NCBI GenBank assembly: GCA_039715015.1
Contig: JBDLIE010000016.1
Coordinates: forward strand, 1-64,000
From: Thermodesulfobacteriota bacterium
Lineage (GTDB): Bacteria; Desulfobacterota; Desulfobulbia; Desulfobulbales; SURF-16
Direction: 5' to 3'
Length of the DNA stretch: 64,000 nt
The notes under the pieces were generated by a model that had not been told where the DNA came from, did not search any database, and saw only the letters and a list, made by a program, of their open reading frames with translations. This document shows, piece after piece, positions 1 through 64,000 of the stretch (the stretch's first letter is position 1; each line of letters begins with the position of its first letter). A program made the position numbers and the translations under genes.

Positions 1-54
1 CCAACTTCTTAAGCCTATCAGCCCGTCCAACCAGATTGCTCCCCCTGTTTTGCG

Positions 55-1095
55 CTAACAGCTTGGATTTTCTGGCTCGGCATCGCATACAGGCCAAACG
101 GAAAAACGAGCGTTTTTCTTGACACCTACGCCAAGGGCTCCTTTATCTAGATACAATGCCCAGGCCCAATCTGTTTCAAAGAAGCTTGTGGTGGAGGACC
201 AGTAAACATCGCGGACATTCATAAAAGGATGATCTGAAGCCAAGGCAGGAGTGTGATTTGCGGCGTCTACCAGAGATTCCAGTTCATTGATATTGGGCAA
301 TCGCCAGTGGTCAATGGCGCCGGCTTTGGTTTTATTAAGTTCCCGTACCGACCTGAGGGCTTCGCGCCAGTTTAGCTGCATTCCGGCGGCATCAGCATTT
401 TTGAGCCACACCAGGTTGGTCAATTTATCCAGCACTGTAAAACCATTGTCCTGAAAGCGAGGTTTTGGCCAGGGGACAGCGCTTTGTAATGCGCTATGCT
501 GATGAGTATCGGCCCTGTCAATCTCTCGGCCTGAAGCATCATAAAATTTCGTCTGGCCTGTACGCGGCAATATGCTGCTTTTGCCGCGTACAGGCCAGAG
601 CAAATAGTAGTGGTCCTTTCGGCCATAAAACATGCGTGCTCCTTCCAGGTGCACATACCATGCATAAGCTGTGTTGATGGCCGCCGTGGAGGAGGTCCAG
701 TACCAACCGAGAAAAACATTGGCAAAGGGGTGGTCTGCTGGCAGTGCTGGTTTTTTGGTCTGGTAGCTCATTAAACTGCGCAGCTCGCGCCGGTTTGGCA
801 GCCGCCAGTCCTTGAACCCAAAGGATTCATTCATGTTCATGGAGGACACATAGTCGAGGGCTTCTTGCCAGTTAAGCGGAAATTCGGCCAAATTGGCATC
901 TTGGCTCCAGACTAATCCTGTAAGGTTGTCCACCACAACCCCGCCTTCAAGTTTAAAGCGGGGTTGTGGCCATGGCTGCCCTGATTTATATTCAGCATCC
1001 TGGCCGCTGTTGGTACAAGGCAGTTGGTGGCCAGCTGCATCATAACAGCGTCTTTGGCCAGTTTGTAAAACGAAATTGTTCATACTGTTTTCCAC
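55..1095 (-). CDS. DUF1566 (Lcl C-terminal, C-type-lectin-like) tandem-domain protein
   Basis: Two internal modules, each with TGQ..YD..G, WP.PRF, D.LT.LVW, WRLPN..EL.SL, YW.S.T and a final WPV. The start may be the ATG at 1083. Confidence 0.85.
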   Translation of the reverse strand: MENSMNNFVLQTGQRRCYDAAGHQLPCTNSGQDAEYKSGQPWPQPRFKLEGGVVVDNLTGLVWSQDANLAEFPLNWQEALDYVSSMNMNESFGFKDWRLPNRRELRSLMSYQTKKPALPADHPFANVFLGWYWTSSTAAINTAYAWYVHLEGARMFYGRKDHYYLLWPVRGKSSILPRTGQTKFYDASGREIDRADTHQHSALQSAVPWPKPRFQDNGFTVLDKLTNLVWLKNADAAGMQLNWREALRSVRELNKTKAGAIDHWRLPNINELESLVDAANHTPALASDHPFMNVRDVYWSSTTSFFETDWAWALYLDKGALGVGVKKNARFSVWPVCDAEPENPSC

Positions 1096-1428
1096 AAAGC
1101 CATTTTTTAAAATATCATAGCAGATATATGCCGTTTAGCTGGATTTTCATCATAAGGCTGTCTTGCAAATCAGCAGTGCCGCTCTTAAAAACAGCATGGG
1201 GTCTGCCATTCTCTCAGCATGATTTGGGGGATGATGGTTACGGTATGAATCAGACTGGATGATCCTCTTGACGTCACAGATTTCTGTCTGATATCGTAAA
1301 GTTGTATAAAGGCCGCTTTGAGCATATTCGATCATATTTCGGCCAATTGACTATTGCTCTATTAATATTATCAGCAAAAAAGCCTGTTTTTTCTTCGCTA
1401 TTTTTCAACTCTTGGCAGGAGAAGAATA

Positions 1429-2550
1429 ATGCCTGATTCAGCCACAAATTCGACAGAATCTGAACGTAGATTTCGTACCCGTCTGGTACTCCTCGCATTT
1501 ATTTTGTTTTCCGTGTTCGTAGCCGGTCTGGCCTATATGGCGACCACGCCAGCACAAACAGTCGGCTTGGTTCTCTCCTATACCGCCGGCCTCTCTATGA
1601 TTGTTTTGCCATGTACACTGCCGCTCGTTTTCGTCATTGTACCCATGAGTATGGGCCAGGATTATCGCAAGGGATTTACCATGGCCCTGCTTTTCGGTGG
1701 CGGGCTAACCATTACTCTGACCATGTATGCAATTTTCATTGCCCTGGCAGGGGATATGCTTGGTATGGACCAGGCGACCCGTATTATGCTGGTTATTGCC
1801 GGAGTGGCGGCATGGGTCTTCGGACTGGGTGAGTTGGGGCTATACACCCTCAAGTTACCGACCTATTCCGGCGGACTCCCAGATTTTATCATGCAGCGCC
1901 AAGATTATTTAAAGGCATTATTAATGGGCTTGTTTCTGGGGAATGCCGGGGTCGCCTGTCCAAATCCTGCATTCTATGTGCTGCTTACCTATATAGCCAG
2001 TGTCGGAAAGATCGGTGAAGGAGCCCTGCTCGGCGCCATTCACGGACTGGGCCGGGCAACTCCCCTGGTCTTTCTGGCCATCCTCGGCATGCTGGGGGTA
2101 AACGCCACCCAGGCGTTGCTCAAGCGGAAACTCGCCGTGGAGAAGGCTATCGGCTGGGGCTTGATCTTTGTCGGTTCGATCATTCTGACCATGGGGATCT
2201 ACGGTCATCACTGGCTGTTGGTTACCGGCGTCCATGAAGGGTGGACCAAGATTTTTACTCCGCCGGGAGTTGCCGAATATTCCTGCTGTATAGAGCCCCC
2301 CTGCACCGAGTGTCTGACCAGCGGCAGGTTCCCCAATAACACCTGCCTCTGCCGGCTGATGATTGAAGAAGGCCGTATGGACAATGTCTGTGATGAATGT
2401 CTCGGCGGTATCAGCGAAGGTAGAGGTGTGTTTGGTATGGCCAAACGAACGGCTCCCTTTGCCTTTACCACTCTGGGTGGACTGTTATTAGGCCCTATTG
2501 TCTGGGCCTGGTGGCGTCGTCGTCGGCCGCCACCTAATAAACAACTCTAA
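1429..2550 (+). CDS. CcdA/DsbD-family transmembrane electron transporter with a C-terminal Cys-rich insert
   Basis: Multiple TM segments; the two conserved Cys motifs (LPCTLP, ACPNP); an extra CC-CxxC-CxC-CxxC segment before the last TM helix. Confidence 0.8.
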   Translation: MPDSATNSTESERRFRTRLVLLAFILFSVFVAGLAYMATTPAQTVGLVLSYTAGLSMIVLPCTLPLVFVIVPMSMGQDYRKGFTMALLFGGGLTITLTMYAIFIALAGDMLGMDQATRIMLVIAGVAAWVFGLGELGLYTLKLPTYSGGLPDFIMQRQDYLKALLMGLFLGNAGVACPNPAFYVLLTYIASVGKIGEGALLGAIHGLGRATPLVFLAILGMLGVNATQALLKRKLAVEKAIGWGLIFVGSIILTMGIYGHHWLLVTGVHEGWTKIFTPPGVAEYSCCIEPPCTECLTSGRFPNNTCLCRLMIEEGRMDNVCDECLGGISEGRGVFGMAKRTAPFAFTTLGGLLLGPIVWAWWRRRRPPPNKQL

Positions 2551-2566
2551 GTAAATGGAGAAAGAT

Positions 2567-2806
2567 ATGAAGATTGATCTCTTGACTATGCCCGGTTGCG
2601 GCCACTGTGCCAGTGCCAAACAGGTTCTGGAAAAAGTCAAACCGGACTTTCCAGAATTGGAAGTTGTAATCCATGATATTACGGAAAAACCTGAGTTGGC
2701 CCAACAGTATATGCTTATGACTGCCCCTGGTGTCGTCATAGATGGGGAGCTGGTTTTTAGTGGCGGCCTGGATGAAAAAAAATTACGCGAACGTTTAACG
2801 GGGTAA
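2567..2806 (+). CDS. Small thioredoxin/glutaredoxin-like protein
   Basis: CGHC motif and TAPGVVIDG cis-Pro motif; GGAG RBS at 2557-2560 favours the ATG at 2567. Confidence 0.85.
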   Translation: MKIDLLTMPGCGHCASAKQVLEKVKPDFPELEVVIHDITEKPELAQQYMLMTAPGVVIDGELVFSGGLDEKKLRERLTG

Positions 2807-2825
2807 AGATACAGGAGGAATGATT

Positions 2826-2999
2826 ATGGCACAGGACCCGGTATGCCGTATGCAGGTTGAGGAAGAAAAAGCAGCAGCCACGGCAGAGTATAATGGACAG
2901 CAATATTATTTCTGCTGTTCGGGCTGCAAGGAAAAATTTACCCAAAACCCTGATCGTTATCTGCAGGCCCTTGGGCAACCAGAAAGACATGGTCAGTGA
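2826..2999 (+). CDS. YHS-domain metal-binding protein (57 aa, not in ORF track)
   Basis: My translation is MAQDPVCRMQVEEEKAAATAEYNGQQYYFCCSGCKEKFTQNPDRYLQALGQPERHGQ, matching DPVC.M...Y.G..YYFC...C...F..NP..Y. GGAGG RBS at 2814-2818. Confidence 0.9.
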   Translation: MAQDPVCRMQVEEEKAAATAEYNGQQYYFCCSGCKEKFTQNPDRYLQALGQPERHGQ

Positions 3000-3077
3000 A
3001 TTTCGCCGGTGAGTCTGTTGTATCTGTTTCAGGGGATTTAATTGCCGATCATTCAAGCGGTTTTTCTTAGAGGTGAG

Positions 3078-3192
3078 TTGTGATTTTTGTTAACACCTTG
3101 GCAACTATATCCTGTTGTCTCTTTATCGCCCGGAGGGCCGGGCTCCTACGACTTCATCCTAGGAAAGTGGCTGAGATTCGATGGTAATCAGA
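3078..3192. repeat. Degenerate REP-containing MITE-like repeat (family A)
   Basis: Minus strand 3121-3149 reads GTAGGAGCCCGGCCCTCCGGGCGATAAAG. 3168-3192 (tggctgagattcgatggtaatcaga) resembles the right ends at 47793-47820 and 55593-55620. Confidence 0.65.
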
Positions 3193-3252
3193 TACCTAGT
3201 TGTTCAGGCAACTCCTCTATGCAGTTAGCTTTTCCCTGTCGCAGGCCAGGCT

Positions 3253-3336
3253 CTGCCGGGCTGCCCTTTTCGCCCGTTGCACTGGCTGCGTCATTTTTGG
3301 GGCAAACAGCCAGCAAAGTGGGCGAAAAGTGACAAA
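3253..3336. repeat. Dispersed repeat family B, copy 1
   Basis: ctgccgggctgcccttttcgcccgttgcactggctgcgtca is nearly identical to 5821-5861, followed by a tttt...aaaagtgac hairpin. Confidence 0.75.
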
Positions 3337-3378
3337 GAGCCGGGCAATCAAGTCAAAAGATAGCTCGCAAAGGTCCCC

Positions 3379-3894
3379 TTACTGCTGATTAATATAGCCC
3401 ATCAACATCTGCACAACCCCAGGCGAGTCCCACTCAGCCGGGCCAATGAATTTCTCCCTCACCACCCCTTCTTTGTCGACAATAAAGGTCTCAGGCACTC
3501 CAGTTAAGCCATATTGGGGGCCAATCTTATTTTCCTGATCGTTAAGAATTGGCATGGTTATCTTATGCTTTGCCGCGAAGAAATCAGCATTGATCGGCTT
3601 GTCACTGTTGAGAATGGCAAGCATCTTAAATTTATCGGCAGGGAGCGCCTCGTAAAGGCGCTGCATTGAGGGCATTTCCTTAACACAGGGCGGGCACCAG
3701 GTTGCCCAGAAATTTACAAACACCACCTGGCCCTTTAATTCTGAAAGAGTCCATGTTTTGCCCTCTCTATCCATGAGGGTAAAGTCTGGAGCTGGCTTGC
3801 CAACTTCAGCCACCTCTTTTTGGGGCATTTGCCCACAGGCAGAAACGAGTAAAGAAACACAGCATGCCAGGATTAAAAATGATAATTTTCTCAT
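3379..3894 (-). CDS. TlpA/ResA-family thiol-disulfide reductase lipoprotein
   Basis: Lipobox-like VSAC; APDFTL, NFWATWCPPC and GVPETF motifs. Confidence 0.9.
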   Translation of the reverse strand: MRKLSFLILACCVSLLVSACGQMPQKEVAEVGKPAPDFTLMDREGKTWTLSELKGQVVFVNFWATWCPPCVKEMPSMQRLYEALPADKFKMLAILNSDKPINADFFAAKHKITMPILNDQENKIGPQYGLTGVPETFIVDKEGVVREKFIGPAEWDSPGVVQMLMGYINQQ

Positions 3895-3936
3895 AATACT
3901 CTCAGTCTCCAGATTTTACCCTTGATGGGGAATAGC

Positions 3937-4590
3937 TTATTTTTTGTAGGTTTCGCTTATCTCAGATTCAATGAGCTGCTGTAGTTGCTGATAGCCAAAT
4001 TCCTGCAGCGGTTTGCCGTTGACAAAGAAGCCGGGGGTCTTGCGAACATTAAGGGCTTTTGCATCAGCCATATCTTGCGCAATAATCCTGTCTATCCCTG
4101 GGTCGGTCATGTCTATTTTCAGCTTTTCCATGTTAAGGCCGGCAGCAGGAAGAAATTGCCAAATTTTTTGCGGCTGTGGATTATGGTGGCTTGCCCAGTA
4201 TGACTGAGACTTAAACATAACCTCCAAAGTCTGCCAGTATTTCCCCTGTTTTTTTGATGCCTCAAGAATTTTCACAAAATAATCAGCCCCTTGGTGAAAA
4301 GGAGCATAGCGCAGTACGAGTTTAATTTTGCCTGGATTCGTTTTCATCATATGTTTCACAAAAGGTGAAAACGCTGCACATGTTTCACATGCAGGGTCCA
4401 TGAATTCGACAAGATATACTTTGGCCTCCTTGCTGCCGAGTACCTGAGAGTGGTCTCGGATAAAAAGTTCAGCATTTTCCTGGGCCATAAAGCCTAATTT
4501 TTCGGCCTGTTGTTTTTTGTAGTAGGAGCTGCCGAAAATAAATGCGCAAATTAATGCAAGGCATGAAACTCCGAAAATCACATATTTCAT
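3937..4590 (-). CDS. DsbA/BdbD-like thiol-disulfide oxidase
   Basis: N-terminal anchor, EFMDPACETC active site, TPGFFVNG. Confidence 0.85.
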   Translation of the reverse strand: MKYVIFGVSCLALICAFIFGSSYYKKQQAEKLGFMAQENAELFIRDHSQVLGSKEAKVYLVEFMDPACETCAAFSPFVKHMMKTNPGKIKLVLRYAPFHQGADYFVKILEASKKQGKYWQTLEVMFKSQSYWASHHNPQPQKIWQFLPAAGLNMEKLKIDMTDPGIDRIIAQDMADAKALNVRKTPGFFVNGKPLQEFGYQQLQQLIESEISETYKK

Positions 4591-5024
4591 TTGGAAATTC
4601 TCCTGGTGAAGATGATTAAAAGGGCAATGATTGTTGAAAATGAAAGCAAAGAAAGCATGGGAATTGTCAAGAAGCCAAATAGGTCAATGTACTCTTCCGT
4701 GCACGAAACGCCTTGGCTGCACGGTTGAATGCTTTCTGGGATAATCCCGGCATAAAGGAGGTTGTGGTAGAGTGCTGTAAGCCAGCCGGTAATCGCTAGT
4801 GGCAAGGCGAACTTCGCAACATTTTTATCAAGGGGGAAGAGCCCTGTTGCCAGAATTATTACCAGTGGGAACAAACATATTCTCTGGTACCAACACAAAA
4901 CACAGGGGGCAAATTCCATCACGTAACTGAAAAACACACTTCCCATTGTTGAAAAACTGGCAACAAGCCAACATGCAAAGAGAAGATTCCAGCTAAGTGT
5001 GGATGGTTTATCTGATTGGGGCAT
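4587..5024 (-). CDS. dsbB: DsbB/BdbC-like disulfide bond formation protein
   Basis: PCVLCWYQRI motif, a second Cys pair (PCSQGVSC) and 4 TM segments; ATGA overlap with the DsbA-like gene. Confidence 0.9.
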   Translation of the reverse strand: MPQSDKPSTLSWNLLFACWLVASFSTMGSVFFSYVMEFAPCVLCWYQRICLFPLVIILATGLFPLDKNVAKFALPLAITGWLTALYHNLLYAGIIPESIQPCSQGVSCTEEYIDLFGFLTIPMLSLLSFSTIIALLIIFTRRISK

Positions 5025-5197
5025 ACATGTTCTCCGAAATTGAGATGCCTTTTATGGTCTGGTTATTGTCACAATGGTGTGCTCTGGAAGTATCAACTGC
5101 CACTGGCCAGAGTCAGCCATGAAGACGACGGATCTTGAGCTTTGCCTCAAAAATGAAATCTAACGAAGGCTGGGCTGCTGATGGGCGTGGAGGGGAA

Positions 5198-5680
5198 CTA
5201 AGCTGAGGGTGGGGGAAGATCCGTGGCGGAAAAGATAAATTTAGCGGTTGAAAAATGAGGTGGGAGTGAGTGGTGGTAAGAACTATCCGAAAGGCCTGTG
5301 TTAAGAGGGAGATAGCATTGCTCAATCAGGAGGCCAAGAGATTCATGGTCAGAAGATGTGATGCCCCTTTGGGCAATGAGGCTGTTTTTGCCGCGGAAAT
5401 AGCAACTTTGGCTGCTGTTGTGATGTTTACTGGAGAAATCGTTGAACTGAGCAGCAGGCGGAATTACCCTTGACGCATTTTCATCATCAGCATGCTGCAC
5501 TTGTTGATGATGAACTGCATCAAATTTGAGCAGCAGGCCATGGGTAATTTCACCATGGTCGTGGCAGTGGCTGATTGGGTGGCTGCCTAAATCGGTCGGC
5601 AAGAGTCCGGCGATAAAGAGGCATAGTAAAAGGATGTGCCGCAACCTGTGCTTATGGTAGTCGATGAATGTCAGCGTCAT
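5198..5680 (-). CDS. Hypothetical His-rich exported protein ending in DLPPP (possible leader/arrest ORF)
   Basis: Hydrophobic N-terminal segment, His clusters, C-terminus FSATDLPPPSA; lies directly upstream of dsbB in the same orientation. Confidence 0.55.
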   Translation of the reverse strand: MTLTFIDYHKHRLRHILLLCLFIAGLLPTDLGSHPISHCHDHGEITHGLLLKFDAVHHQQVQHADDENASRVIPPAAQFNDFSSKHHNSSQSCYFRGKNSLIAQRGITSSDHESLGLLIEQCYLPLNTGLSDSSYHHSLPPHFSTAKFIFSATDLPPPSA

Positions 5681-5820
5681 GTGCTTGGGGTAATCTCTAA
5701 TTGGTTTTACTGGAGATCATTGTGAGTAAATAAAGTTCCTTCTTGTTTTTTTTGGGGGGGGCTGTTCAGGCTGTTGACTTTCCTCCCCATTGCAGACCTG
5801 GCCTGCGGCATGCTCGCCTT

Positions 5821-5890
5821 CTGCCGGGCTGCCCTTTTCGTCTGTTGCCCTGGCTGCGTCACTTTTTAGGCAGCTAAAAAGTAACAAAAC
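5821..5890. repeat. Dispersed repeat family B, copy 2
   Basis: Same-orientation copy of 3253-3336, ending in the hairpin gtcactttttag-gcag-ctaaaaagtaac. Confidence 0.75.
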
Positions 5891-5934
5891 TTATTTCGAA
5901 GCAAGAAGGTAAATCCCCGCACCACAACCCTTCA

Positions 5935-7461
5935 TTACTCACTCAAATTATCATCCACAGCCGCCGCCTCCAACAACTGCGCATTAATAACCTTCTTGGT
6001 CTTGGCCCCCAACTTCTTCAACTTCTGAGTCCGGCCAACCAAATTACCCCGCCCACTGGTAAGGCGCTTATGGGCTGTATCATAACTATCAGTTGCTTTA
6101 TTCAGCTGATCCCCAACCTTCTCCAAGGCCTCTACAAAGAGAACAAACTGATCGTGAAGGCGGCCTGCATCGGTGGCAATCTGCAGGGCGTTGAGGTTCT
6201 GGTGCTCGTAGCGCCAGATATTATTGATGATCTGCAGGGTGGCCATCAGGGTGGAGGGGCTGACCAGCAGGATATTGCGGTTAAAGGCCTCGTTAAACAG
6301 GTTGGGCTCGTGTTCAAAGGCCAGGAGCAGGGCCGGCTCAATGGGCACAAACATGATCACCAGGTCCAGAGAGTTAACACCAATGAGTTCATCGTAGTTC
6401 TTGCCGCTCAGGTCGCTGATGTGGTTGCGCAGGGAGGCGATGTGGCTTTTGACCTGGCGCTGTCGGTCATCATCACTGTCAGCGGCGTGGTACTGTTCAT
6501 AGGCCACCAGAGAGACCTTGGAGTCAATGACCACATCCTTCTTCTCCGGCAGGTGAATCACCACATCGGGCTGCAACCGTTTGCCCTCCTCGTTCTGGAG
6601 GCTGACCTGGACCTCATACTCGCGGCCCTTGCCAAGGCCGGATTCCTCAAGAAGCCGTTCGAGCTGCATCTCACCCCAGTTGCCGCGCAACTTACTGTCG
6701 CCCTTGAGGGCCTTGGTCAGGTTAAGGGCGTCGGCGTCAATACGCTCGTTTAATGATTTAAGCTGCTTGATCTCGCTCAGCAGGGAGGCGCGTTCTTTGT
6801 TTTCCTTATCATAGACATGGTCCACCCTCTCTCTGAAGCTGGTGAGTTGCTCACGCATGGGGGTGAGCATGGATTCCATATTGGTCTTACTCACCTTGCT
6901 GAATTTCTCATGCTTTTCTTCAAAGATACGGTTGGCCAGGTTTTCAAATTCCTTGGTCAGTTTGACCTCGGCCTGTTCCAGGAGCTTGAGTTTATCTTCG
7001 CTGGCCTTGCGTTCCTCAGCGATCTTGGTCTGCAGGGCGGCATGGTCGCTATCAATGCTGTTCTTCTCGGTTCGGAGGGTGCTGAGTTCCTGACGGGCTG
7101 AGTCCCGTTCTTTGGTCAGCTCATCAATGCGTTGCAGCTCTTTGCTGAGGGAGGCTATGTCGGCCTGCAGGGAGCTGTTTTTGGTGGTGAGGTCCTGCCT
7201 CTCCTCATGTAGCTTATTACACTCGCTGAGGAGGGATTGATATCTGCTGCCTGCCTCCTGCTCCATGCGGGCACTCTCTGTTTCGCCTGCGGCGGCCCGT
7301 TCAGTCAGCACGGCAAGGTCGCGATCAAGGGCGGTAGTTGCTTCAAGGCTTTCCGTGAGCTTCTGTTTAAGGGAGAGCTGTTTTTTGAGGGTGAAAACAA
7401 GAGCTATGGCCATGAGGCCAAGGGCAAAAAGCCATGGTAAGATTTGGGATAACGGGGTCAT
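5935..7461 (-). CDS. rmuC: DNA recombination protein RmuC
   Basis: N-terminal TM and coiled coil; RGNWGEMQL, QPDVVIHLP, IDSKVSL, MFVPIE and SGRGNLV motifs. Confidence 0.95.
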   Translation of the reverse strand: MTPLSQILPWLFALGLMAIALVFTLKKQLSLKQKLTESLEATTALDRDLAVLTERAAAGETESARMEQEAGSRYQSLLSECNKLHEERQDLTTKNSSLQADIASLSKELQRIDELTKERDSARQELSTLRTEKNSIDSDHAALQTKIAEERKASEDKLKLLEQAEVKLTKEFENLANRIFEEKHEKFSKVSKTNMESMLTPMREQLTSFRERVDHVYDKENKERASLLSEIKQLKSLNERIDADALNLTKALKGDSKLRGNWGEMQLERLLEESGLGKGREYEVQVSLQNEEGKRLQPDVVIHLPEKKDVVIDSKVSLVAYEQYHAADSDDDRQRQVKSHIASLRNHISDLSGKNYDELIGVNSLDLVIMFVPIEPALLLAFEHEPNLFNEAFNRNILLVSPSTLMATLQIINNIWRYEHQNLNALQIATDAGRLHDQFVLFVEALEKVGDQLNKATDSYDTAHKRLTSGRGNLVGRTQKLKKLGAKTKKVINAQLLEAAAVDDNLSE

Positions 7462-7665
7462 GGGGTGCAGTATCTCTCTTTGCTAAGAAGGGGAAATGAA
7501 ACATGATGGTATAGAAGTACCATCATTAACAGGGCATGACTATCCTCTGAACCATATTTTTGTCAAATAGGAAATTGCTGAATCACTTTAAGGAGATTGG
7601 CGATGAGCCTCGCCAAAAGAGGCCAAGCTGGCTGATTAACTAAGAGCCTATTGCCATGTTTGGCT

Positions 7666-8112
7666 TTAAGCTTTTTTTGGCTTAACAGTTAGAACCGCGC
7701 AGGGTGCCATCTTCACCACTTTCTCAGCCACCGAGCCAAAAAGAATTTTCTCAATCCCCTGGTAACCATGGGTTCCCATGACAATCAAGTCCACCTCTCG
7801 CTTTTCAGCCAGATGGAGGATCTCGTGAGCCACATTGCCGATGAGTACGCACTCTTCAATCTTTGTTTCATTACTGAAGGTTTCAGTGAAACTGTGCATT
7901 CTCTCTTTGGCTGCCTTGTCTATCTCTTCTTCAATGGCGACAACAGGCATTTGCGGGATAAAGAAATCAGAATAGTCGTTATAGAGCTGGGCCACAAAAC
8001 AAAGAAGAATACTGGCCTTGAACTGCTGCGCAACGCTCAGGGCATACTCCATCACATGTTCGGCATTATCAGAAAAATCGATGGGGACGAGAATGGTCTT
8101 GATGGTAATCAT
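7666..8112 (-). CDS. Universal stress protein (UspA family)
   Basis: ILVPIDFS, DLIVMGTHG and GSVAEKVVKMAPC motifs; start chosen from the RBS position. Confidence 0.92.
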   Translation of the reverse strand: MITIKTILVPIDFSDNAEHVMEYALSVAQQFKASILLCFVAQLYNDYSDFFIPQMPVVAIEEEIDKAAKERMHSFTETFSNETKIEECVLIGNVAHEILHLAEKREVDLIVMGTHGYQGIEKILFGSVAEKVVKMAPCAVLTVKPKKA

Positions 8113-8223
8113 GGGCATCTCCAATTGAGGTGTGCGTAGATGTGTTCGTCTTGTCATTATTGTAGGTATTGATGATGGGTTTTGTCGAGTATCTTTAGAT
8201 GAGAAAAAATTTTTTTGTGAAAA

Positions 8224-8241
8224 TTGCGATAAGATTCACAA
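8224..8241. promoter_or_regulatory. Candidate Rex-like operator
   Basis: TTGCGAT-AAGA-TTCACAA matches 12 of 14 positions of TTGTGAA-N4-TTCACAA, in the usp/atp divergent region. Confidence 0.35.
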
Positions 8242-8656
8242 AATAGGTTTCAGGGTGAAAGACCGACTATTTTTTACAGGCAATTTTGTAGGTAGTTTGT
8301 TTGAGATTTCGATTTTTTGGGGAGGCCAGAAATGGCTGAAAATGGGTGGCAATTAATTTATATCTGTGACAGGTAAACACTAGGTAAATGTAGAAACTGC
8401 GCGGGTTTGTAGCCTTTTTAGGTTGGGGAAAAAGAGTTGACAGCCCACCTGTTCTATAGTAAGCAAACACAGGTTTAATGAGGGGCCATTCAGTGTTTGT
8501 CCTGAGAGAAATTTATACCTGCGAAATCTCGCTATGTTTGGGAAGGCGTTTAGGCGCGAGGCAGGTTTTTTTTAGTTTGAAATGTACGCTGCACTCTCTA
8601 GTCAAGTGAGACAAGCGGCAAATGCATGACAAAAAGAAGAGGAGGAAGGAAAACTT

Positions 8657-9082
8657 ATGATTACTATTGACTTGACTATGCCGATGCAGATCCTGAACAT
8701 CATGATTCTTATGATGGTGTTGAATGCGATTTTGTATCGTCCAGTCAGAAATGTCCTGGCCAAGCGCAAGGAAAAGTTGGAAAGCCTCGCAACGGATGTA
8801 GACAACTACAAGAAAAATGCCCAATTACGGGTTGAAGAATTTGATAATAAAATGAATGAAGCCCGCCGCAAGGCCAAGGCCGAGTTCGATGGAGCCAGGG
8901 CATCTGCTCAGGCAGCCGGAAATGAGAAACTTGCTGAGATCCGCGGTGAGGCCGACAAGGCCAAGGCCGAGCAATTAGGCACAGTTGAATCAGAATTCAC
9001 CGCTGCCCAGAAAGAGCTGACCGGCAAGGTCGACGACTTTGCCAAGGACATGGCCGGTAAAATTCTGGGGAGGGCTGTTTAA
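8657..9082 (+). CDS. atpF: ATP synthase F0 subunit b'
   Basis: N-terminal TM, ILYRPV and coiled coil; first gene of the atp cluster. Confidence 0.9.
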   Translation: MITIDLTMPMQILNIMILMMVLNAILYRPVRNVLAKRKEKLESLATDVDNYKKNAQLRVEEFDNKMNEARRKAKAEFDGARASAQAAGNEKLAEIRGEADKAKAEQLGTVESEFTAAQKELTGKVDDFAKDMAGKILGRAV

Positions 9083-9696
9083 TGAGGAGAGATGTTAATT
9101 GGTCCAAGTTAGGGCTTTCAGCTCTGGCGGTTGTGGCGGTTATGGGAGTAACTGCCATGGCCTATGCCTCAAGTGATGCCCATGCCAGCGGTCCCGCCAG
9201 CTGGGGGTTGACTCCAGAGAAGCTGTGGGATCTTGGCTGGCGCGCCATGAACTTTGCCGCCTTGATGTTCATCCTGATCTATTTCCTGAAAAAACCCATC
9301 GTCGATGGCCTGCGTGGTCGCCGTCAGGGTATTCGTGAGGAGTTTGATGATCTTGAGAGCCAGCGCAGCGCTGCCGAGAGACAGTATCAGGAGTATGCCT
9401 CCCGTCTGTCCGGGCTTGATGATGAGCTTAAGAAGATGGTTGAAACAGCCGTTGCCCAAGGCGAGGTCGAAAAAGAGCGGATCATCGCCGAGGCCAACGA
9501 GGCAGCTGAGCAGATCAAACGCCAGGCTGAGATGGCAGTGGCTAACGCCGTTGCTGAGGCCAAGGTTAATCTTAAGAATGAAGCAGCCGACCAGGCCGCT
9601 GTCATGGCCGAGGGGATTATCAAGAGTAATCTGCAGGCCGATGATCAGGTCGCTCTGGTTGAAGGTTATTTAGCCAAGGTAGGAGGTGCCGCATAA
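9082..9696 (+). CDS. atpF: ATP synthase F0 subunit b
   Basis: WRAMNF..L...L..FLKKPI and coiled coil; position in the cluster. Confidence 0.9.
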   Translation: MRRDVNWSKLGLSALAVVAVMGVTAMAYASSDAHASGPASWGLTPEKLWDLGWRAMNFAALMFILIYFLKKPIVDGLRGRRQGIREEFDDLESQRSAAERQYQEYASRLSGLDDELKKMVETAVAQGEVEKERIIAEANEAAEQIKRQAEMAVANAVAEAKVNLKNEAADQAAVMAEGIIKSNLQADDQVALVEGYLAKVGGAA

Positions 9697-10241
9697 TGAA
9701 GAACGCATTACTGGCAAAACGTTATGCCAAGGCGCTGTTTGCCGTTGGTAAGGAAGAAAACGCCCTTGATGAGTACGCCACAGGTTTAGGCGAGTTTGCA
9801 GCCCTGGTTGCCGACAATGCCGAGCTTGGCGATGCTCTGGCCAATCCGATGTATCCGCTTGAGGCCCGCGAAGGGGTGATGGCAGAGATCGTCAAGGCCG
9901 CCGGCGTTTCAACTATTATGGGTAATTTTTTGAATCTGCTCGTCCAGAAACGGCGGGCCGATGCTCTTGGCGATATTGCTGAGATGTTCCAGATTCTCGT
10001 TGATGAGGAAAACAACACCTGTCAGGGTGTGGTCACCTCAGCCACTGAGATGTCAACCGAACTTCAGGCCAAGATCCAGGAAACTTTAGAGAAAATAACC
10101 GGGAAGCGTGTGACTGTGACCAATAATGTTGATGAGTCAATCATCGGCGGTATGATTGCCAAGGTTGGCGATTTGGTTATGGATGGCAGTATCAAGACGC
10201 AACTCGATGAGTTAAAAGAGTCCATTAAGGGGAGTGAATAA
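9696..10241 (+). CDS. atpH: ATP synthase F1 subunit delta
   Basis: [17 protein letters not shown] and DGSIKTQL motifs. Confidence 0.95.
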
Positions 10242-10245
10242 AGCA

Positions 10246-11769
10246 ATGCAGATTAAAGCTGAAGAAATCAGTCAAATTATCAAAGGCCAGATCAAGGATT
10301 TTGAGAGCAAAGCGGATCTGAGCGAGACCGGAACCGTAATCTCCGTTGGTGATGGTATTGCCCGTATCCATGGAGTTGAGAATTGCATGGCTATGGAGCT
10401 CCTTGAGTTCCCTGGCGGCATTCTCGGACTGGCCCTCAACCTTGAGGCCGACAACGTTGGTTGTGCGGTACTTGGTGATGTTGCCAAGATCAACGAGGGT
10501 GACACCGTAAAGCGTACCGGCAAGATTGCCGAGGTACCTGTTGGACCTGAAATGGAAGGCCGCGTTGTTGACGGCGTTGGTAACCCCATTGACGGCCAGG
10601 GCCCCATTAATGCCAAGGAGTCCTCCAAGATTGAGGTTCTCGCTCCTGGTGTTATCGCCCGTAAGGGTGTTCATGAGCCTTGCTACACCGGTTCCAAGGC
10701 TGTTGACGCCATGACCCCTGTTGGTCGCGGTCAGCGTGAGCTGGTCATTGGTGATCGTCAGATTGGTAAGACTGCCGTTTGTGTTGACGCCATCATCGCC
10801 CAGCGCGAGACCGACGTTCACTGTGTATATGTCGCCATCGGCCAGAAGAAATCTACTGTAGCCCTGGTTGTTGAGGCCCTTCGTAAGAACAACGCCATGG
10901 AATACACCACCGTTGTAGCGGCCTGTGCCTCTGATCCTGCACCAATGCAGTATGTTGCAGCCTTCGCCGGTTGCGCCATGGGTGAGTATTTCCGTGACCG
11001 CGGCCAGCATTCTTTGATCGTTTATGATGATCTTTCCAAGCAGGCTGTTGCCTATCGTGAGCTTTCTCTGCTTCTTCGTCGTCCGCCAGGACGTGAGGCT
11101 TTCCCTGGCGACATTTTCTTCAACCATTCTCGTCTCCTTGAGCGTTCCTCCAAGGTATCTGATGAGCTGGGCGCCGGTTCTCTGACCGCCCTGCCCATCA
11201 TCGAGACCCAGGCTGGTGACGTTTCCGCCTTTATTCCCACCAACGTTATTTCCATTACCGACGGTCAGGTATACCTTGAGCCTAACCTGTTCTTCTCCGG
11301 TGTACGCCCGGCCATTAACGTTGGTCTGTCCGTATCCCGTGTTGGTGGTGCTGCCCAATGTAAGGCCATGAAGCAGGTTGCCGGAACGCTGCGCCTCGAC
11401 CTTGCTCAGTATCGTGAGCTCGCCGCCTTTGCCGGTTTTGGTTCCGATCTTGATGCCGCCACCCAGGCCCAGCTCACCCGTGGTGAGCGTCTGGTTGAGA
11501 TTCTTAAGCAGCCTCAGTATCAGCCTCTCTCCATGGAAAAGCAGGTAAGTATCATCTTTGCCGGTACCAAGGGCTATCTTGATACCCTTCCTGTTGATAC
11601 CCTTGCTGATTACGAGCAGGACCTCTACACCCACATCGCCTCCTCTGCTCCAGAGATTTTCGACACCCTGAAAGAAAAGCAGGAGATCGATAGCGCTCTG
11701 GAAGAGAAAATGCACGCTACCATGAAAGCCTTCACTGAGACCTTCAAGGCTTCTAAAGGTATCAACTAA
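10246..11769 (+). CDS. atpA: ATP synthase F1 subunit alpha
   Basis: GDRQIGKT P-loop; [12 protein letters not shown]. Confidence 0.98.
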
Positions 11770-11781
11770 GGGGGGTAGGTA

Positions 11782-12654
11782 ATGCCTAGTCTAAAGGACG
11801 TTTCAACAAAGATCGGCGGCGTTAAAAAGACATCGCAGATCACCAAGGCCATGAACATGGTCTCGGCTGCCAAGCTCCGAGGAGCCCAGCAGAAGATGGA
11901 GGATTTCCATCCCTATGCCGAGAAGTTCAATGACACCATGGCCAATCTGAGCAGTGGCGCTTCAGGGGATTATCCCCTGATGGATGTCCGTGATGTTCAG
12001 ACCGCCGAGATCGTGGTTGTTACCTCTGATCGAGGACTCTGCGGTAGTTTTAACTCTAATATCATCAGCATGGCAGAGAAGCTTGCAGCCAAGTATGAGG
12101 CCGAAGGTAAGAAAGTATCTTACGTCTGTGTTGGCAAAAAGGGTTCTAATTATTTTAGAAAGACCGGCAAGATGAGAAAGGATTACCGGGACATTATGGG
12201 TACCTTTCAGATGTTCAATGCCCGTGAGATAGCTCAGGATATTGCTGCCAACTTCGAGGCAGGTGATGCCGATGAGGTCCAGGTAATTTATGGTCATTTC
12301 CACAGCGTTGCCAAGCAGGTGCCAACCACCCTTCCTCTGCTGCCGGTTAAGCCGCCAGAGAGTGAAGGTGGCGCTGAAGCCGCTGAACAGGCTGGCGATT
12401 ATATCTATGAGCCCAGTTCGGAAGAAATCATGGACGTACTCCTGCCCCTGTACATGAATGTTATGATTTATAACTCCATGCTGCAGATCGGCGCCAGTGA
12501 GCATGCCGCTCGGATGACGGCCATGGATAACGCCACTAACGCCTGTAATGATATCGTTGCCGAGCTGACAATGATCTTTAACAAGGCCCGTCAGGCCGCC
12601 ATTACCGGTGATTTGATGGATATTGTCGGTGGTGCTGAGGCACTGAAAGGATAA
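11782..12654 (+). CDS. atpG: ATP synthase F1 subunit gamma
   Basis: QITKAMNMVSAAK, DRGLCG and RMTAMDNAT. Confidence 0.98.
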   Translation: MPSLKDVSTKIGGVKKTSQITKAMNMVSAAKLRGAQQKMEDFHPYAEKFNDTMANLSSGASGDYPLMDVRDVQTAEIVVVTSDRGLCGSFNSNIISMAEKLAAKYEAEGKKVSYVCVGKKGSNYFRKTGKMRKDYRDIMGTFQMFNAREIAQDIAANFEAGDADEVQVIYGHFHSVAKQVPTTLPLLPVKPPESEGGAEAAEQAGDYIYEPSSEEIMDVLLPLYMNVMIYNSMLQIGASEHAARMTAMDNATNACNDIVAELTMIFNKARQAAITGDLMDIVGGAEALKG

Positions 12655-12666
12655 CCAAGATAATAA

Positions 12667-14142
<1,476 letters not shown>

Positions 14143-14204
14143 GATGTTTGAACACGCACCAGAACAGGGAACTGTTCTGGTGCCTTTATTCGAGGTGATG
14201 TGCT

Positions 14205-14624
14205 ATGGCAGAAACAATTGAACTTGAGGTCGTAACCCCCTCAGGCCCGGTGGTAAGTGAGAATGTTGACATTGTCACTGCCCCTGGTTATGGCGGTGTT
14301 TTCGGCGTCCTTGCCAACCATGCCCCTTTTCTTTCCACCATTAAGATTGGCGAGTTGTCCTATAAACAGGACGGCAAAGAGCATGATTTAATGGTCAGCG
14401 GCGGCTTTTGTGAGGTGTCTCAAAATAAGATCACCTTTATCGTCGAAAGCTGTGAGAAAGGCACTGATATCGATATCGATCGTGCTCTGCTTGCCAAGGA
14501 AAGGGCGGAAAAACGTCTTGCTCAGGCCAAGGGCCAGCAGGAAAAACTTAATGAGGCCCGGGCCCGGGCTGCTTTGCAGCGTGCCCTTGCCCGTGTTCGT
14601 ATTGCTGAAAAAAGAGCTAAGTAG
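14205..14624 (+). CDS. atpC: ATP synthase F1 subunit epsilon
   Basis: [15 protein letters not shown] and VSGGF. Confidence 0.97.
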
Positions 14625-14645
14625 CTTAATAGTTTTCAGTACATA

Positions 14646-14688
14646 CCAATAAAAAAGCCGCACAGTAACTGTGCGGCTTTTTTATTGG
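14646..14688. terminator. Bidirectional intrinsic terminator
   Basis: Perfect inverted repeat ccaataaaaaagccgcacag / ctgtgcggcttttttattgg between convergent atpC and cheX. Confidence 0.9.
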
Positions 14689-14706
14689 TCATCAAGAAAG
14701 GGGCTG

Positions 14707-15180
14707 CTAGTCTTTTTCTGCCAAATTGGCCTCAATCACAAAGCCGCCATATTCAGTTTCAAAAGGGATAACAATGGTGGGTGATTCAGAGAGCGTTGAG
14801 ATCTCAACGCCTCTGCCGGTGATCATGGTGGGCGTTGCCAAATCAAACTTATGATTCATCTTGCCTAAAGTGGCCTTGGCGCCACCGCAAATCATGTTGG
14901 TCAACTCACCAACAGCATCGATAATCTCGTCGTCAATGGTGTCCTTTGCATCTTCCATGAGCATGTTGGCCACAATATTGACAATACATTTTTCAGAAAA
15001 ACTGAGAATCATACAGCCGGAAACCTTTGCACTGGCCATGCCGATGATACCGGTGACATCTCCGAAGGTTGTTGTGTTTTTTTTTAGCGTCGGCTTGGCT
15101 GGGTGGACATGTGTTTGACACATGGTTTCCAAAACATTTTTGGCGGCTTGAAGAAAAGGATTTATAAACTCGACATTCAT
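14707..15180 (-). CDS. cheX: Chemotaxis phosphatase CheX
   Basis: EFINPF, DVTGIIG and DAVGELTNMICG (E..N motif); start MNVEF at 15180. Confidence 0.9.
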   Translation of the reverse strand: MNVEFINPFLQAAKNVLETMCQTHVHPAKPTLKKNTTTFGDVTGIIGMASAKVSGCMILSFSEKCIVNIVANMLMEDAKDTIDDEIIDAVGELTNMICGGAKATLGKMNHKFDLATPTMITGRGVEISTLSESPTIVIPFETEYGGFVIEANLAEKD

Positions 15181-15516
15181 ATAGGGGTAACCGGAATCGA
15201 AAGGCTCAATAATGAGCGATGATCGCAGGAATTTGAAAAGTAATAACGTTATGTAACGTGAAACCAATTATCAGGGAGAGCTCATCATATTTTTAAAACA
15301 ATTTTCATCTACTAGGATGAATGAGGAAAAGGCCTTTGTCAAGAAACTCTCGGTGCCACTGTCTGAGAAATCCTTTTGGAACAGAATGATGAAAAATATA
15401 CTCTCTCTAGGTAGTTTCCCCATGATGATTTTTTGGGTCAAGTAGTGTAGAAAGATGGGCGCAGTAGTAATCATCACAGATTTTTTTAATATTTTTTTGA
15501 GTAAGAAGGAGCTGAA

Positions 15517-16929
15517 ATGAACGCCAAAGAGAGAATGGCCATTGATAGACAGACATGTGCCGAACTTTCTCCTGAAATCCGTATAGATAATTATGATGAG
15601 GTTTCCTTAGGTTTTACCGAAGAAAGTGTCAAAACAGAGGCCCTCAGATGTCTTCAGTGTAAAAAACCAGGTTGCCGCCAGGGTTGCCCCATTAACAACG
15701 ATATTCCTGCCTTTATAGGTCTCGTAGGAGAAGGGAGGTTTGAAGATGCGTATTGGAAGGTACGTGAAACCTCTTCTTTGCCTGCCATCTGTTCCCGGGT
15801 CTGTCCCCATGAAAATCAATGTGAAGGGGCCTGTATCCGTGCCAAGAAAGGCAAGGCTGTTGCCATTGGCCTCATAGAACGTTTTATGTCGGACTGGATG
15901 GTCCATCATCAAAAGAATATGAACGTTGCCTGTGCCGTCCCTAAGGGTAAAAAGGTGGCCATTGTCGGTTCTGGGCCGGCTGGTATGACCGCGGCTTATC
16001 ATCTTGCCCATGCTGGCTATGAGTGTTCCATTTATGAGTCTCTGCCGGTTATTGGCGGCATGCTCAAGGTTGGTATTCCCCCTTTTCGCTTGCCCCGTCA
16101 TATCTTGAATGCTGAATTTGCGGCCTTAAAGGATTGCGGCGTTAAGATTGTTCACGATGTCATGATCGGCAAGGATATTACCCTGGAACAACTTAAGACA
16201 GAGCACGGTTTTGACGCTGTTTTTGTTGGTGTTGGTGCCCACGCCAGCCGTAAGCTCGGTGTTGAAGGGGAGGATATGGCTGGCGTCAAGCATGGCATCG
16301 ATTATCTTCGCGAGGTACTTTCCGGCAATAAAGTAGATATTGGCGACAATGTGGTTGTTGTTGGTGGCGGTAATGTTGCCATTGATTGTGCCCGGGTCGC
16401 GCTTCGTGAAGGCTCTAAGAATGTCTTTATCCTCTACAGGAGAACCATCGAAGAGATGCCGGCATCCAGCGAAGAGATTCACCATCTCCAGCAGGAAGGA
16501 GTGAAGATTGAATTTCTCGCCGCCCCCGTCCAGGTTGTCGGTGAGAATGGTAAGATGACCGGTATCGAATGTGTAAAGATGGAGCTTGGCCCCCCCGATG
16601 ATTCCGGCAGAAGAAGGCCTGTTGAGATTGAAGGCTCAAATTTTGTTATTGATGCGGATTGTGTTATCCCGGCAATCAGCCAGAACGTCAACCATGATGT
16701 TGATGCGGGCCAGGAGTTTGAGCTGACAAGATGGGGCACTTATATTATCGATAAGACCACCTTTCAGACCAATGTTGACTGGATCTTCTCAGCCGGTGAC
16801 GCTGTACTTGGTCCCCAGACTGTTGCAAAGGCGGTTTATCAGGCCAAAGAGGCTGCTGAATCAATTGTTCGATATCTTGAAGGCCGTGACCTTAAAGAGG
16901 GTCGTGAGGTCAGGGATCTCGATTCGTAG
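15517..16929 (+). CDS. GltD/SudA/NfnB-like NADPH-dependent Fe-S flavoprotein
   Basis: RCLQC...C...CP and CSRVCP..QCE..C clusters, GSGPAG, GGGNVA, YRR and AGD motifs. Confidence 0.88.
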   Translation: MNAKERMAIDRQTCAELSPEIRIDNYDEVSLGFTEESVKTEALRCLQCKKPGCRQGCPINNDIPAFIGLVGEGRFEDAYWKVRETSSLPAICSRVCPHENQCEGACIRAKKGKAVAIGLIERFMSDWMVHHQKNMNVACAVPKGKKVAIVGSGPAGMTAAYHLAHAGYECSIYESLPVIGGMLKVGIPPFRLPRHILNAEFAALKDCGVKIVHDVMIGKDITLEQLKTEHGFDAVFVGVGAHASRKLGVEGEDMAGVKHGIDYLREVLSGNKVDIGDNVVVVGGGNVAIDCARVALREGSKNVFILYRRTIEEMPASSEEIHHLQQEGVKIEFLAAPVQVVGENGKMTGIECVKMELGPPDDSGRRRPVEIEGSNFVIDADCVIPAISQNVNHDVDAGQEFELTRWGTYIIDKTTFQTNVDWIFSAGDAVLGPQTVAKAVYQAKEAAESIVRYLEGRDLKEGREVRDLDS

Positions 16930-16998
16930 TCAATTTTCAAAGCAGTTGCCGCATCTTCTCCGGTGCGGCAACTTTCCACCCACTGAGAGAGCAGTGCA

Positions 16999-17331
16999 AT
17001 GCGGCAATTTGTTATAGATGAGTTGAGCGCCCAGGAGCGTGATAATCTTGACAGCTACCTGAAAAAGAGCCTCAAGTCTGGGCCCATGCTGGGGATGTTC
17101 TGGCTGCAACTTCCTGAAGATTTATGGTCAAAGGCCCAGAAGGGCCATGATGAATGCGGTCCTTTTTATTTTGGTGTTGAGCTCAGTAAGGATAAACTCA
17201 TCGTTGAGCTCTTGGTCCGAAGTGAGAGTAACCTGCACTGCTCCTGTATATCCTATGCCACTCCGTCCCAGCGGGAGTATGTCTTAGGCTTTGTCGATAC
17301 CATGATTGGCGAGGAGCATATCACTGCCTGA
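16999..17331 (+). CDS. Hypothetical protein
   Basis: 110-aa ORF in an operon-like position, with a CSC motif. Confidence 0.75.
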   Translation: MRQFVIDELSAQERDNLDSYLKKSLKSGPMLGMFWLQLPEDLWSKAQKGHDECGPFYFGVELSKDKLIVELLVRSESNLHCSCISYATPSQREYVLGFVDTMIGEEHITA

Positions 17332-17453
17332 TCGGCCATTTTAAAATAGCCTTTTTCCCTGAAGACCATTTTTGATATACTCGAGTCAGAAGAGGCTTGA
17401 AAGGAAGGCCACCATGAAAATATTTTCCCGGTGGCAAGGATGCTGGCCCGAGC

Positions 17454-18194
17454 ATGGCAGATTTTGAAGAATATTTGACGGTTGAACTCAAAAGCGAGAT
17501 GGCGAACAGCTATTTTGGCTTTCGCAAGCTCATTGAAGAGGATTCCCTTGAGTACAGGGACAAGGTCCGCCAATACTCCTTTATTCTCGAAAAAAGGATC
17601 AGTTTCGACCTGATCCGTATCTATATTCTCCTCCAGGCTGAAGAGCTCATTGATGCCTTTCTTGATCTTTGTAACCTAGAAAAAAAGCTCTTCTACGATC
17701 CCTATCTTATTGAGTCAGAAACAATCAGGGAAAGAGTATTTGAAAGTGTGCGTATGCGCGGCTTAACGCGTCAGGGCCGCTTTCAGAATTTTTTGGTGGA
17801 TTGTTATGATCGCCTCGACTTCCACATAAATAGCTATCGCAAGAAGTATAAAGAGCTTGAGGATATCCACGATGATATTGCTGAGGAGATAAAGCTTTTT
17901 GAGAAGAGGCATGACCTCTCGGCCATGATGAGCTTCCTCCACTCTTTAGGGGCCCAGCCTGTGGCTGGCAACATGGAGCAAGGTCTTGAGACAGGGGTGT
18001 CCTTGGCAATTGCCAAAAAGCTGAAAATAGATGTTCCTGAGGACGTTGAGTACCATCTCCCTGTCTTGCCAGAGCTTCCTGCCTATGGCGATATCAAAAA
18101 GGAGCTTTTCGCTCTGAGCGAACAGGCGTACGGCCTGCAGAAAGAATCGTTTCTCGTACTCTTTGCCAACAATTTCTTCAGGCCACGCGCCTGA
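17454..18194 (+). CDS. Hypothetical protein
   Basis: 246-aa ORF, probably helical; no family recognised. Confidence 0.75.
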   Translation: MADFEEYLTVELKSEMANSYFGFRKLIEEDSLEYRDKVRQYSFILEKRISFDLIRIYILLQAEELIDAFLDLCNLEKKLFYDPYLIESETIRERVFESVRMRGLTRQGRFQNFLVDCYDRLDFHINSYRKKYKELEDIHDDIAEEIKLFEKRHDLSAMMSFLHSLGAQPVAGNMEQGLETGVSLAIAKKLKIDVPEDVEYHLPVLPELPAYGDIKKELFALSEQAYGLQKESFLVLFANNFFRPRA

Positions 18195-18218
18195 GATTAT
18201 TCCAGGCAGGGAACCTCT

Positions 18219-19043
18219 CTACCTGATTCCAGATCTCTTTTTTCGTACCTGCCCTATCTTGTCGATAAAGCGACCCATCACATCATAATACATAACCCCA
18301 GCCACGGTCATGATGGTGTTATGACCGGCCCCCGGAACAGTCTGGAATTCTTTCTGAAGGGCAGGGGATTCAGCAATGAGTTCAGAGGCGTTGGCCAGGG
18401 TAATGATCTCGTCAATTTGACCGTGGATAATGTAGGTGGCCATGGTGATTTTCTTAATCTTGTCGAGATTATGGAAGCCATCTTCTTCAGTGAGCCCCAG
18501 GCCATCAACGTCAACGCCAATGGTGTGCAGAAGGGGGAGGGTGAGAGCAAAGCCACTGTCGATAAGAAGGGCATCAACACGATCAGGGTGAGCCCAGGCA
18601 AGTTCTATGGCCGCAGCACTCCCTAAGGATCTCCCCATGGTAAGGAGTTTGCCGTTATGATTGTTTGTCTTACGCCAGGAACAGACAGCATCGAGAATGG
18701 CATGGGCGTCTGTCAACATGGTGCTTGCTGATGGCGTTCCTGTGGAGTGGCCGTAACCGCGGTATTCGGCAGCCATAAAGGTGATGTCACGTTCAGCATA
18801 CATGGGGGCGGCATCATCATAGTCTGAGACAACCTCGCCATTGCCATGGAAAAAAAGAAGGCAAGGTGCTTCACGGTTGTTAGATGGGAAAATCCGGAGA
18901 TGGACGGTTGCACCATCTGAGACATCAATATGAAGATCTTCAGCCCCTGCCGGGCAGGGTGAGCCTGAAGGAGGCGCGGGGTGAAAAATATATTCTGTAA
19001 CGCCTTGTTGGTCGAGTTTGGCATAGGTATAGGGCGTAGACAT
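18219..19043 (-). CDS. Alpha/beta hydrolase
   Basis: FFHGNGE, GRSLG nucleophile elbow, HGQID and GAGHN. Confidence 0.9.
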   Translation of the reverse strand: MSTPYTYAKLDQQGVTEYIFHPAPPSGSPCPAGAEDLHIDVSDGATVHLRIFPSNNREAPCLLFFHGNGEVVSDYDDAAPMYAERDITFMAAEYRGYGHSTGTPSASTMLTDAHAILDAVCSWRKTNNHNGKLLTMGRSLGSAAAIELAWAHPDRVDALLIDSGFALTLPLLHTIGVDVDGLGLTEEDGFHNLDKIKKITMATYIIHGQIDEIITLANASELIAESPALQKEFQTVPGAGHNTIMTVAGVMYYDVMGRFIDKIGQVRKKRSGIR

Positions 19044-19183
19044 AGTAGTCCTCGTAAAAAAGAGAGAAAGCAGGTTGGTCGGGGTTAATAGCCGTGAGGT
19101 ACTATAAGAAAAAACAGGGAATGATCAAGCTTGATTTGCTTGGCAGAGAGAAGAAAAAAGGGATGATAAAAAGAAGAGGCACT

Positions 19184-20392
19184 TTACTGGTAGCGGTTTC
19201 TGATTGCTTTTAAGACGTCGGTGATTTCAAAAAAAATATCAACAATCTCTGGATCAAAATGTTTACCAGAGGCTGCTAGGATCTCAGCATAGATGTCTTC
19301 GTCATCCCAGGCCTCCTTGTAGGCGCGATCAGAGGAAAGGGCGTCATAAACATCAGCAAGAGCAGTGATTCTGGCCTCAAGTGGAATGGAATCGCCTCTC
19401 AGTGGTTGGCTGCCGCCGGGAAAAGATTTGTCTGGTGAGAGGTCAATAGAGCCGGGATAGCCACTTCCATCCCATTTCTCATGGTGGTGCAGTGCAATAT
19501 CCATGCTCATTTTGTCCAGGTGGGATGTGGTGTTGCTAAAGAGCCGGGCGCCAAGGACAGTATGCTGTTTAATCTTCGTGAACTCAGAGGAGTTTAGCCG
19601 CCCAGGTTTTTGTAGGATGATGTCGGCGATGCCGACCTTGCCAACATCATGAAGCATGGCAGCAAGACGAATCATATCGTGCCGGGATTTAAGCTCTTGG
19701 GAGTCAATATTGTTGACGATGGCCCAGCGCCGGAATATCTCAGCACTGTAGGCGCCAACCCTTTGAACATGGGCGCCGGTTTCCTTGGGGTCATGGAGCT
19801 CTGACATCTTTACCATCCGCAGGATAAGCTCTCTATTCATAACACCCCTTTCAATAGCAACAGCGGCATTGTTGGAAAAGAGCTGAAGATAGGTCTGTAT
19901 CTTTTCTGAAAACGGGATGGGCGTTTTGTTTTCGTCCAGGGCGTTAATAAGCTGCATTACCCCGGTTATCTGGTGATTAAAGGAATGAAGGGGGATGGCA
20001 AGAATGGAAACGGTCCGGTAGGAAAACTCTTTGTCAAAGGATGAATTGAAGGTACAGGGCAGGTGGCGGGGGAGATTATAGGCGTCATCAATGGCGATGG
20101 TTTCACCGGTTAGGGCGGCATGGCCGACGATGGAGGCATTGGTGCAGGGAACGTTGAGGTTGGTGTACTGGGCGGCCCGGTTGCCGTCCTCGCCATAGAG
20201 GCTGTCGTTTTGGACCTGGTTGAAGACCAGACTTTTGTCCTGGGTCAGGAAGATGGAGCCGGCATCTGCATTGGCAAGGCGGCGGGCCTTGTACAGAATG
20301 CGATCCAAGATCATATCAATATCATTAAGTTGGTCAAGCTCCTTAATGGCATTGAGGATGGAGAGTACCACTTCATCTGGCTGTTGCTGCAT
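19184..20392 (-). CDS. GAF + HD-GYP cyclic-di-GMP phosphodiesterase
   Basis: N-terminal GAF domain; HDVGK, HHEKWDGSGYP, ADVYDAL and RAYK. Confidence 0.92.
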   Translation of the reverse strand: MQQQPDEVVLSILNAIKELDQLNDIDMILDRILYKARRLANADAGSIFLTQDKSLVFNQVQNDSLYGEDGNRAAQYTNLNVPCTNASIVGHAALTGETIAIDDAYNLPRHLPCTFNSSFDKEFSYRTVSILAIPLHSFNHQITGVMQLINALDENKTPIPFSEKIQTYLQLFSNNAAVAIERGVMNRELILRMVKMSELHDPKETGAHVQRVGAYSAEIFRRWAIVNNIDSQELKSRHDMIRLAAMLHDVGKVGIADIILQKPGRLNSSEFTKIKQHTVLGARLFSNTTSHLDKMSMDIALHHHEKWDGSGYPGSIDLSPDKSFPGGSQPLRGDSIPLEARITALADVYDALSSDRAYKEAWDDEDIYAEILAASGKHFDPEIVDIFFEITDVLKAIRNRYQ

Positions 20393-20476
20393 AAAGAAAC
20401 CTTTAGTGAAAAAGGGCAAAAAAAGCGGTCAACTTAATTTACAGGGATATTATAGGGTGAAGTGATAAAAAAAAGA

Positions 20477-20618
20477 AAGGCCACCTTGAAAAAATGCTGT
20501 TTCGCTTGATTGCCGCGTCACAGCCAAAGAATAAGGCTCAACATGTCTAGTATGATATGTTTTTCTTTTGGTTGTTCCTTGAATTTTAACTAAATAATGA
20601 ACTTTTCAAGGGAGCCTT
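20477..20618. mobile_element. Degenerate MITE-like element (family C)
   Basis: Imperfect terminal inverted repeats aaggccaccttgaaaa / ttttcaagggagcctt; layout similar to 54285-54447. Confidence 0.45.
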
Positions 20619-20640
20619 AAGGCAATGGAGCCAAATAGAA

Positions 20641-20681
20641 TAAAAAAGGGGCCTGAGCAATATGCTCAGGCCCCTTTTTTA
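20641..20681 (-). terminator. Intrinsic terminator ending the tusA-dsrE-like unit
   Basis: taaaaaaggggcctgagca-ata-tgctcaggcccctttttta hairpin with A/T tails. Confidence 0.9.
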
Positions 20682-20708
20682 GATATATCTACTACTAACT
20701 TGAGCAAT

Positions 20709-20885
20709 CTACCACCAGCTGATGGTCTGATCTGCCTCGGAAATCATATCAACAAGCTTTGCGTAATCAGGTGATTCAACATCAAGGTTGAATTCAACAT
20801 TGTCGCGATCAGCGGAAACGATCTCTTTGAGCTTCTTGACATCATCGGTGATCTCAGCGGACCGCATAACGTGTAAGATTTTCAT
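20709..20885 (-). CDS. Small DsrH/TusB-like protein (58 aa, not in ORF track)
   Basis: My translation is MKILHVMRSAEITDDVKKLKEIVSADRDNVEFNLDVESPDYAKLVDMISEADQTISWW, with a GGAG RBS upstream. The N-terminal LH and C-terminal DY..LV.....D...SW resemble DsrH/TusB. Confidence 0.8.
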   Translation of the reverse strand: MKILHVMRSAEITDDVKKLKEIVSADRDNVEFNLDVESPDYAKLVDMISEADQTISWW

Positions 20886-20916
20886 CTTGATAACTCCGTA
20901 TTGAGGTTAATAGGTC

Positions 20917-21249
20917 TTAGCTTTTATCAGCTCTCAGAATACCGTAGGGGATGATATACTCAACATCCCGCAGCTTCTGGCCAAGCTCTTCCAAAGTAGT
21001 CTGGGTGAGGCCAAAATTCTCGGCGTTACACTCAGGCAGGGTAAAGCAATCGCCCTCCATGTCACGGAGCCATTCAACGTTTTCCATGTGGTACTCTTTC
21101 ATGTCTTTCTCGTTAACAGCAAGATCATTCAAGTCATTGTACATAACACAGCCGTAAGCATACATGTTCTCTACGGCAAGACCAAGAGCGGAGCGAATAC
21201 CATCAAGGGTGTATTCCCTGCTGGGCATTAAGAAAAATACTTTAGACAT
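20917..21249 (-). CDS. Hypothetical protein, DsrF/TusC-like
   Basis: DGIRSALGL and the terminal LEELGQKLRDVEYIIPY resemble DsrE/F-fold ends; sits between the DsrE-like and DsrH-like genes. Confidence 0.65.
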   Translation of the reverse strand: MSKVFFLMPSREYTLDGIRSALGLAVENMYAYGCVMYNDLNDLAVNEKDMKEYHMENVEWLRDMEGDCFTLPECNAENFGLTQTTLEELGQKLRDVEYIIPYGILRADKS

Positions 21250-21261
21250 TGTGTTCTCTCC

Positions 21262-21579
21262 TTATAAGCTCAGGTAGCAGTCATAGTCTTCGATGATAGC
21301 GCCATGCTGGGCCTGGGTGGCCATCTTAGTGCTGTCAAGACCTTCCGGGATGTCCTCAATGTCATAGCCAGCTTTCTTGTAGCTATCAACACAGATGGAA
21401 ACATCAACACCGTCCATTGCACAGAGCTTAGGAAACGCGCTGCATTTGGTCAGGTGAGTTGCAAACCAGGTAAAGAAAACCTTAACCTTGGCACCTTTAG
21501 CTACCGCGGCTTCGGTGACGCCCATAACATGCCGCATGTGCTGAGGAGATGTAACAAAAATACCAATACTCTTCGCCAT
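21262..21579 (-). CDS. DsrE-family sulfur relay protein
   Basis: AAVAKG..VKVFFT, conserved Cys in VSICVDS, terminal D...SL. Confidence 0.8.
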   Translation of the reverse strand: MAKSIGIFVTSPQHMRHVMGVTEAAVAKGAKVKVFFTWFATHLTKCSAFPKLCAMDGVDVSICVDSYKKAGYDIEDIPEGLDSTKMATQAQHGAIIEDYDCYLSL

Positions 21580-21601
21580 TTTATCCTCCAGATTTAAAAA
21601 G

Positions 21602-21632
21602 AAAAAAAGGCATATTCAGGAGTGAATATGCC
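21602..21632 (-). terminator. Internal terminator-like hairpin between tusA and the dsrE-like gene
   Basis: Minus strand reads GGCATATTCA-CTCC-TGAATATGCC followed by T7. Confidence 0.7.
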
Positions 21633-21658
21633 GTTAACTCAGATTGAGTGGGTTTCAA

Positions 21659-21916
21659 CTATTGTTTTTTCAAGTAGAAACGAATGAAACCAGAATCTTC
21701 TTTCTCTCCGAGGTACTCATGACCAGAGCGAGAGCACCAGCCAGGAAGATCGTTACGAGAACCTGGGTCAGTACCGAGGATTTCAAGGATTTCGCCGGCA
21801 TTAATTTTGTCGATCTCTTTTTTGGTGCGCAGCAGTGGCATGGGGCAGCTCAGACCTTTTGCATCCAAGGTGCGTGCAACTTCAAGTCCGTCAGGTGCGG
21901 TTAAATGATCACTCAT
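21659..21916 (-). CDS. tusA: TusA-family sulfur carrier protein
   Basis: LDAKGLSCPMP (CPxP motif) and TDPGSRND. Confidence 0.92.
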   Translation of the reverse strand: MSDHLTAPDGLEVARTLDAKGLSCPMPLLRTKKEIDKINAGEILEILGTDPGSRNDLPGWCSRSGHEYLGEKEDSGFIRFYLKKQ

Positions 21917-22023
21917 GGGGATCCTCCGTCAAAAAAAATTAGGTAAATTAAACACATGCGGCAGTGCCGCTTTAACCTCTCATGCGCCTATTGGCACAGG
22001 ATATAGCAAATTAAGATTTAAAG

Positions 22024-22074
22024 TGTCTAACAGGAATGGGGGGGGGTGTCAAGAGATAATGAATAGCGATTCAT
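22024..22074 (-). promoter_or_regulatory. Putative sigma70 promoter for tusA plus an upstream palindrome
   Basis: Minus strand TTGACA (22047-22052), a 17-nt spacer containing C9, then TG-n-TAGACA (22024-22029). Palindrome ATGAAT-AGCG-ATTCAT at 22059-22074. Confidence 0.5.
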
Positions 22075-22529
22075 ATCCGCTTTTTTGGGGGTGTAGACGG
22101 CCCTGGAAAAATGAGATGCCATTCAGCGAATTCTGGAAAAAAGCCGCCCCAATAAGTCATCTTATATTAGCCAGTTATCTATTTTTGGACGCAGCCTTGG
22201 CCCGTTGAAAAAATAAACGAGGAACACATCATTCTTGACAAACTAAAGCGCCATGGGTAATGAGGTTAGCTTTGACATTTTTATAACCGCTAAATTAATT
22301 AACTGATGGATATTTCGACTGATTAGGTATGAATACTTGGTCTGTTGTTAGATCCTTTAAGAAAGGGTTTGCGAAAAAAAATGAGATGGGTGCCGATTGG
22401 CGGTAATTCATTTCTTTTTTGGGCCGCAAAAGTTGGCAAATCCACGATCTGCTGGCCCCTCATTTCACACCTAAGGTTTTGGAGAGAACCGTGATTGAAT
22501 GGGCAGCATACTGAGGAAGAGGAGAAATT

Positions 22530-23840
22530 ATGAGTGAAGGAAGCATTATAGGCAACAAGGTCGGCGACCTGTACAAGCGTCTCTGTAAGGACGAATGGAA
22601 CCCGACAATCACCGGCCTTTCAGTCGGCCTCTTGAGTGTTTTGATCATGGCCTGGTGGCGTCCTTGGGGTGCTGTGGGCGCCATTCGCAACTGGGGCGAT
22701 TGGATGATGCACGGTTTTGCCAATATGGTTGGCGCCGAAGACGGCTTTCTGGAACTCTTTATTGAGGCTCCGGCCGGCTGGCTGGCAAGTTCCGGTTCCG
22801 TTATCGGTATCGGCTTTATTGGCGGCGCCTTTATCTCTGCCTGTCTGGGCGGAGATTTCGCCTTCAGAATTCCACCCCGTCTTGAGCTTGCTAAAGGTGT
22901 GATGGCCGGTATCCTGATGGGAATCGGCGCCGCCCTGTCCGGCGGCTGTAATGTCGGTGGTATGTATAACGCCATCGGTAACCTGTCAGCCAACGGCTTT
23001 ACCATGTGGCTTGGCCTGGTGATCGGTGTGGTTGTTGGTCTTAAATATATCTACTGGGAGATGTCCAATATCACCTGGGGCAGTGGTGGCGCAGCGACCT
23101 TTGATTTTCCCCAAGGTATGAAGACCTTCCTCGGCTTTGTCGGTCTTGCCGCCCTTATTATCGGCGCCATGAAATATGCCGGTATTGACGATGTTGAAGG
23201 TATTGACGCCATTGGCGGCGTGCTCTTCTCCGGTGAGAAAGATGCCGAGTATCTTCAGTCTCTCGGCGGCCTGCTGATGATTGCTGCCGGTCTCGGGTAT
23301 GCTATGCAGCGCGGACGCTGGTGTATGGTTCAGGGTTTCCGTGAACCCCATATGACCGGTGACTGTAGCCTTGCCAAGTCCGTGGCCCTGAGTATCACCG
23401 TGGTTGCCATTGGCGCTGCTGTCCTCAAGTATGGTGTGCCCATGCGCGGTGACGGTAGCCCGGTATTGGCTGAGATTAACTATGTGCGCGGCACCTTTGG
23501 TTGGGGCTCCATTGTCGGTGGCGCCATCTTCGGCTTCGGCGCCATGCTGGCCGGTGGTTGCGGTTCCGGTACCCTCTGGCGTGTTGGCGAGGGCCAGGTG
23601 AAGCTGATCCTGGTTGTGCCCTTCTTTGCCCTGGCCAACTCCCTGATGACCAAATGGTTCAAGAATTTCGGTGCTGATCAGATCAACCTGGAGCGCGAAG
23701 GCAAGCTTGGTAAATATGTCTATATGCCCGATGCAATGGGCTACACCGGTACCCTGCTTTTGATCGCTGGTATTATGATCGTCTGGTACCTGGTAGTTAC
23801 CTGGAACGAAGAGTCTAACAAGCTGATTGTTGACTTCTAG
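22530..23840 (+). CDS. YeeE/YedE-family sulfur-compound transporter
   Basis: Multi-TM and Gly-rich; three conserved Cys motifs GGCNVG, RWCM and GGCGSG. Confidence 0.9.
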   Translation: MSEGSIIGNKVGDLYKRLCKDEWNPTITGLSVGLLSVLIMAWWRPWGAVGAIRNWGDWMMHGFANMVGAEDGFLELFIEAPAGWLASSGSVIGIGFIGGAFISACLGGDFAFRIPPRLELAKGVMAGILMGIGAALSGGCNVGGMYNAIGNLSANGFTMWLGLVIGVVVGLKYIYWEMSNITWGSGGAATFDFPQGMKTFLGFVGLAALIIGAMKYAGIDDVEGIDAIGGVLFSGEKDAEYLQSLGGLLMIAAGLGYAMQRGRWCMVQGFREPHMTGDCSLAKSVALSITVVAIGAAVLKYGVPMRGDGSPVLAEINYVRGTFGWGSIVGGAIFGFGAMLAGGCGSGTLWRVGEGQVKLILVVPFFALANSLMTKWFKNFGADQINLEREGKLGKYVYMPDAMGYTGTLLLIAGIMIVWYLVVTWNEESNKLIVDF

Positions 23841-23885
23841 GTCGTGAAGAGGTAGTAAGGGCAGACTCAGGTCTGCTCTGAGCTG

Positions 23886-23922
23886 AGCGCATCCTTGCCC
23901 CGAGGCAGGATGCGCTTTTTTT
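23886..23922 (+). terminator. Intrinsic terminator
   Basis: agcgcatcct...aggatgcgct followed by a T-tract after the yeeE-like gene. Confidence 0.8.
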
Positions 23923-23940
23923 GTTGCTGGCTATGTGCGT

Positions 23941-24429
23941 TTAAAAAAGGCGCCAGATATAATAGGCCATGCCTAAGGCAATCAGAAGTTCCAGGGCAAA
24001 GGAGGCGAGGATGCCCACCACGGCGCCGGCCCCTGATTTAGCGGCTTCACGTAACTCTTTTTGTTCAAAATAGAGTTCGCAGAGAAGACCGCCGGCAAAG
24101 GCCCCGATGAATATGCCGCCTGCTATGGGAATGAAAAAGCCGATGATAAGGCCGATGGTGGCCCCCCAAATTCCTTTCTGTGAACCGCCGAAATGACGAG
24201 CTCCCAGAATGGTGAGGAGGTACTGGCTCCCCCAGGCTGCCAGGGCAAAGAGGGTCAATATCATAATATGTAATAAGGTCAGAGGCTGAAAGTCGGTGAG
24301 CAGGCCATGGATGAGGGCGCCGACAACAATGATCGATGGCCCGGGCAGGATTGGCAAAAAGGTGCCGATAATACCCATGACAAGAAAAATGACGAGAAGA
24401 AGGTCGGCAAGGGAAGGGGGCCAGGGCAT
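23941..24429 (-). CDS. DUF456-family membrane protein
   Basis: GTFLPILPG, GARHFGGS..G.WGA..G; Gly-rich TM segments. Confidence 0.85.
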   Translation of the reverse strand: MPWPPSLADLLLVIFLVMGIIGTFLPILPGPSIIVVGALIHGLLTDFQPLTLLHIMILTLFALAAWGSQYLLTILGARHFGGSQKGIWGATIGLIIGFFIPIAGGIFIGAFAGGLLCELYFEQKELREAAKSGAGAVVGILASFALELLIALGMAYYIWRLF

Positions 24430-24593
24430 GGTATGGGCTCCTTTGGGCGGTTTGTGATTTTAAAATATTTTACTGATCTGTGCCCATAACCGTAAACCGG
24501 AAGGGTGCAGGCGTAAATAAGAATAATCGCTGGTGATTGCCTCGGGTTCGATTTGGAGAACCACTGCTAATTATCAGATTTGAAAGTAATTTT

Positions 24594-25406
24594 ATGGAAA
24601 TTCTCTATGCAATATTTCTCGGCTTCCTGCAGGGCGCCACGGAGTTTCTGCCTGTCTCAAGCTCCGGGCATCTGCTTCTTGCCGAGTATTTTTTCGGGGT
24701 GGAAGAGGCAGGCCTGACCTTTGATGTCATCCTCCATCTCGCCACCTTGGCAGCCATTCTCGCCTATTTTCGCAAGGATCTCGGCAATCTGCTGTTGGCC
24801 TTTTTCGGAAGTTATGGCCCGGAGCGCGGACCCCAGGAACGGCGGATGGCTTTTTATATCTGCTATGCCACGGTCCCGGCGGTTTTGGTTGGCCTCTTAT
24901 TGGGGCATTATGTCGAAACCACCCTGCGTTCTCCGTTGCTCGTTGCCTTTACCTTGAGTGGTGCTGGACTGCTGCTCTGGTGGGCTGAAAAAAAAGGTAA
25001 AAAACAGCGTAGTTTTTCTTCCATGGGCTTTTGGGATGCCATGATAATCGGCTGCGCCCAGGCCTTGGCTCTGGTGCCGGGGGTTTCCCGAAGCGGTTCC
25101 ACCATTACGGCCGGCCTTTTCTTGGGACTTAACCGTGTGGCTGCAGCCCGTTTCTCCTTCCTGCTCTCTGCTCCGGTTATTCTGGGGGCTGGCTGCTATA
25201 AGGTGATTAAGCTTTTTGCCGGTCCCGGGCTAGAGAATGGCCAGTATCTCTTTTATGGGGTCGGATTTCTCTCCTCAGCTATCTCCGGCTATGCCTTTAT
25301 TGCTCTGCTCATGCGTTTTGTCCAGAGTCACTCCCTGGCTGTCTTTGCCTATTATCGATTTTTTCTGACGGCTCTGGTATTATCTGCCCTGGCTTTGGGA
25401 TATTGA
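24594..25406 (+). CDS. uppP: Undecaprenyl-diphosphate phosphatase
   Basis: QGATEFLPVSSSGH, PGVSRSGST and ARFSFLLS. Confidence 0.95.
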   Translation: MEILYAIFLGFLQGATEFLPVSSSGHLLLAEYFFGVEEAGLTFDVILHLATLAAILAYFRKDLGNLLLAFFGSYGPERGPQERRMAFYICYATVPAVLVGLLLGHYVETTLRSPLLVAFTLSGAGLLLWWAEKKGKKQRSFSSMGFWDAMIIGCAQALALVPGVSRSGSTITAGLFLGLNRVAAARFSFLLSAPVILGAGCYKVIKLFAGPGLENGQYLFYGVGFLSSAISGYAFIALLMRFVQSHSLAVFAYYRFFLTALVLSALALGY

Positions 25407-25408
25407 TT

Positions 25409-25458
25409 TGAAGGATGAAGGATGAAGGATGAAGGATGAAGGATGAAAGATGAAGGAT
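25409..25458. repeat. Heptamer tandem repeat (TGAAGGA)x7
   Basis: Seven units, the sixth being TGAAAGA, starting 2 nt after the uppP stop. Confidence 0.95.
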
Positions 25459-25532
25459 CCCTGTCGTTTTACCAGCCAATCCAACTGCAAACCAAGCGTG
25501 CTTTGAGCACCTTTTTTATTTGAGGTTTATTT

Positions 25533-26225
25533 GTGAACGATAAGAAGTTTTCCAACAAGACACAGAAGGTGCTGAAGCGCATTCGTAAACAATTCAAGGT
25601 GGGCTTTCGCCCCCTGAAGATTCAGGATCTGGAGCTGGATATGCTGCAGGTCACCGACCTTGAGCATCTCCTGGCCGGCAAGGATCCTTTTGAAAATGTC
25701 TCGGAGTTTCCCTTCTGGGTGAAACTCTGGGAGGCCTCAATGGTCCTTGCCCATGTGATGGCCTCCATGCCTGCCCAGGGCAACCAGAAGCTGTTGGAGC
25801 TGGGTGCCGGTATGGCGGCCCCAGGCCTGGTGGCGGCGGCCCGTGGCTATGAGGTGACCTTAAGTGATTATGAGCCGCACATCCTTGATTTTCAGAGGGT
25901 AAGTGCGGCGGCCAACGGCTTTGATGATGTTGAGTTCCGGATGATTGACTGGCTCAAGCCGCCTGAGATGCCCAAGTTTGACCGGATTATCGGCGCCGAG
26001 ATTCTTTTCCGCGATGATTTCTTTGCCCCCCTGCTTGCCATCTTCAACACCTACTTACAAGATGATGGAGAGATCTATCTGGCCCACGATCTGCGCCGCA
26101 AATCAGTGCCCAAATTTCTTGATCTGGCCCAGAAGGAGTTTAACATTGCTGTCAGCAAAACGACTATGCAGAATGAAGAGGGCGAAAAGATAACCATCCT
26201 CGTTAACCGTCTCACCAAAAAATAA
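25533..26225 (+). CDS. Class I SAM methyltransferase, family-16 (protein lysine MTase)-like
   Basis: PFWVKLWEAS..LA, LLELGAG, LSDY, IDW and IIGAEI. Confidence 0.8.
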   Translation: MNDKKFSNKTQKVLKRIRKQFKVGFRPLKIQDLELDMLQVTDLEHLLAGKDPFENVSEFPFWVKLWEASMVLAHVMASMPAQGNQKLLELGAGMAAPGLVAAARGYEVTLSDYEPHILDFQRVSAAANGFDDVEFRMIDWLKPPEMPKFDRIIGAEILFRDDFFAPLLAIFNTYLQDDGEIYLAHDLRRKSVPKFLDLAQKEFNIAVSKTTMQNEEGEKITILVNRLTKK

Positions 26226-26244
26226 GAGGTCCTGAAGCAAAAAA

Positions 26245-26559
26245 ATGCCTGTCTACGATTACGAACATCTTGGTGAAGGTTGTGATGCGGGCCGTTGTTT
26301 TGAGTGGGTGCAGCCCATGGCCAGCGCCAAGTTGACTTCCTGCCCTTTTTGCGGTGGCAAGGTGCGGCGTATGGTGTCGCGGGTCAATATTTCAACGCCC
26401 AAGACCAATGCCGATTTGAAAAACATGGGTTTTACCAAGCTTGTCCGCCGGGATAACGGCGTCTACGAGAATGTCACGGCCACCGGCAAAGAAAGCAAGA
26501 TCTGGGACAGCAGCAAACCGGAGACCATGCCTGACCTTAAATCAAAAATAAGCGACTAG
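26245..26559 (+). CDS. FmdB-family zinc-ribbon protein
   Basis: MPVYDYE...C...FE..Q.M.....CPFCGG. Confidence 0.85.
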   Translation: MPVYDYEHLGEGCDAGRCFEWVQPMASAKLTSCPFCGGKVRRMVSRVNISTPKTNADLKNMGFTKLVRRDNGVYENVTATGKESKIWDSSKPETMPDLKSKISD

Positions 26560-26594
26560 CAGGCTGTTAATAGAACAGCACGCAGGGGCAGGGG

Positions 26595-27410
26595 ATGAAA
26601 TACGCCGATATTGACTGGAACATGCTCTGGCAGCAGGAGCGCCGTGAGAAAAGCTGGAAGCGCAAGAAAAAAAAGGATTGGGACAAGCGAGCCGCCTCTT
26701 TTGCCAAACGTAACTTGGGCTCTGACTTTAGCGACCTCTGCCTCGGTCTGATCAAACCGGAACCAAGTTGGTCTGTCCTTGACGTGGGCTGTGGACCGGG
26801 CACCCTGGCCATTCCTTTGGCCAGGCAGGTCAAGCAGGTCACTGCCATGGATTTTTCCGAGAAGATGCTGGCTGAACTGGCAGTGCGGGCCAAGGCTGCC
26901 GGTCTGGAGAATATCAGATCCGTGCACGCCTCATGGCAGGACGACTGGCAGGAGCAGGGGGTGGAGCGTCACGATGTGGTTGTCGCTGCCAGGTCACTGG
27001 CGGTGGACGACCTGCGCGGCGCCCTTGAGAAAATGAACAAGTGGGCCCGGAAAGAGGTGGTTGTCGTGGATAGGGTGGGCCCGGGGCCTTTTGATCCAGA
27101 CCTCTTTGCCGCCCTGGGTCGTCCTTTTGATCCGGGCCCTGATTTTATCTTCACAGTCAATATCCTCTTCCAGATGGGGATCTCGCCGCGCCTTGATTAC
27201 CTTGAATTTGATCTGCAGCGCCAGTATGCTGACCGGGAAGAAGCCATCCTGGGCTGGAGCTGGATGGTGGATGAACTCAGTGATGCAGAACAGAGTAAGC
27301 TGGGGATTTATGTAGATAAGAGGCTGTCTGAAAATAGTGACGGCAGTGTGACGCTGACCAGAAAAAAACCGGTAAAATGGGCGTTCATTAGATGGGAAGC
27401 GAACGGATAA
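26595..27410 (+). CDS. Class I SAM-dependent methyltransferase
   Basis: VLDVGCGPG and MDFSEKML. Confidence 0.9.
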   Translation: MKYADIDWNMLWQQERREKSWKRKKKKDWDKRAASFAKRNLGSDFSDLCLGLIKPEPSWSVLDVGCGPGTLAIPLARQVKQVTAMDFSEKMLAELAVRAKAAGLENIRSVHASWQDDWQEQGVERHDVVVAARSLAVDDLRGALEKMNKWARKEVVVVDRVGPGPFDPDLFAALGRPFDPGPDFIFTVNILFQMGISPRLDYLEFDLQRQYADREEAILGWSWMVDELSDAEQSKLGIYVDKRLSENSDGSVTLTRKKPVKWAFIRWEANG

Positions 27411-27414
27411 ACCA

Positions 27415-28764
27415 ATGAGAATAATGATAGTCGGGGCCGGCGAGGTTGGTCGCCATCTCTGCGAAAAATTATCTGTGGAAGGCCAGGAGGTCGTCCTTGT
27501 TGATGAGGATGAGGCCAAGTTGCGCCGCCTTGAGAGGGAGCTGAATATCCTGCCCGTCCATGGCAGTGGGGCCTCCATGCGCGTCCTCGAAGAGGGGGGC
27601 ATTGACCGAACCGATCTCTTCATCGCGGTAACGGATTCCGACGAGGTCAACCTCATCGCCTGCATCCTCTCCAAACAGTATGATGTCGAGAGCCGGATTG
27701 CCCGGGTCAGAAATGAGGATTTTTACTCTCAGTCCGGCCAGGGTACTGAAAAGGCCCTGGATATTGATCTGGTCATCAGCCCTGATCTGGCCATGGCCGA
27801 GGAGATTTTGCGCCTCTCAGCCCTTTCTGATGCCTTTGATGTTGCCGAGTTTGCCGATGGCCAGGTGGAACTGCTTGGCTATGAGGTCTACAAGGGTAAC
27901 CCCACCGTAGGCAAGACCCTCCAGCAGATCCAGGCCATGCAGCCCCAGAATAATTTTGTCATTGCCGCCATCATCCGTGATCATGAGACCATCATCCCCC
28001 GGGGTGATGACATTATCGAGGCGGGGGACAAGATTTATCTGGTGGCCCGTAAAAAGGACATTATGGATGTGGAGGCGGTCTTCCAGTTCACCAGCCATAT
28101 GCCCAAGGATGTCTTTATTATCGGCGGCGGCATCATCGGTTACACCGTGGCCAAGGAGCTGGAGAGGAAAAAGATCAATGTCCGGCTGATCGAGCAGGAT
28201 GCCGACAGATGTGACTGGCTCACCGGCCAGCTCGATAGGACAGTGGTCCTTAATTTTGATGGCCTTGAGGGCCATGATTTGTTGGAGGAGGGCGTTGATC
28301 AGGCCGGCCTGGTCATTTCAGTGACCGACAGCGACACCACCAATATTTTATCAAGTCTGCTGGCCAAACATCATGGCGCCCAGAAATGTATCACCAAGAT
28401 TACCAAACCTGATTTCATCCCCATGCTCGGCAAGCTGGGTATTGATGTGGGCCTGTCGCCCCGCATGGTTGCTGCCGATATGATTCTGCGCTATGTGCGT
28501 GGCGGCGGTAAGATCCTATCGGTGGCCACCCTGCTTGGCGCCGATGCCGAGGTGATGGAGATCCTGGTGACCGAGGACCGGGAGGACCTGATCGGCATTC
28601 CCCTCATGGAGCTCTCCTTTCCGCGTGACGCTGTGCTCGGCGCCATTGTCAGAAAGAAAAAGGTGATCATCCCCTCCGGTCAAACCAAGTTGAAGACAGC
28701 CGATACCCTGGTCATCTTCTTTGCCACCAGTGCCATGGAACAGGTCCAGGCCTATTTTGGCTGA
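27415..28764 (+). CDS. trkA: Trk K+ uptake NAD-binding subunit
   Basis: Two RCK-N/RCK-C repeats (GAGEVG, GGGIIG). Confidence 0.95.
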   Translation: MRIMIVGAGEVGRHLCEKLSVEGQEVVLVDEDEAKLRRLERELNILPVHGSGASMRVLEEGGIDRTDLFIAVTDSDEVNLIACILSKQYDVESRIARVRNEDFYSQSGQGTEKALDIDLVISPDLAMAEEILRLSALSDAFDVAEFADGQVELLGYEVYKGNPTVGKTLQQIQAMQPQNNFVIAAIIRDHETIIPRGDDIIEAGDKIYLVARKKDIMDVEAVFQFTSHMPKDVFIIGGGIIGYTVAKELERKKINVRLIEQDADRCDWLTGQLDRTVVLNFDGLEGHDLLEEGVDQAGLVISVTDSDTTNILSSLLAKHHGAQKCITKITKPDFIPMLGKLGIDVGLSPRMVAADMILRYVRGGGKILSVATLLGADAEVMEILVTEDREDLIGIPLMELSFPRDAVLGAIVRKKKVIIPSGQTKLKTADTLVIFFATSAMEQVQAYFG

Positions 28765-28819
28765 TTCATCCCAGGGCGCACCTGCCTGAAACTCCTAACT
28801 GATAATTGATAACGTCCCT

Positions 28820-30322
28820 ATGCGTATCGGCGGTGTTCTTAATATTCTCGGCAAATTGCTTTTGCTGTTGTCGCTCTTTTTGCTGACTCCTATCCCGTTT
28901 AGCCTCTATTTCCAGGATGGCATGGTGAAGATGTTTTTGCTCTGCTCCGTGCTGGGGGCCATTATGGGTGGCACCCTGCTGGCAATTTTTGCGCCGGAGG
29001 AGGAGCTTGGCTATCGCGACGGCTTTGCCGTGGTGGTCTTGAGCTGGCTTGGTTTAGCCTTGCTGGGTTCGCTGCCCTACGTCTTCTGTGGAGCCATTCC
29101 CAGTTTTATTGATGCCTTTTTTGAGTCCATGTCCGGCTTTACCACCACTGGCTCCACAATTCTTAGCGAGGTGGAGATCCTGCCGGAAAGTGTGCTCTTC
29201 TGGCGTTCAACCACCCACTGGCTGGGCGGCATGGGTATCATTGTCCTTTCCCTGGCGATTCTGCCCCTTCTAGGAGTGGGTGGCATGCAGCTTTTTCAGG
29301 CTGAGATGCCGGGACCAACCAAGGACAGACTGGCGCCGCGCATTCAGGACACGGCCCGGATTCTCTGGGTGGTCTATTTCGCCTTTACCCTCATCCAGGT
29401 CTTTCTCTTGATGGTGGGTGGTATGAATTTTTTTGATGCCATCTGTCATGCCTTCGCCACCCTGGCCACCGGTGGGTTCTCCACTCACACCGCCAGTGCC
29501 GGCCATTGGCAGTCCGGCTATATCGAATATGTCATTATTCTTTTTATGCTCCTGGCCGGTATTAACTTTTCCCTCCATTATCGGGCCTTTGCCCAGCGCA
29601 GCCTGAAGCCCTATCTGGAGAATGAAGAGTTCCGCTTTTATATGATCATCATCGGCCTGGCCACCGGCGCTATTCTGGTCGCCAATATGGGCCATAAGAT
29701 CTACAATGCCTTTGGCGATAATCTGCGCGATACCCTCTTTCAGGTGGTAGCCATGATCACCACCACTGGTTTTGGGACAGCTGATTTTGACCAGTGGCCT
29801 TCAGTGACCAAGGTTATCCTTGTCGCCCTGATGTTTGTCGGTGGCTGTGCCGGCTCCACCGGCGGTGGTATCAAGGTTGTGCGTTTTCTCCTCTTTTTTA
29901 AATATGCCCGTCTGCAGCTCCGTTCTTTGGTTCATCCCCGGGCCGTGGGCGCCATTAAACTTGGCAACCAGAAGGTGCCGAAAGAGGTGATGATTTCCAT
30001 TCTTGGCTTCTTTGCCCTCTATCTTGCTTTTTTTCTGGCAGCAAGCCTCCTGGTGACCAGTATGGGGGTTGATATTGTCACTGGTATGACTTCGGTGGTG
30101 GCAACGTTGAATAATATTGGCCCTGGTTTGGCCGAGGTGGGGCCATCCCGCAACTTTGGCGATCTGCCCCAGGCTGCTAAGGTGGTTTTAAGTTTTTGTA
30201 TGCTGGCCGGTCGCCTGGAGCTCTATACTGTGGCGGTGCTGCTTACTCCTGATTTCTGGAAGATGGCGCGCAAGCCCATCTGGCGCTGGGAGTTTAATAA
30301 GAAGTTGGAAGACAGAATTTAG
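28820..30322 (+). CDS. trkH: Trk K+ uptake membrane subunit
   Basis: SGFTTTG, TGGFS, TTTGF, GSTGGGIK and NNIGPG pore motifs. Confidence 0.95.
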   Translation: MRIGGVLNILGKLLLLLSLFLLTPIPFSLYFQDGMVKMFLLCSVLGAIMGGTLLAIFAPEEELGYRDGFAVVVLSWLGLALLGSLPYVFCGAIPSFIDAFFESMSGFTTTGSTILSEVEILPESVLFWRSTTHWLGGMGIIVLSLAILPLLGVGGMQLFQAEMPGPTKDRLAPRIQDTARILWVVYFAFTLIQVFLLMVGGMNFFDAICHAFATLATGGFSTHTASAGHWQSGYIEYVIILFMLLAGINFSLHYRAFAQRSLKPYLENEEFRFYMIIIGLATGAILVANMGHKIYNAFGDNLRDTLFQVVAMITTTGFGTADFDQWPSVTKVILVALMFVGGCAGSTGGGIKVVRFLLFFKYARLQLRSLVHPRAVGAIKLGNQKVPKEVMISILGFFALYLAFFLAASLLVTSMGVDIVTGMTSVVATLNNIGPGLAEVGPSRNFGDLPQAAKVVLSFCMLAGRLELYTVAVLLTPDFWKMARKPIWRWEFNKKLEDRI

Positions 30323-30330
30323 AAATAAGA

Positions 30331-32208
30331 ATGAGTGCTGAAGAATTTCAATATGACGTCCTGGTAGTCGGGGCCGGCCATGCCGGCTGCGAGGCGGCCC
30401 TGGCTGCGGCCCGCATGGGCTGCCGGACAGCCTGCGTGGTGTCCAATGTCGATGGTATTGGCGCCATGAGTTGCAATCCCGCCATTGGTGGTCTGGCCAA
30501 GGGCCATCTGGTCAAGGAGATTGACGCCCTGGGCGGCGAGATGGCCAAAAATATTGATGCCACGGCCATCCAGTTTCGCAGGCTTAATACCAGTAAGGGC
30601 CCTGCTGTCTGGTCATCCCGGGCCCAGGCTGATCGCCTCCTCTACCGCCTGCGGATGAAGTCGGTGATGGAGAACCAGGACAATCTCGATATCCGCCAGA
30701 GCGTGGTTGATCGGCTGCTTGTTGAGGATGGCTGCATTGCCGGGGTTGTTACCTCCCTGGAAGAGGAGATCCGCTGCCGGACCGTGGTTGTTGTCACGGG
30801 CACTTTTTTAAATGGTCTGATCCATGTCGGCTTAAAGAATTTCCCGGCTGGCCGTATGGGTGATGCCCCGTCAAACTCCCTGCCCCAAAACCTCAAAGAG
30901 TTGGGTTTTAAAATGGGCCGGATGAAAACCGGAACCACTCCCCGTCTTGATGCCACCACCATCGATTATTCAGATCTTGAGGCCCAGCATAGTGATGAGC
31001 CGGCCAATCTCTTTTCATTTTCAAGTAGTGGGGAGCCTATTTTAGAGCAACGGCCCTGTTATATCACCTATACCAATGAAAAGACCCATGAGATTATCAG
31101 GGCGGGTACGGACAGGTCCCCCATGTATACCGGGATCATCGAAGGGATTGGTGCCCGCTATTGCCCTTCGGTGGAAGACAAGGTTATGCGCTTTCCAGAG
31201 AAGCTGCGCCATCAGATATTCCTTGAACCGGAAGGACTCGACACCGTGGAGATCTATCCAAACGGACTGCCCACCAGTCTGCCGGTGGATGTCCAGCTTG
31301 CCATGCTGCGCTCCATAAAGGGGTTGGAAAAGGTCAATATTATCAGGCCCGGTTATGCCATTGAATATGACTATGTGGAGCCCACGCAACTCACCTCCAG
31401 CCTGGAGACCAAGAAAATAAAAGGGCTTTTTCTGGCCGGCCAAATTAACGGTACATCCGGATATGAAGAGGCTGCGGCCCAGGGCCTGATGGCCGGTATC
31501 AATGCCGTGCATTTTTGCCGGGATAAAGAACCCCTGGTGCTCAGCCGCTCCCAGGCCTATATCGGTGTTTTGGTGGATGACCTCATCACCCTGGGAACCA
31601 AGGAGCCCTATCGCCTCTTCACCTCCCGGGCCGAGTATCGCCTCCTGCTTCGGGAGGATAACGCTGATCTGCGCCTCACTGAGATCGGCCATGAGGTCGG
31701 CCTGGTTGATGAACAGACCTACCAACGCTTTGCTGCCAAAAAAAAGGCGATTAACGAGGCGGTGTCTTTGTTAAATAGCACCAGGGTCAGGCCCAAGAAA
31801 GAGGTGAATGCCCGTTTTGCCAAACAGGGTCTTGCTGTGATGAAGCAGGATGCAAGCCTTGCTGAACTTTTACGGCGACCGGAACTCAGCCTTGACGATC
31901 TACCGGCACTTACCGGCATAGAGCTCGACATTGCTGCCGCTGTCAAGATAGAGGTGCAGCTTGAAATTAAATATGAGGGCTATATTAATCGCCAGATGGA
32001 ACAGGTGGCCCGCTTTAAGAAGCTTGAGGATATCCCTCTGCCGTTAGACCTCAACTATACAGGTATAGCGGGTCTTTCCAATGAGGTGGTGGAAAAATTA
32101 AACACCATTAGCCCCCGCTCCCTGGGCCAGGCCTCCCGTATCTCCGGGATAACACCGGCCGCCATTTCCGTCCTCCAAGTCTATTTGAAAAAGGAGGGAC
32201 TTCTGTAG
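30331..32208 (+). CDS. mnmG: tRNA U34 modification enzyme MnmG (GidA)
   Basis: GAGHAGCEAA, SCNPAIGG, RYCPS and GQINGTSGYEEAAAQG. Confidence 0.98.
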   Translation: MSAEEFQYDVLVVGAGHAGCEAALAAARMGCRTACVVSNVDGIGAMSCNPAIGGLAKGHLVKEIDALGGEMAKNIDATAIQFRRLNTSKGPAVWSSRAQADRLLYRLRMKSVMENQDNLDIRQSVVDRLLVEDGCIAGVVTSLEEEIRCRTVVVVTGTFLNGLIHVGLKNFPAGRMGDAPSNSLPQNLKELGFKMGRMKTGTTPRLDATTIDYSDLEAQHSDEPANLFSFSSSGEPILEQRPCYITYTNEKTHEIIRAGTDRSPMYTGIIEGIGARYCPSVEDKVMRFPEKLRHQIFLEPEGLDTVEIYPNGLPTSLPVDVQLAMLRSIKGLEKVNIIRPGYAIEYDYVEPTQLTSSLETKKIKGLFLAGQINGTSGYEEAAAQGLMAGINAVHFCRDKEPLVLSRSQAYIGVLVDDLITLGTKEPYRLFTSRAEYRLLLREDNADLRLTEIGHEVGLVDEQTYQRFAAKKKAINEAVSLLNSTRVRPKKEVNARFAKQGLAVMKQDASLAELLRRPELSLDDLPALTGIELDIAAAVKIEVQLEIKYEGYINRQMEQVARFKKLEDIPLPLDLNYTGIAGLSNEVVEKLNTISPRSLGQASRISGITPAAISVLQVYLKKEGLL

Positions 32209-32253
32209 AAAGGTAATTCCATCGTCAATTTGAAAACAAATCACCTGATCAGG

Positions 32254-32305
32254 CCAACTAAAAACGCCCTTTCTGCTCCTATGCAGAAAGGGCGTTTTTA
32301 GTTGG
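32254..32305. terminator. Bidirectional intrinsic terminator
   Basis: Inverted repeat ccaactaaaaacgccctttctgc / gcagaaagggcgtttttagttgg. Confidence 0.9.
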
Positions 32306-32327
32306 ACCGTTAGAGGGCCAAAGAAGC

Positions 32328-32699
32328 TTATAGTTCGTTGTCTTTCTGGCCCTCAAGTAAGGCGGTCAGCGCGTCGATGTTGTCACGGAGAATGAGGGGC
32401 TGGCCATTAACGGCTTCTGAAGCGGCAGCAAGCTCCTCGGCATTGGCAGCCAGTTGCTGGGTGCCGCGATCCATCTCGGTGACGCCGATGTTGATCTGGC
32501 CGATACCCTGGGATTGCTCGTGGGAAGCTGTGGATATTTCCTCAGTCAGCACGCTGACCTTATGGGAGCCTTCAGTTACCTGTGGGCAGGCTTTCAAGGA
32601 GGCTGAAATCGAGATGGAAGCACCTGGTGTTTGTTGGGTTTGCTTTGGAAATTCGTCTCTTTTCCTGGAGGTGAAAAAAGATGAAAAGAAACTAAGCAA
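32328..32699 (-). pseudogene. Fragment of a methyl-accepting chemotaxis protein (C-terminal helix only)
   Basis: EISTASHEQSQGIGQINIGVTEMDRGTQQLAANAEELAAASE is an MCP C-terminal methylation helix; no hairpin tip or sensor domain. Confidence 0.65.
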
Positions 32700-32702
32700 A
32701 CA

Positions 32703-33530
32703 TCAATCACATCTGCTCTCAAGGAGCTGGTCGAGTTTGCGGGCCAGATAGTTCAGATGGATTTTTTCTTCTTCAGCAAGATGGTGGAAGAGTTTTTTCC
32801 TCTGGGGGTCGTTTTCCTGTCTGGTTAGGCGGGAGTATAGATCATAGGCCTGGGCCTCAAGGAGCATGCCAAGGTCGAGGATGTCCTCCATGTCGTGGAG
32901 GTGCGGGCCGAAATGGGCCATGATTTGGTCACGGTCCATGCCTCCTTCCAGGACGTCCATATCGCTGACATCGGGGATTTCATCACCTGCAGGCAGAAAG
33001 CCGTTGACCAGGCCCGCCTTGTGGCGGTCTTCAAAGGCTGCCATCTTGCGAAGCAGCTCTTTCTCCTCCTCGCCTTCAACCAGGTCCACCATGCCGAGAT
33101 AGAGCTGCTTTAACCCTTCCTCCATGGCATAGGCCATTTTGAAAACATCCTCATAGCCTGTGGCTGTAAAAAACTCCATGCCGACTTCTTCGCCGCCGCC
33201 GGCCCTGGTGCCGTTCCAGGCCTTGATGCCACCGCTGATATTGTAAACTTCTTTGAATCCCTGCCCTTGGAGAAGCTGGCTGGCTGCCTTGGAACGAACA
33301 CCCACGGCACAATAGACCAAGGTAGGTTTGTTGGGGTCGAGTTCGCCTTTACGGGCTACAACCTCCTTAAGAGGGATTAAAATGGCGCCGGGCAGGTGCT
33401 CCTGTTCGTACTCTTTGGGCTGGCGCACATCAAGAAGCTGAAAGGAGTCAATCTTATGGGCCTTGATAAATTCTTTGGCCTTCTCTGTGGTGATGCTTTG
33501 TCCGGGGCTAAAAAGATTTTTCCAGTTCAT
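32703..33530 (-). CDS. Rhodanese + rubrerythrin/ferritin-like fusion protein
   Basis: LDVRQ..EY...HLPGA and YCAVGVRS active loop; then two E...Y...ExxH motifs (EDRH, EKIH). Confidence 0.85.
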   Translation of the reverse strand: MNWKNLFSPGQSITTEKAKEFIKAHKIDSFQLLDVRQPKEYEQEHLPGAILIPLKEVVARKGELDPNKPTLVYCAVGVRSKAASQLLQGQGFKEVYNISGGIKAWNGTRAGGGEEVGMEFFTATGYEDVFKMAYAMEEGLKQLYLGMVDLVEGEEEKELLRKMAAFEDRHKAGLVNGFLPAGDEIPDVSDMDVLEGGMDRDQIMAHFGPHLHDMEDILDLGMLLEAQAYDLYSRLTRQENDPQRKKLFHHLAEEEKIHLNYLARKLDQLLESRCD

Positions 33531-33661
33531 GGTCTCTGCGGAGGTTGAGGATTATTAAGATGTGCTTAAAAAATATACTGATTCCCTTGTCGAGGCGCAA
33601 GTGCGCGGCCTGGTAAGCTCTATATTTATAGCCGTTAGTTTGAAAACATCACGCCATGCAG

Positions 33662-34426
33662 CTAAATTTTTTCAAGCTCAATATCACCCCAGGCACCCAA
33701 AGTTTCATTCTTGACCACCACCACTCCCAAGAGACCAGCAATGTTTTGTGCCACCTCCAGGGTGTGGGCCATGTCGTCATCAGCCTTGAGTTCGTTGCCA
33801 AGGCGAGTGGCTGCGGTGTCGGCCAGGGCAGTATTTGGGGCAAGGACGGTAACCGAGTCCGCCCGGCCAAAGGAAATCGAATGGCCGATGGAGCCGGAGG
33901 AGGTGCAGATGCCCAAGGGCATTTGTTCAGGAGTAATACGAAGCCCGATGCGGTTACTCAGCGGTGACTCTCCAGCATAGATAGCAATCAGGCATTCCTG
34001 GTGGCGCTGGATGAAAATATCACCGCCATTCTCCACCATTACTTCCCTGGTCAGGCCGCTTTCAATGAGGCCACGGCCAACAAACTCGGCAATAGTACCG
34101 GCCACTGCCGCCATGGGCCCCACTTCTGCAGCACGGGCGGCCCCCAGCATGGACTTAAGAAGGGCAGGGGCCAGGTTATCCATGCCAAGGGGGGTCAGGG
34201 AGGTGAGAAACTGGGGATGGTTGGTTGCATAGCGTTCAATCTGGCTGCGGCAGCTCAAAATGAGGTCGTGGGCAGCAGCATGGACATCTTGTTCTGCGAG
34301 AATGTGGAGGTCGGTTTCCTGGACGGTGATCGCCGTCGCCTGGAGAAATCCCTGGTCAACCATGGCGCGGTACGTCCGCTCCTGATATGATAAGGGGTCA
34401 CGTTTTTTAGCTTGTTTTACTGGCAA
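33662..34426 (-). CDS. UPF0280/ApbE-like protein
   Basis: VGPMAAVAG, VENGGDI, ICTSSGSIGHS.SFG.AD and ADTAAT. Confidence 0.88.
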   Translation of the reverse strand: MPVKQAKKRDPLSYQERTYRAMVDQGFLQATAITVQETDLHILAEQDVHAAAHDLILSCRSQIERYATNHPQFLTSLTPLGMDNLAPALLKSMLGAARAAEVGPMAAVAGTIAEFVGRGLIESGLTREVMVENGGDIFIQRHQECLIAIYAGESPLSNRIGLRITPEQMPLGICTSSGSIGHSISFGRADSVTVLAPNTALADTAATRLGNELKADDDMAHTLEVAQNIAGLLGVVVVKNETLGAWGDIELEKI

Positions 34427-34453
34427 AATAGTATGAAGGTGGTCTGAGTTTCC

Positions 34454-35128
34454 ATGTTATGTGGCGAATGTACCGTGCCAACCTCCCAAGATAAAGTGAA
34501 AAGAGCAAGACACCAGCAGGAAATCTGCATTATTTTTAGCCGCTATCCTCGCCCCGGAGCCAGTAAGACCAGGCTGATTCCCCACCTCGGGCCAGAGGGG
34601 GCAGCCGGGCTCCAGCGCCGGATGACCGAAGCTGTGGCAGGGCAGGCAGCCTGCCTGGGGCAGGTCCACGTTGAGCTGGCCATGGCCGGTGCTACTGAGG
34701 ATGAGATGGCTTCCTGGCTTGGAAAGCAATTCCCCTGGCAGCAGCAGGTGGGGGAAGATCTGGGCCAAAGGATGGACTTTGCCTTTGGCCAGGCCTTCAA
34801 ACGCGGTTTTCAACGTGTCGTCATCGTGGGGGCTGATTGTCCAGAGCTCAGTACGGATATGATAACTCAGGCCTTCCAGGAGTTACGGGAAAAAGAGCTT
34901 GTCCTGGGGCCCACCAGTGATGGCGGCTATTATCTCGTTGGTCTTAGGCGTCCTGCGCCCGCGCTCTTTGCCGGCATTTCCTGGGGCAGCGACAGAGTCC
35001 TTGTCCAGACCCTGGCTATCGCCCGTAAGCAAGGATTGCCACCAGCTCTCCTTGCCAAGCTTTCTGATGTGGATCTGCCTGATGATCTCAAAAAACTGCC
35101 TCCCTCACTCCGGGGGGAGCTGTTTTGA
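34454..35128 (+). CDS. DUF2064/TIGR04282-like nucleotidyl/glycosyltransferase
   Basis: RYP.PG.SKTRL, Q.G.DLG.RM, G.DCP, LGP..DGGYYL.G and L.DVD. Confidence 0.85.
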   Translation: MLCGECTVPTSQDKVKRARHQQEICIIFSRYPRPGASKTRLIPHLGPEGAAGLQRRMTEAVAGQAACLGQVHVELAMAGATEDEMASWLGKQFPWQQQVGEDLGQRMDFAFGQAFKRGFQRVVIVGADCPELSTDMITQAFQELREKELVLGPTSDGGYYLVGLRRPAPALFAGISWGSDRVLVQTLAIARKQGLPPALLAKLSDVDLPDDLKKLPPSLRGELF

Positions 35129-35802
35129 GGCGATCTATTTCTATTATCATCCCCACCCTTAATGAAGAAAAAAGGCTGGCCACTACCCTGGCAGCTCTGC
35201 CTGAAAATGTCGAGATTGTGGTGGCTGACGGCGGCAGTAAGGATGCTACCCAGAAAATTGCTGAAGAGTCTGGCGCCATCTTGGTGGTTTCAGCCCCAGG
35301 TAGGGCCAGGCAGATGAATATGGCGGCCCGGCAGGCCAGGGGAGATGTTTTGCTCTTTCTTCATGCCGATACCGTCTTGCCGGAGAATTTTCAGGAGGAG
35401 GTGGAGTCCTGTCTTGACCGACCTGGGGCGGTGGCCGGTGCCTTTCGCTTACAGTTGGTTGGCGATAAGAAGGGGCTTGGCTTAGTGGCCTGGGGGGCAA
35501 ATGTCCGGTCGCGCCTCTTGCAGCTGCCCTATGGCGACCAGGCCCTCTTTATGGAACATCATCTCTTTGCAGAGCTTGGAGGTTTCCCGGAGATGGCTCT
35601 CATGGAAGATTTTATGCTGGTGAGCGCCCTGCGGAAGAAAGGTAAAATTGTTTTATCTGATAAATATGTGGCGAGTTCAGGCCGTAAATGGCAAGAGCGG
35701 GGGCTGGTTCGGACGACATTAGTCAATCAGCTCATAGTTCTCGGCTTTGTTCTTGGCCTGTCGGCCGATTTCCTGGCCCAGCTCTATGGTGTGCGAAAGT
35801 AG
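35125..35802 (+). CDS. TIGR04283-like family-2 glycosyltransferase
   Basis: IIIPTLNEE, DGGS.D, GRARQMN, FLHADT, PYGDQALF and MED. Confidence 0.88.
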   Translation: MRRSISIIIPTLNEEKRLATTLAALPENVEIVVADGGSKDATQKIAEESGAILVVSAPGRARQMNMAARQARGDVLLFLHADTVLPENFQEEVESCLDRPGAVAGAFRLQLVGDKKGLGLVAWGANVRSRLLQLPYGDQALFMEHHLFAELGGFPEMALMEDFMLVSALRKKGKIVLSDKYVASSGRKWQERGLVRTTLVNQLIVLGFVLGLSADFLAQLYGVRK

Positions 35803-36312
35803 GTTGGAGATGGCTGGTTTTTGAGGAACCAGCCTGTCCCGGATGTCATCATCCTTGACCGCAGAAAGGAGAAGGACGCTGGTTTTCTGCAGGTAGGGAT
35901 AGAGGATTGATTTGGTGAAGATGGGGCTTGAGCCGGAGATAAAGGTGGCCAGGCCCATAAAGGCGATGCAGGTAAGAAAGAGGCCCTTGGTGGCGCCGAG
36001 AATGCCGCCCATGGTTTTGTCGAACCAATCAAGAAGGATGAGTTGGGCGACTTTTTTACATCCAAGACCGATAAGAAGGGTCATGAGAAAGACCAGGCAG
36101 AAGATGCCGGCATAGGCCAGCAGAAAGCCAAGCTGTTTGTTGTGGACAAAAGGTGTGACCAGACTTGCTGATTCGCCATACAAATGGCCGGCCACCAAAA
36201 AGGCAAGGACGAGGGCAATAAGCGAGGCAACCTGCCGGATAAAACCGACCCAGATTCCCCGAATAATAAAACCGCCAAGGATAATAAGGGCTATGGCGTC
36301 AAGGGGCGACAT
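35719..36312 (-). CDS. cvpA: CvpA-family membrane protein
   Basis: LD.......RG..GF and DK..GG..GA.KG; 4 TM segments. Confidence 0.85.
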   Translation of the reverse strand: MSPLDAIALIILGGFIIRGIWVGFIRQVASLIALVLAFLVAGHLYGESASLVTPFVHNKQLGFLLAYAGIFCLVFLMTLLIGLGCKKVAQLILLDWFDKTMGGILGATKGLFLTCIAFMGLATFISGSSPIFTKSILYPYLQKTSVLLLSAVKDDDIRDRLVPQKPAISNLLSHTIELGQEIGRQAKNKAENYELID

Positions 36313-36445
36313 CAGCGGATAGGAGGGTGGGGTGAGGATAGGGGCATGGCAGAGACCGGCTAAATGCCTGATAGTTTACATGTTCACGTAATCTTATTAA
36401 GAATTATAGTCAACTTGGTTGAAAGAGACAAGGCTTCATTTCTAG

Positions 36446-37234
36446 GTGGTTTTATTGGCAAAAAATGAAAAAAGATGCCATTTTGGCACTGATGTCACTG
36501 CTGAGATCAGAGAGATTTTCGCCGGTGACTCGGCAACCTGGCCCCAGTCGTGTCTGGTCCTGGTAAAGTTATCAGATCTTGGCGGCGATGAAAACACCCT
36601 GTCCCGGACGGCTGTCAAGGTGTTGACCTCCTCTGAGATGGCCACCTTCCAGGGTTTTCGTTTTTTCCATAGGAGGCGGGAATGGCTGGCTGGACGCCTT
36701 GCTGTCAAGGAGGCGGTGGCTCTCCTTCTTTCTGAACTGCGGAAAGCTCAGCAACATTTTGAGGTTGGCGTTGACGACAAAGGTAAACCCTTTCTGGCAA
36801 CATCCCCTGCTCCTGAAAAGGCCGTTCATCTGGCAATTTCTCATAGCGGCGGCATGGCCCTTGGGCTGGCAAGTCTTGCGCCTTGCGCCCTTGATTTTCA
36901 GGAGATTCGCTCCTCTCTGGCCCGGGTTGAGACGAGATTTGCCAGAGAAGATGAGACAGCACCTCTGCAGCCTTGGTGTTCAGACAGGCTTACGGCCTTA
37001 GGGCTCCTTTGGGCTGGCAAGGAGGCCCTGCGTAAATATGTTGCACTTTGGCCCCTGCTTGGTTTTCTTGAGTCAGATCTTGAGGCGGTGGCAGCCCATG
37101 GCAATGGCTTTCTTTTGTCCTTCCAGCCTCAACCGGGCAAGAGAAGTTTGCCCGCCACCTTGCCAGGGGTTTGGGCTGCCTTATTTGAAGAAAACGCTCT
37201 GGCCATCATCTTGAGCGATAGCGAAAACAGGTAA
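36446..37234 (+). CDS. 4'-phosphopantetheinyl transferase superfamily (Sfp-like) protein
   Basis: WLAGRLAVK, GKP, ISHS, LDFQ and W.GKEA.K; start uncertain. Confidence 0.78.
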   Translation: MVLLAKNEKRCHFGTDVTAEIREIFAGDSATWPQSCLVLVKLSDLGGDENTLSRTAVKVLTSSEMATFQGFRFFHRRREWLAGRLAVKEAVALLLSELRKAQQHFEVGVDDKGKPFLATSPAPEKAVHLAISHSGGMALGLASLAPCALDFQEIRSSLARVETRFAREDETAPLQPWCSDRLTALGLLWAGKEALRKYVALWPLLGFLESDLEAVAAHGNGFLLSFQPQPGKRSLPATLPGVWAALFEENALAIILSDSENR

Positions 37235-37307
37235 CGATTGATGCCACTTTGAAAAGCTCCTTTCTCAAGGCAGCTTTTTTTGTAGAGCGCACTATAAGGG
37301 AATCTTC

Positions 37308-37991
37308 ATGGAAATCTTGAAACAAATCAGCCAGATCCAGCTCTTTAAGGGCCTGAACGAGGAGGAGCTTGGCGAGCTGGCAATGATCCTCGTTGACCAG
37401 GAGATCAAACGCAACCAGCCTATATTCTCGGAAGGTGAAGAGGCCACCGGCCTCTATATTGTGGTGACTGGCTCGGTGAAGATCTATAAGCTCTCCTTTG
37501 ACGGCAAGGAGCAAATTCTCCATATCCTCGGAGCTGGGGAACCTTTTGCCGAGGTGGCTGTTTTCACCGGCTCAACCTATCCGGCCAACGCCATCACCAT
37601 GGAAAAAAGCCGGGTGTTTTTCATCCCTCGTCAGTCTTTTATGGACCTAATTACTCGCTATCCTTCCCTGGCCATGTCCATGCTCGCCACTCTGTCGCTC
37701 AGGCTCCGCCAGTTTGCCGGTATGATTGAATCCCTTTCCCTGAAAGAGGTGCCCGGCCGACTCGCCACCCATCTCCTGCTGCTCAGTGACCAAAATAAGG
37801 GCAAGGCAGAGGTCGAACTGACCATTGCCAAAACCCAGCTTGCCGCCTATCTGGGGACCATACCCGAGACATTGTCGCGCATTCTCTCCAAGCTTGTAAA
37901 GGCGGGCTATGTTGAGAGCAAGGGGGCGATTATCACTATTCTGGATAGGGAAGGACTGCAGGAATTGGCTGAAGGGGCTGTCAAGCTCTAG
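37308..37991 (+). CDS. Crp/Fnr-family transcription regulator
   Basis: cNMP-binding-like domain (IFSEGE, GSVKIYK, FAEVAVF) and HTH LAAYLGTIPETLSR. Confidence 0.92.
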   Translation: MEILKQISQIQLFKGLNEEELGELAMILVDQEIKRNQPIFSEGEEATGLYIVVTGSVKIYKLSFDGKEQILHILGAGEPFAEVAVFTGSTYPANAITMEKSRVFFIPRQSFMDLITRYPSLAMSMLATLSLRLRQFAGMIESLSLKEVPGRLATHLLLLSDQNKGKAEVELTIAKTQLAAYLGTIPETLSRILSKLVKAGYVESKGAIITILDREGLQELAEGAVKL

Positions 37992-38014
37992 GAAGGAGCC
38001 GCAGGGTTAGTGGA

Positions 38015-40135
38015 CTACTGTTCAAGGACAAACTCGTAAACCAGATTGCGTTGCTTATTGAGCTTTTTTAAGAGCTTTTTAAGCTGGTCTAAGGTCTCCA
38101 CATCAAAACGAATCTCCCAGGCGGGCTTGTCGTTTCCGACCCGGCCAGCATAGGACTGAAGCTTGGCAAGGGAAACATCATCCTGGATGGTGCTCAAAGT
38201 TTTAAAGATCATATTTCGTTTATGACCTGCCGGAATATCCAGGGTCTGCTGTTTTTCCAGGCGGGTTTTTTTCAGGTTCCAACGAACCTCCATGATGTCT
38301 TCCCTCTGAATTTTCAGATCCTGCACCCGGGAGCACTCCAGGCGGTGAACTGAAAGACCCCGTTCGCTCAGCAGGCCGTAGAGCCGTTTTTCCGTGGGCA
38401 GGGGGTTGCAGCATCTGGATAACTTGACCCAGGCCGGATCGACGCTGTCGAGCTCAATGGAGTTGAAGGCGCCGGTTGGTGGCATCAGGGTTTGTTTGTC
38501 GGCGTAAAGACCGTTTTTAATTTCATAAATGACCTCTCTGAGCCGCATCTTTCCCTGGCCCAGCTTCGTGAGCAGCTCATCCTTGCTGCCCAGGCCGAAA
38601 TATACAAGGATGTTTCCCATGTTTTGTTCATCGAGGATTGAAGAGGGGATGCCATAGCGCTTCAGTTCCTGATGCAGGATAAGTTCCCCTGTCTCTTTGG
38701 CCAGCTTTTTACGGCGGCTGCGAAAGGTGCGGGCCAGTTCAGCACGGGCTCTGGGAGACTGGCAGAGCTGTTGGATATCAAGGTCGAAATTAACATGTTC
38801 CTTCTGAGTGAGGATGGAGACCCTGTCTCCATCGCGGAGAACAAAAGAAGGATCAACCTCTCCCTGCCTGACCTTGGCGCCAATGCACCGATGGCCAATT
38901 TCAGTGTGGACCTTAAAGGCAAAATCAAGGACCGTGGATTGTCTTGGCAGGCAGATCCGGTCACCCTTGGGGGTGTATGTGTAGATTTCCGTTTTGCCGC
39001 TGGCGGCAATCATGTCTGTGTAGGAAAGATCAACATCGGCACCCATGATGTTGAACATTTCGGTGATTTCCTTCTTGAACCGGGAAGGCACAGCCCGCTT
39101 GGTGTACCAGTCACGAATGATGCCTAGTCTGGCCTGGTCTGCCATCTCCTGGGTGCGGATCTTAAAGAGATAGTTCTGGCCCTTGATATTGGCCCGGACA
39201 TGGAGGGATTGGTAGCCTGTGGGTTTTGGGTTGGCAATAAAGTCGCGCATGGTGCGCGGGATGGGCGGAAAGGTCTGGTTGAGGATGCCCAGGGTGCGGT
39301 AGCAGGTCTGCAGGTCATCGACCACGATATAGATTTCCAGGGGGTTCTCAATGGCGGCAACTAGGCCACCTTCCTGGGGGCGATAGTAGGCCCAGAGCCC
39401 CTTTGACTTGAGACGAATGGAGTTGTGGATCCAGGCCGCCTCAAGTTCCTGGCTCAGGGTCTTGACGATGCCGGCCTCTTCGGTCTGGCGCAATAGGCGG
39501 CGGATGTTGACCATGATCCGTGGACCCTGGCGCGGAAATTTATAGAGCAGGGCCAGGTTATATAATTGTCTCTTTAAGACAAAGACCCCGAGAACACCGG
39601 CCATGGGTGCATAAACGCCGATGGTTTCATCAGAAATCTTCTGGCGTTTATGCTTGGGCATGGAGTCCATAGTCCGCAGATTATGGAGGCGGTCGGCAAG
39701 CTTAACCAGCATCACCTCAAGGTGGGCGGCAGAGCCGGAAAAGAGTTTGCGGTGCACCAGGCTGAGAAAGGTCTTTCTATTGCCCTTGAAATGGCTGATC
39801 TTGGTGCAGCCCTCAACAATGGCCTCCACCTTGGGGCCGAAAAGCTCGCCAACCAGCTCAACAGTGACCTCTTCCACATCCTCCACCGTGTCGTGGAGAA
39901 GGGCGGCGGCCAGGGTCTCCTGGTCGGTGACCCCCAGTTCCTTGGCAAGGATCATGGCCACCATGCAAGGATGGCTAACATAGGCTTCGCCGGACTTGCG
40001 GCGCTGGTCCTGGTGGGCGTCTACGGCAAAAGAGAAAGCCTTCCAGAAGAGACGGGCCTCTTTATTCTCCTGGCCCCCCAGAATTGCCTCCATCTCCTGG
40101 CTGTACCCTGCTATGTCAAAAGAATTTCGCCCCAT
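38015..40135 (-). CDS. Long RelA/SpoT homologue with intact HD domain and degenerate synthetase
   Basis: QRRKSGEAYVSHP, LHDTVED and KLADRLHN; PKPTGYQSLH; TGS domain (DFAFKVHTEIG); CCNP..H..C zinc-finger domain. Confidence 0.88.
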   Translation of the reverse strand: MGRNSFDIAGYSQEMEAILGGQENKEARLFWKAFSFAVDAHQDQRRKSGEAYVSHPCMVAMILAKELGVTDQETLAAALLHDTVEDVEEVTVELVGELFGPKVEAIVEGCTKISHFKGNRKTFLSLVHRKLFSGSAAHLEVMLVKLADRLHNLRTMDSMPKHKRQKISDETIGVYAPMAGVLGVFVLKRQLYNLALLYKFPRQGPRIMVNIRRLLRQTEEAGIVKTLSQELEAAWIHNSIRLKSKGLWAYYRPQEGGLVAAIENPLEIYIVVDDLQTCYRTLGILNQTFPPIPRTMRDFIANPKPTGYQSLHVRANIKGQNYLFKIRTQEMADQARLGIIRDWYTKRAVPSRFKKEITEMFNIMGADVDLSYTDMIAASGKTEIYTYTPKGDRICLPRQSTVLDFAFKVHTEIGHRCIGAKVRQGEVDPSFVLRDGDRVSILTQKEHVNFDLDIQQLCQSPRARAELARTFRSRRKKLAKETGELILHQELKRYGIPSSILDEQNMGNILVYFGLGSKDELLTKLGQGKMRLREVIYEIKNGLYADKQTLMPPTGAFNSIELDSVDPAWVKLSRCCNPLPTEKRLYGLLSERGLSVHRLECSRVQDLKIQREDIMEVRWNLKKTRLEKQQTLDIPAGHKRNMIFKTLSTIQDDVSLAKLQSYAGRVGNDKPAWEIRFDVETLDQLKKLLKKLNKQRNLVYEFVLEQ

Positions 40136-40562
40136 GGCTCCCCTGAAGAAATTAATGCCTTCGGAGTTGTTTTCATGGCAGCAATGGCAAGAAATGCCAA
40201 AAGAGCCATGTAAGATAAAAAAGTTTGCCTTGATACGAAGGCATTTATACCCCGCAAGGGGGTACTGAACAGACCCCGTTCACTCATTCCAGCTTTGGTT
40301 GAAATAAGTGGAAACTTTTATCTTACACAACTGTTTGCTTTTGACAACAGCTTGTTGCTGCCTGACTGTGCAGGGGTGTCAAAGTTGCCAGAAAGTTTTG
40401 TTTTCCCTAAAAAAAGGGAGCGGCTCCAGCTTGGCTCGATTATTTATGCCAGATGACCTGAAGAGGGAGTATAAAAGGTTAAGCAGAGCACGTGCAGTAT
40501 TGCATGAAGTTTAATCAAAGTTGCCATCTTGCAGGCGGCAATGACCATAAAAGAGGAAGCCC

Positions 40563-42755
40563 ATGGGCCGTCGGAGTAAACGACAGAAATTTAAACAGAG
40601 AAAGGCGGACCGCCGTGCAACACCAAAATCGGGACGGCGAAGCAAACAGCCCCTCTTTGATATGGAGCCGGACCGGATTGTTGCGGCTATCCATCACCGC
40701 GGCGGTATGGCTGAGTCAAAAGAGATCTGGCACGATCTTGACTGGCCCCGTTCCGCCCGTAAAGATCTCTATCTTCTCCTCGATGCCCTTGTCCAGCAAC
40801 GGGTTCTGGTTGATGCCGGCGGCAAGAGCTATGGCCTCAATCCCAGAGAATTCCAGGAAGGCAGTTTGGTGGTGAACCCAAAAGGCTTTGGCTTTGTTAC
40901 TCTGGCCACCGCTAAGCCCGGTAAGGATGACAAGGATGTTTTCATCCCGGGCCGTTTCTTGGGGGCGGCCATGCATGGTGACACCGTTCTTATCCAGCAG
41001 ATTGGCGCCGGCCGTGGTCGAAGCGAGGGTAGGGTCGTTGCCGTGGTTAAGCGGGGCCTTGAGCAGCTGGTGGGTGTTTTTGTTGATGGGGTAGTGACCC
41101 CTGATGACAGCCGTCTTCGTCTTGCTGTCAGAATCATGGATGGCGAGAGCCAGGGAGCCAAAAATGGCGATGCTGTCCTGGTGGCCCTGGAGGAATTTTT
41201 AGCCGAGTCCCGTTCAGCCACAGGAAAGGTGGTTGAGGTCCTGGGTAACCCCGATTCTGCCAAGGTGCAGATGGAGATGGTCATTCGCAATTTCGAACTG
41301 CCCCATGAGTTCTCCGATGCCGTGAAAGATCAGGTGGCCAAAATCAGTGCCAAGGTCGAAGTGGAAGAGGGGCGCGAAGATCTACGTGATATCTTCCATG
41401 TCACCATTGATGGTGAGACGGCCCGTGATTTTGATGATGCGGTCAGTGTTGTTAAACAGAAAAAAGGCTTTCGTCTCTACGTCTCCATTGCCGATGTCAG
41501 CCATTATGTTAAGCCGGGGAGCCCTTTGGACAAAGAAGCCTACCAGCGCGGCACCAGTGTCTATTTCCCGGCCGGGGTTCTGCCCATGTTGCCGGAGCGA
41601 CTGTCCAACGGCCTTTGTAGCCTTAATCCTGACGAGGATCGTTACGCTTTTTCTGCCATTCTTGATTTTGACAGCTCCGGCAAGAGGGTGAAAAGCAGTT
41701 TCTGCCGTTCGCTGATTCAAAGCCGATTCCGTCTCACCTACACCCGGGTCTGGGAGATTCTCCAGGGTAACCTTGCTGAGAAGGGCGATGATGAACTCAA
41801 GGAACCGGTGGAAACCATGGCCCGTCTCGGGAGTTTGCTGGAAAAGAGACGGATGGGGCGGGGGGCTATTGGTTTTGAGTTGCCCGAGGTTGAGATTGCC
41901 GTGGGCGACAACGATCAGGTTAAGGCCCTCCATAAAAGAGTACGTAATCAGGCCCATAAACTCATCGAGGAATTTATGCTGGCCGCCAATGAGGCCGTGG
42001 CTGAGGCCATGGACCATGCCAAGGTGGATATCCTCTATAGGATCCATGAGACCCCGGACCCCCTCAAGGTGGAGGAGTTTGCCGATTTTGCCCATTCCTT
42101 TCTCGGCAAGCTTCCCAAGGCCGCCAGTTCACCGCAATGGTTTAATACGGTGCTGGCCAAGGCCGAGGGTACTCCCAAGGAGTATATGGTCAATAACCTG
42201 TTGCTCAGAGTCATGAAGCAGGCTTGCTACAGCCCTGAGAATGCCGGGCATTTTGGCCTGGCCGCCTCCTATTATTGCCATTTTACCTCTCCCATTCGCC
42301 GCTATCCCGATCTCCAGGTCCATCGGGCCCTGGCCGACTGGTTGCTGGGAGCTAAACCATCTGCCAAGACCAAGGGCAAACTCCTTGATGCCGGAGATTT
42401 TCTGTCAAAACGAGAACGGGTTGCCGTGGATGCCGAGCGGGAGATGACTAATCGCCTTAAGGCCCAATATATGTCGCGCCATATTGGTGATAGTTTTCCC
42501 GGCATCATCTCAGGGGTTACGGACTGGGGGCTTTTTGTCGAACTTGACGATTTGATGGTCAGCGGCGCCATTCCCCTTACCGATCTGGCCGGCGATTATT
42601 ATGTCCTTGAGGAGAAGATGCACCGCCTGGTGGGCAGGCGAACCGGCAAGCGCTATCAACTTGGCGATCTGGTGATAGTCAGGGTGGCCAGTGTTGATCT
42701 TCTGAGCTACCGGATCAATTTTGTTTTTGAAGAAGATGCGATTGCTGAAGGATAA
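40563..42755 (+). CDS. rnr: Ribonuclease R
   Basis: KGFGFV, TIDGETARDFDDA, IEEFML.AN, HFTSPIRRYPD and a C-terminal S1 domain. Confidence 0.95.
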   Translation: MGRRSKRQKFKQRKADRRATPKSGRRSKQPLFDMEPDRIVAAIHHRGGMAESKEIWHDLDWPRSARKDLYLLLDALVQQRVLVDAGGKSYGLNPREFQEGSLVVNPKGFGFVTLATAKPGKDDKDVFIPGRFLGAAMHGDTVLIQQIGAGRGRSEGRVVAVVKRGLEQLVGVFVDGVVTPDDSRLRLAVRIMDGESQGAKNGDAVLVALEEFLAESRSATGKVVEVLGNPDSAKVQMEMVIRNFELPHEFSDAVKDQVAKISAKVEVEEGREDLRDIFHVTIDGETARDFDDAVSVVKQKKGFRLYVSIADVSHYVKPGSPLDKEAYQRGTSVYFPAGVLPMLPERLSNGLCSLNPDEDRYAFSAILDFDSSGKRVKSSFCRSLIQSRFRLTYTRVWEILQGNLAEKGDDELKEPVETMARLGSLLEKRRMGRGAIGFELPEVEIAVGDNDQVKALHKRVRNQAHKLIEEFMLAANEAVAEAMDHAKVDILYRIHETPDPLKVEEFADFAHSFLGKLPKAASSPQWFNTVLAKAEGTPKEYMVNNLLLRVMKQACYSPENAGHFGLAASYYCHFTSPIRRYPDLQVHRALADWLLGAKPSAKTKGKLLDAGDFLSKRERVAVDAEREMTNRLKAQYMSRHIGDSFPGIISGVTDWGLFVELDDLMVSGAIPLTDLAGDYYVLEEKMHRLVGRRTGKRYQLGDLVIVRVASVDLLSYRINFVFEEDAIAEG

Positions 42756-42770
42756 AAGGGCGGGGAAGTT

Positions 42771-43556
42771 GTGGGTGTACATAAAAAATTAGAAGCGGTT
42801 AAAAAGCAGCTTTCAAGGGTTCAGGTGGTGCTGGTGCGCCCTAAATATGGCGAGAATGTCGGTGCTGCGGCCCGGGTCGCCCATAATATGGGGATCAGCC
42901 GACTTGTTGTGGTGGCTGATGAGATGCCTGAGCAGGCAGCCATGGAAAAAATGGCCACCCACCACGCTAAGGGGCTTATTACGGATCTCAGGCTGGCCCC
43001 AACACTGGACAGGGCCGTGGCCAACTGTTCTTGGGTGGTGGGCACCACGGCCCGTCAGGGCAGGCGCCGTTTTTTTCTGGAAAACCCGGCCCAGATGGTG
43101 GAACACCTTCTTCCTAAACTCGCCCACAACCGGGTGGCCTTAGTCTTTGGTCCTGAAAATCAGGGTCTCAGTAACGCCGAGCTTGAACTCTGCAATGCCA
43201 CAGTAACTATCCCCACCGCTGATTTTTCCTCTCTAAATCTGGGCCAGGCCGTGGGTGTTATCTGCTACGAGCTTTTCAGCACCTTGATGAACCGCAAGGG
43301 AGGTTCTTCGGTGGCACCGTCTCAGGCCTCTTCCCGGGTGCTGGCAGCCATGTATGATAATTTGGAGGAGACCTTGCGTGCCATTGGCTATCTGCGCGAA
43401 GCAGACCTGGGGCAATGGCGCCATAACTTCAGCCATTTCTTTAACCGTATTGGCCTGCGGGCCAGAGAGGTCAAGCTTATCAATGGCATTTGCAAGCAGG
43501 TGCAGTGGCTGGCTGACGGCAAAGCTGTGGATAAGGGGGAAGGGAAGAAGAAGTAG
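42771..43556 (+). CDS. SPOUT RNA methyltransferase (TrmJ/LasT group)
   Basis: VLVRP..ENVG.AAR, LVFGPE..GL and SLNLGQAV. Confidence 0.88.
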   Translation: MGVHKKLEAVKKQLSRVQVVLVRPKYGENVGAAARVAHNMGISRLVVVADEMPEQAAMEKMATHHAKGLITDLRLAPTLDRAVANCSWVVGTTARQGRRRFFLENPAQMVEHLLPKLAHNRVALVFGPENQGLSNAELELCNATVTIPTADFSSLNLGQAVGVICYELFSTLMNRKGGSSVAPSQASSRVLAAMYDNLEETLRAIGYLREADLGQWRHNFSHFFNRIGLRAREVKLINGICKQVQWLADGKAVDKGEGKKK

Positions 43557-43577
43557 AAATGGCCAGGCTGGTTCAGC

Positions 43578-45803
43578 TCAGCCTTGCAGTACTTTTTTTA
43601 TGGCCAGGCCGAGCTCCTCAAGGGTGTATGGTTTTTTGATGAATCCGCCGGCTCCCAGGCTGATGGCCTTTTTCACCTCATGGCTCTCTGAAAAACCGCT
43701 GACTATCACCGCCTTTTGATCTGGATGTTCTTTTAATATTTGCTCATATGTCTGGCGGCCATTAATTCCTGGATCCATCAACATGTCAAGAAGAACAAGG
43801 TCAGCTTTGTTTTTTGCCATGTAGCTGACGGCATCTTCGCCGGAACTCACCGTTGTAGCAGTGTAGTTCAACAAGGTTAAGATCTGTGAAGCGATATCCC
43901 GCTGATGGGGTTCGTCATCCACCACCAGAACCTGCTCTCCGTTTCCATGCAGCTCCTTTGTGTTGACATTAAAGACGGCATCGGGTGCTTGCCTTTTGGT
44001 GGCAGGGAAGAGAAGGGAGAAGGTTGTCCCTTTGTCAGTGCTCGCAACGCTGACCTGGCCGCCGTGATCCTCCATGGCATTCCAAACCACTGCCAAGCCG
44101 ATGCCTGTACCGCTGCGGCCCATTTTTTTCTTGGTATAAAAGGGTTCGAAAATATGCTCCAGATCGGCGCTTGCAATGCCTGGTCCATTATCAATCACCA
44201 TCAGGGCGACGTAATCTCCTGCCGGTAGATTTTTGCCTGAGTCCTCTTCTGCAAGGGCATAGTTTTCAGTTTTGAGGATGATCTTTCCATCAATACCCAA
44301 GGCTTCAGCGCCATTAATAACAAGGTTCATGAGGCATTTTCGAACATGAACCGGAGAGCAGAAGATATTGGCAAGCTCAGGACTTAAACTGGTGCTTATT
44401 TTTACCCCGGGGTACAGGGAGAGCAATTTTTTGCCTTCAAGGGAGGCAAGATAGTCAAGGATGAGATTGTTCACCTGCACGATTTCACGGACTTTAGCAA
44501 CACTGCGCGCCACTGTGAGGAGATCTGCTACAACGGCAGCGGCACGCAGGCCAGATTCATGGATGGCGGTGATAGGCCGGCGTAATTCATGCTCTTCAGG
44601 CAACTGCATGAGAAGGAGTTCTGGATAACTCACCACTCCGGACAGGATATTGTTGAGGTCGTGGGCAACACCACCAGCCATCAGGCCAATGGCCTCCATT
44701 TTTTCAGCCTTTTGCAGTTTGGCCTCGGTGATGACTCTTTCGTCAATCTCTTTGAGGAGTTTTTGGGTCCGCTCTTCAACTTTTTCCCCCAGTTTTTGAT
44801 TGTTGCGGATCAGAGAGTGGTTGAGGTTGACGATCTTCTGGACAAGGGAGCCATAGCTGAAATAAAGAATAAGAAAGGAAAGACCAACCAGGATAAGGCT
44901 GAGAAAAAAGGCTGAAAAAAGTAAAGACCTCCCCTTGTTAACCTCGGGGCTGATATCCAGGGCCACAAAGAGGACAGCCAGCTCTTTCCCTTGAAAGTTG
45001 GCCAAAGAATTAATGTTAGAGATAATATAGTTTTTATCATCAACTTTAATAGTCTGCTGCTTTTTCCCCCAGTCGATATCAGAGATTATGTCCTTGAGCA
45101 ACGTATCATCCGTAACTTCAATGGTGTGAGTGGGGCCGGCAAGGCCTTTTTGATGTTGGGGCCAAATGGTGGCGTATTCACTGTTGGGAATGGCCAAGCC
45201 CACCGGGGTTTTCAGCTGCCTGAAGATGGTGTCAAGAAGTACTCGTCCGTCAATGCCGAACTGCACTGCTCCCAGGTACTCCCCCTTGTAAAAGACAGGG
45301 TTCACCACCCGGTATTGTAAGCCCACATAGCCGGTGGTGAAACCTGAGCGCTGGCGGCGATCTTTATTGACTGCAACCACATCCGGCCGCATCTTCCTGA
45401 CATCCTGGCCGAAATTTTTCGGGTTATGGACGCGGAGAAAGGCGGTGGTGTCAGGGAGAATCCAGCCAAAGGTAGCAAAGTAGGGGTCTTCTTGGCGGAG
45501 AAGGTCGAAATAGGGCTTGTTGAGTTTCTGGAGCCTTTGCCGGTCCCGATCAGCAAAGGCCGCGAGGAGCGCTTCTCTGCTTTTGGACGTTTTGTAATTT
45601 ACAAAACTTTTTATACGTAATGCGTAGTGCCGGCTGGCCTGATCAATAATGGTCTTGGCGACGATGTTGGCGCTCTTCGTTTTGCTGGCAATGAGGGTGT
45701 CAAGGTTTTGCCGGTTCTGCCTGGCAAGCAGGCTGAGGAAGATGGCGCAGATGGTCAGGATGACCAGCATCACTGCAGTGATGACTTTAGCCCGTGTGCT
45801 CAT
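43578..45803 (-). CDS. Hybrid sensor histidine kinase/receiver with a periplasmic Cache-like domain
   Basis: TM-periplasmic-TM layout; AHDLNNIL, DNGPG, GTGIGL; receiver VVDDE, LLDM and KKP. Confidence 0.93.
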   Translation of the reverse strand: MSTRAKVITAVMLVILTICAIFLSLLARQNRQNLDTLIASKTKSANIVAKTIIDQASRHYALRIKSFVNYKTSKSREALLAAFADRDRQRLQKLNKPYFDLLRQEDPYFATFGWILPDTTAFLRVHNPKNFGQDVRKMRPDVVAVNKDRRQRSGFTTGYVGLQYRVVNPVFYKGEYLGAVQFGIDGRVLLDTIFRQLKTPVGLAIPNSEYATIWPQHQKGLAGPTHTIEVTDDTLLKDIISDIDWGKKQQTIKVDDKNYIISNINSLANFQGKELAVLFVALDISPEVNKGRSLLFSAFFLSLILVGLSFLILYFSYGSLVQKIVNLNHSLIRNNQKLGEKVEERTQKLLKEIDERVITEAKLQKAEKMEAIGLMAGGVAHDLNNILSGVVSYPELLLMQLPEEHELRRPITAIHESGLRAAAVVADLLTVARSVAKVREIVQVNNLILDYLASLEGKKLLSLYPGVKISTSLSPELANIFCSPVHVRKCLMNLVINGAEALGIDGKIILKTENYALAEEDSGKNLPAGDYVALMVIDNGPGIASADLEHIFEPFYTKKKMGRSGTGIGLAVVWNAMEDHGGQVSVASTDKGTTFSLLFPATKRQAPDAVFNVNTKELHGNGEQVLVVDDEPHQRDIASQILTLLNYTATTVSSGEDAVSYMAKNKADLVLLDMLMDPGINGRQTYEQILKEHPDQKAVIVSGFSESHEVKKAISLGAGGFIKKPYTLEELGLAIKKVLQG

Positions 45804-46243
45804 AGCAGATTGCTGCCTTTACAATGGGGTGAAATCTGGCTGAGGAAAGGGGCCGGCAAAGAGAGTGGCAGCATAAGACGAAGGAAACCTGTTTCAAGGA
45901 AAAGTTAAGAAAAAGTATAGATTGGCTGTATTGTGATTGCAAGCAGGAAAGGATTTCATCTATCTAGACAATGCTATCCAATGATATGGTGAAAATAGAA
46001 AAAGATCATTGAATTCAGTTTGCTACATACTGTGGGCCGGGTACGAACTAGCCCTTCTGGCGGTATTTTTTTGCAAGGAGGTGTTGGCCATGGGGCCACC
46101 ACTCCCTTTCTTTAGGTACATAGGCGGTTGGCAATGAAAAAAGTTGAGTAAAATGTGAAATTTCCCTACCCTGGATAGGAGTTTCAGCTTTCGCTGTAGT
46201 GTCTGTTGCCGAACGATTAAACCTCTCTTATCCTGGACGATTT

Positions 46244-47585
46244 ATGTCTTTTCACGGTGATATCTCCAAGTTTTTCCCACCTGATCTGCTTGAGTACCTG
46301 GCATCCTTTTTGTAAAAACTATTTTGATACCACCCTGATCCTTTCGGTGAAAGAGGGTGAATTGTTCCGTTGTCTGGCCTTTCAAAAAGATGAAGAGGGC
46401 CGACTGCACACCAAGGTCATTAAGGAAAAGCCCCTTGTTGTGGACGATCAGATTGTGCGTACGGCCTGTGAAAAAGGATTGGCCTTTTTGGGAAAAGTAT
46501 ATGATAGCGAATTTTTTGGGAGCCTTATTGATCTTCCTGAGGAAGGCGAGTGCGGCCTTATTCCCATTGATGTCCAACCTGGCAGCGCCAAGCTGATTTT
46601 TACTGTTAACAGCCAGGTGACGGAAGGCATGGGCCCTCTCCATTTTCTTGACCTCCTTTCCTGGCTGATTGCTCCGGCTCAGTCGGTCAAGATCAGCAAC
46701 GAGACGGCTGTGGATATGCCTGAAAATATAGGCGAGGATAAGGCCACCAAGCTCATTGCCCTCACTGACGAGTTGCCGCCCATGCCCCATGTTGTGGGCC
46801 AGGCCCTGAAGCTCATTGCTGATCCAAATAGTTCCTTAGAAGAGCTCACCGCCGTGCTGGCCCAGGATCAATCTCTGCTGGCCATGATCATCAAGGTGAG
46901 TAACTCGGCCCTCTATAGTACCGGCCAGGAGACCAGCTCCCTGCAGAGCGCCATCACCAAGCTTGGGGTGGATATTGTCCGCAGTCTGGTGCTGACCGCC
47001 TCCACCCACTCTTTCTTTCCTAATGATGATGCCAGGTTTGCGCGCTTTGGCAAGGCCCTTTGGGGCCACTCCAAGGAATGCGGTCTGGCGGCTCGCCGTT
47101 TGGCCCAGACCATCGCCTACCCTGATCCTGAAGAGGCCTTTGTTGGCGGTCTTCTTTATGATATCGGCCGTCTGGCTATCTTGATGGGTTACCCTGCGGA
47201 GTATGCTGAGATCGACAGACTTAACTGTTCTGGAAAGAAGGGATTGGTTCAAGCCGAGCAGGACCTTCTCGACTTTGACCATACCGTTATCGGTCAGATG
47301 CTGGCGCAGAAATGGCGTATGCCTTCATCTCTTTTGGCCTGCGTTGAACAGCATCACCGGCCCCAGGAGGCCACGGACAATTTCCGTACTCTGGCCAACA
47401 TCACGGCCATGGCTGATTATCTCAGTATCCAGGTGGGTAAGGCCCCCGGCTTCAAGGAACTTGATGAGTGGCAGGATATCAAAGTGGTGCAAAGTGAGCT
47501 TGGCCTGGATGCTGCTGCTCTTGTTGACTTGGAAAAGAAGCTGCACGAGGATTTTCGCCAGGCGGATATGTTTGACGTCGCTTAG
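46244..47585 (+). CDS. HDOD-domain signalling protein, probably frameshifted near the N-terminus
   Basis: LPPMP, DQSL...IIKV.NS..Y, W.HS, GLLYDIG, DH...G..LA..W..P and HH. The ATG at 46244 joins the 46257 frame if one T of the T5 run (46307-46311) is removed. Confidence 0.8.
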
Positions 47586-47619
47586 GGGGCATGGGCCTAG
47601 TGTTCTGCACCTTTTCTTG

Positions 47620-47820
47620 TTTTGCGATTACTAAGGAGTTTCAGCAATTTTCGAAGCGCGATGCTGTGGGAGCAGCCCAAAGGTATTCGAAGTCTTCGCT
47701 TATCTCCTCCGGGGCACCCGGCCCTCCGGCGATAAAGGCGTTATCTATTGCTCAAGTCCTTCATGTAGCCCTGAGCCATGATGGTCAGTGATTGGCTGAA
47801 GTTCGATGGGAATCACATTT
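47620..47820. mobile_element. MITE-like repeat family A copy
   Basis: Shares the core ttcgaagtct.cgcttatctcct.cggggcacccggccctccggcgataaag and the right end tggctgaagtt.gatgg.aatcacattt with 55379-55620. Confidence 0.8.
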
Positions 47821-47897
47821 TGTTTTTCAGTTCGCCTCTCTTCTTTGCCTTCGCAGGGATTCATGCTAGTCTGCGTGAAACAACGAGGGCCTCATTG

Positions 47898-48533
47898 ATG
47901 GAAAGCCATCCCCCAAACATAAAGAGCCGCAATGCTCTACGCCAGGAAATGCTGTCCCGGCGTGACGGACTTGCCGGGCAGGTGCGCCAGGAAAAGAGTC
48001 GGGCCTTGGCTGAGCGCCTCGGTCATCTCGAATCTTTTGCCCAGGCAAGCGCCATTCTTTTTTTTGTCAGTTTTCGAAGCGAGGTTGATACCTTTTTTCT
48101 CATGCGCCAGGCCTTGGAGCGAGGTGTACAGGTAGCTGCTCCCCTAACGCTGACCAAGGAAAAAAAGCTTCAAGTTTTTGCCATTAGAGATTTAGACACG
48201 GATCTTGTCTCGGGCTACCAGGGTATTTGGGAGCCGGACCCCGAGGGTTGCACTCTTTTGCCACCGTCCAGCCTCGATCTTGTTGTGGTGCCGGGCTCTG
48301 TTTTTGATCGGCAAGGGGGACGGATGGGCTATGGCGGCGGCTATTATGATCGTTTTTTGGCCGAGGACGCTCCCCAGGCTATCAGGGTGGGAATATGCTT
48401 TGATCTGCAGCTGGTGGACAAGGTGCCCATGGCCAGCCATGACCAATACCTTGACTTTGTCGTAACGGAATCGCACATTGCCGCTTCTGGCCGCCTTCGC
48501 CAAGATTTGTTGCAGGGTAAAGGCTCAGAGTAA
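47898..48533 (+). CDS. 5-formyltetrahydrofolate cyclo-ligase
   Basis: SEVDT, GI.EP, DLVVVPG..FD..G.RMGYGGGYYDR and D..LD.VVTE. Confidence 0.93.
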   Translation: MESHPPNIKSRNALRQEMLSRRDGLAGQVRQEKSRALAERLGHLESFAQASAILFFVSFRSEVDTFFLMRQALERGVQVAAPLTLTKEKKLQVFAIRDLDTDLVSGYQGIWEPDPEGCTLLPPSSLDLVVVPGSVFDRQGGRMGYGGGYYDRFLAEDAPQAIRVGICFDLQLVDKVPMASHDQYLDFVVTESHIAASGRLRQDLLQGKGSE

Positions 48534-48562
48534 CATATGAAAAACAACAGAGAGGACATTCT

Positions 48563-49606
48563 GTGAGTACAGCAATTTTCCGAGATAATCTCTACCTTCA
48601 GCATGATCCCGGCTTTGATCATGTGGAAAGCCCGGATCGTTTGCAGGTTGTCTATGACCAGCTTGATAATCCGGATATTGCGAAGCAGTTTGTTTTTCCA
48701 ACGGCCCAAGCCGCCCCTTTTGATATCTTGAGCCTTAATCACAGCAAGGCCCATGTCGAACGTATTGCCCAGACCGCCGGGCGTACCTTTGACGCCCTTG
48801 ACCAGGACACCACCACCTCGGCAGCATCCTATGATGCTGCCTGCCTGGCCGCCGGTGCCGTGGTGGAGGGGGTCCGCATGGTGATGCAGGGTGAGGTGGA
48901 CAATTGTTTTGCTCTTGTCAGACCTCCGGGACATCATGCCGAGCATGACAGGGCCATGGGCTTTTGTCTTTTTAATAATGTCGCCATTGCCGGCCGTTAC
49001 GCCCTGGAAAAATTAGGAGTACAAAGGGTTATCATCATCGACTGGGACCTGCACCACGGCAATGGTACCCAGAATTCCTTTATTGATACCGATCAGGTTC
49101 TCTATTTCTCCACCCATCAGTTTCCCTATTATCCCGGCACTGGCTCCCTCCATGAAACCGGCCAGGGCAAGGGTGAAGGCTACACGGTGAATGTCCCTCT
49201 TACCCCTGGCCTCGGTGATGAGCATTACGCCCGCATTTTTAATGAGATTTTGGCGCCTGTGGTCCGCCAATATCAGCCGGAGCTTATTTTGGTGTCTGCC
49301 GGGTACGACACCGCCCATAATGATCCTTTAGGCGGCATGAATATTACCACAGAGGGCTTTGCCTACATGACCAGGAAGGTGGTAGAGCTTGCCGAAGAGG
49401 TGTGTGATGGCCGCCTGGTCCTCACCCTGGAGGGGGGGTACAACCTGCAAAGCCTGGCCAATGGCGTCTTGGCAGGGTTGGTCGAGTTGCTTGGCCGTAC
49501 CACCCTGAAGGATGAGGTGCTGGCTAAACTGAGCGATACAAAGATCCCTTTTCCCGCCTTTGATAGCGCCCAGGATGAGGCGGCGAAAAAATGGCAGTTT
49601 CCCTGA
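48563..49606 (+). CDS. Histone-deacetylase-family hydrolase
   Basis: RPPGHHA, GFCLFNN, DWDLHHGNGTQ, SAGYD and LEGGY. Confidence 0.95.
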   Translation: MSTAIFRDNLYLQHDPGFDHVESPDRLQVVYDQLDNPDIAKQFVFPTAQAAPFDILSLNHSKAHVERIAQTAGRTFDALDQDTTTSAASYDAACLAAGAVVEGVRMVMQGEVDNCFALVRPPGHHAEHDRAMGFCLFNNVAIAGRYALEKLGVQRVIIIDWDLHHGNGTQNSFIDTDQVLYFSTHQFPYYPGTGSLHETGQGKGEGYTVNVPLTPGLGDEHYARIFNEILAPVVRQYQPELILVSAGYDTAHNDPLGGMNITTEGFAYMTRKVVELAEEVCDGRLVLTLEGGYNLQSLANGVLAGLVELLGRTTLKDEVLAKLSDTKIPFPAFDSAQDEAAKKWQFP

Positions 49607-49736
49607 GGAAAATTTTCAAGCTGCCATTAAAAAGCCCTATTGAACTTCACCGGCGGGAAGGGTAGTATGCCTTGTTTGCCAGCCCTTGAGAGCGTTATTG
49701 TTGGTGCAAAAAAGGTTTTAACAAAGAGAAACTATT

Positions 49737-50021
49737 ATGAGTATTTCCAAAGAAGAAGTAATGAAGGTCGCCAATCTGGCTCGTCTTGAACTCTCTGAGC
49801 AGGAAGCAGAGAGCATGACAGACCAGCTTGCCACCATTCTCGGCTATGTGGCGAAATTGGACGAGGTTGATTGCCAGGATATAGCACCGACCACCCATGT
49901 CCTTGCCATTGAAAACGCCTTCCGTGCCGATGAGGTGAAGCCCTCCCTCTCCCAGGAGGAGGCCCTTGCCAACGCTCCTCTGCAAAATGGCGAGGCGTTT
50001 GTGGTGCCCAGGGTTATTTGA
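49737..50021 (+). CDS. gatC: Asp/Glu-tRNA amidotransferase subunit C
   Basis: VANLARL, PTTH, R.D, NAP and F.VPRVI. Confidence 0.95.
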   Translation: MSISKEEVMKVANLARLELSEQEAESMTDQLATILGYVAKLDEVDCQDIAPTTHVLAIENAFRADEVKPSLSQEEALANAPLQNGEAFVVPRVI

Positions 50022-50043
50022 CCTCGCAAGATGATATGAGTTC

Positions 50044-50107
50044 ACCACAAAAGGCACAGAGGCACGGGGTCTCAACAAAAGCTCCGTGGCGCTGTGCCTT
50101 TTGTGGT
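50044..50107. repeat. Long intergenic palindrome
   Basis: 16-bp perfect arms accacaaaaggcacag / ctgtgccttttgtggt between gatC and gatA. Confidence 0.8.
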
Positions 50108-50137
50108 TCAATCAAAATATAAATAGAAAAAATTCCA

Positions 50138-51625
50138 ATGGAACTAAGTGCTCTAACAATCCATGAAGTACAGGAACTCCTGGCCCAGGGTGAAACCTCA
50201 AGTGTTGAGGTGACAACAGCGGTGTTTGACCGCATGGCGGCTGTTGAACCCAAGGTGGCAGCCTATATAACGGAAAATCGTGACCAGGCTCTGGACAAAG
50301 CCGCAGAGGCCGACGCTATGTTGAAGGCTGGTGAGGGTGGCGCTCTATGCGGTATTCCCCTTGCCATCAAGGACGCCATCTCTACCAAGGGCCTGCGCAC
50401 CACGGCCGGTTCTCGTATCTTGGAGAACTTTACGCCCCCATACAATGCCACGGTCATGGAGAAGTTGAACGAGGCAGGTGCCGTCTGTGTGGGCAAGGTG
50501 AGCATGGATGAGTTTGCCATGGGCTCCGGCAATGAAAACTGCGCCTTTGGCACACCCCATAATCCATGGAATACGGATTACATCTGCGGTGGTTCCAGCG
50601 GCGGTTCAGCGGCGGCAGTGGCTGCTGACGAATGCATGGCCTCTTTGGGTTCGGATACCGGCGGTTCCATTCGCCAGCCCGCCTCCCATTGCGGCATGGT
50701 TGGCGTGAAACCGACCTATGGCCGGGTCTCCCGTTTTGGCCTCCTGGCCTTTGCCTCTTCCCTTGATCAGATAGGGCCCATCACCAAGGATGTCACTGAC
50801 GCAGCCATTATGCTGAATGCCATCTCCGGCTATGATCCCCGCGACTCAACCTCGGCCCAGGTGGATAGCCCTGATTACACCAAGGCCCTGGTGCATGGCC
50901 TTGAAGGACTCACCGTCGGCGTACCGGAGGAGTATTTCGGCGCCGGTCTTGATCCTGAGGTGGAAGAGGTCGTTCGCCACGGCATTGAGCAGCTCAAGGC
51001 CGCCGGCGCCCAGATCAAAGAGGTCTCTCTGCCCCATACCGAGTACGGGGTGGCGGCCTATTATATTATTGCCCCGGCTGAGGCCAGCTCAAACCTGGCC
51101 CGTTATGACGGTGTTCGTTATGGCCGGCGCGATATGGATGCCGACTCCCTGGTCGACCTCTACAGGCAGAGCCGCTCCCAGGGCTTTGGCGATGAGGTCA
51201 AACGCCGTATTCTCATCGGCACCTATGCCCTTTCTTCGGGCTATTATGACGCCTACTACAAGAAGGCCTCCCAGGTGCGGACCTTGATTGTTGAAGATTA
51301 TAAACAGGCCTTTGGCCAGTGCGATGTCCTGGTGAGCCCAGTAACGCCGACCACGGCCTGGAAGGTTGGCGAGAAAGCCAGTGATCCTCTGAGCGTCTAT
51401 CTTTCCGATCTTCTCACCATCCCTGCCAATCTTGCCGGTGTGCCGGGTATGTCCGTGCCCTGCGGCTTTAGTAAGGAAGGTCTGCCCATTGGCCTCCAGC
51501 TTCAGGGGAGTCATTTCCGCGAAGAAACCCTGCTCAAGGTTGCCTATAATCTTGAAAAGCGCCTGGATGTGGCAGGTAAAAAGCCCCAAGGGCTGGTGCC
51601 GGACGATCCTTTTACCATGGATTGA
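50138..51625 (+). CDS. gatA: Asp/Glu-tRNA amidotransferase subunit A
   Basis: [27 protein letters not shown] and [14 protein letters not shown]. Confidence 0.97.
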
Positions 51626-51666
51626 TAGGGAGCCTGCCCTTTCTGACGTGTACGAGTGCTAGAACC

Positions 51667-52770
51667 ATGAAACTAAATGTCAGCGATAATATAAAAGATC
51701 TTGTTCCTTACCCGCCCGGTAAGCCCTTGAAGGAGCTGGAGCGTGAGTATGGGGTCACTGATTCCATCAAAATGGCCTCCAATGAGAATTCTCTGGGGCC
51801 TTCCCCCAAGGCCATGGAAGCCATTACCGGGTGCCTGGGCAACCTGCACCGCTATCCTGACGGGAGCTGCTATTACCTGGCCCAGGCCGTGGCTGAAAAT
51901 CTTGGCGTGGCCCAAGAGGAGCTGGTCTTTGGCAACGGCTCCAACGAGGTCATTGATTTTTTGGTGCGGGCCTTTGTTTGCCCTGGCGACGAGGTTATCA
52001 CCAGCCATCCCTCCTTTCTGGTCTACCAGACCATGGTCCAGGCCCAGGACGGAGTAAATATCGTTGTCCCCCTGAAGGATATGGGCCATGATCTGGATAC
52101 CATTGCCACCAAGATCACCCCGCGTACCAAACTTATCTTTCTAGACAATCCCAACAATCCCACCGGTACCGTCTTTGATAAGGCGACCTTTGAAGGTTTC
52201 CTGGCCAAGGTGCCGGAGACAGTGATTGTCGTCCTTGATGAGGCCTATGTGGATTTTGTTGACGATGACCTGGGCCTTGATGTTCGAGAGTATCTCCATG
52301 GCAACACAGCCGTGGTCGGCCTGCGCACCTTTTCCAAGGCCTATGGTATTGCCGGTCTGCGTGTTGGTTTCGGAATCATGAATGGTGAGATCGCCTCTTA
52401 CCTGCACCGTGTTCGCCAGCCTTTCAATGTCAACGAGCTGGCCCAGGTCGGTGCCTTGGCCTGCTTAAAAGATAACGAGCATTACGAGAAGACCATGGCC
52501 ATGACCAGGGCTGGCATTGTCTGGTTGTCCTCGGAAATCAGCAAGCTGGGCTGTCACGTTTTTGCCAGCCAGACCAATTTTTTCCTGGTGGATGTCAACT
52601 GTGACTGCAAAGACCTCTATGAGCGCATGCTTCATCGTGGTGTTATTGTCAGGCCCATGGCAGCTTATGGTTATGGTTCCTATATAAGGATCACCGTGGG
52701 CACCGAGGCTGAGAACAAACGACTTGCTGGCGCCCTGGCCCAGGTTCTTGATGACATTGGCGGCAAGTAA
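51667..52770 (+). CDS. hisC: Histidinol-phosphate aminotransferase
   Basis: Y.PGK, ASNEN, GNGSNE, NPNNPTG, DEAY and RTFSKAYG.AGLRVG. Confidence 0.93.
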   Translation: MKLNVSDNIKDLVPYPPGKPLKELEREYGVTDSIKMASNENSLGPSPKAMEAITGCLGNLHRYPDGSCYYLAQAVAENLGVAQEELVFGNGSNEVIDFLVRAFVCPGDEVITSHPSFLVYQTMVQAQDGVNIVVPLKDMGHDLDTIATKITPRTKLIFLDNPNNPTGTVFDKATFEGFLAKVPETVIVVLDEAYVDFVDDDLGLDVREYLHGNTAVVGLRTFSKAYGIAGLRVGFGIMNGEIASYLHRVRQPFNVNELAQVGALACLKDNEHYEKTMAMTRAGIVWLSSEISKLGCHVFASQTNFFLVDVNCDCKDLYERMLHRGVIVRPMAAYGYGSYIRITVGTEAENKRLAGALAQVLDDIGGK

Positions 52771-52771
52771 T

Positions 52772-53434
52772 ATGGATACCATTATTACCATTGATGGTCC
52801 GTCAGGTGGCGGCAAGTCCACGGTGAGTCGGATGCTGGCCGCCAAACTCAGCTACACTTATCTTGATACCGGCGCCATGTACAGGGCCGTGGGCCTTCAA
52901 GCCCGGCAACAGGGCGTGGATTTGGCTGATGATGATCAGCTGGCGTCCATGCTGGCTGAACTTGATCTTCACCTTGAGCCTGGTGACGGCGATACCAGGG
53001 TCCTTCTGGCTGGCGACGACGTCAGCGCTGCTATTCGCACGGCAGAAATGGGTATGGTGGCCTCGGCGGTTTCGGCCTTACCTTTGGTGCGCGGCAAGCT
53101 CACCGAACTTCAGCAGAAGATTGGCGCCAAAGGCCGGGTGGTTGCCGAGGGTCGCGATATGGGAACGGTGGTTTTCCCTAAGGCCCGGCATAAGTTTTTT
53201 CTTGATGCCTCCCCGCAAGAACGGGCACGCAGAAGGGTCGAGCAACTCCATGAAAAAGGAGAGGAGGCCGTCTATGATGACATCCTGGCCCAGATCATTA
53301 AACGCGACCATGATGATTCCACCAGGGACCTGGCTCCCCTCAAACCAGCATCCGATGCTGTGCAAATTGATTCTTCACAAATGAATGCTCAGGAAGTATT
53401 GAATTTTATTCTTGATCAGCTTGCAAAAAAGTAA
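52772..53434 (+). CDS. cmk: Cytidylate kinase
   Basis: TIDGPSGGGKST, DTGAMYRA and EGRDMGTVVFP. Confidence 0.97.
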   Translation: MDTIITIDGPSGGGKSTVSRMLAAKLSYTYLDTGAMYRAVGLQARQQGVDLADDDQLASMLAELDLHLEPGDGDTRVLLAGDDVSAAIRTAEMGMVASAVSALPLVRGKLTELQQKIGAKGRVVAEGRDMGTVVFPKARHKFFLDASPQERARRRVEQLHEKGEEAVYDDILAQIIKRDHDDSTRDLAPLKPASDAVQIDSSQMNAQEVLNFILDQLAKK

Positions 53435-53536
53435 ATTTCAGCTCATCATAAATCTACACCTCCCCATAAAGAGGGAAGGTTGAATGTGGAGAGGCCTTTG
53501 TGAGGGTCTGAGGTTATCTTTGAGCGGAGATGCTTT

Positions 53537-53884
53537 ATGGGTGTTGAATCACGGATCATGAAACGGCGGCAGCTCGTTTATTACCTGAAGCTTTACGATA
53601 ATGAATCAGGTGAACTGGTAGGCAACGTGGTGGATATCACCACCCGGGGATGCAAGATTATCAGTGGTGAACCCCTGCCGGAAGAGAAAAACATGGCCCT
53701 CCGTCTTGATCTTCCCGAAGGTCTCTACTCGTTAAAGACAATTATCATGAAGGGCAAAACATTATGGTCGAGACCTGATGTTAATCCCGATTTTTACGTC
53801 ACCGGCTTTGAGGTGCCGCGGCTGGGGGCTGAGGAGCGCAAAACTGTCCGGCAGCTCATAGAGCAGACCGCCTTTAACGATTAA
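53537..53884 (+). CDS. Single-domain PilZ-like protein
   Basis: RIMKRR (RxxxR) and DITTRG (DxxxxG) motifs, WS.. and GFE. Confidence 0.8.
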   Translation: MGVESRIMKRRQLVYYLKLYDNESGELVGNVVDITTRGCKIISGEPLPEEKNMALRLDLPEGLYSLKTIIMKGKTLWSRPDVNPDFYVTGFEVPRLGAEERKTVRQLIEQTAFND

Positions 53885-53935
53885 GCAAGTCTTTGCTGGC
53901 CGCCGAAAAAAGGCAAGGAAGCACGGGCCTTGGTG

Positions 53936-54284
53936 ATGGATTCAGAAATACGGACCATGAAGCGCCGCCACCTCTTTTATTACCTGGAGGTGTTTGATGC
54001 TGATACAGGCAAGCAGGTGGCTAACCGGGTGGATATCACCACCAGGGGCTGTAAACTTGTCAGTAGAAATCCCATTCCTAAAGATAAGCAGATGACCCTC
54101 AAAATTGTCCTGCCGGATGGTTATTACCCCGGCAAAGAGCTTGTTTTTGAGGCACGCAGTGTCTGGTCTGCCAACGACATCAATCCAGATTTTTACGATA
54201 CCGGTTTTGAGGTGCCCCCGTCTGGGGCTTGAAGAGCGCAAGGTTATACGGCGGCTTATCGAACGGGTGGGCTTTAACGACTAG
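53936..54284 (+). pseudogene. Tandem PilZ-like paralogue with a +1 frameshift
   Basis: Paralogous to 53537-53884. Removing one C from the C5 run (54215-54219) restores VPRLGLEERKVIRRLIERVGFND*, matching the neighbour's VPRLGAEERKTVRQLIEQTAFND*. Confidence 0.8.
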
Positions 54285-54447
54285 AAGGCGGCTGAAAAAC
54301 TACTGCGCTGGGAAATCCTGCGTCAAAAAAGGTCTCAGGTAAGCGAGCCTGCGAGACTCCGAAATGCTCACTTACATTTGTAAGCTGCGCTTTTTCGCCC
54401 ATTTTTTCCTTGTCTTTCCGGCGCTCGCTACGTTTTTCAACAGCCTT
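54285..54447. mobile_element. MITE-like element (family C)
   Basis: Terminal inverted repeats aaggcggctgaaaaac / gtttttcaacagcctt (14 of 16 match); internal palindrome cttaca-tt-tgtaag; non-coding. Confidence 0.7.
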
Positions 54448-54477
54448 TTGGTCTGCTAATTTCTGAATTCTCTCTTC

Positions 54478-55173
54478 CTACTTCACCATATAAGGCTCTG
54501 ACCAGTCGTTATGTTCAAACTCTTCATGGTCTGGCTTGGGAGCTTTTTCCTCAAAGAGGCGCTGTTGCAGCCACTTGATGACCTTGGGCATTTCCTTTGC
54601 TATTTCCGCCAGGGCTTTGCCACGGTGACTGACACTGTTCTTCTCGGCCATGGTGGCCTCGGCAAAGGTCTTGCCGAAATCAGGATAATAAAAGACAGGA
54701 TCGTAGCCGAAACCACCTTCTCCTGTGGCTTTGGTGGTAATTTCGCCCTCGCAGCGCCCTTCATAGGTGAGGGCCGGGCCGGAAGGAACGGCAAGGGAGA
54801 TCACACATTCAAAGGCCGCTTTTCGATTGCTGACTCCATCGAGTTCATCTAGGAGTTTGCTGATATTGTCCTGGTCAGTGGCATTTTCACCGGCATAGCG
54901 GGCTGAATAGACACCGGGGCGGCCGTCAAGGGCCTCCACGGTGAGGCCGGAATCATCGGAGATGGCTGGCAGGCCAAGTACCTTGGCGGTGAAGGCCGCC
55001 TTTTTGTAGGCATTATCGTCAAAGGTTTCACCATCCTCAATAGCCTCAGGGATGGGGCCAAAGTCGTCCAGGCTTTTCAAGTCCACAGGGTAATCTTTTA
55101 AGATTTCCTGGAATTCCTTAATTTTTCCCTTATTACGGGTAGCAAGAACAATGATGATCGGTGGTGTGCTCAT
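54478..55173 (-). CDS. rdgB: XTP/dITP diphosphatase (Ham1 family)
   Basis: ATRNKGK, DDSGL, PGVYSAR, GFGYDPVF and KN..SHR. Confidence 0.95.
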   Translation of the reverse strand: MSTPPIIIVLATRNKGKIKEFQEILKDYPVDLKSLDDFGPIPEAIEDGETFDDNAYKKAAFTAKVLGLPAISDDSGLTVEALDGRPGVYSARYAGENATDQDNISKLLDELDGVSNRKAAFECVISLAVPSGPALTYEGRCEGEITTKATGEGGFGYDPVFYYPDFGKTFAEATMAEKNSVSHRGKALAEIAKEMPKVIKWLQQRLFEEKAPKPDHEEFEHNDWSEPYMVK

Positions 55174-55378
55174 GGCGCTGCTCCAAAGACAACGAGTTGG
55201 CAGTTGTTAGTTGACGGTATGCAGATTAACGGCGAACCGTAGCTATTAAAGTATTTTCGAAAATAGCAATTGTAACCGGGAAAACAAAAGAGGCAAGGGA
55301 AAGTTGCCGGAAGGGTTGGTCGAGAAAAGAGGGGACAGCGCCGTGAGATCAAAAAAAGACGGCAATTAGCGCATATTG

Positions 55379-55620
55379 AAATGTGATTACCACGAATTTT
55401 CAGCCAATTTTGTTCACCATGCGAGATGGTTGCGCAGGGCGTGATCTGGAGGAGCACCCCAAGGGCATTCGAAGTCTGCGCTTATCTCCTGCGGGGCACC
55501 CGGCCCTCCGGCGATAAAGAGGCGATCTTTTGCGCAAAGCCCCCTCTTATCGCGCACAGGGGTGAGCTCTTACAGCACTGTCTCTTGAAAAATGGCTGAA
55601 GTTAGATGGTAATCACATTT
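55379..55620. mobile_element. MITE-like repeat family A, best-preserved copy
   Basis: Perfect 14-bp TIR aaatgtgattacca / tggtaatcacattt, inner ttcagcca / tggctgaa, and a REP-like core at 55491-55519. Confidence 0.85.
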
Positions 55621-55644
55621 TACGGTTAAATGAGGCTGCTTTTT

Positions 55645-56970
55645 TTAAGCGCTCTCCGTTGTTCTGATCTTATCACCCTTCATATCGTCTTTAAAAAGAG
55701 AATAGCCCCGCTCCATGGCGCAGAAGTCACCGCACATGGTACAGGTGTCAGTGTTCTCAGGGCTGCGGCCGGTACGTACCTCTTTGGCCTTATCAGGGAA
55801 CATGAGCAGGTCGAAATGGTCGTCCCAGGCCATATCACGGCGGGCCAAGGCCACCTGTTTTTCCCGTTCGCGGCGCTGGGGATATTTGGCAATGTCGCCA
55901 ATGTGGGCTGCCAGACGGGTGGCGCGCACCCCTTCACGGACATCATTTTCATTGGGCAGGGCCAGATGTTCAGCCGGAGTGATGTAGCAGATCAGGTCAG
56001 CGCCATGGCGGGCGGAGCTGGCAGCGCCAATGGCCGAGGTGATGTGGTCATAGCCGGCGCCGCAGTCGGCGGGCAGGGGACCGAGGACATAATAAGGAGC
56101 ATTGCCGCTCATTCGTTTTTCCAGCATGATGTTGCCTTCAATTTCATCCAACGGTACATGGCCAGGGCCTTCAACCATCATCTGGCAGCCCATCTCCCTG
56201 CCCAGTTCGGCAAGTTCACAGTTAATAATCATCTCGGCCATCTGGGCCCGGTCATGGCTGTCGTGGATGGCGCCAGCCCGGATACCATTGCCAAGAGAGA
56301 GAACAGCATCATACTTCTTCATCAGGGCACAAACCCGGTCAAACTGTTCGTACAGGGGGTTTTCCTTATTGTTGTATTCCATCCAGGAGACCATAAAGGT
56401 GCCGCCCTTGGAGACCAGGCCGCCGTAGCGATAACCCTGTTTACGCAAACGTTCGATACTGAAACGGTTTATGCCGCAATGGATGGCCATAAAGGACAGG
56501 CCGTCGGCTAACTGTTGCTCAATGAGGTCAAAGAGGAATTCTGGATCAAGCAGGTTGGGGTTTTTAAAGTTGCGTGAGTAGTGGTTAAAGGCTTGATAAA
56601 GGGGAACATTACCCACCGGCAGGCTGGAGCAACCGAGAATCTCGCGGCGGATCAGGTCAAGATCGCCTCCGGTGGAAAGCTCCATGAGGGTGTCGGCCCC
56701 TTCCTCTTCGGCAATGAGGGCCTTACGTTTTTCAAGCTCAATATCGTGGATATCTGATGAGGTGCCGATGGAGGCATTTATTTTTGTGCGCAGACCCATG
56801 CCGATACCCACCGCCTTTTGCTTGGGGCGATTGGGGTTGTTGGGGATGACTACTTCACCGTAAGCCACCTTTTGGCGGATTTCCTCTGGGCTGAAGCCTT
56901 CGTCCTGACCAATTTGGGTCATGAGCGGCGTAATGTCGCCAGTCTTGGCGAGCTCTAACTGTGTTTTCAT
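55645..56970 (-). CDS. bzaF: ThiC-paralogue radical SAM enzyme, probably 5-hydroxybenzimidazole synthase BzaF
   Basis: ThiC-family motifs (TKINASIGTS, EGPGH, TPAEHL, C-terminal CTMCGDFC) with GNVPLYQ and LSLGNG variants; preceded by a cobalamin riboswitch rather than a TPP riboswitch. Confidence 0.82.
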   Translation of the reverse strand: MKTQLELAKTGDITPLMTQIGQDEGFSPEEIRQKVAYGEVVIPNNPNRPKQKAVGIGMGLRTKINASIGTSSDIHDIELEKRKALIAEEEGADTLMELSTGGDLDLIRREILGCSSLPVGNVPLYQAFNHYSRNFKNPNLLDPEFLFDLIEQQLADGLSFMAIHCGINRFSIERLRKQGYRYGGLVSKGGTFMVSWMEYNNKENPLYEQFDRVCALMKKYDAVLSLGNGIRAGAIHDSHDRAQMAEMIINCELAELGREMGCQMMVEGPGHVPLDEIEGNIMLEKRMSGNAPYYVLGPLPADCGAGYDHITSAIGAASSARHGADLICYITPAEHLALPNENDVREGVRATRLAAHIGDIAKYPQRREREKQVALARRDMAWDDHFDLLMFPDKAKEVRTGRSPENTDTCTMCGDFCAMERGYSLFKDDMKGDKIRTTESA

Positions 56971-57065
56971 TGTTGTTCTCCGTGCCGTCAACGAGACGGG
57001 TTGTGCCTGAGAGTTTTTCTGCTCTGCAGGCTGGATTATGACGATGCCTGTGGAGCAGCAGGCAT

Positions 57066-57102
57066 AAAAAAATCCGCACAGAAATAGCTTTCTGTGCGGA
57101 TT
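57066..57102 (-). terminator. Attenuator terminator of the riboswitch expression platform
   Basis: Minus strand AATCCGCACAGAAA-GCTAT-TTCTGTGCGGATT followed by a T-tract, between aptamer and gene. Confidence 0.85.
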
Positions 57103-57135
57103 GATACGGACAAATCATTCCGAATTACTTATGAA

Positions 57136-57332
57136 GCCCAGGCAGGTCTTCTGGCTTACGGATCATCCCGACCCAGCGCGCCTTCCCGTCATAAACTATG
57201 ACAGTGACATGTTGGCTGGTCAGTCCCCGCTTACAGCGTCGGCCCAACGTTACGGATTTACACCGTATTCCCTTTTCATTGCCTCTGTCGACGATTTTGA
57301 AATCAAAAGATCAAAGACAACACCTTGGCATA
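57136..57332 (-). ncRNA. Cobalamin (B12) riboswitch
   Basis: Minus strand reads AGGTG...AAAAGGGAATACGGTGTAAATCCGTAAC...GCTGTAA...TCACTG...GGGAAGG...AGCCAGAAGACCTGCC (B12 box). Confidence 0.93.
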
Positions 57333-57714
57333 TTGTTTTGTATAAGGGCTCACCATACCTTGCCTGGATGAAAAAACCAGAAAAAGTTTTAACAGCACTA
57401 AAAAGAGGTATCCTCTGCCTGGAAGGGTATGGAAGCGCAAAAAATACAAATTTTTATCCTGGTATCGGAAAAGTATAAAAATTTATGCGAAGGCCCTATC
57501 TGGTAATCATATAGGCAAAGTGAACCACAATATATGGTAGTGCCATGGGTTGTTTTTGGGCTAAAATAAGCTCTGATGGCGTGCACTAACCCGTTATAAT
57601 CCCACTAAAACTGGCAAAAATGCTTTGGTTGTGATATAAAAATTTTTACTTATTGATGTAAGATGGAAGGAATAACCGAAATTTAAGACAACTCAAACCG
57701 TAATGGGGGGAAAT

Positions 57715-58023
57715 ATGAAGTGGCGTCTAGCACTAGGGACAGCATTGTCATTGGCGATGCTCTCTACCTCAGCAATGGCTGATGACGGCGCAAACATGTT
57801 TTTGCAGAAATGTGGAGCATGTCACGTCAAGGGAGGGCAGGCGGCGCCTGTCAATCCAGCAGATAAGGCCTCAATCGTGTGGGACAAGTTTTTTAAGAGG
57901 GGTCGCCATAAGGTCGACTTCTCTGGGACAGTCAGTGTTGATGATCTGCAAGTCATCGTTCAATATTTAAAAGACCACGCGGCAGATAGCGACCAGCCTG
58001 CGGTAGCTGTCATTCCAAGGTAA
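57715..58023 (+). CDS. Periplasmic monohaem c-type cytochrome
   Basis: Sec signal peptide (AMA|DD) and a single CGACH motif. Confidence 0.88.
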   Translation: MKWRLALGTALSLAMLSTSAMADDGANMFLQKCGACHVKGGQAAPVNPADKASIVWDKFFKRGRHKVDFSGTVSVDDLQVIVQYLKDHAADSDQPAVAVIPR

Positions 58024-58038
58024 ATAGGAGGAAGAGAG

Positions 58039-59640
58039 ATGAAAAAAGTATTATTGACCGCAGGCGCTCTTATGCTGTGGACAGGTACTGTCTGCGCCGC
58101 GGATATGGTTCGCATCCCAGCTGAGGACTACAGGGCAATTATGAAAAGCCTTGAAGCCCTCCAGAACCGGGTTGTCGAGCTTGAATCTAATCAAGGAACT
58201 GTTGCGCCTGCAGCAAGACCTGCACCTACACCAGCTGCCCGGCCATCAAGGCCCATGTCAAAAAATGACAGCGCCCGTATCGACCGGCTGGCTGATGACG
58301 TTAATAACATTTATGACACCCTGGATCAGGTTGAAACCAAGACCCTGAAGGATAGGGTCAACCTCGGCGCTGAGTATCGCCTCCGTTATGACTCTTATGC
58401 CTATAAAGACTTGATGGTTGCCAGCTTTGCTACAGGTCTCCCTGTACCCGCAACAACTGATTCGACCACCGAACACGATGATGATAATTTCACCAATCGT
58501 TTCCGTATCAACATGGACGCCAATATCTCCAAGTCACTGAAGTTCCATGCCCGCCTGGCTGCTTACCATGCCTGGGGTGATCATGATCAACATGATTTGG
58601 TCAACTTTAATAACGATGGTAATGCGGTTCATACCCTGGGGGATAATGGCCTGAAGGTTGACCGTTTCTATGTCGATTGGATTCCGCAAGGTTTTCCCCT
58701 GCCTGTGGCCATTACCGTTGGTCGCCACCCATCCACCGAGGGTCCGCCAGCCGAGTTTAAGGAGAACAGGAAGCGCCAGTCCACCTATCCATCCCTTATT
58801 TTTGACGGTGAGGCAGACGGAATCGTTGCCACCTTGGGTCTTGAGCGCTACATCGGCCTTAAAAACGCCGGTCTCCGCTTTGCCTATGGTAAGTTTTATC
58901 GTTCAGATATGAATGATACTGATTTTGGCTGGCTTGATAACGAAAATACCAAGGATTCCGATATTTTCGCCACCTTCCTTGAGGGTAAGATTCCCTTTAT
59001 CAATAACAGCCTCATGGTGTTCTCCTACGCCCACATCTACGACTTGCCGGCCAACTTTGTGGACGGCACACCCGCCGATGGCATCATCCTCGGTGATGCG
59101 GATCTGTACGGGGCCCATTTCCAGGTCTCCGATCTTGCCAACTCAGGGCTTGACCTCTATGTCTCTGGCTCTATAAATGAGATGACGCCAAATGATGAGC
59201 CTGCGAACCTTGGTTCTGGCTTTAGTCTGCTGACTTTGACCCCGGGAGTGCCAGCGGCGCAGACCGATGTTGAAGGTCAGACTGGTTGGGCTGTGGTGGC
59301 TGGTTTCCGTTATACCTTGCCGATCAAGGCGCTTAATAAGCCGAAGTTTGGTTTCGAGTATAACCATGGCAGCAAGTACCATTTCACTCCCACCACTGGT
59401 GCCAACGAGCTTTATAATAAGTTCGCTGTTCGCGGTGATGCCTACGAGGTTTATTACATTCAGCCTGTGAGCAGATACCTCTTCTTCCGCACCGGTGCCA
59501 CCTATGCTGACTTTGACTTTACCGGTTCCGGCCAGCCAGTAGGTGAGCCAATGAGACTGGAGCGAATGATCAATGCAGATGGTGATGAGGTAGATACCAC
59601 CATGACTAACATCTATTTCCTGATGGATGTTCGTTTCTAA
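58039..59640 (+). CDS. DUF3373-like outer-membrane beta-barrel protein
   Basis: Signal peptide, coiled coil with Pro/Ala linker, EYRLRYD, NRFRINM, GRHPSTEGPP, EYNHGSKY, AVRGDAYE.YY and a C-terminal Phe. Confidence 0.78.
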   Translation: MKKVLLTAGALMLWTGTVCAADMVRIPAEDYRAIMKSLEALQNRVVELESNQGTVAPAARPAPTPAARPSRPMSKNDSARIDRLADDVNNIYDTLDQVETKTLKDRVNLGAEYRLRYDSYAYKDLMVASFATGLPVPATTDSTTEHDDDNFTNRFRINMDANISKSLKFHARLAAYHAWGDHDQHDLVNFNNDGNAVHTLGDNGLKVDRFYVDWIPQGFPLPVAITVGRHPSTEGPPAEFKENRKRQSTYPSLIFDGEADGIVATLGLERYIGLKNAGLRFAYGKFYRSDMNDTDFGWLDNENTKDSDIFATFLEGKIPFINNSLMVFSYAHIYDLPANFVDGTPADGIILGDADLYGAHFQVSDLANSGLDLYVSGSINEMTPNDEPANLGSGFSLLTLTPGVPAAQTDVEGQTGWAVVAGFRYTLPIKALNKPKFGFEYNHGSKYHFTPTTGANELYNKFAVRGDAYEVYYIQPVSRYLFFRTGATYADFDFTGSGQPVGEPMRLERMINADGDEVDTTMTNIYFLMDVRF

Positions 59641-59667
59641 GCAGTTCTTGTTTGTTTCGTAGCAGTC

Positions 59668-59706
59668 AAGGCCGATTCAGCGATTCGCTGAATCGGCCTT
59701 TTTTTT
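59668..59706 (+). terminator. Intrinsic terminator
   Basis: aaggccgattcagcga-t-tcgctgaatcggcctt followed by a T-tract. Confidence 0.9.
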
Positions 59707-59783
59707 ATATGCGCTGGCAGGAAATGAACCAGGACGACTTGTTTTGACGACAACCAGGCACAAGCCATTTTGGAAATACGCTG

Positions 59784-59869
59784 ATGTAGGGGCCTGGCCC
59801 TCCAGGCGATAAAAACTTGACTGCTTGCCCAGGCCAAAACCTATCGCCTGGAGGGCCAGGCCCCTGCAT
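59784..59869. repeat. REPIN-like inverted REP doublet
   Basis: atgtaggggcctggccctccaggcgata, a 30-nt spacer, then tatcgcctggagggccaggcccctgcat (27 of 28 positions inverted match). Confidence 0.88.
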
Positions 59870-59990
59870 AAAGGGGTAGCACGCTAAAGCTTGATGGTGA
59901 TAGGAGTGTGTTTGTCCAGGAGGTGCACAATATCGCAGCGAGGGAGCAGGGTGGATCAATGAGCTGCATAATTGCTTGGTGTTGATCTGT

Positions 59991-62093
59991 CTATTTGTTC
60001 TGCAGGTCAAACATAGTCCAGGCCAGGGAGAGAGAAGGCGCCACAAAAAGGGTGGAGATGACAAGGGTGTTACGTTGAAGTTCTTTGTTGGCAGCAAGGG
60101 TGGCGATCCAGGCCAGGGAGGGCTCTCCAGCAAACAAAGAGGTAAGCAGAGGCAAGAGAAGGGCAAGTAAGGTGACAATGCAAAATTCGCTGATCAGCAG
60201 CCGTTTACCGAAAAGTTTTAAACCGTCAAAGGTAGTACGCACCCACAAGAGGCGGCCAAACCCCTTTTTGATTTCTGCAAACTCGCGACCCACTTCGCTG
60301 GCAAGAGATATGGCCCGGCGCGTTGAATCGTTGCTGTTTTCCTTTAAAAGATAAAGGCCATGGTGGTTCTTTTTGATGGTTTTTAAAAGGGCGGTCTGGA
60401 ATTTTTTAAAGAAACCCTTATATCCATATCCCTTCCAGAAGGAAAGATACCCATCCAGCTGTTGTCCCAGTTTCTGAAGTTGAAGGCTGAGCCGGTCAGA
60501 GTTGTCTTTTCGGAGGCGGCGGCAGGTAAAGAAAAGACCGTTGCTGCGCTCTGAGACATCAAGAAGATCAAAATAGCTCTTCTTACCATACTGCTGTTGC
60601 AATTGACTGATGGTCTCCAGGTTTTCCTGGCGGCGCCGGTCATTATCAGGAAGCCATACCTCAAGGGCCGTTGTTTCCTGTTGGGCACTGTCCAGGTTCT
60701 TTTGGGCATCCTTTGCTATAATATTATGCTGCTCGCTCAGAAGCTCTTCTATGAGACCCTGGATAGGTAAAAGTTGCGGGTCCAGTAAAGCCTTCATGAA
60801 GATCTCTTTTTGGCCGACAATCAGGCTGCGTAACAGTTTGAACTCCCGGTCACTGAGGTCCTCCCGCACAGCCAGTTGGACGCGGCGATATTGGCCATCA
60901 AGGCAGTCATAGTCGGCCTTCATGGCATTTGCCAAAGCCTCTTTGGCATTCCAAAAATCTTTTTGCAATTCGTAATAACGGGAGAGAAGAAGGTTGGAGT
61001 AAATAATTTGCCGCGTCTGATGGGCAATATTGCGGGCCTCGTTGAGGTAGCGCACTGTATCGCTGCCTCTGTTTAGTTCAAGGGAGCAAAAGGCCAGGCC
61101 AATATTGGCAGCAAAGCGATCACCATCCTTACGTTTGTTTTCTTTTTCAAGTATCTCAGAGGCCTGTTCATGTTGACCGACCCGGAGACAATCAAGGCCC
61201 AAGTGCAGGTTGCTGTTGTCAATCTTGATGCGATCCGAAAGGAAGATGGCGTCCCACTGACTGTATCCGGAAAAAGCAAAATTCCACAAGAAACGGGGCT
61301 GGTAGACGGCTGAAACATCAAAAAATGAGATGAAGACAAGCAGCTCTGGGTTTTTGCGGACCTGGACAGGGTTTACCCCCGCGGCAAGGAGATTGATGAT
61401 GTCAGGTTTTTCAGGAAAAATCTCCCTGTAGGTGGTGTTTAGCAGGGGGTAGGTCAAATAGCCGACATCAGCAAGGCCCCATGTTGACATTGAAAGAAAT
61501 TTAGAAGGGCATAGGGAGGCGTGATGAGCTGTCATCCCACAGTAGAAACACTCGGGGCCCTTGCCAGCAACCGGGAGGGTGCGGTATGCCAGCAATTTAG
61601 CCTTTTTGCCAACATCATGATCAAAAAATATAACTCTGCACAGACCAGTACTATCTGACAGGATTTTATGAGCGGGGAATTTGCCCACGTTTTTGGAGGC
61701 ATCCTGCCATTGTTCGGCCAGGGGGTCAGTAATATAGATTTCCTCATGATGGAGGGAGTCCCAGCTGGCGTGGTCTGGAGGCATGTCATCGGTTCCTTTC
61801 TCCTCTGGGGCCAAACCCACGACGATTTGGAGAGGACAGGGGCCGCTGGATGATTTCCAGCCATGCTCTTTTTTACTCTTTAAAAGGGCAGAAAGCAGGT
61901 AGGTGAAGGCTGCCAGGCCCTGATCAAAGGTGAAAATAAGAATTTTATCACTGCTCAGCTCTGCCTCACTGCCATGATGGCGGAGTTCGTTGCGAAGAAA
62001 ATCAATAAAAGGGAGCCAGCGGTTTCCAAGTATTTTTTCTCCCTGTTGGGCAATGGAGTGGATGGAGAGAAGAAGCTTCAGATTCTGAGCCAT
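59991..62093 (-). CDS. Membrane-anchored TPR-like protein with a CCHC zinc-knuckle motif
   Basis: CFYCGMTAHHASLC, TPR-like helices, a coiled-coil region and two C-terminal TM segments. Confidence 0.75.
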   Translation of the reverse strand: MAQNLKLLLSIHSIAQQGEKILGNRWLPFIDFLRNELRHHGSEAELSSDKILIFTFDQGLAAFTYLLSALLKSKKEHGWKSSSGPCPLQIVVGLAPEEKGTDDMPPDHASWDSLHHEEIYITDPLAEQWQDASKNVGKFPAHKILSDSTGLCRVIFFDHDVGKKAKLLAYRTLPVAGKGPECFYCGMTAHHASLCPSKFLSMSTWGLADVGYLTYPLLNTTYREIFPEKPDIINLLAAGVNPVQVRKNPELLVFISFFDVSAVYQPRFLWNFAFSGYSQWDAIFLSDRIKIDNSNLHLGLDCLRVGQHEQASEILEKENKRKDGDRFAANIGLAFCSLELNRGSDTVRYLNEARNIAHQTRQIIYSNLLLSRYYELQKDFWNAKEALANAMKADYDCLDGQYRRVQLAVREDLSDREFKLLRSLIVGQKEIFMKALLDPQLLPIQGLIEELLSEQHNIIAKDAQKNLDSAQQETTALEVWLPDNDRRRQENLETISQLQQQYGKKSYFDLLDVSERSNGLFFTCRRLRKDNSDRLSLQLQKLGQQLDGYLSFWKGYGYKGFFKKFQTALLKTIKKNHHGLYLLKENSNDSTRRAISLASEVGREFAEIKKGFGRLLWVRTTFDGLKLFGKRLLISEFCIVTLLALLLPLLTSLFAGEPSLAWIATLAANKELQRNTLVISTLFVAPSLSLAWTMFDLQNK

Positions 62094-62169
62094 ATTCTAG
62101 TCTGCCTTTTTAATTATTACTGCAAAAAAGCTGGGGCTGGAGGTGAAAGGCGCAGCTTATGCAAAACAG

Positions 62170-63333
62170 CTAGCTACATTGGTTAAGGATACTGCGTGCT
62201 GCCTGGTTGTCAGGATCTAGTTTAAGGGCTTTGCTGGCACATCTATCAGCCCTGACAACCATGTCCATGGCTAGATAACTGCGAGCAAGGGCAAGGAGAA
62301 GCTCAATATCTTCAGTGAATTTTTGAGCGGCTTTTTCCAGATAGGCACTGGCCTGATTGTGCTGGTTTTTTTCTTGGAGTGCCAGCCCTAAGCGTTTGTG
62401 GATAGACGAACGGCGGGGGGCATTTTTCAGGATGTCCTTGTAGCACTTTATAGCCAAATCTGGAAAACCGTTGTTGCTGGCCATCAGGGCGATCTTTTCA
62501 AGATTATCCTGGTTGGTTGGATCATGCTTAAGAAGCAGGCGCAGCACTTTCTCGGCTTTTTGCGGTTTCTTTTTTTGAATAAGCAGGTCTGCAAATTTAA
62601 AGGCCCTGTCACTGTGGCGTGGACTGATATCCATGGCCCTGCTGTAATAGTCAATGGCCTTGTCCAGTTTCCCCTGATGAAAATAGAGTTGTCCCAGGTA
62701 ATGATAGGATGTGACATCAAGGCGGTTGAGGTCAATGGCAGTGCGGAACTGCACGATGGCCTGTTTAACGTTTTTTATCTTTATGAAGAGGCGGCCCAAT
62801 TCTCGGTAGGGGCGTGAAAGATTCCGGTTGGCCTGGGATGCATCCAAGGCCAGTTTTATGGCTGCTTTAATATCGCCACTTTCTTCTGCGCGCCGTGATT
62901 CCTTGAGAAGTTGGGTGGTCTGGTCAGGGTTTTGGGCCTTGTCTATGAGATCATCAATCTTTGTTTCCAGAGAGGCGGTAACAAATGGTTTGGTGAGGTA
63001 TGCATCAACATCATGTTCTGCCGCTTCGGCAACGACTTCCTTGTTGGCATCTGCCGTGATCATCAGAAAGGGGATTTCACGGAGCAGCTTATCGGCTCGC
63101 ATACGGTGCAAGAGTTCCGTGCCGCTCATGTAGGGCATGTTGTAATCACAGATAATGAAATCGATGCCATGATGTTTTTGCTTTAACATTTTCCATGCTT
63201 CTTTACCGTGGGGGGCCTCAAAATATTTTTTGCCGTATTTGATCAGCTTGAGCATGGCACGCACGGAACGGCGCATGTTGTCCATGTCGTCAATGATCAG
63301 AAAATTCATGTCTTGCGGGGTAAGTGAATTCAT
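62170..63333 (-). CDS. Response regulator receiver + TPR protein
   Basis: IIDD, CDYNMP, ITA and TKPF motifs, followed by TPR repeats. Confidence 0.9.
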   Translation of the reverse strand: MNSLTPQDMNFLIIDDMDNMRRSVRAMLKLIKYGKKYFEAPHGKEAWKMLKQKHHGIDFIICDYNMPYMSGTELLHRMRADKLLREIPFLMITADANKEVVAEAAEHDVDAYLTKPFVTASLETKIDDLIDKAQNPDQTTQLLKESRRAEESGDIKAAIKLALDASQANRNLSRPYRELGRLFIKIKNVKQAIVQFRTAIDLNRLDVTSYHYLGQLYFHQGKLDKAIDYYSRAMDISPRHSDRAFKFADLLIQKKKPQKAEKVLRLLLKHDPTNQDNLEKIALMASNNGFPDLAIKCYKDILKNAPRRSSIHKRLGLALQEKNQHNQASAYLEKAAQKFTEDIELLLALARSYLAMDMVVRADRCASKALKLDPDNQAARSILNQCS

Positions 63334-63369
63334 TAAATAGTCGTATATGTCTCAGAAGGTCACAGGCCT

Positions 63370-64000
63370 TTAGAGGGGAAGTTCGACAAAGAAGCAACTG
63401 CCTTGACCTTCACGGCCCTCAACCCAGATTCGACCCTGGTGCAGCTCAACAGCCAGTCTGCAAAAATGGAGGCCCATGCCGGTTCCCACCAAGGCATCAT
63501 GTTTGTTCGATAACCGGGCGTATTTGTCAAAAATAGTTTCGCTCATCTCAGCCGGGATGCCCGGACCTTCATCAACAAGCATAAAAATAACATGCGATTC
63601 ATGAAGACGGATACCCGCGGTTATTGTCGTCTGCGGGCTGGAGTAACTCACGGCGTTGGCAAGAATATTTTGAAAAACGCGGAGAAGGAGAGTGCGGTCA
63701 ATCCGCAAGACAGGAAGGTCGATCTCTGGATCTTCGTTATGGACAATGCCAATGTCTTTAAGGCGGGCAATGGCCTTAATAGAGGAGAGGGCTTCGCTTA
63801 AAAGATCATGGGGCTTAACATCTTCCTCAAGGAGCTGAAGCTCACCGTCTGAGATTTTGTCCACACTGACCAAGTTACTGACCATGCGGATGGCCCGGTC
63901 GCAGCCGATCTGGGCGCCCTCAAGAAACTCTTTTGTATCATCGGTAATGGAGTAGGAGAGAATATCGAGGTTGGCAACGACCTCGGCCAGAGGTGTTTTC
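63370..64000 (-). CDS. Sensor histidine kinase (5' end outside window)
   Basis: Frame open to the window edge (KTPLAEVVANLD, just after the H-box); NILANA, DEGPG, IFDKY and GTGMGL. Confidence 0.9.
   Translation of the reverse strand, partial: KTPLAEVVANLDILSYSITDDTKEFLEGAQIGCDRAIRMVSNLVSVDKISDGELQLLEEDVKPHDLLSEALSSIKAIARLKDIGIVHNEDPEIDLPVLRIDRTLLLRVFQNILANAVSYSSPQTTITAGIRLHESHVIFMLVDEGPGIPAEMSETIFDKYARLSNKHDALVGTGMGLHFCRLAVELHQGRIWVEGREGQGSCFFVELPL

Follow-up and report, generated by a model that had tools for sequence, protein, structure and literature searches.

The five-gene cluster described here is, judged from sequence and gene order, the YTD cluster, i.e. yeeE-tusA-dsrEFH type II. It likely encodes a YedE-TusA-DsrEFH type II relay that feeds sulfur to the Dsr machinery and would act on the oxidative side when S0 or polysulfide is used. 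The cluster lies in a stretch of 64,000 nt (the window). The yeeE/yedE gene points away from tusA, dsrE and two small ORFs, and all five genes were intact in the ORF and Pfam check (Table 1). The first-pass annotation had proposed a YTD-type five-gene cluster, and this was borne out: the ORFs lie where it had placed them, and synteny was found in most of the best 80 of 301 loci. The two small ORFs encode DsrF and DsrH of DsrEFH type II; listing them as hypotheticals, as it had done, is out of date (PMC13293266).

Table 1. Features of the cluster and its flanks (positions in the window)
Feature	Position	Strand	Details
Intrinsic-terminator-like hairpin after dsrH	20641..20681	-	19 pairs; z -6.5, 0/200 shuffles
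dsrH type II (former CHP2)	20709..20885	-	58 aa; no Pfam match
dsrF type II (former CHP1)	20917..21249	-	110 aa; no Pfam match
dsrE type II	21262..21579	-	105 aa; Pfam DsrE E 0.002, below Pfam cut-off
Conserved hairpin in tusA-dsrE spacer, then U-rich run and dsrE ribosome-binding site	21609..21632	-	z -3.8
tusA sulfur carrier	21659..21916	-	85 aa; Pfam PF01206 (TusA) E 7e-25; CPxP cysteine C24
Predicted sigma70-type promoter for tusA-dsrEFH	22026..22052	-	TTGACA 22052-22047
Predicted sigma70-type promoter for yeeE	22235..22263	+	TTGACA 22235-22240
yeeE/yedE-family membrane sulfur transporter	22530..23840	+	436 aa; Pfam PF04143 (Sulf_transp) E 1e-40
Intrinsic-terminator-like hairpin and U-run after yeeE	about 23885..23922	+	z -3.1, 2/200 shuffles

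The 301 loci were retrieved by dsrF alignment, and synteny was counted on the best 80. The five-gene arrangement is not due to chance, because 73–78 of the best 80 of 301 loci share each gene (dsrE and the syntenic dsrH homologue 78 each, tusA 75, yeeE 73). In the same 80 loci, yeeE was divergent in 69 and co-directional in 4, and missing genes were all at locus ends except dsrH in L101.

The five proteins and their synteny were compared with a disproportionator, as the first-pass annotation had suggested, and strain M19 (locus L061) matched: the gene order was the same and the identities across the five proteins were 56/77/73/61/66%. S0 disproportionation supports the growth of strain M19, and Table S5 of PMC13293266 lists the strain as a carrier of YeeE-TusA-DsrEFH type II. 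Orthology to this published carrier rests on identity and synteny. The link to the Electronema aureum proteins runs via M19, the subunit masses and one primer motif. Compared with the type II cluster of PMC13293266, the genes, their order, the subunit sizes, the DsrE cysteine with its motif and the reductive-type dsrABD host were all alike. There was no gene difference of substance; DsrF of this host is without a conserved cysteine.

The 110-aa protein has a DsrF-like fold according to its AlphaFold2 model (pLDDT 90.5). The top 11 Foldseek rows were all DsrE/F-family folds, with Allochromatium vinosum DsrF (2HY5_B) at rank 3 (E 0.002, probability 1.00) and TusBCD (2D1P) at ranks 6–7. Its mass is 12,736 Da, and that of E. 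aureum DsrF is 12,725 Da. DsrH has a mass of 6,740 Da (6,814 Da in E. aureum) and a lone-chain model with a pLDDT of 95; in Foldseek, the lone DsrH-like chain had no match at E 0.001.

DsrE, DsrF and DsrH are predicted to form a heterotrimer. The trimer model scored 0.92, and the best control scored 0.59. In the calibration, which used pairs and not trimers, 116 of 157 solved pairs attained the score mark, as did 2 of 215 mismatched ones. Contacts agreed to at least 96% between trimer runs, and partner pLDDT was at least 91. The score may stem from resemblance to solved DsrEFH and TusBCD complexes. Type I DsrEFH of A. vinosum (2HY5) and E. coli TusBCD (2D1P) belong to the same fold family as DsrE and DsrF of this cluster, and the likeness would extend to the predicted assembly of three different subunits, of which E has the single active cysteine. 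They differ in that sequence identity in the fold matches is just 8–15%, DsrH here has only 58 aa, and this cluster has no link to oxidative dsrAB or tRNA genes. None of the E, F and H subunits had a type I match in NCBIfam. A PDB sequence search with the DsrE profile returned no 2HY5 or 2D1P chain, only one weak row (2QS7, E 0.67).

The candidate sulfur-carrying cysteines are highly conserved. DsrE C63 was present in 77/77 relatives, within an invariant I-C-x-D-S-Y motif. The published E. aureum Cys67Ser primer, as given in the accessible part of its source, reads A-I-x-A-D-S in frame and agrees with this motif. Cys63 of DsrE, a protein 73% identical to that of strain M19, thus probably corresponds to Cys67, the active cysteine in Electronema aureum. 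TusA C24 was found in 75/75 relatives and C61 in 74/75. TusA scored under the NCBIfam cut-offs of TusA, YedF and YeeD, and the TsuB model gave 16 bits (cut-off 147.5).

The transporter is the sole PF04143 gene of the host genome. Its channel cysteines C140, C265 and C344 were present in 69/69 relatives, and a fourth conserved cysteine, C19, in 68/69. C265, C344 and C140 align with C22, C91 and C293 of TsuA, so that all three channel cysteines are present. In the alignment to PDB 6LEO, residues 250–369 correspond to 7–116 and residues 78–165 to 234–315. The transporter halves are therefore in YedE order, swapped relative to Spirochaeta thermophila TsuA, and the motif order was kept in 69/69 relatives. 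The alignments indicate that the half order is a subfamily trait and not new, because the NCBIfam YedE/FdhT selenium model matches end to end (74 bits, cut-off 350). A narrow search of partly accessible literature returned no statement on the half swap.

The TsuA-TsuB (YeeE-YeeD) thiosulfate importer of E. coli and S. thermophila (6LEO, 8J4C; PMC7449682) shares the YeeE/YedE family, the three channel cysteines and a TusA-fold neighbour with this cluster. It differs in the reversed halves and in length (436 aa here, about 340 aa in TsuA), and the transporter fails the TsuA NCBIfam models widely, with 72–74 bits against cut-offs of 400 and 645. Moreover, the E. aureum relay proteins take no sulfur from thiosulfate: in vitro, it did not persulfidate TusA, DsrEFH or DsrC (PMC13293266). 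Thiosulfate as a sulfur source, one of the two sources named by the first-pass annotation, was accordingly not borne out. A model for the import step, by description, is SoxT1A of Hyphomicrobium denitrificans, a YeeE-like protein for which genetics has shown sulfur delivery to oxidation in the cytoplasm; it differs in feeding sHdr in a Sox-containing alphaproteobacterium and in its size of 330–350 aa (PMC11582611).

Terminators at both cluster ends had been proposed from the sequence, and both hairpins folded better than their shuffles. A comparable element followed dsrH in 69 of 76 relatives and yeeE in 60 of 65 (own scan, without shuffle control). The right-hand hairpin was missed by a simple scanner and recovered by shuffle folding. 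Rfam gave four matches on 20300-24100; each lay on the left terminator hairpin and scored under the gathering threshold, and they were rejected as chance.

The hairpin in the tusA-dsrE spacer was not mentioned in the first-pass annotation. A hairpin of -9 kcal/mol or stronger was found in 62 of 72 tusA-dsrE spacers, and 52 of these 62 end 20–30 nt before the dsrE start. In 41 hand-picked spacers, 9/9 pairs varied on both sides, and covariation was 0.56 (0.21 shuffled, at most 0.21 slid). Candidate roles are either an attenuator or a processing/stability element. The strict terminator rule was passed by 37 of 75 spacers only, and the hairpin is not called a terminator. It is unmentioned in the main text of PMC13293266, and a narrow search found no statement on it in the accessible literature.

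Both predicted promoters were invariant in 8/8 close relatives. TTGAC[AT] occurred toward tusA in 64 of 65 spacers and toward yeeE in 63 of 65 (both without shuffle control). As the predicted promoters of yeeE and tusA-dsrEFH are separate, separate regulation is possible. Separate predicted promoters also fit the Dissulfuribacter proteomes, in which YedE and TusA are reported to shift in opposite directions. Whether the long 5' region of yeeE encodes a leader peptide was considered as well, and the idea was dropped; by eye, the frame was broken by indels between close relatives.

The rest of the host genome was searched for dsrAB, aprAB and sat, as had been suggested, and all were present. dsrA and dsrB were over cut-off, and the adjacent dsrD suggests that DsrAB is of the reductive type. 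The host also has dsrC, qmoABC, two napA and, read by eye, dsrMKJOP-like ORFs. Its AprB is short (141 aa); truncated AprB is order-wide and was not used as evidence. A separate YedF over cut-off, a second tusA elsewhere in the genome and a formate dehydrogenase, probably with selenocysteine, were found. MOLY-like and Eyh-like genes are present as well; neither is diagnostic of disproportionation, nor is YTD. The YTD identity and the host dsr genes argue for the import and persulfide-relay module that the first-pass annotation had proposed, here in a host with Dsr; this part of its reading is retained.

In the cable bacteria, SQR is the proposed polysulfide source (PMC13293266), whereas none was detected in this host: there was no candidate among 27 PF07992 matches or by motif scan. 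Two size-matched ORFs resemble NDH-2-like proteins and were rejected. With the confirmed SQR of a relative as query, only an NDH-2 N-terminus matched in the host, and nothing at 1e-30. A divergent SQR type could have been overlooked. Within the genus, cluster dsrE was found in 8/8 genomes and SQR in 1/8. A NiFe hydrogenase was not found in the host genome either. This absence could be an assembly gap, because 7/7 congeners have the enzyme and hypD, mostly a few kb apart. The gene complement makes S0 use by the host plausible.

The proposed relay has four steps. The YedE-type protein would pass sulfane sulfur via its three-cysteine channel, and TusA Cys24 would take it up. TusA would then load DsrE Cys63 in the DsrEFH trimer, from which sulfur would move one-way to DsrC, as in E. 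aureum. Finally, as proposed in print, DsrMKJOP and reductive-type DsrABD working in reverse would yield sulfite, and AprAB and Sat would yield sulfate. Nitrate, through the two NapA systems, would be the electron acceptor, or else sulfur itself, which would amount to disproportionation. The first-pass annotation had treated the mechanism as unresolved, which is out of date: the transfer from TusA to the DsrE cysteine of DsrEFH and on to DsrC was demonstrated in vitro in 2026 with proteins of the cable bacterium E. aureum (PMC13293266). TusA loads DsrC directly as well in vitro, therefore DsrEFH is possibly dispensable. Even for the model organism, the in vivo flux direction and oxidation by reductive-type DsrAB are still unproven (PMC13293266). 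In this host, the relay is predicted from its genes, and the transporter substrate would be sulfane sulfur.

The original YTD proposal sees a disproportionation-specific, thiosulfate-fed module whose presence marks a disproportionator. The full cluster does occur in every S0 disproportionator among the surveyed Desulfobacterota (PMC12998232), YTD proteins were up during thiosulfate disproportionation in Desulfolithobacter, and the MOLY-like and Eyh-like genes of the host point the same way; Eyh, however, tracks taxonomy. The first-pass annotation had cited the proposed marker and had named commonness in non-disproportionating relatives as a refutation of its reading. Such commonness was found: of the 151 genomes of the order, 136 carry dsrF, which stands against a disproportionation-specific module. 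Only 25 of 63 known disproportionators are carriers according to the accessible part of PMC13293266. Many carriers are described as sulfate reducers only, and the published tables, as far as accessible, include non-disproportionators. Thermodesulfatator indicus is a carrier, yet it did not disproportionate. Dissulfuribacter on thiosulfate had YTD YedE down and TusA up, and thiosulfate left the relay proteins without persulfidation, as described above. The marker reading is thus largely refuted, and the proposal as a whole is improbable. Because the cluster is common across the host's order, it is by itself no proof that the host disproportionates sulfur. Of the suggestion that this host may do so, the possibility of S0 disproportionation stands on whole-genome grounds, but the cluster gives no ground for it.

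The same near-core status of dsrF in the order would suit a relay in the reductive direction, or a housekeeping one, in which a sulfate or sulfur reducer passes imported or stray sulfane sulfur to DsrC, either to reduce it to sulfide or to detoxify it. We consider this quite improbable. In oxidisers, it is type I DsrEFH that supplies sulfur to DsrC, cluster genes are strongly expressed in sulfide-oxidising cable bacteria, and sulfur oxidation was positive in 4 of 5 carriers tested; against this, sulfate or sulfite reduction is the metabolism described for 35 of 46 cultured carriers (both counts from the accessible part of PMC13293266). Both tusA genes of D. dismutans were unregulated, both YeeE/YedE proteins of Dissulfuribacter were higher under H2/sulfite, and the host has the probable selenocysteine formate dehydrogenase, all of which would fit the reductive direction. 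Biosynthetic sulfur or selenium carriers, either for TusA/TusBCD-like tRNA thiolation or as a YedE-YedF selenium system, are very improbable. The DsrF model also matches TusBCD (2D1P), and the YedE/FdhT selenium model covers the transporter over its full length, but NCBIfam TusB, TusC and TusD had no match at E 0.1, TusA is under its equivalog cut-off, and the separate YedF and second tusA lie elsewhere in the genome. Moreover, in 73.9% of carriers the published distribution goes with reductive dsrAB, as stated in the accessible part of PMC13293266. The relay towards oxidation by the Dsr machinery is the reading we prefer.

This copy of the cluster adds little by itself; 985 genomes with the cluster have been catalogued before, and its core chemistry is known from publications. 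What is gained is the naming of the small ORFs as DsrF and DsrH and the finding that the cluster is not a disproportionation marker. The leads are dsrE in 8/8 and SQR in 1/8 genomes of the genus, the conserved tusA-dsrE hairpin and the separate predicted promoters. A more far-reaching picture, which we regard as speculative and rather doubtful, is that of a sulfur specialist that has lost hydrogenases and lacks SQR. The relay would be its sole route for sulfur into the Dsr pathway, external S0 or polysulfide would sustain it through oxidation with nitrate or disproportionation, and the covarying hairpin would be an undescribed RNA element setting the TusA:DsrEFH ratio across the order. Sulfur oxidation and disproportionation by organisms with reductive-type DsrAB is a live question. 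If the picture is true, the host would be a natural test of whether DsrEFH type II lets reductive-type DsrAB reverse without sulfide oxidation.

The first-pass annotation's five-gene cluster with hairpins at both ends was borne out. All five ORFs are intact, a ribosome-binding site was read by eye ahead of each, and the left and right end hairpins folded better than shuffled sequence. The set is almost certainly the known YTD system (yeeE-tusA-dsrEFH type II).

Features of the cluster and other loci. Plain positions refer to the window; L numbers are handles of DNA stretches in the host genome (G000), except L032 (a relative)
Feature	Position	Strand	Remarks
yeeE/yedE-type membrane protein, 436 aa	22530-23840	+	Pfam Sulf_transp
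tusA, 85 aa	21659-21916	-	Pfam TusA
dsrE, 105 aa	21262-21579	-	weak Pfam DsrE match
dsrF, 110 aa	20917-21249	-	without Pfam family
dsrH, 58 aa	20709-20885	-	without Pfam family
Predicted yeeE 5' leader	22265-22529		
GltD/SudA-like iron-sulfur flavoprotein, 470 aa	15517-16929	+	Fer4_20 and Pyr_redox_2; 4 kb from cluster
Short tandem run	25413-25458		7-nt unit, ~6 copies; directly after bacA/uppP
Second tusA, 82 aa	G000:C4:25104-25349 = L122:8104-8349	-	64% identical to cluster TusA
Additional DsrC-family protein	L131:1450-1803	-	
Additional DsrC-family protein	L132:419-895	+	
CoA-disulfide-reductase-like flavoprotein, 574 aa	L120:5395-7116	-	~120 extra C-terminal residues; between sat and dsrAB, ~3 kb upstream of dsrA
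napA locus, then two tetraheme cytochromes and DsrO-like, DsrP-like genes	L125:3662-9970	-	
Phs/Psr-like molybdopterin subunit, then Rieske and cytochrome b genes	L124:4503-7998	-	not the usual B and C subunits
Frameshifted tusA, one same-family relative	L032:1167-1417		possibly assembly error

An alignment of dsrF against a genome collection gave 301 loci, and the best 80 were analysed. Among these 80, dsrE and dsrH were each present in 78, tusA in 75 and yeeE in 73 (divergent in 69, co-directional in 4). Missing genes lay at locus ends in every case except one.

The proposed comparison with a characterised disproportionator gave a match. In strain M19, an S0 disproportionator (PMC12243485) and one of the carriers in Table S5 of PMC13293266 (in excerpt), the gene order is kept and identities are 56% (yeeE), 77% (tusA), 73% (dsrE), 61% (dsrF) and 66% (dsrH). 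Cys63 of DsrE is kept in all 77 relatives, Cys24 of TusA in all 75; the DsrF cysteines are kept in only 9–11 of 78. Compared by mass, DsrF has 12,736 Da (12,725 Da in Electronema aureum) and DsrH 6,740 Da (6,814 Da). The DsrF structure model reached a pLDDT of 90.5, and the top 11 rows of its fold search were all DsrE/F-family folds, with A. vinosum DsrF at rank 3. The lone DsrH-like model had no significant match in the fold search. In a three-chain model, the 58-aa partner scored 0.92 versus 0.59 for the best control; the calibration mark was reached by 116 of 157 solved pairs and 2 of 215 mismatched pairs. Contact agreement between runs was at least 96% and partner pLDDT at least 91. This pass may stem from likeness to already solved complexes. 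An independent genomic study arrived at the same structural assignment of the proteins as PMC13293266 (PMC13047784, in excerpt).

For E. aureum, the available part of PMC13293266 reports that recombinant DsrE, DsrF and DsrH co-purify 1:1:1, that TusA-DsrE sulfur exchange needs DsrE Cys67 and that transfer from DsrEFH to DsrC is one-directional. In the host, sulfur would probably be relayed through the cluster to DsrC in the oxidative direction. Thiosulfate, an earlier candidate for the sulfur source, fared poorly: the transporter gives no pointer to it, and it loads none of E. aureum TusA, DsrEFH and DsrC (PMC13293266, Plum-Jensen et al. 2026, in excerpt). The transporter keeps all three channel cysteines, whose roles are taken from the accessible part of PMC7449682, and its halves are in swapped order relative to S. 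thermophila TsuA. It scored 72–74 bits on TsuA models (cut-offs 400 and 645) and aligned end to end with the YedE/FdhT model, likewise below cut-off. Judged by these alignments, it is of the YedE type. SoxT1A, which delivers sulfur to cytoplasmic oxidation (PMC11582611, in excerpt), serves as a working model for its role.

Two back-to-back TTGACA boxes between yeeE and tusA are unchanged across all 8 close relatives, and 64 and 63 of 65 spacers have boxes of this type in the two directions, as counted without a shuffle control. The paired boxes suggest that yeeE and tusA-dsrEFH are likely transcribed as separate units. This agrees with Dissulfuribacter on thiosulfate, where TusA goes up and YedE down (PMC13490349, in excerpt). 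The predicted yeeE leader is ~270 nt in the host genus versus ~110–120 nt at most other loci; it holds blocks of conserved sequence and had no Rfam match.

The tusA-dsrE spacer (hairpin at 21609-21632) holds a hairpin of -9 kcal/mol or stronger in 62 of 72 spacers, ending 20–30 nt ahead of the dsrE start in 52 of these 62; 43 of 72 reach z -2 or lower. Two-sided changes at 9 of 9 pairs, and covariation above shuffled and slid controls, were found in 41 spacers hand-picked from the 72 plus the window (near-duplicates and dissimilar-looking ones excluded), a choice that favours such outcomes. Just 37 of 75 spacers satisfied a strict terminator rule, and in E. aureum tusA-dsrEFH is taken to be a single operon (PMC13293266, in excerpt), so the hairpin may either attenuate in part or have a stabilising role.

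The host genome (3.0 Mb, completeness rated 99.99%) was searched for dsrAB, aprAB and sat, as had been advised, and all were found, dsrA and dsrB with dsrD adjoining, as were dsrC and qmoABC. Further ORFs were judged dsrMKJOP-like by eye only. Also present are CODH/ACS genes, two napA loci, a 99-aa Eyh-like protein distinct from FlhB and a MOLY-like molybdopterin cluster in the order chaperone-A-B, whose MolyA-like gene is closely matched in 7 of 8 genomes within the genus. SQR was not found in the host genome; the same query found it in 1 of 8 genomes of the genus. NiFe hydrogenase and hypD, present in 7 of 7 congeners, were not found in the host genome, by either true loss or an assembly gap.

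The second tusA stands alone, and neither dsrEFH nor yeeE adjoins it; D. dismutans likewise has two tusA genes. Instead of the canonical ending, the C-termini of the additional DsrC-family proteins carry an extended tail in which two cysteines stand next to each other; these proteins are possible alternative sulfur acceptors. The flavoprotein near dsrA is of persulfide reductase size. The GltD/SudA-like flavoprotein has no adjacent partner subunit among the listed ORFs. The DsrP-like gene scored above the DsrP model cut-off; its locus, one of the two napA loci, resembles the DsrOhPh-tetrahaem module of cable bacteria (PMC13047784, in excerpt), here joined to NapA. The Phs/Psr-like arrangement was also matched in most congeners.

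As a marker of disproportionation, a proposal cited in the first-pass annotation, the cluster does not hold up. That annotation had named commonness in non-disproportionating relatives as a ground for refutation, and the counts below bear this out. According to the excerpted PMC13293266, no more than 25 of the 63 disproportionators in culture have dsrEFH type II, and the 46 carriers in culture include 35 sulfate/sulfite reducers, 14 of which also disproportionate. No disproportionation was seen in T. indicus, another carrier of the cluster (PMC9676032, in excerpt). dsrF was present in 136 of 151 genomes (at least 90% complete) sampled from the host's order, where it is near-core. In a sample of 41 related genomes, the host's included, 33 had dsrE, as did 7 of 7 congeners. 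Novak et al. surveyed S0 disproportionators of this group, found YTD in every one and rank it among the best candidate markers, but insufficient alone; none of the inventory genes is diagnostic either (PMC12998232, in excerpt). Plain sulfate reduction could be supported by the host's formate dehydrogenase, and the gene inventory fits use of S0 or polysulfide, with nitrate or by disproportionation.

Follow-up and report, generated by a model that had tools for sequence, protein, structure and literature searches.

A yeeE–tusA–dsrEFH cluster with a probable type II DsrEFH and a shortened DsrH in a Thermodesulfobacteriota bacterium

Introduction

What do three small genes that follow tusA in a genome of Thermodesulfobacteriota encode? 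In the window analyzed here (the whole 64,000-nt stretch, positions 1–64,000 of contig JBDLIE010000016.1, assembly GCA_039715015.1), the minus strand carries tusA and ORFs of 105, 110, and 58 amino acids (aa), in that order. The original prediction, made from the nucleotide sequence, had read the three ORFs as dsrE, dsrF, and dsrH, the last two in miniature form, and had proposed a reduced DsrEFH analogue linking TusA to DsrC in a reducer-type lineage.

Type II DsrEFH has been characterized from Electronema aureum GS (Plum-Jensen et al., ISME J 2026; PMC13293266), where complex formation, TusA–DsrE sulfur transfer requiring Cys67, and one-way transfer to DsrC were demonstrated; the authors provide three HMMs with a cut-off of 80 bits. 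The name of the yeeE–tusA–dsrEFH (YTD) cluster is credited in the literature to Umezawa et al. (2020). We conclude that the three small genes of the window are very probably the dsrE, dsrF, and dsrH of a type II DsrEFH in such a cluster. The implied novelty is lost: two 2026 papers (PMC13293266, PMC13047784) had already made the identification, and laboratory work on the YTD proteins appeared in that year, so that the prediction is correct yet not new.

Results

Organization of the locus

The components of the locus are listed in Table 1. The product of yeeE matches the TsuA/YedE NCBIfam models, with scores below the cut-off. Divergent tusA and yeeE are separated by a 613-nt gap (21917–22529), in which promoter-like sites occur at the chance level (3 vs. 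3.5) and no Rfam match was found. The flanks are ordinary, with genes for a GAF + HD-domain protein (19184–20419, minus strand), a DUF456 protein (23941–24429, minus strand), and a BacA-family phosphatase (24537–25406, plus strand). Farther away, an ATP synthase operon ends near position 14624, and a 470-aa protein with Fer4_20 and pyridine-nucleotide oxidoreductase domains, presumably a glutamate synthase small subunit or NfnA-like, is encoded at 15517–16929 (plus strand), followed by two ORFs (16999–17331, 17454–18194) with no Pfam match.

Table 1. Features of the YTD locus in the window, and TusB/DsrH-like proteins of other loci.
Feature	Position	Strand	Basis
yeeE/yedE-family sulfur transporter, 436 aa, divergent from tusA	22530..23840	+	PF04143, E 1e-40
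tusA, sulfur carrier, 85 aa, CPMP motif at Cys24	21659..21916	-	PF01206, E 7e-25; Cys positions
Terminator-like hairpin in the tusA/dsrE spacer, 10 pairs + U-run	21609..21632	-	z -3.84
dsrE, probable type II, 105 aa	21262..21579	-	profile comparison
Codon of Cys63, putative persulfide site of DsrE	21391..21393	-	conservation, motif likeness
dsrF, probable type II, 110 aa, 12.7 kDa	20917..21249	-	profile comparison, fold
GGAG, Shine–Dalgarno-like, 8 nt 5' of the ATG of the 58-aa ORF	20894..20897	-	sequence
dsrH, probable type II, 58 aa, 6.7 kDa, cysteine-free	20709..20885	-	profile comparison
Operon-closing terminator-like hairpin, 19 pairs, 3' of the dsrH stop	20641..20681	-	hairpin search
TusB/DsrH-like protein (77–90 aa)	L108:1489-1758		
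TusB/DsrH-like protein (77–90 aa)	L109:1489-1746		
TusB/DsrH-like protein (77–90 aa)	L105:1486-1737		
TusB/DsrH-like protein (77–90 aa)	L100:478-708		

Assignment of DsrE and DsrF

None of the three proteins scored above the cut-off of the NCBIfam models for TusD/DsrE, TusC/DsrF, or TusB/DsrH, and the match of the 105-aa protein to PF02635 (E 0.002) is below the cut-off as well. The E–F–H assignment holds by profile comparison, and for F also by fold, so that the subunit identities behind the predicted gene order are supported. The 105-aa protein matches the DsrE/TusD-like set (98% profile match), and the window dsrE is the sole match in the genome for the profile of non-type-II DsrE-like proteins. 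The 110-aa protein matches the DsrF/TusC-like set (92% profile match over 94 columns), and the seven best hits in the fold search with its AlphaFold2 model (pLDDT 90.7) all have the DsrE/F fold, in agreement with the DsrE/F-like character ascribed to the middle ORF from its ends. Its mass, 12736 Da, is close to the published 12725 Da.

Cys63 of DsrE is invariant in all 76 sequences (76/76). It aligns to Cys78 of TusD, in an alignment that is non-significant when taken alone, and its surroundings, SICVDS, agree with the published AI(C)ADS site as read from a mutagenesis primer; the primer-derived LCGEED/AI(C)ADS motif fits those relatives whose cysteine stands at position 67. From these comparisons we infer that Cys63 is likely the persulfide site, equivalent to Cys67 of E. 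aureum and Cys78 of TusD.

The 58-aa ORF and its relation to DsrH

The 58-aa ORF has the predicted MKILH start, DYAKLVDMISEADQTISWW end, and GGAG ribosome-binding site. All candidate relatives found at E<=0.001 (46/46) were true relatives, the protein profile retrieved 413 representatives at 50% identity among 1.84 billion sequences, and comparison with ten close relatives yielded dN/dS of 0.09–0.21 (differences by codon position 41/54/170). Given these relatives, the breadth of the profile, and the dN/dS values, the ORF is a genuine gene and not a chance frame. A Shine–Dalgarno-like word precedes the H gene in 63 of 69 distinct upstream regions, and a terminator-like hairpin follows it in 48 of 77 distinct downstream ones.

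The protein matches the DsrH/TusB-like set (98% profile match), is modeled by AlphaFold2 as β-α-β-α-β (pLDDT 93), and has a mass of 6740 Da compared to 6814 Da published. The description of both small proteins as miniature is apt for H (58 vs. 95 aa in TusB), but not for F, which has 110 aa vs. 119 in E. coli TusC.

The 77–90-aa proteins of four other loci (Table 1) begin with MKILH and end like the window DsrH. The largest, with 90 aa (L108), passes the TIGR03011 TusB/DsrH cut-off (52.4 vs. 49.2 bits), and the H-family profile finds all four with E values between 3e-17 and 5e-11 in a set of 44 sequences. The global alignment contains two gaps in H, of ~23 and ~16 columns, spanning the middle of DsrH. 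Taken together, the ends and scores of the bridging proteins and the gaps of the global alignment support homology by deletion: type II DsrH may be a true homologue of DsrH/TusB that has lost ~40 internal residues, and the 77–90-aa TusB-like proteins encoded elsewhere in the phylum may link types I and II. Three points call for caution: the local match covers 21 columns, the bridging triplets were not placed as a sister of type II in the DsrE tree, and the case for homology has been made before in PMC13293266, together with a subtype closer to type I to which such 77–90-aa proteins may belong. The complex is called a non-orthologous structural analogue in PMC13047784. As to the "reduced DsrEFH analogue" of the prediction, the sequence bridge points to homology rather than to mere analogy.

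Other arrangements of these genes were also seen. In L100, L108, and L109, two E–F–H-like triplets stand in tandem, followed by tusA; genes for a PLP enzyme, a JAB protein, and a glycine-cleavage-H protein adjoin the triplets in L108, L105, and L101. H–E–F-like triplets follow a gene of 143–148 aa (L103, L104, L110–L112, L115, L116), often near transposase-like genes and, within one genome, in several copies; their DsrE-like proteins form a long branch of their own. P0169 (217 aa) and P0260 (131 aa) contain a full H-like domain (residues 1–57 and 73–131, respectively) within longer proteins, possibly fusions or misassemblies.

Distribution and synteny

Of 91 loci, 81 show the order tusA–E–F–H and 89 have H immediately after F; the window is counted twice in this sample, as are several of the genomes. 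The exceptions are mostly contig ends, with three loci lacking a nearby tusA and one rearranged (L089, tusA–F–H–E). A divergent yeeE is present in 26 of the 31 loci with 4-kb flanks. Out of 201 genomes from the order, 175 contain a match to the 110-aa protein, and for the DsrE-like protein the figure is 53 out of 301 from the phylum; the closest named relatives are metagenome-assembled genomes labeled Desulfurivibrionaceae and Desulfobulbaceae.

The hairpin between tusA and dsrE

A strict terminator test was passed by 14 of 72 distinct tusA/dsrE spacers vs. 0.1 expected from shuffles, 11 of the 14 belonging to the window and its closest kin. Among 16 hairpin-bearing spacers, six of nine pairs change on both sides, a count biased towards compensation because these spacers were selected for showing a hairpin. 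In the lineage of the window, the hairpin may partly uncouple the expression of TusA from that of DsrEFH-II, which would proceed via partial termination or a stabilized tusA message. The co-transcription of these genes in E. aureum and the roughly equal expression of tusA and dsrEFH in Desulfurivibrio alkaliphilus (PMC13047784) speak against a strong terminator. A literature search on the tusA/dsrE hairpin retrieved no paper. Both the DsrH-homology bridge and the hairpin may go beyond the two 2026 papers; that DsrH is a true homologue and that the hairpin uncouples tusA from dsrE is, as a joint claim, a tentative one, somewhat short of probable.

Genomic context

On contig C15, the genome (completeness 99.99% per its record) has a dsrA that exceeds the cut-off, with dsrB and dsrD next in order. 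A dsrC whose product ends in C-x10-C lies on contig C10, with two weaker DsrC-like matches besides, and aprA and sat are also present. We take dsrD next to dsrAB to be a sign of the reductive type, and hence assign these dsrAB to it, from the neighboring gene and not from a DsrAB tree. Three TusA-domain matches were found; a single 204-aa open frame (C6:39708-40295), apart from the YTD cluster, combines a TusA domain with a DsrE domain and is presumably YedF-like. Searches of the genome with PF04077 and TIGR03010 gave no match, that is, type I dsrF and dsrH were not found. Two napA genes exceed the cut-off (C13:21790-24297, C39:7205-9511), and no NrfA-type match does; given the two napA, the genome fits a nitrate-coupled sulfur oxidizer or a disproportionator. 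For such a gene set-up, reversed DsrAB has been proposed (PMC13293266).

Discussion

Comparison with known systems

The window shares with type II of E. aureum the gene set and order, the subunit sizes (12.7 kDa for F, 6.7–6.8 kDa for H), the conserved DsrE cysteine within an I-C-x-D-S motif, and the co-occurrence with dsrABD and dsrC, type I dsrF/H not being found. It differs in that DsrE has 105 aa with the cysteine at position 63 instead of 67, DsrH is cysteine-free, with Ser at a position occupied by Cys in 56 of 76 relatives, DsrF carries a short lineage-specific insertion, and the tusA/dsrE spacer contains a terminator-like hairpin. All of these are variations within one kind of system. 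The window copy very probably behaves like its E. aureum orthologue.

TusBCD of E. coli serves tRNA 2-thiouridine synthesis. Its fold family and gene order (PDB 2D1P) are those of the window, while the window proteins are not matched by the NCBIfam TusB/C/D models. The type I DsrEFH found in Allochromatium vinosum (PDB 2HY5) is less than 30% identical to type II (PMC13293266), and the window proteins fail the Pfam/NCBIfam models. Full-length DsrH has ~95–102 aa (with Cys20 in A. vinosum) compared to 58 aa and no cysteine in the window; type II DsrH is, according to PMC13047784, ~40 residues shorter and devoid of Cys20. Type II accompanies dsrAB of the reductive, not the oxidative type.

Proposed sulfur route

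Sulfane sulfur would enter via YeeE, be bound by Cys24 of TusA as a persulfide, and be handed over to Cys63 of DsrE. DsrE, DsrF, and DsrH would assemble 1:1:1 as a trimer and partly a hexamer, with DsrF and the cysteine-free DsrH likely serving as scaffold subunits. The predicted heterohexamer needs correcting on this point: the type II complex characterized so far elutes for the most part as a heterotrimer, the hexamer giving a smaller peak. The complex would then pass sulfur to DsrC, feeding DsrAB of this genome. Oxidation up to sulfate could be completed by DsrAB, Apr, and Sat, either with nitrate possibly serving as acceptor or within the oxidative half of a disproportionation. The predicted TusA-to-DsrC link in a reducer-type lineage is borne out by the role shown in vitro for the E. 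aureum complex (PMC13293266). The weak points of the published chain are that TusA also loads DsrC directly and that the Cys67Ser complex still transferred sulfur to DsrC (PMC13293266).

Alternative explanations

That the 58-aa ORF is no DsrH homologue, being either spurious or an unrelated small α/β protein filling its place, is highly improbable. This would explain the absence of a match for the protein in family-model searches, and PMC13047784 reports that a proper alignment to the sequence of canonical DsrH was not obtained; but the ORF is under purifying selection, the H-family profile finds the 90-aa TIGR03011-passing protein (E 2e-16 in the 44-sequence test set), its 14 best matches in this set are all DsrH-like, and a 6.8-kDa orthologue was co-purified with DsrE and DsrF in published work, so that the non-DsrH reading is largely refuted. 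There is a small chance that the complex is a biosynthetic, TusBCD-like relay for tRNA thiolation or cofactor sulfur, outside energy metabolism. TusBCD shares the fold and the gene order, those non-type-II triplets that come closest in similarity adjoin the PLP-enzyme, JAB, and glycine-cleavage-H genes, and the genome yielded no type I dsrF/dsrH; on the other hand, the published orthologues are found together with reductive dsrAB in 73.9% of genomes (PMC13293266) and rank among the genes with high expression in cable bacteria, and the neighborhood of the cluster showed no gene for tRNA modification.

The direction of the flux in vivo is contested between PMC13293266 and PMC13047784. The same complex might take sulfide or sulfite from a thiosulfate-decomposing step of YeeE and TusA (YeeD), serving disproportionation and not oxidation by reversed DsrAB. 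We regard this as unlikely, albeit worth serious consideration: such a model is put forward in PMC13047784, all five YTD proteins are raised during thiosulfate disproportionation in Desulfolithobacter (PMC9751629), and the adjacent yeeE is TsuA/YeeE-like, but thiosulfate failed to persulfidate TusA, DsrEFH-II, or DsrC in vitro, and the cluster occurs in just 25 of 63 known disproportionators (PMC13293266). It leaves the identity of the subunits uncontested. Oxidative flux, in which either sulfide or S0 is oxidized at the expense of nitrate or the complex works in the oxidative branch of a disproportionation, is the reading that we favor with some caution.

Biological implications

The locus is one more copy of the YTD cluster published in 2026, and its E–F–H assignment proved recoverable from sequence alone, without tools. 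If the uncoupling is real, the hairpin would set the ratio of carrier to transferase at the RNA level. Type II DsrEFH supplies the missing step from TusA to DsrC in organisms oxidizing sulfur via reductive-type DsrAB, and may be the mark of a concealed capacity for oxidation in roughly one fifth of the sulfate reducers (PMC13293266).
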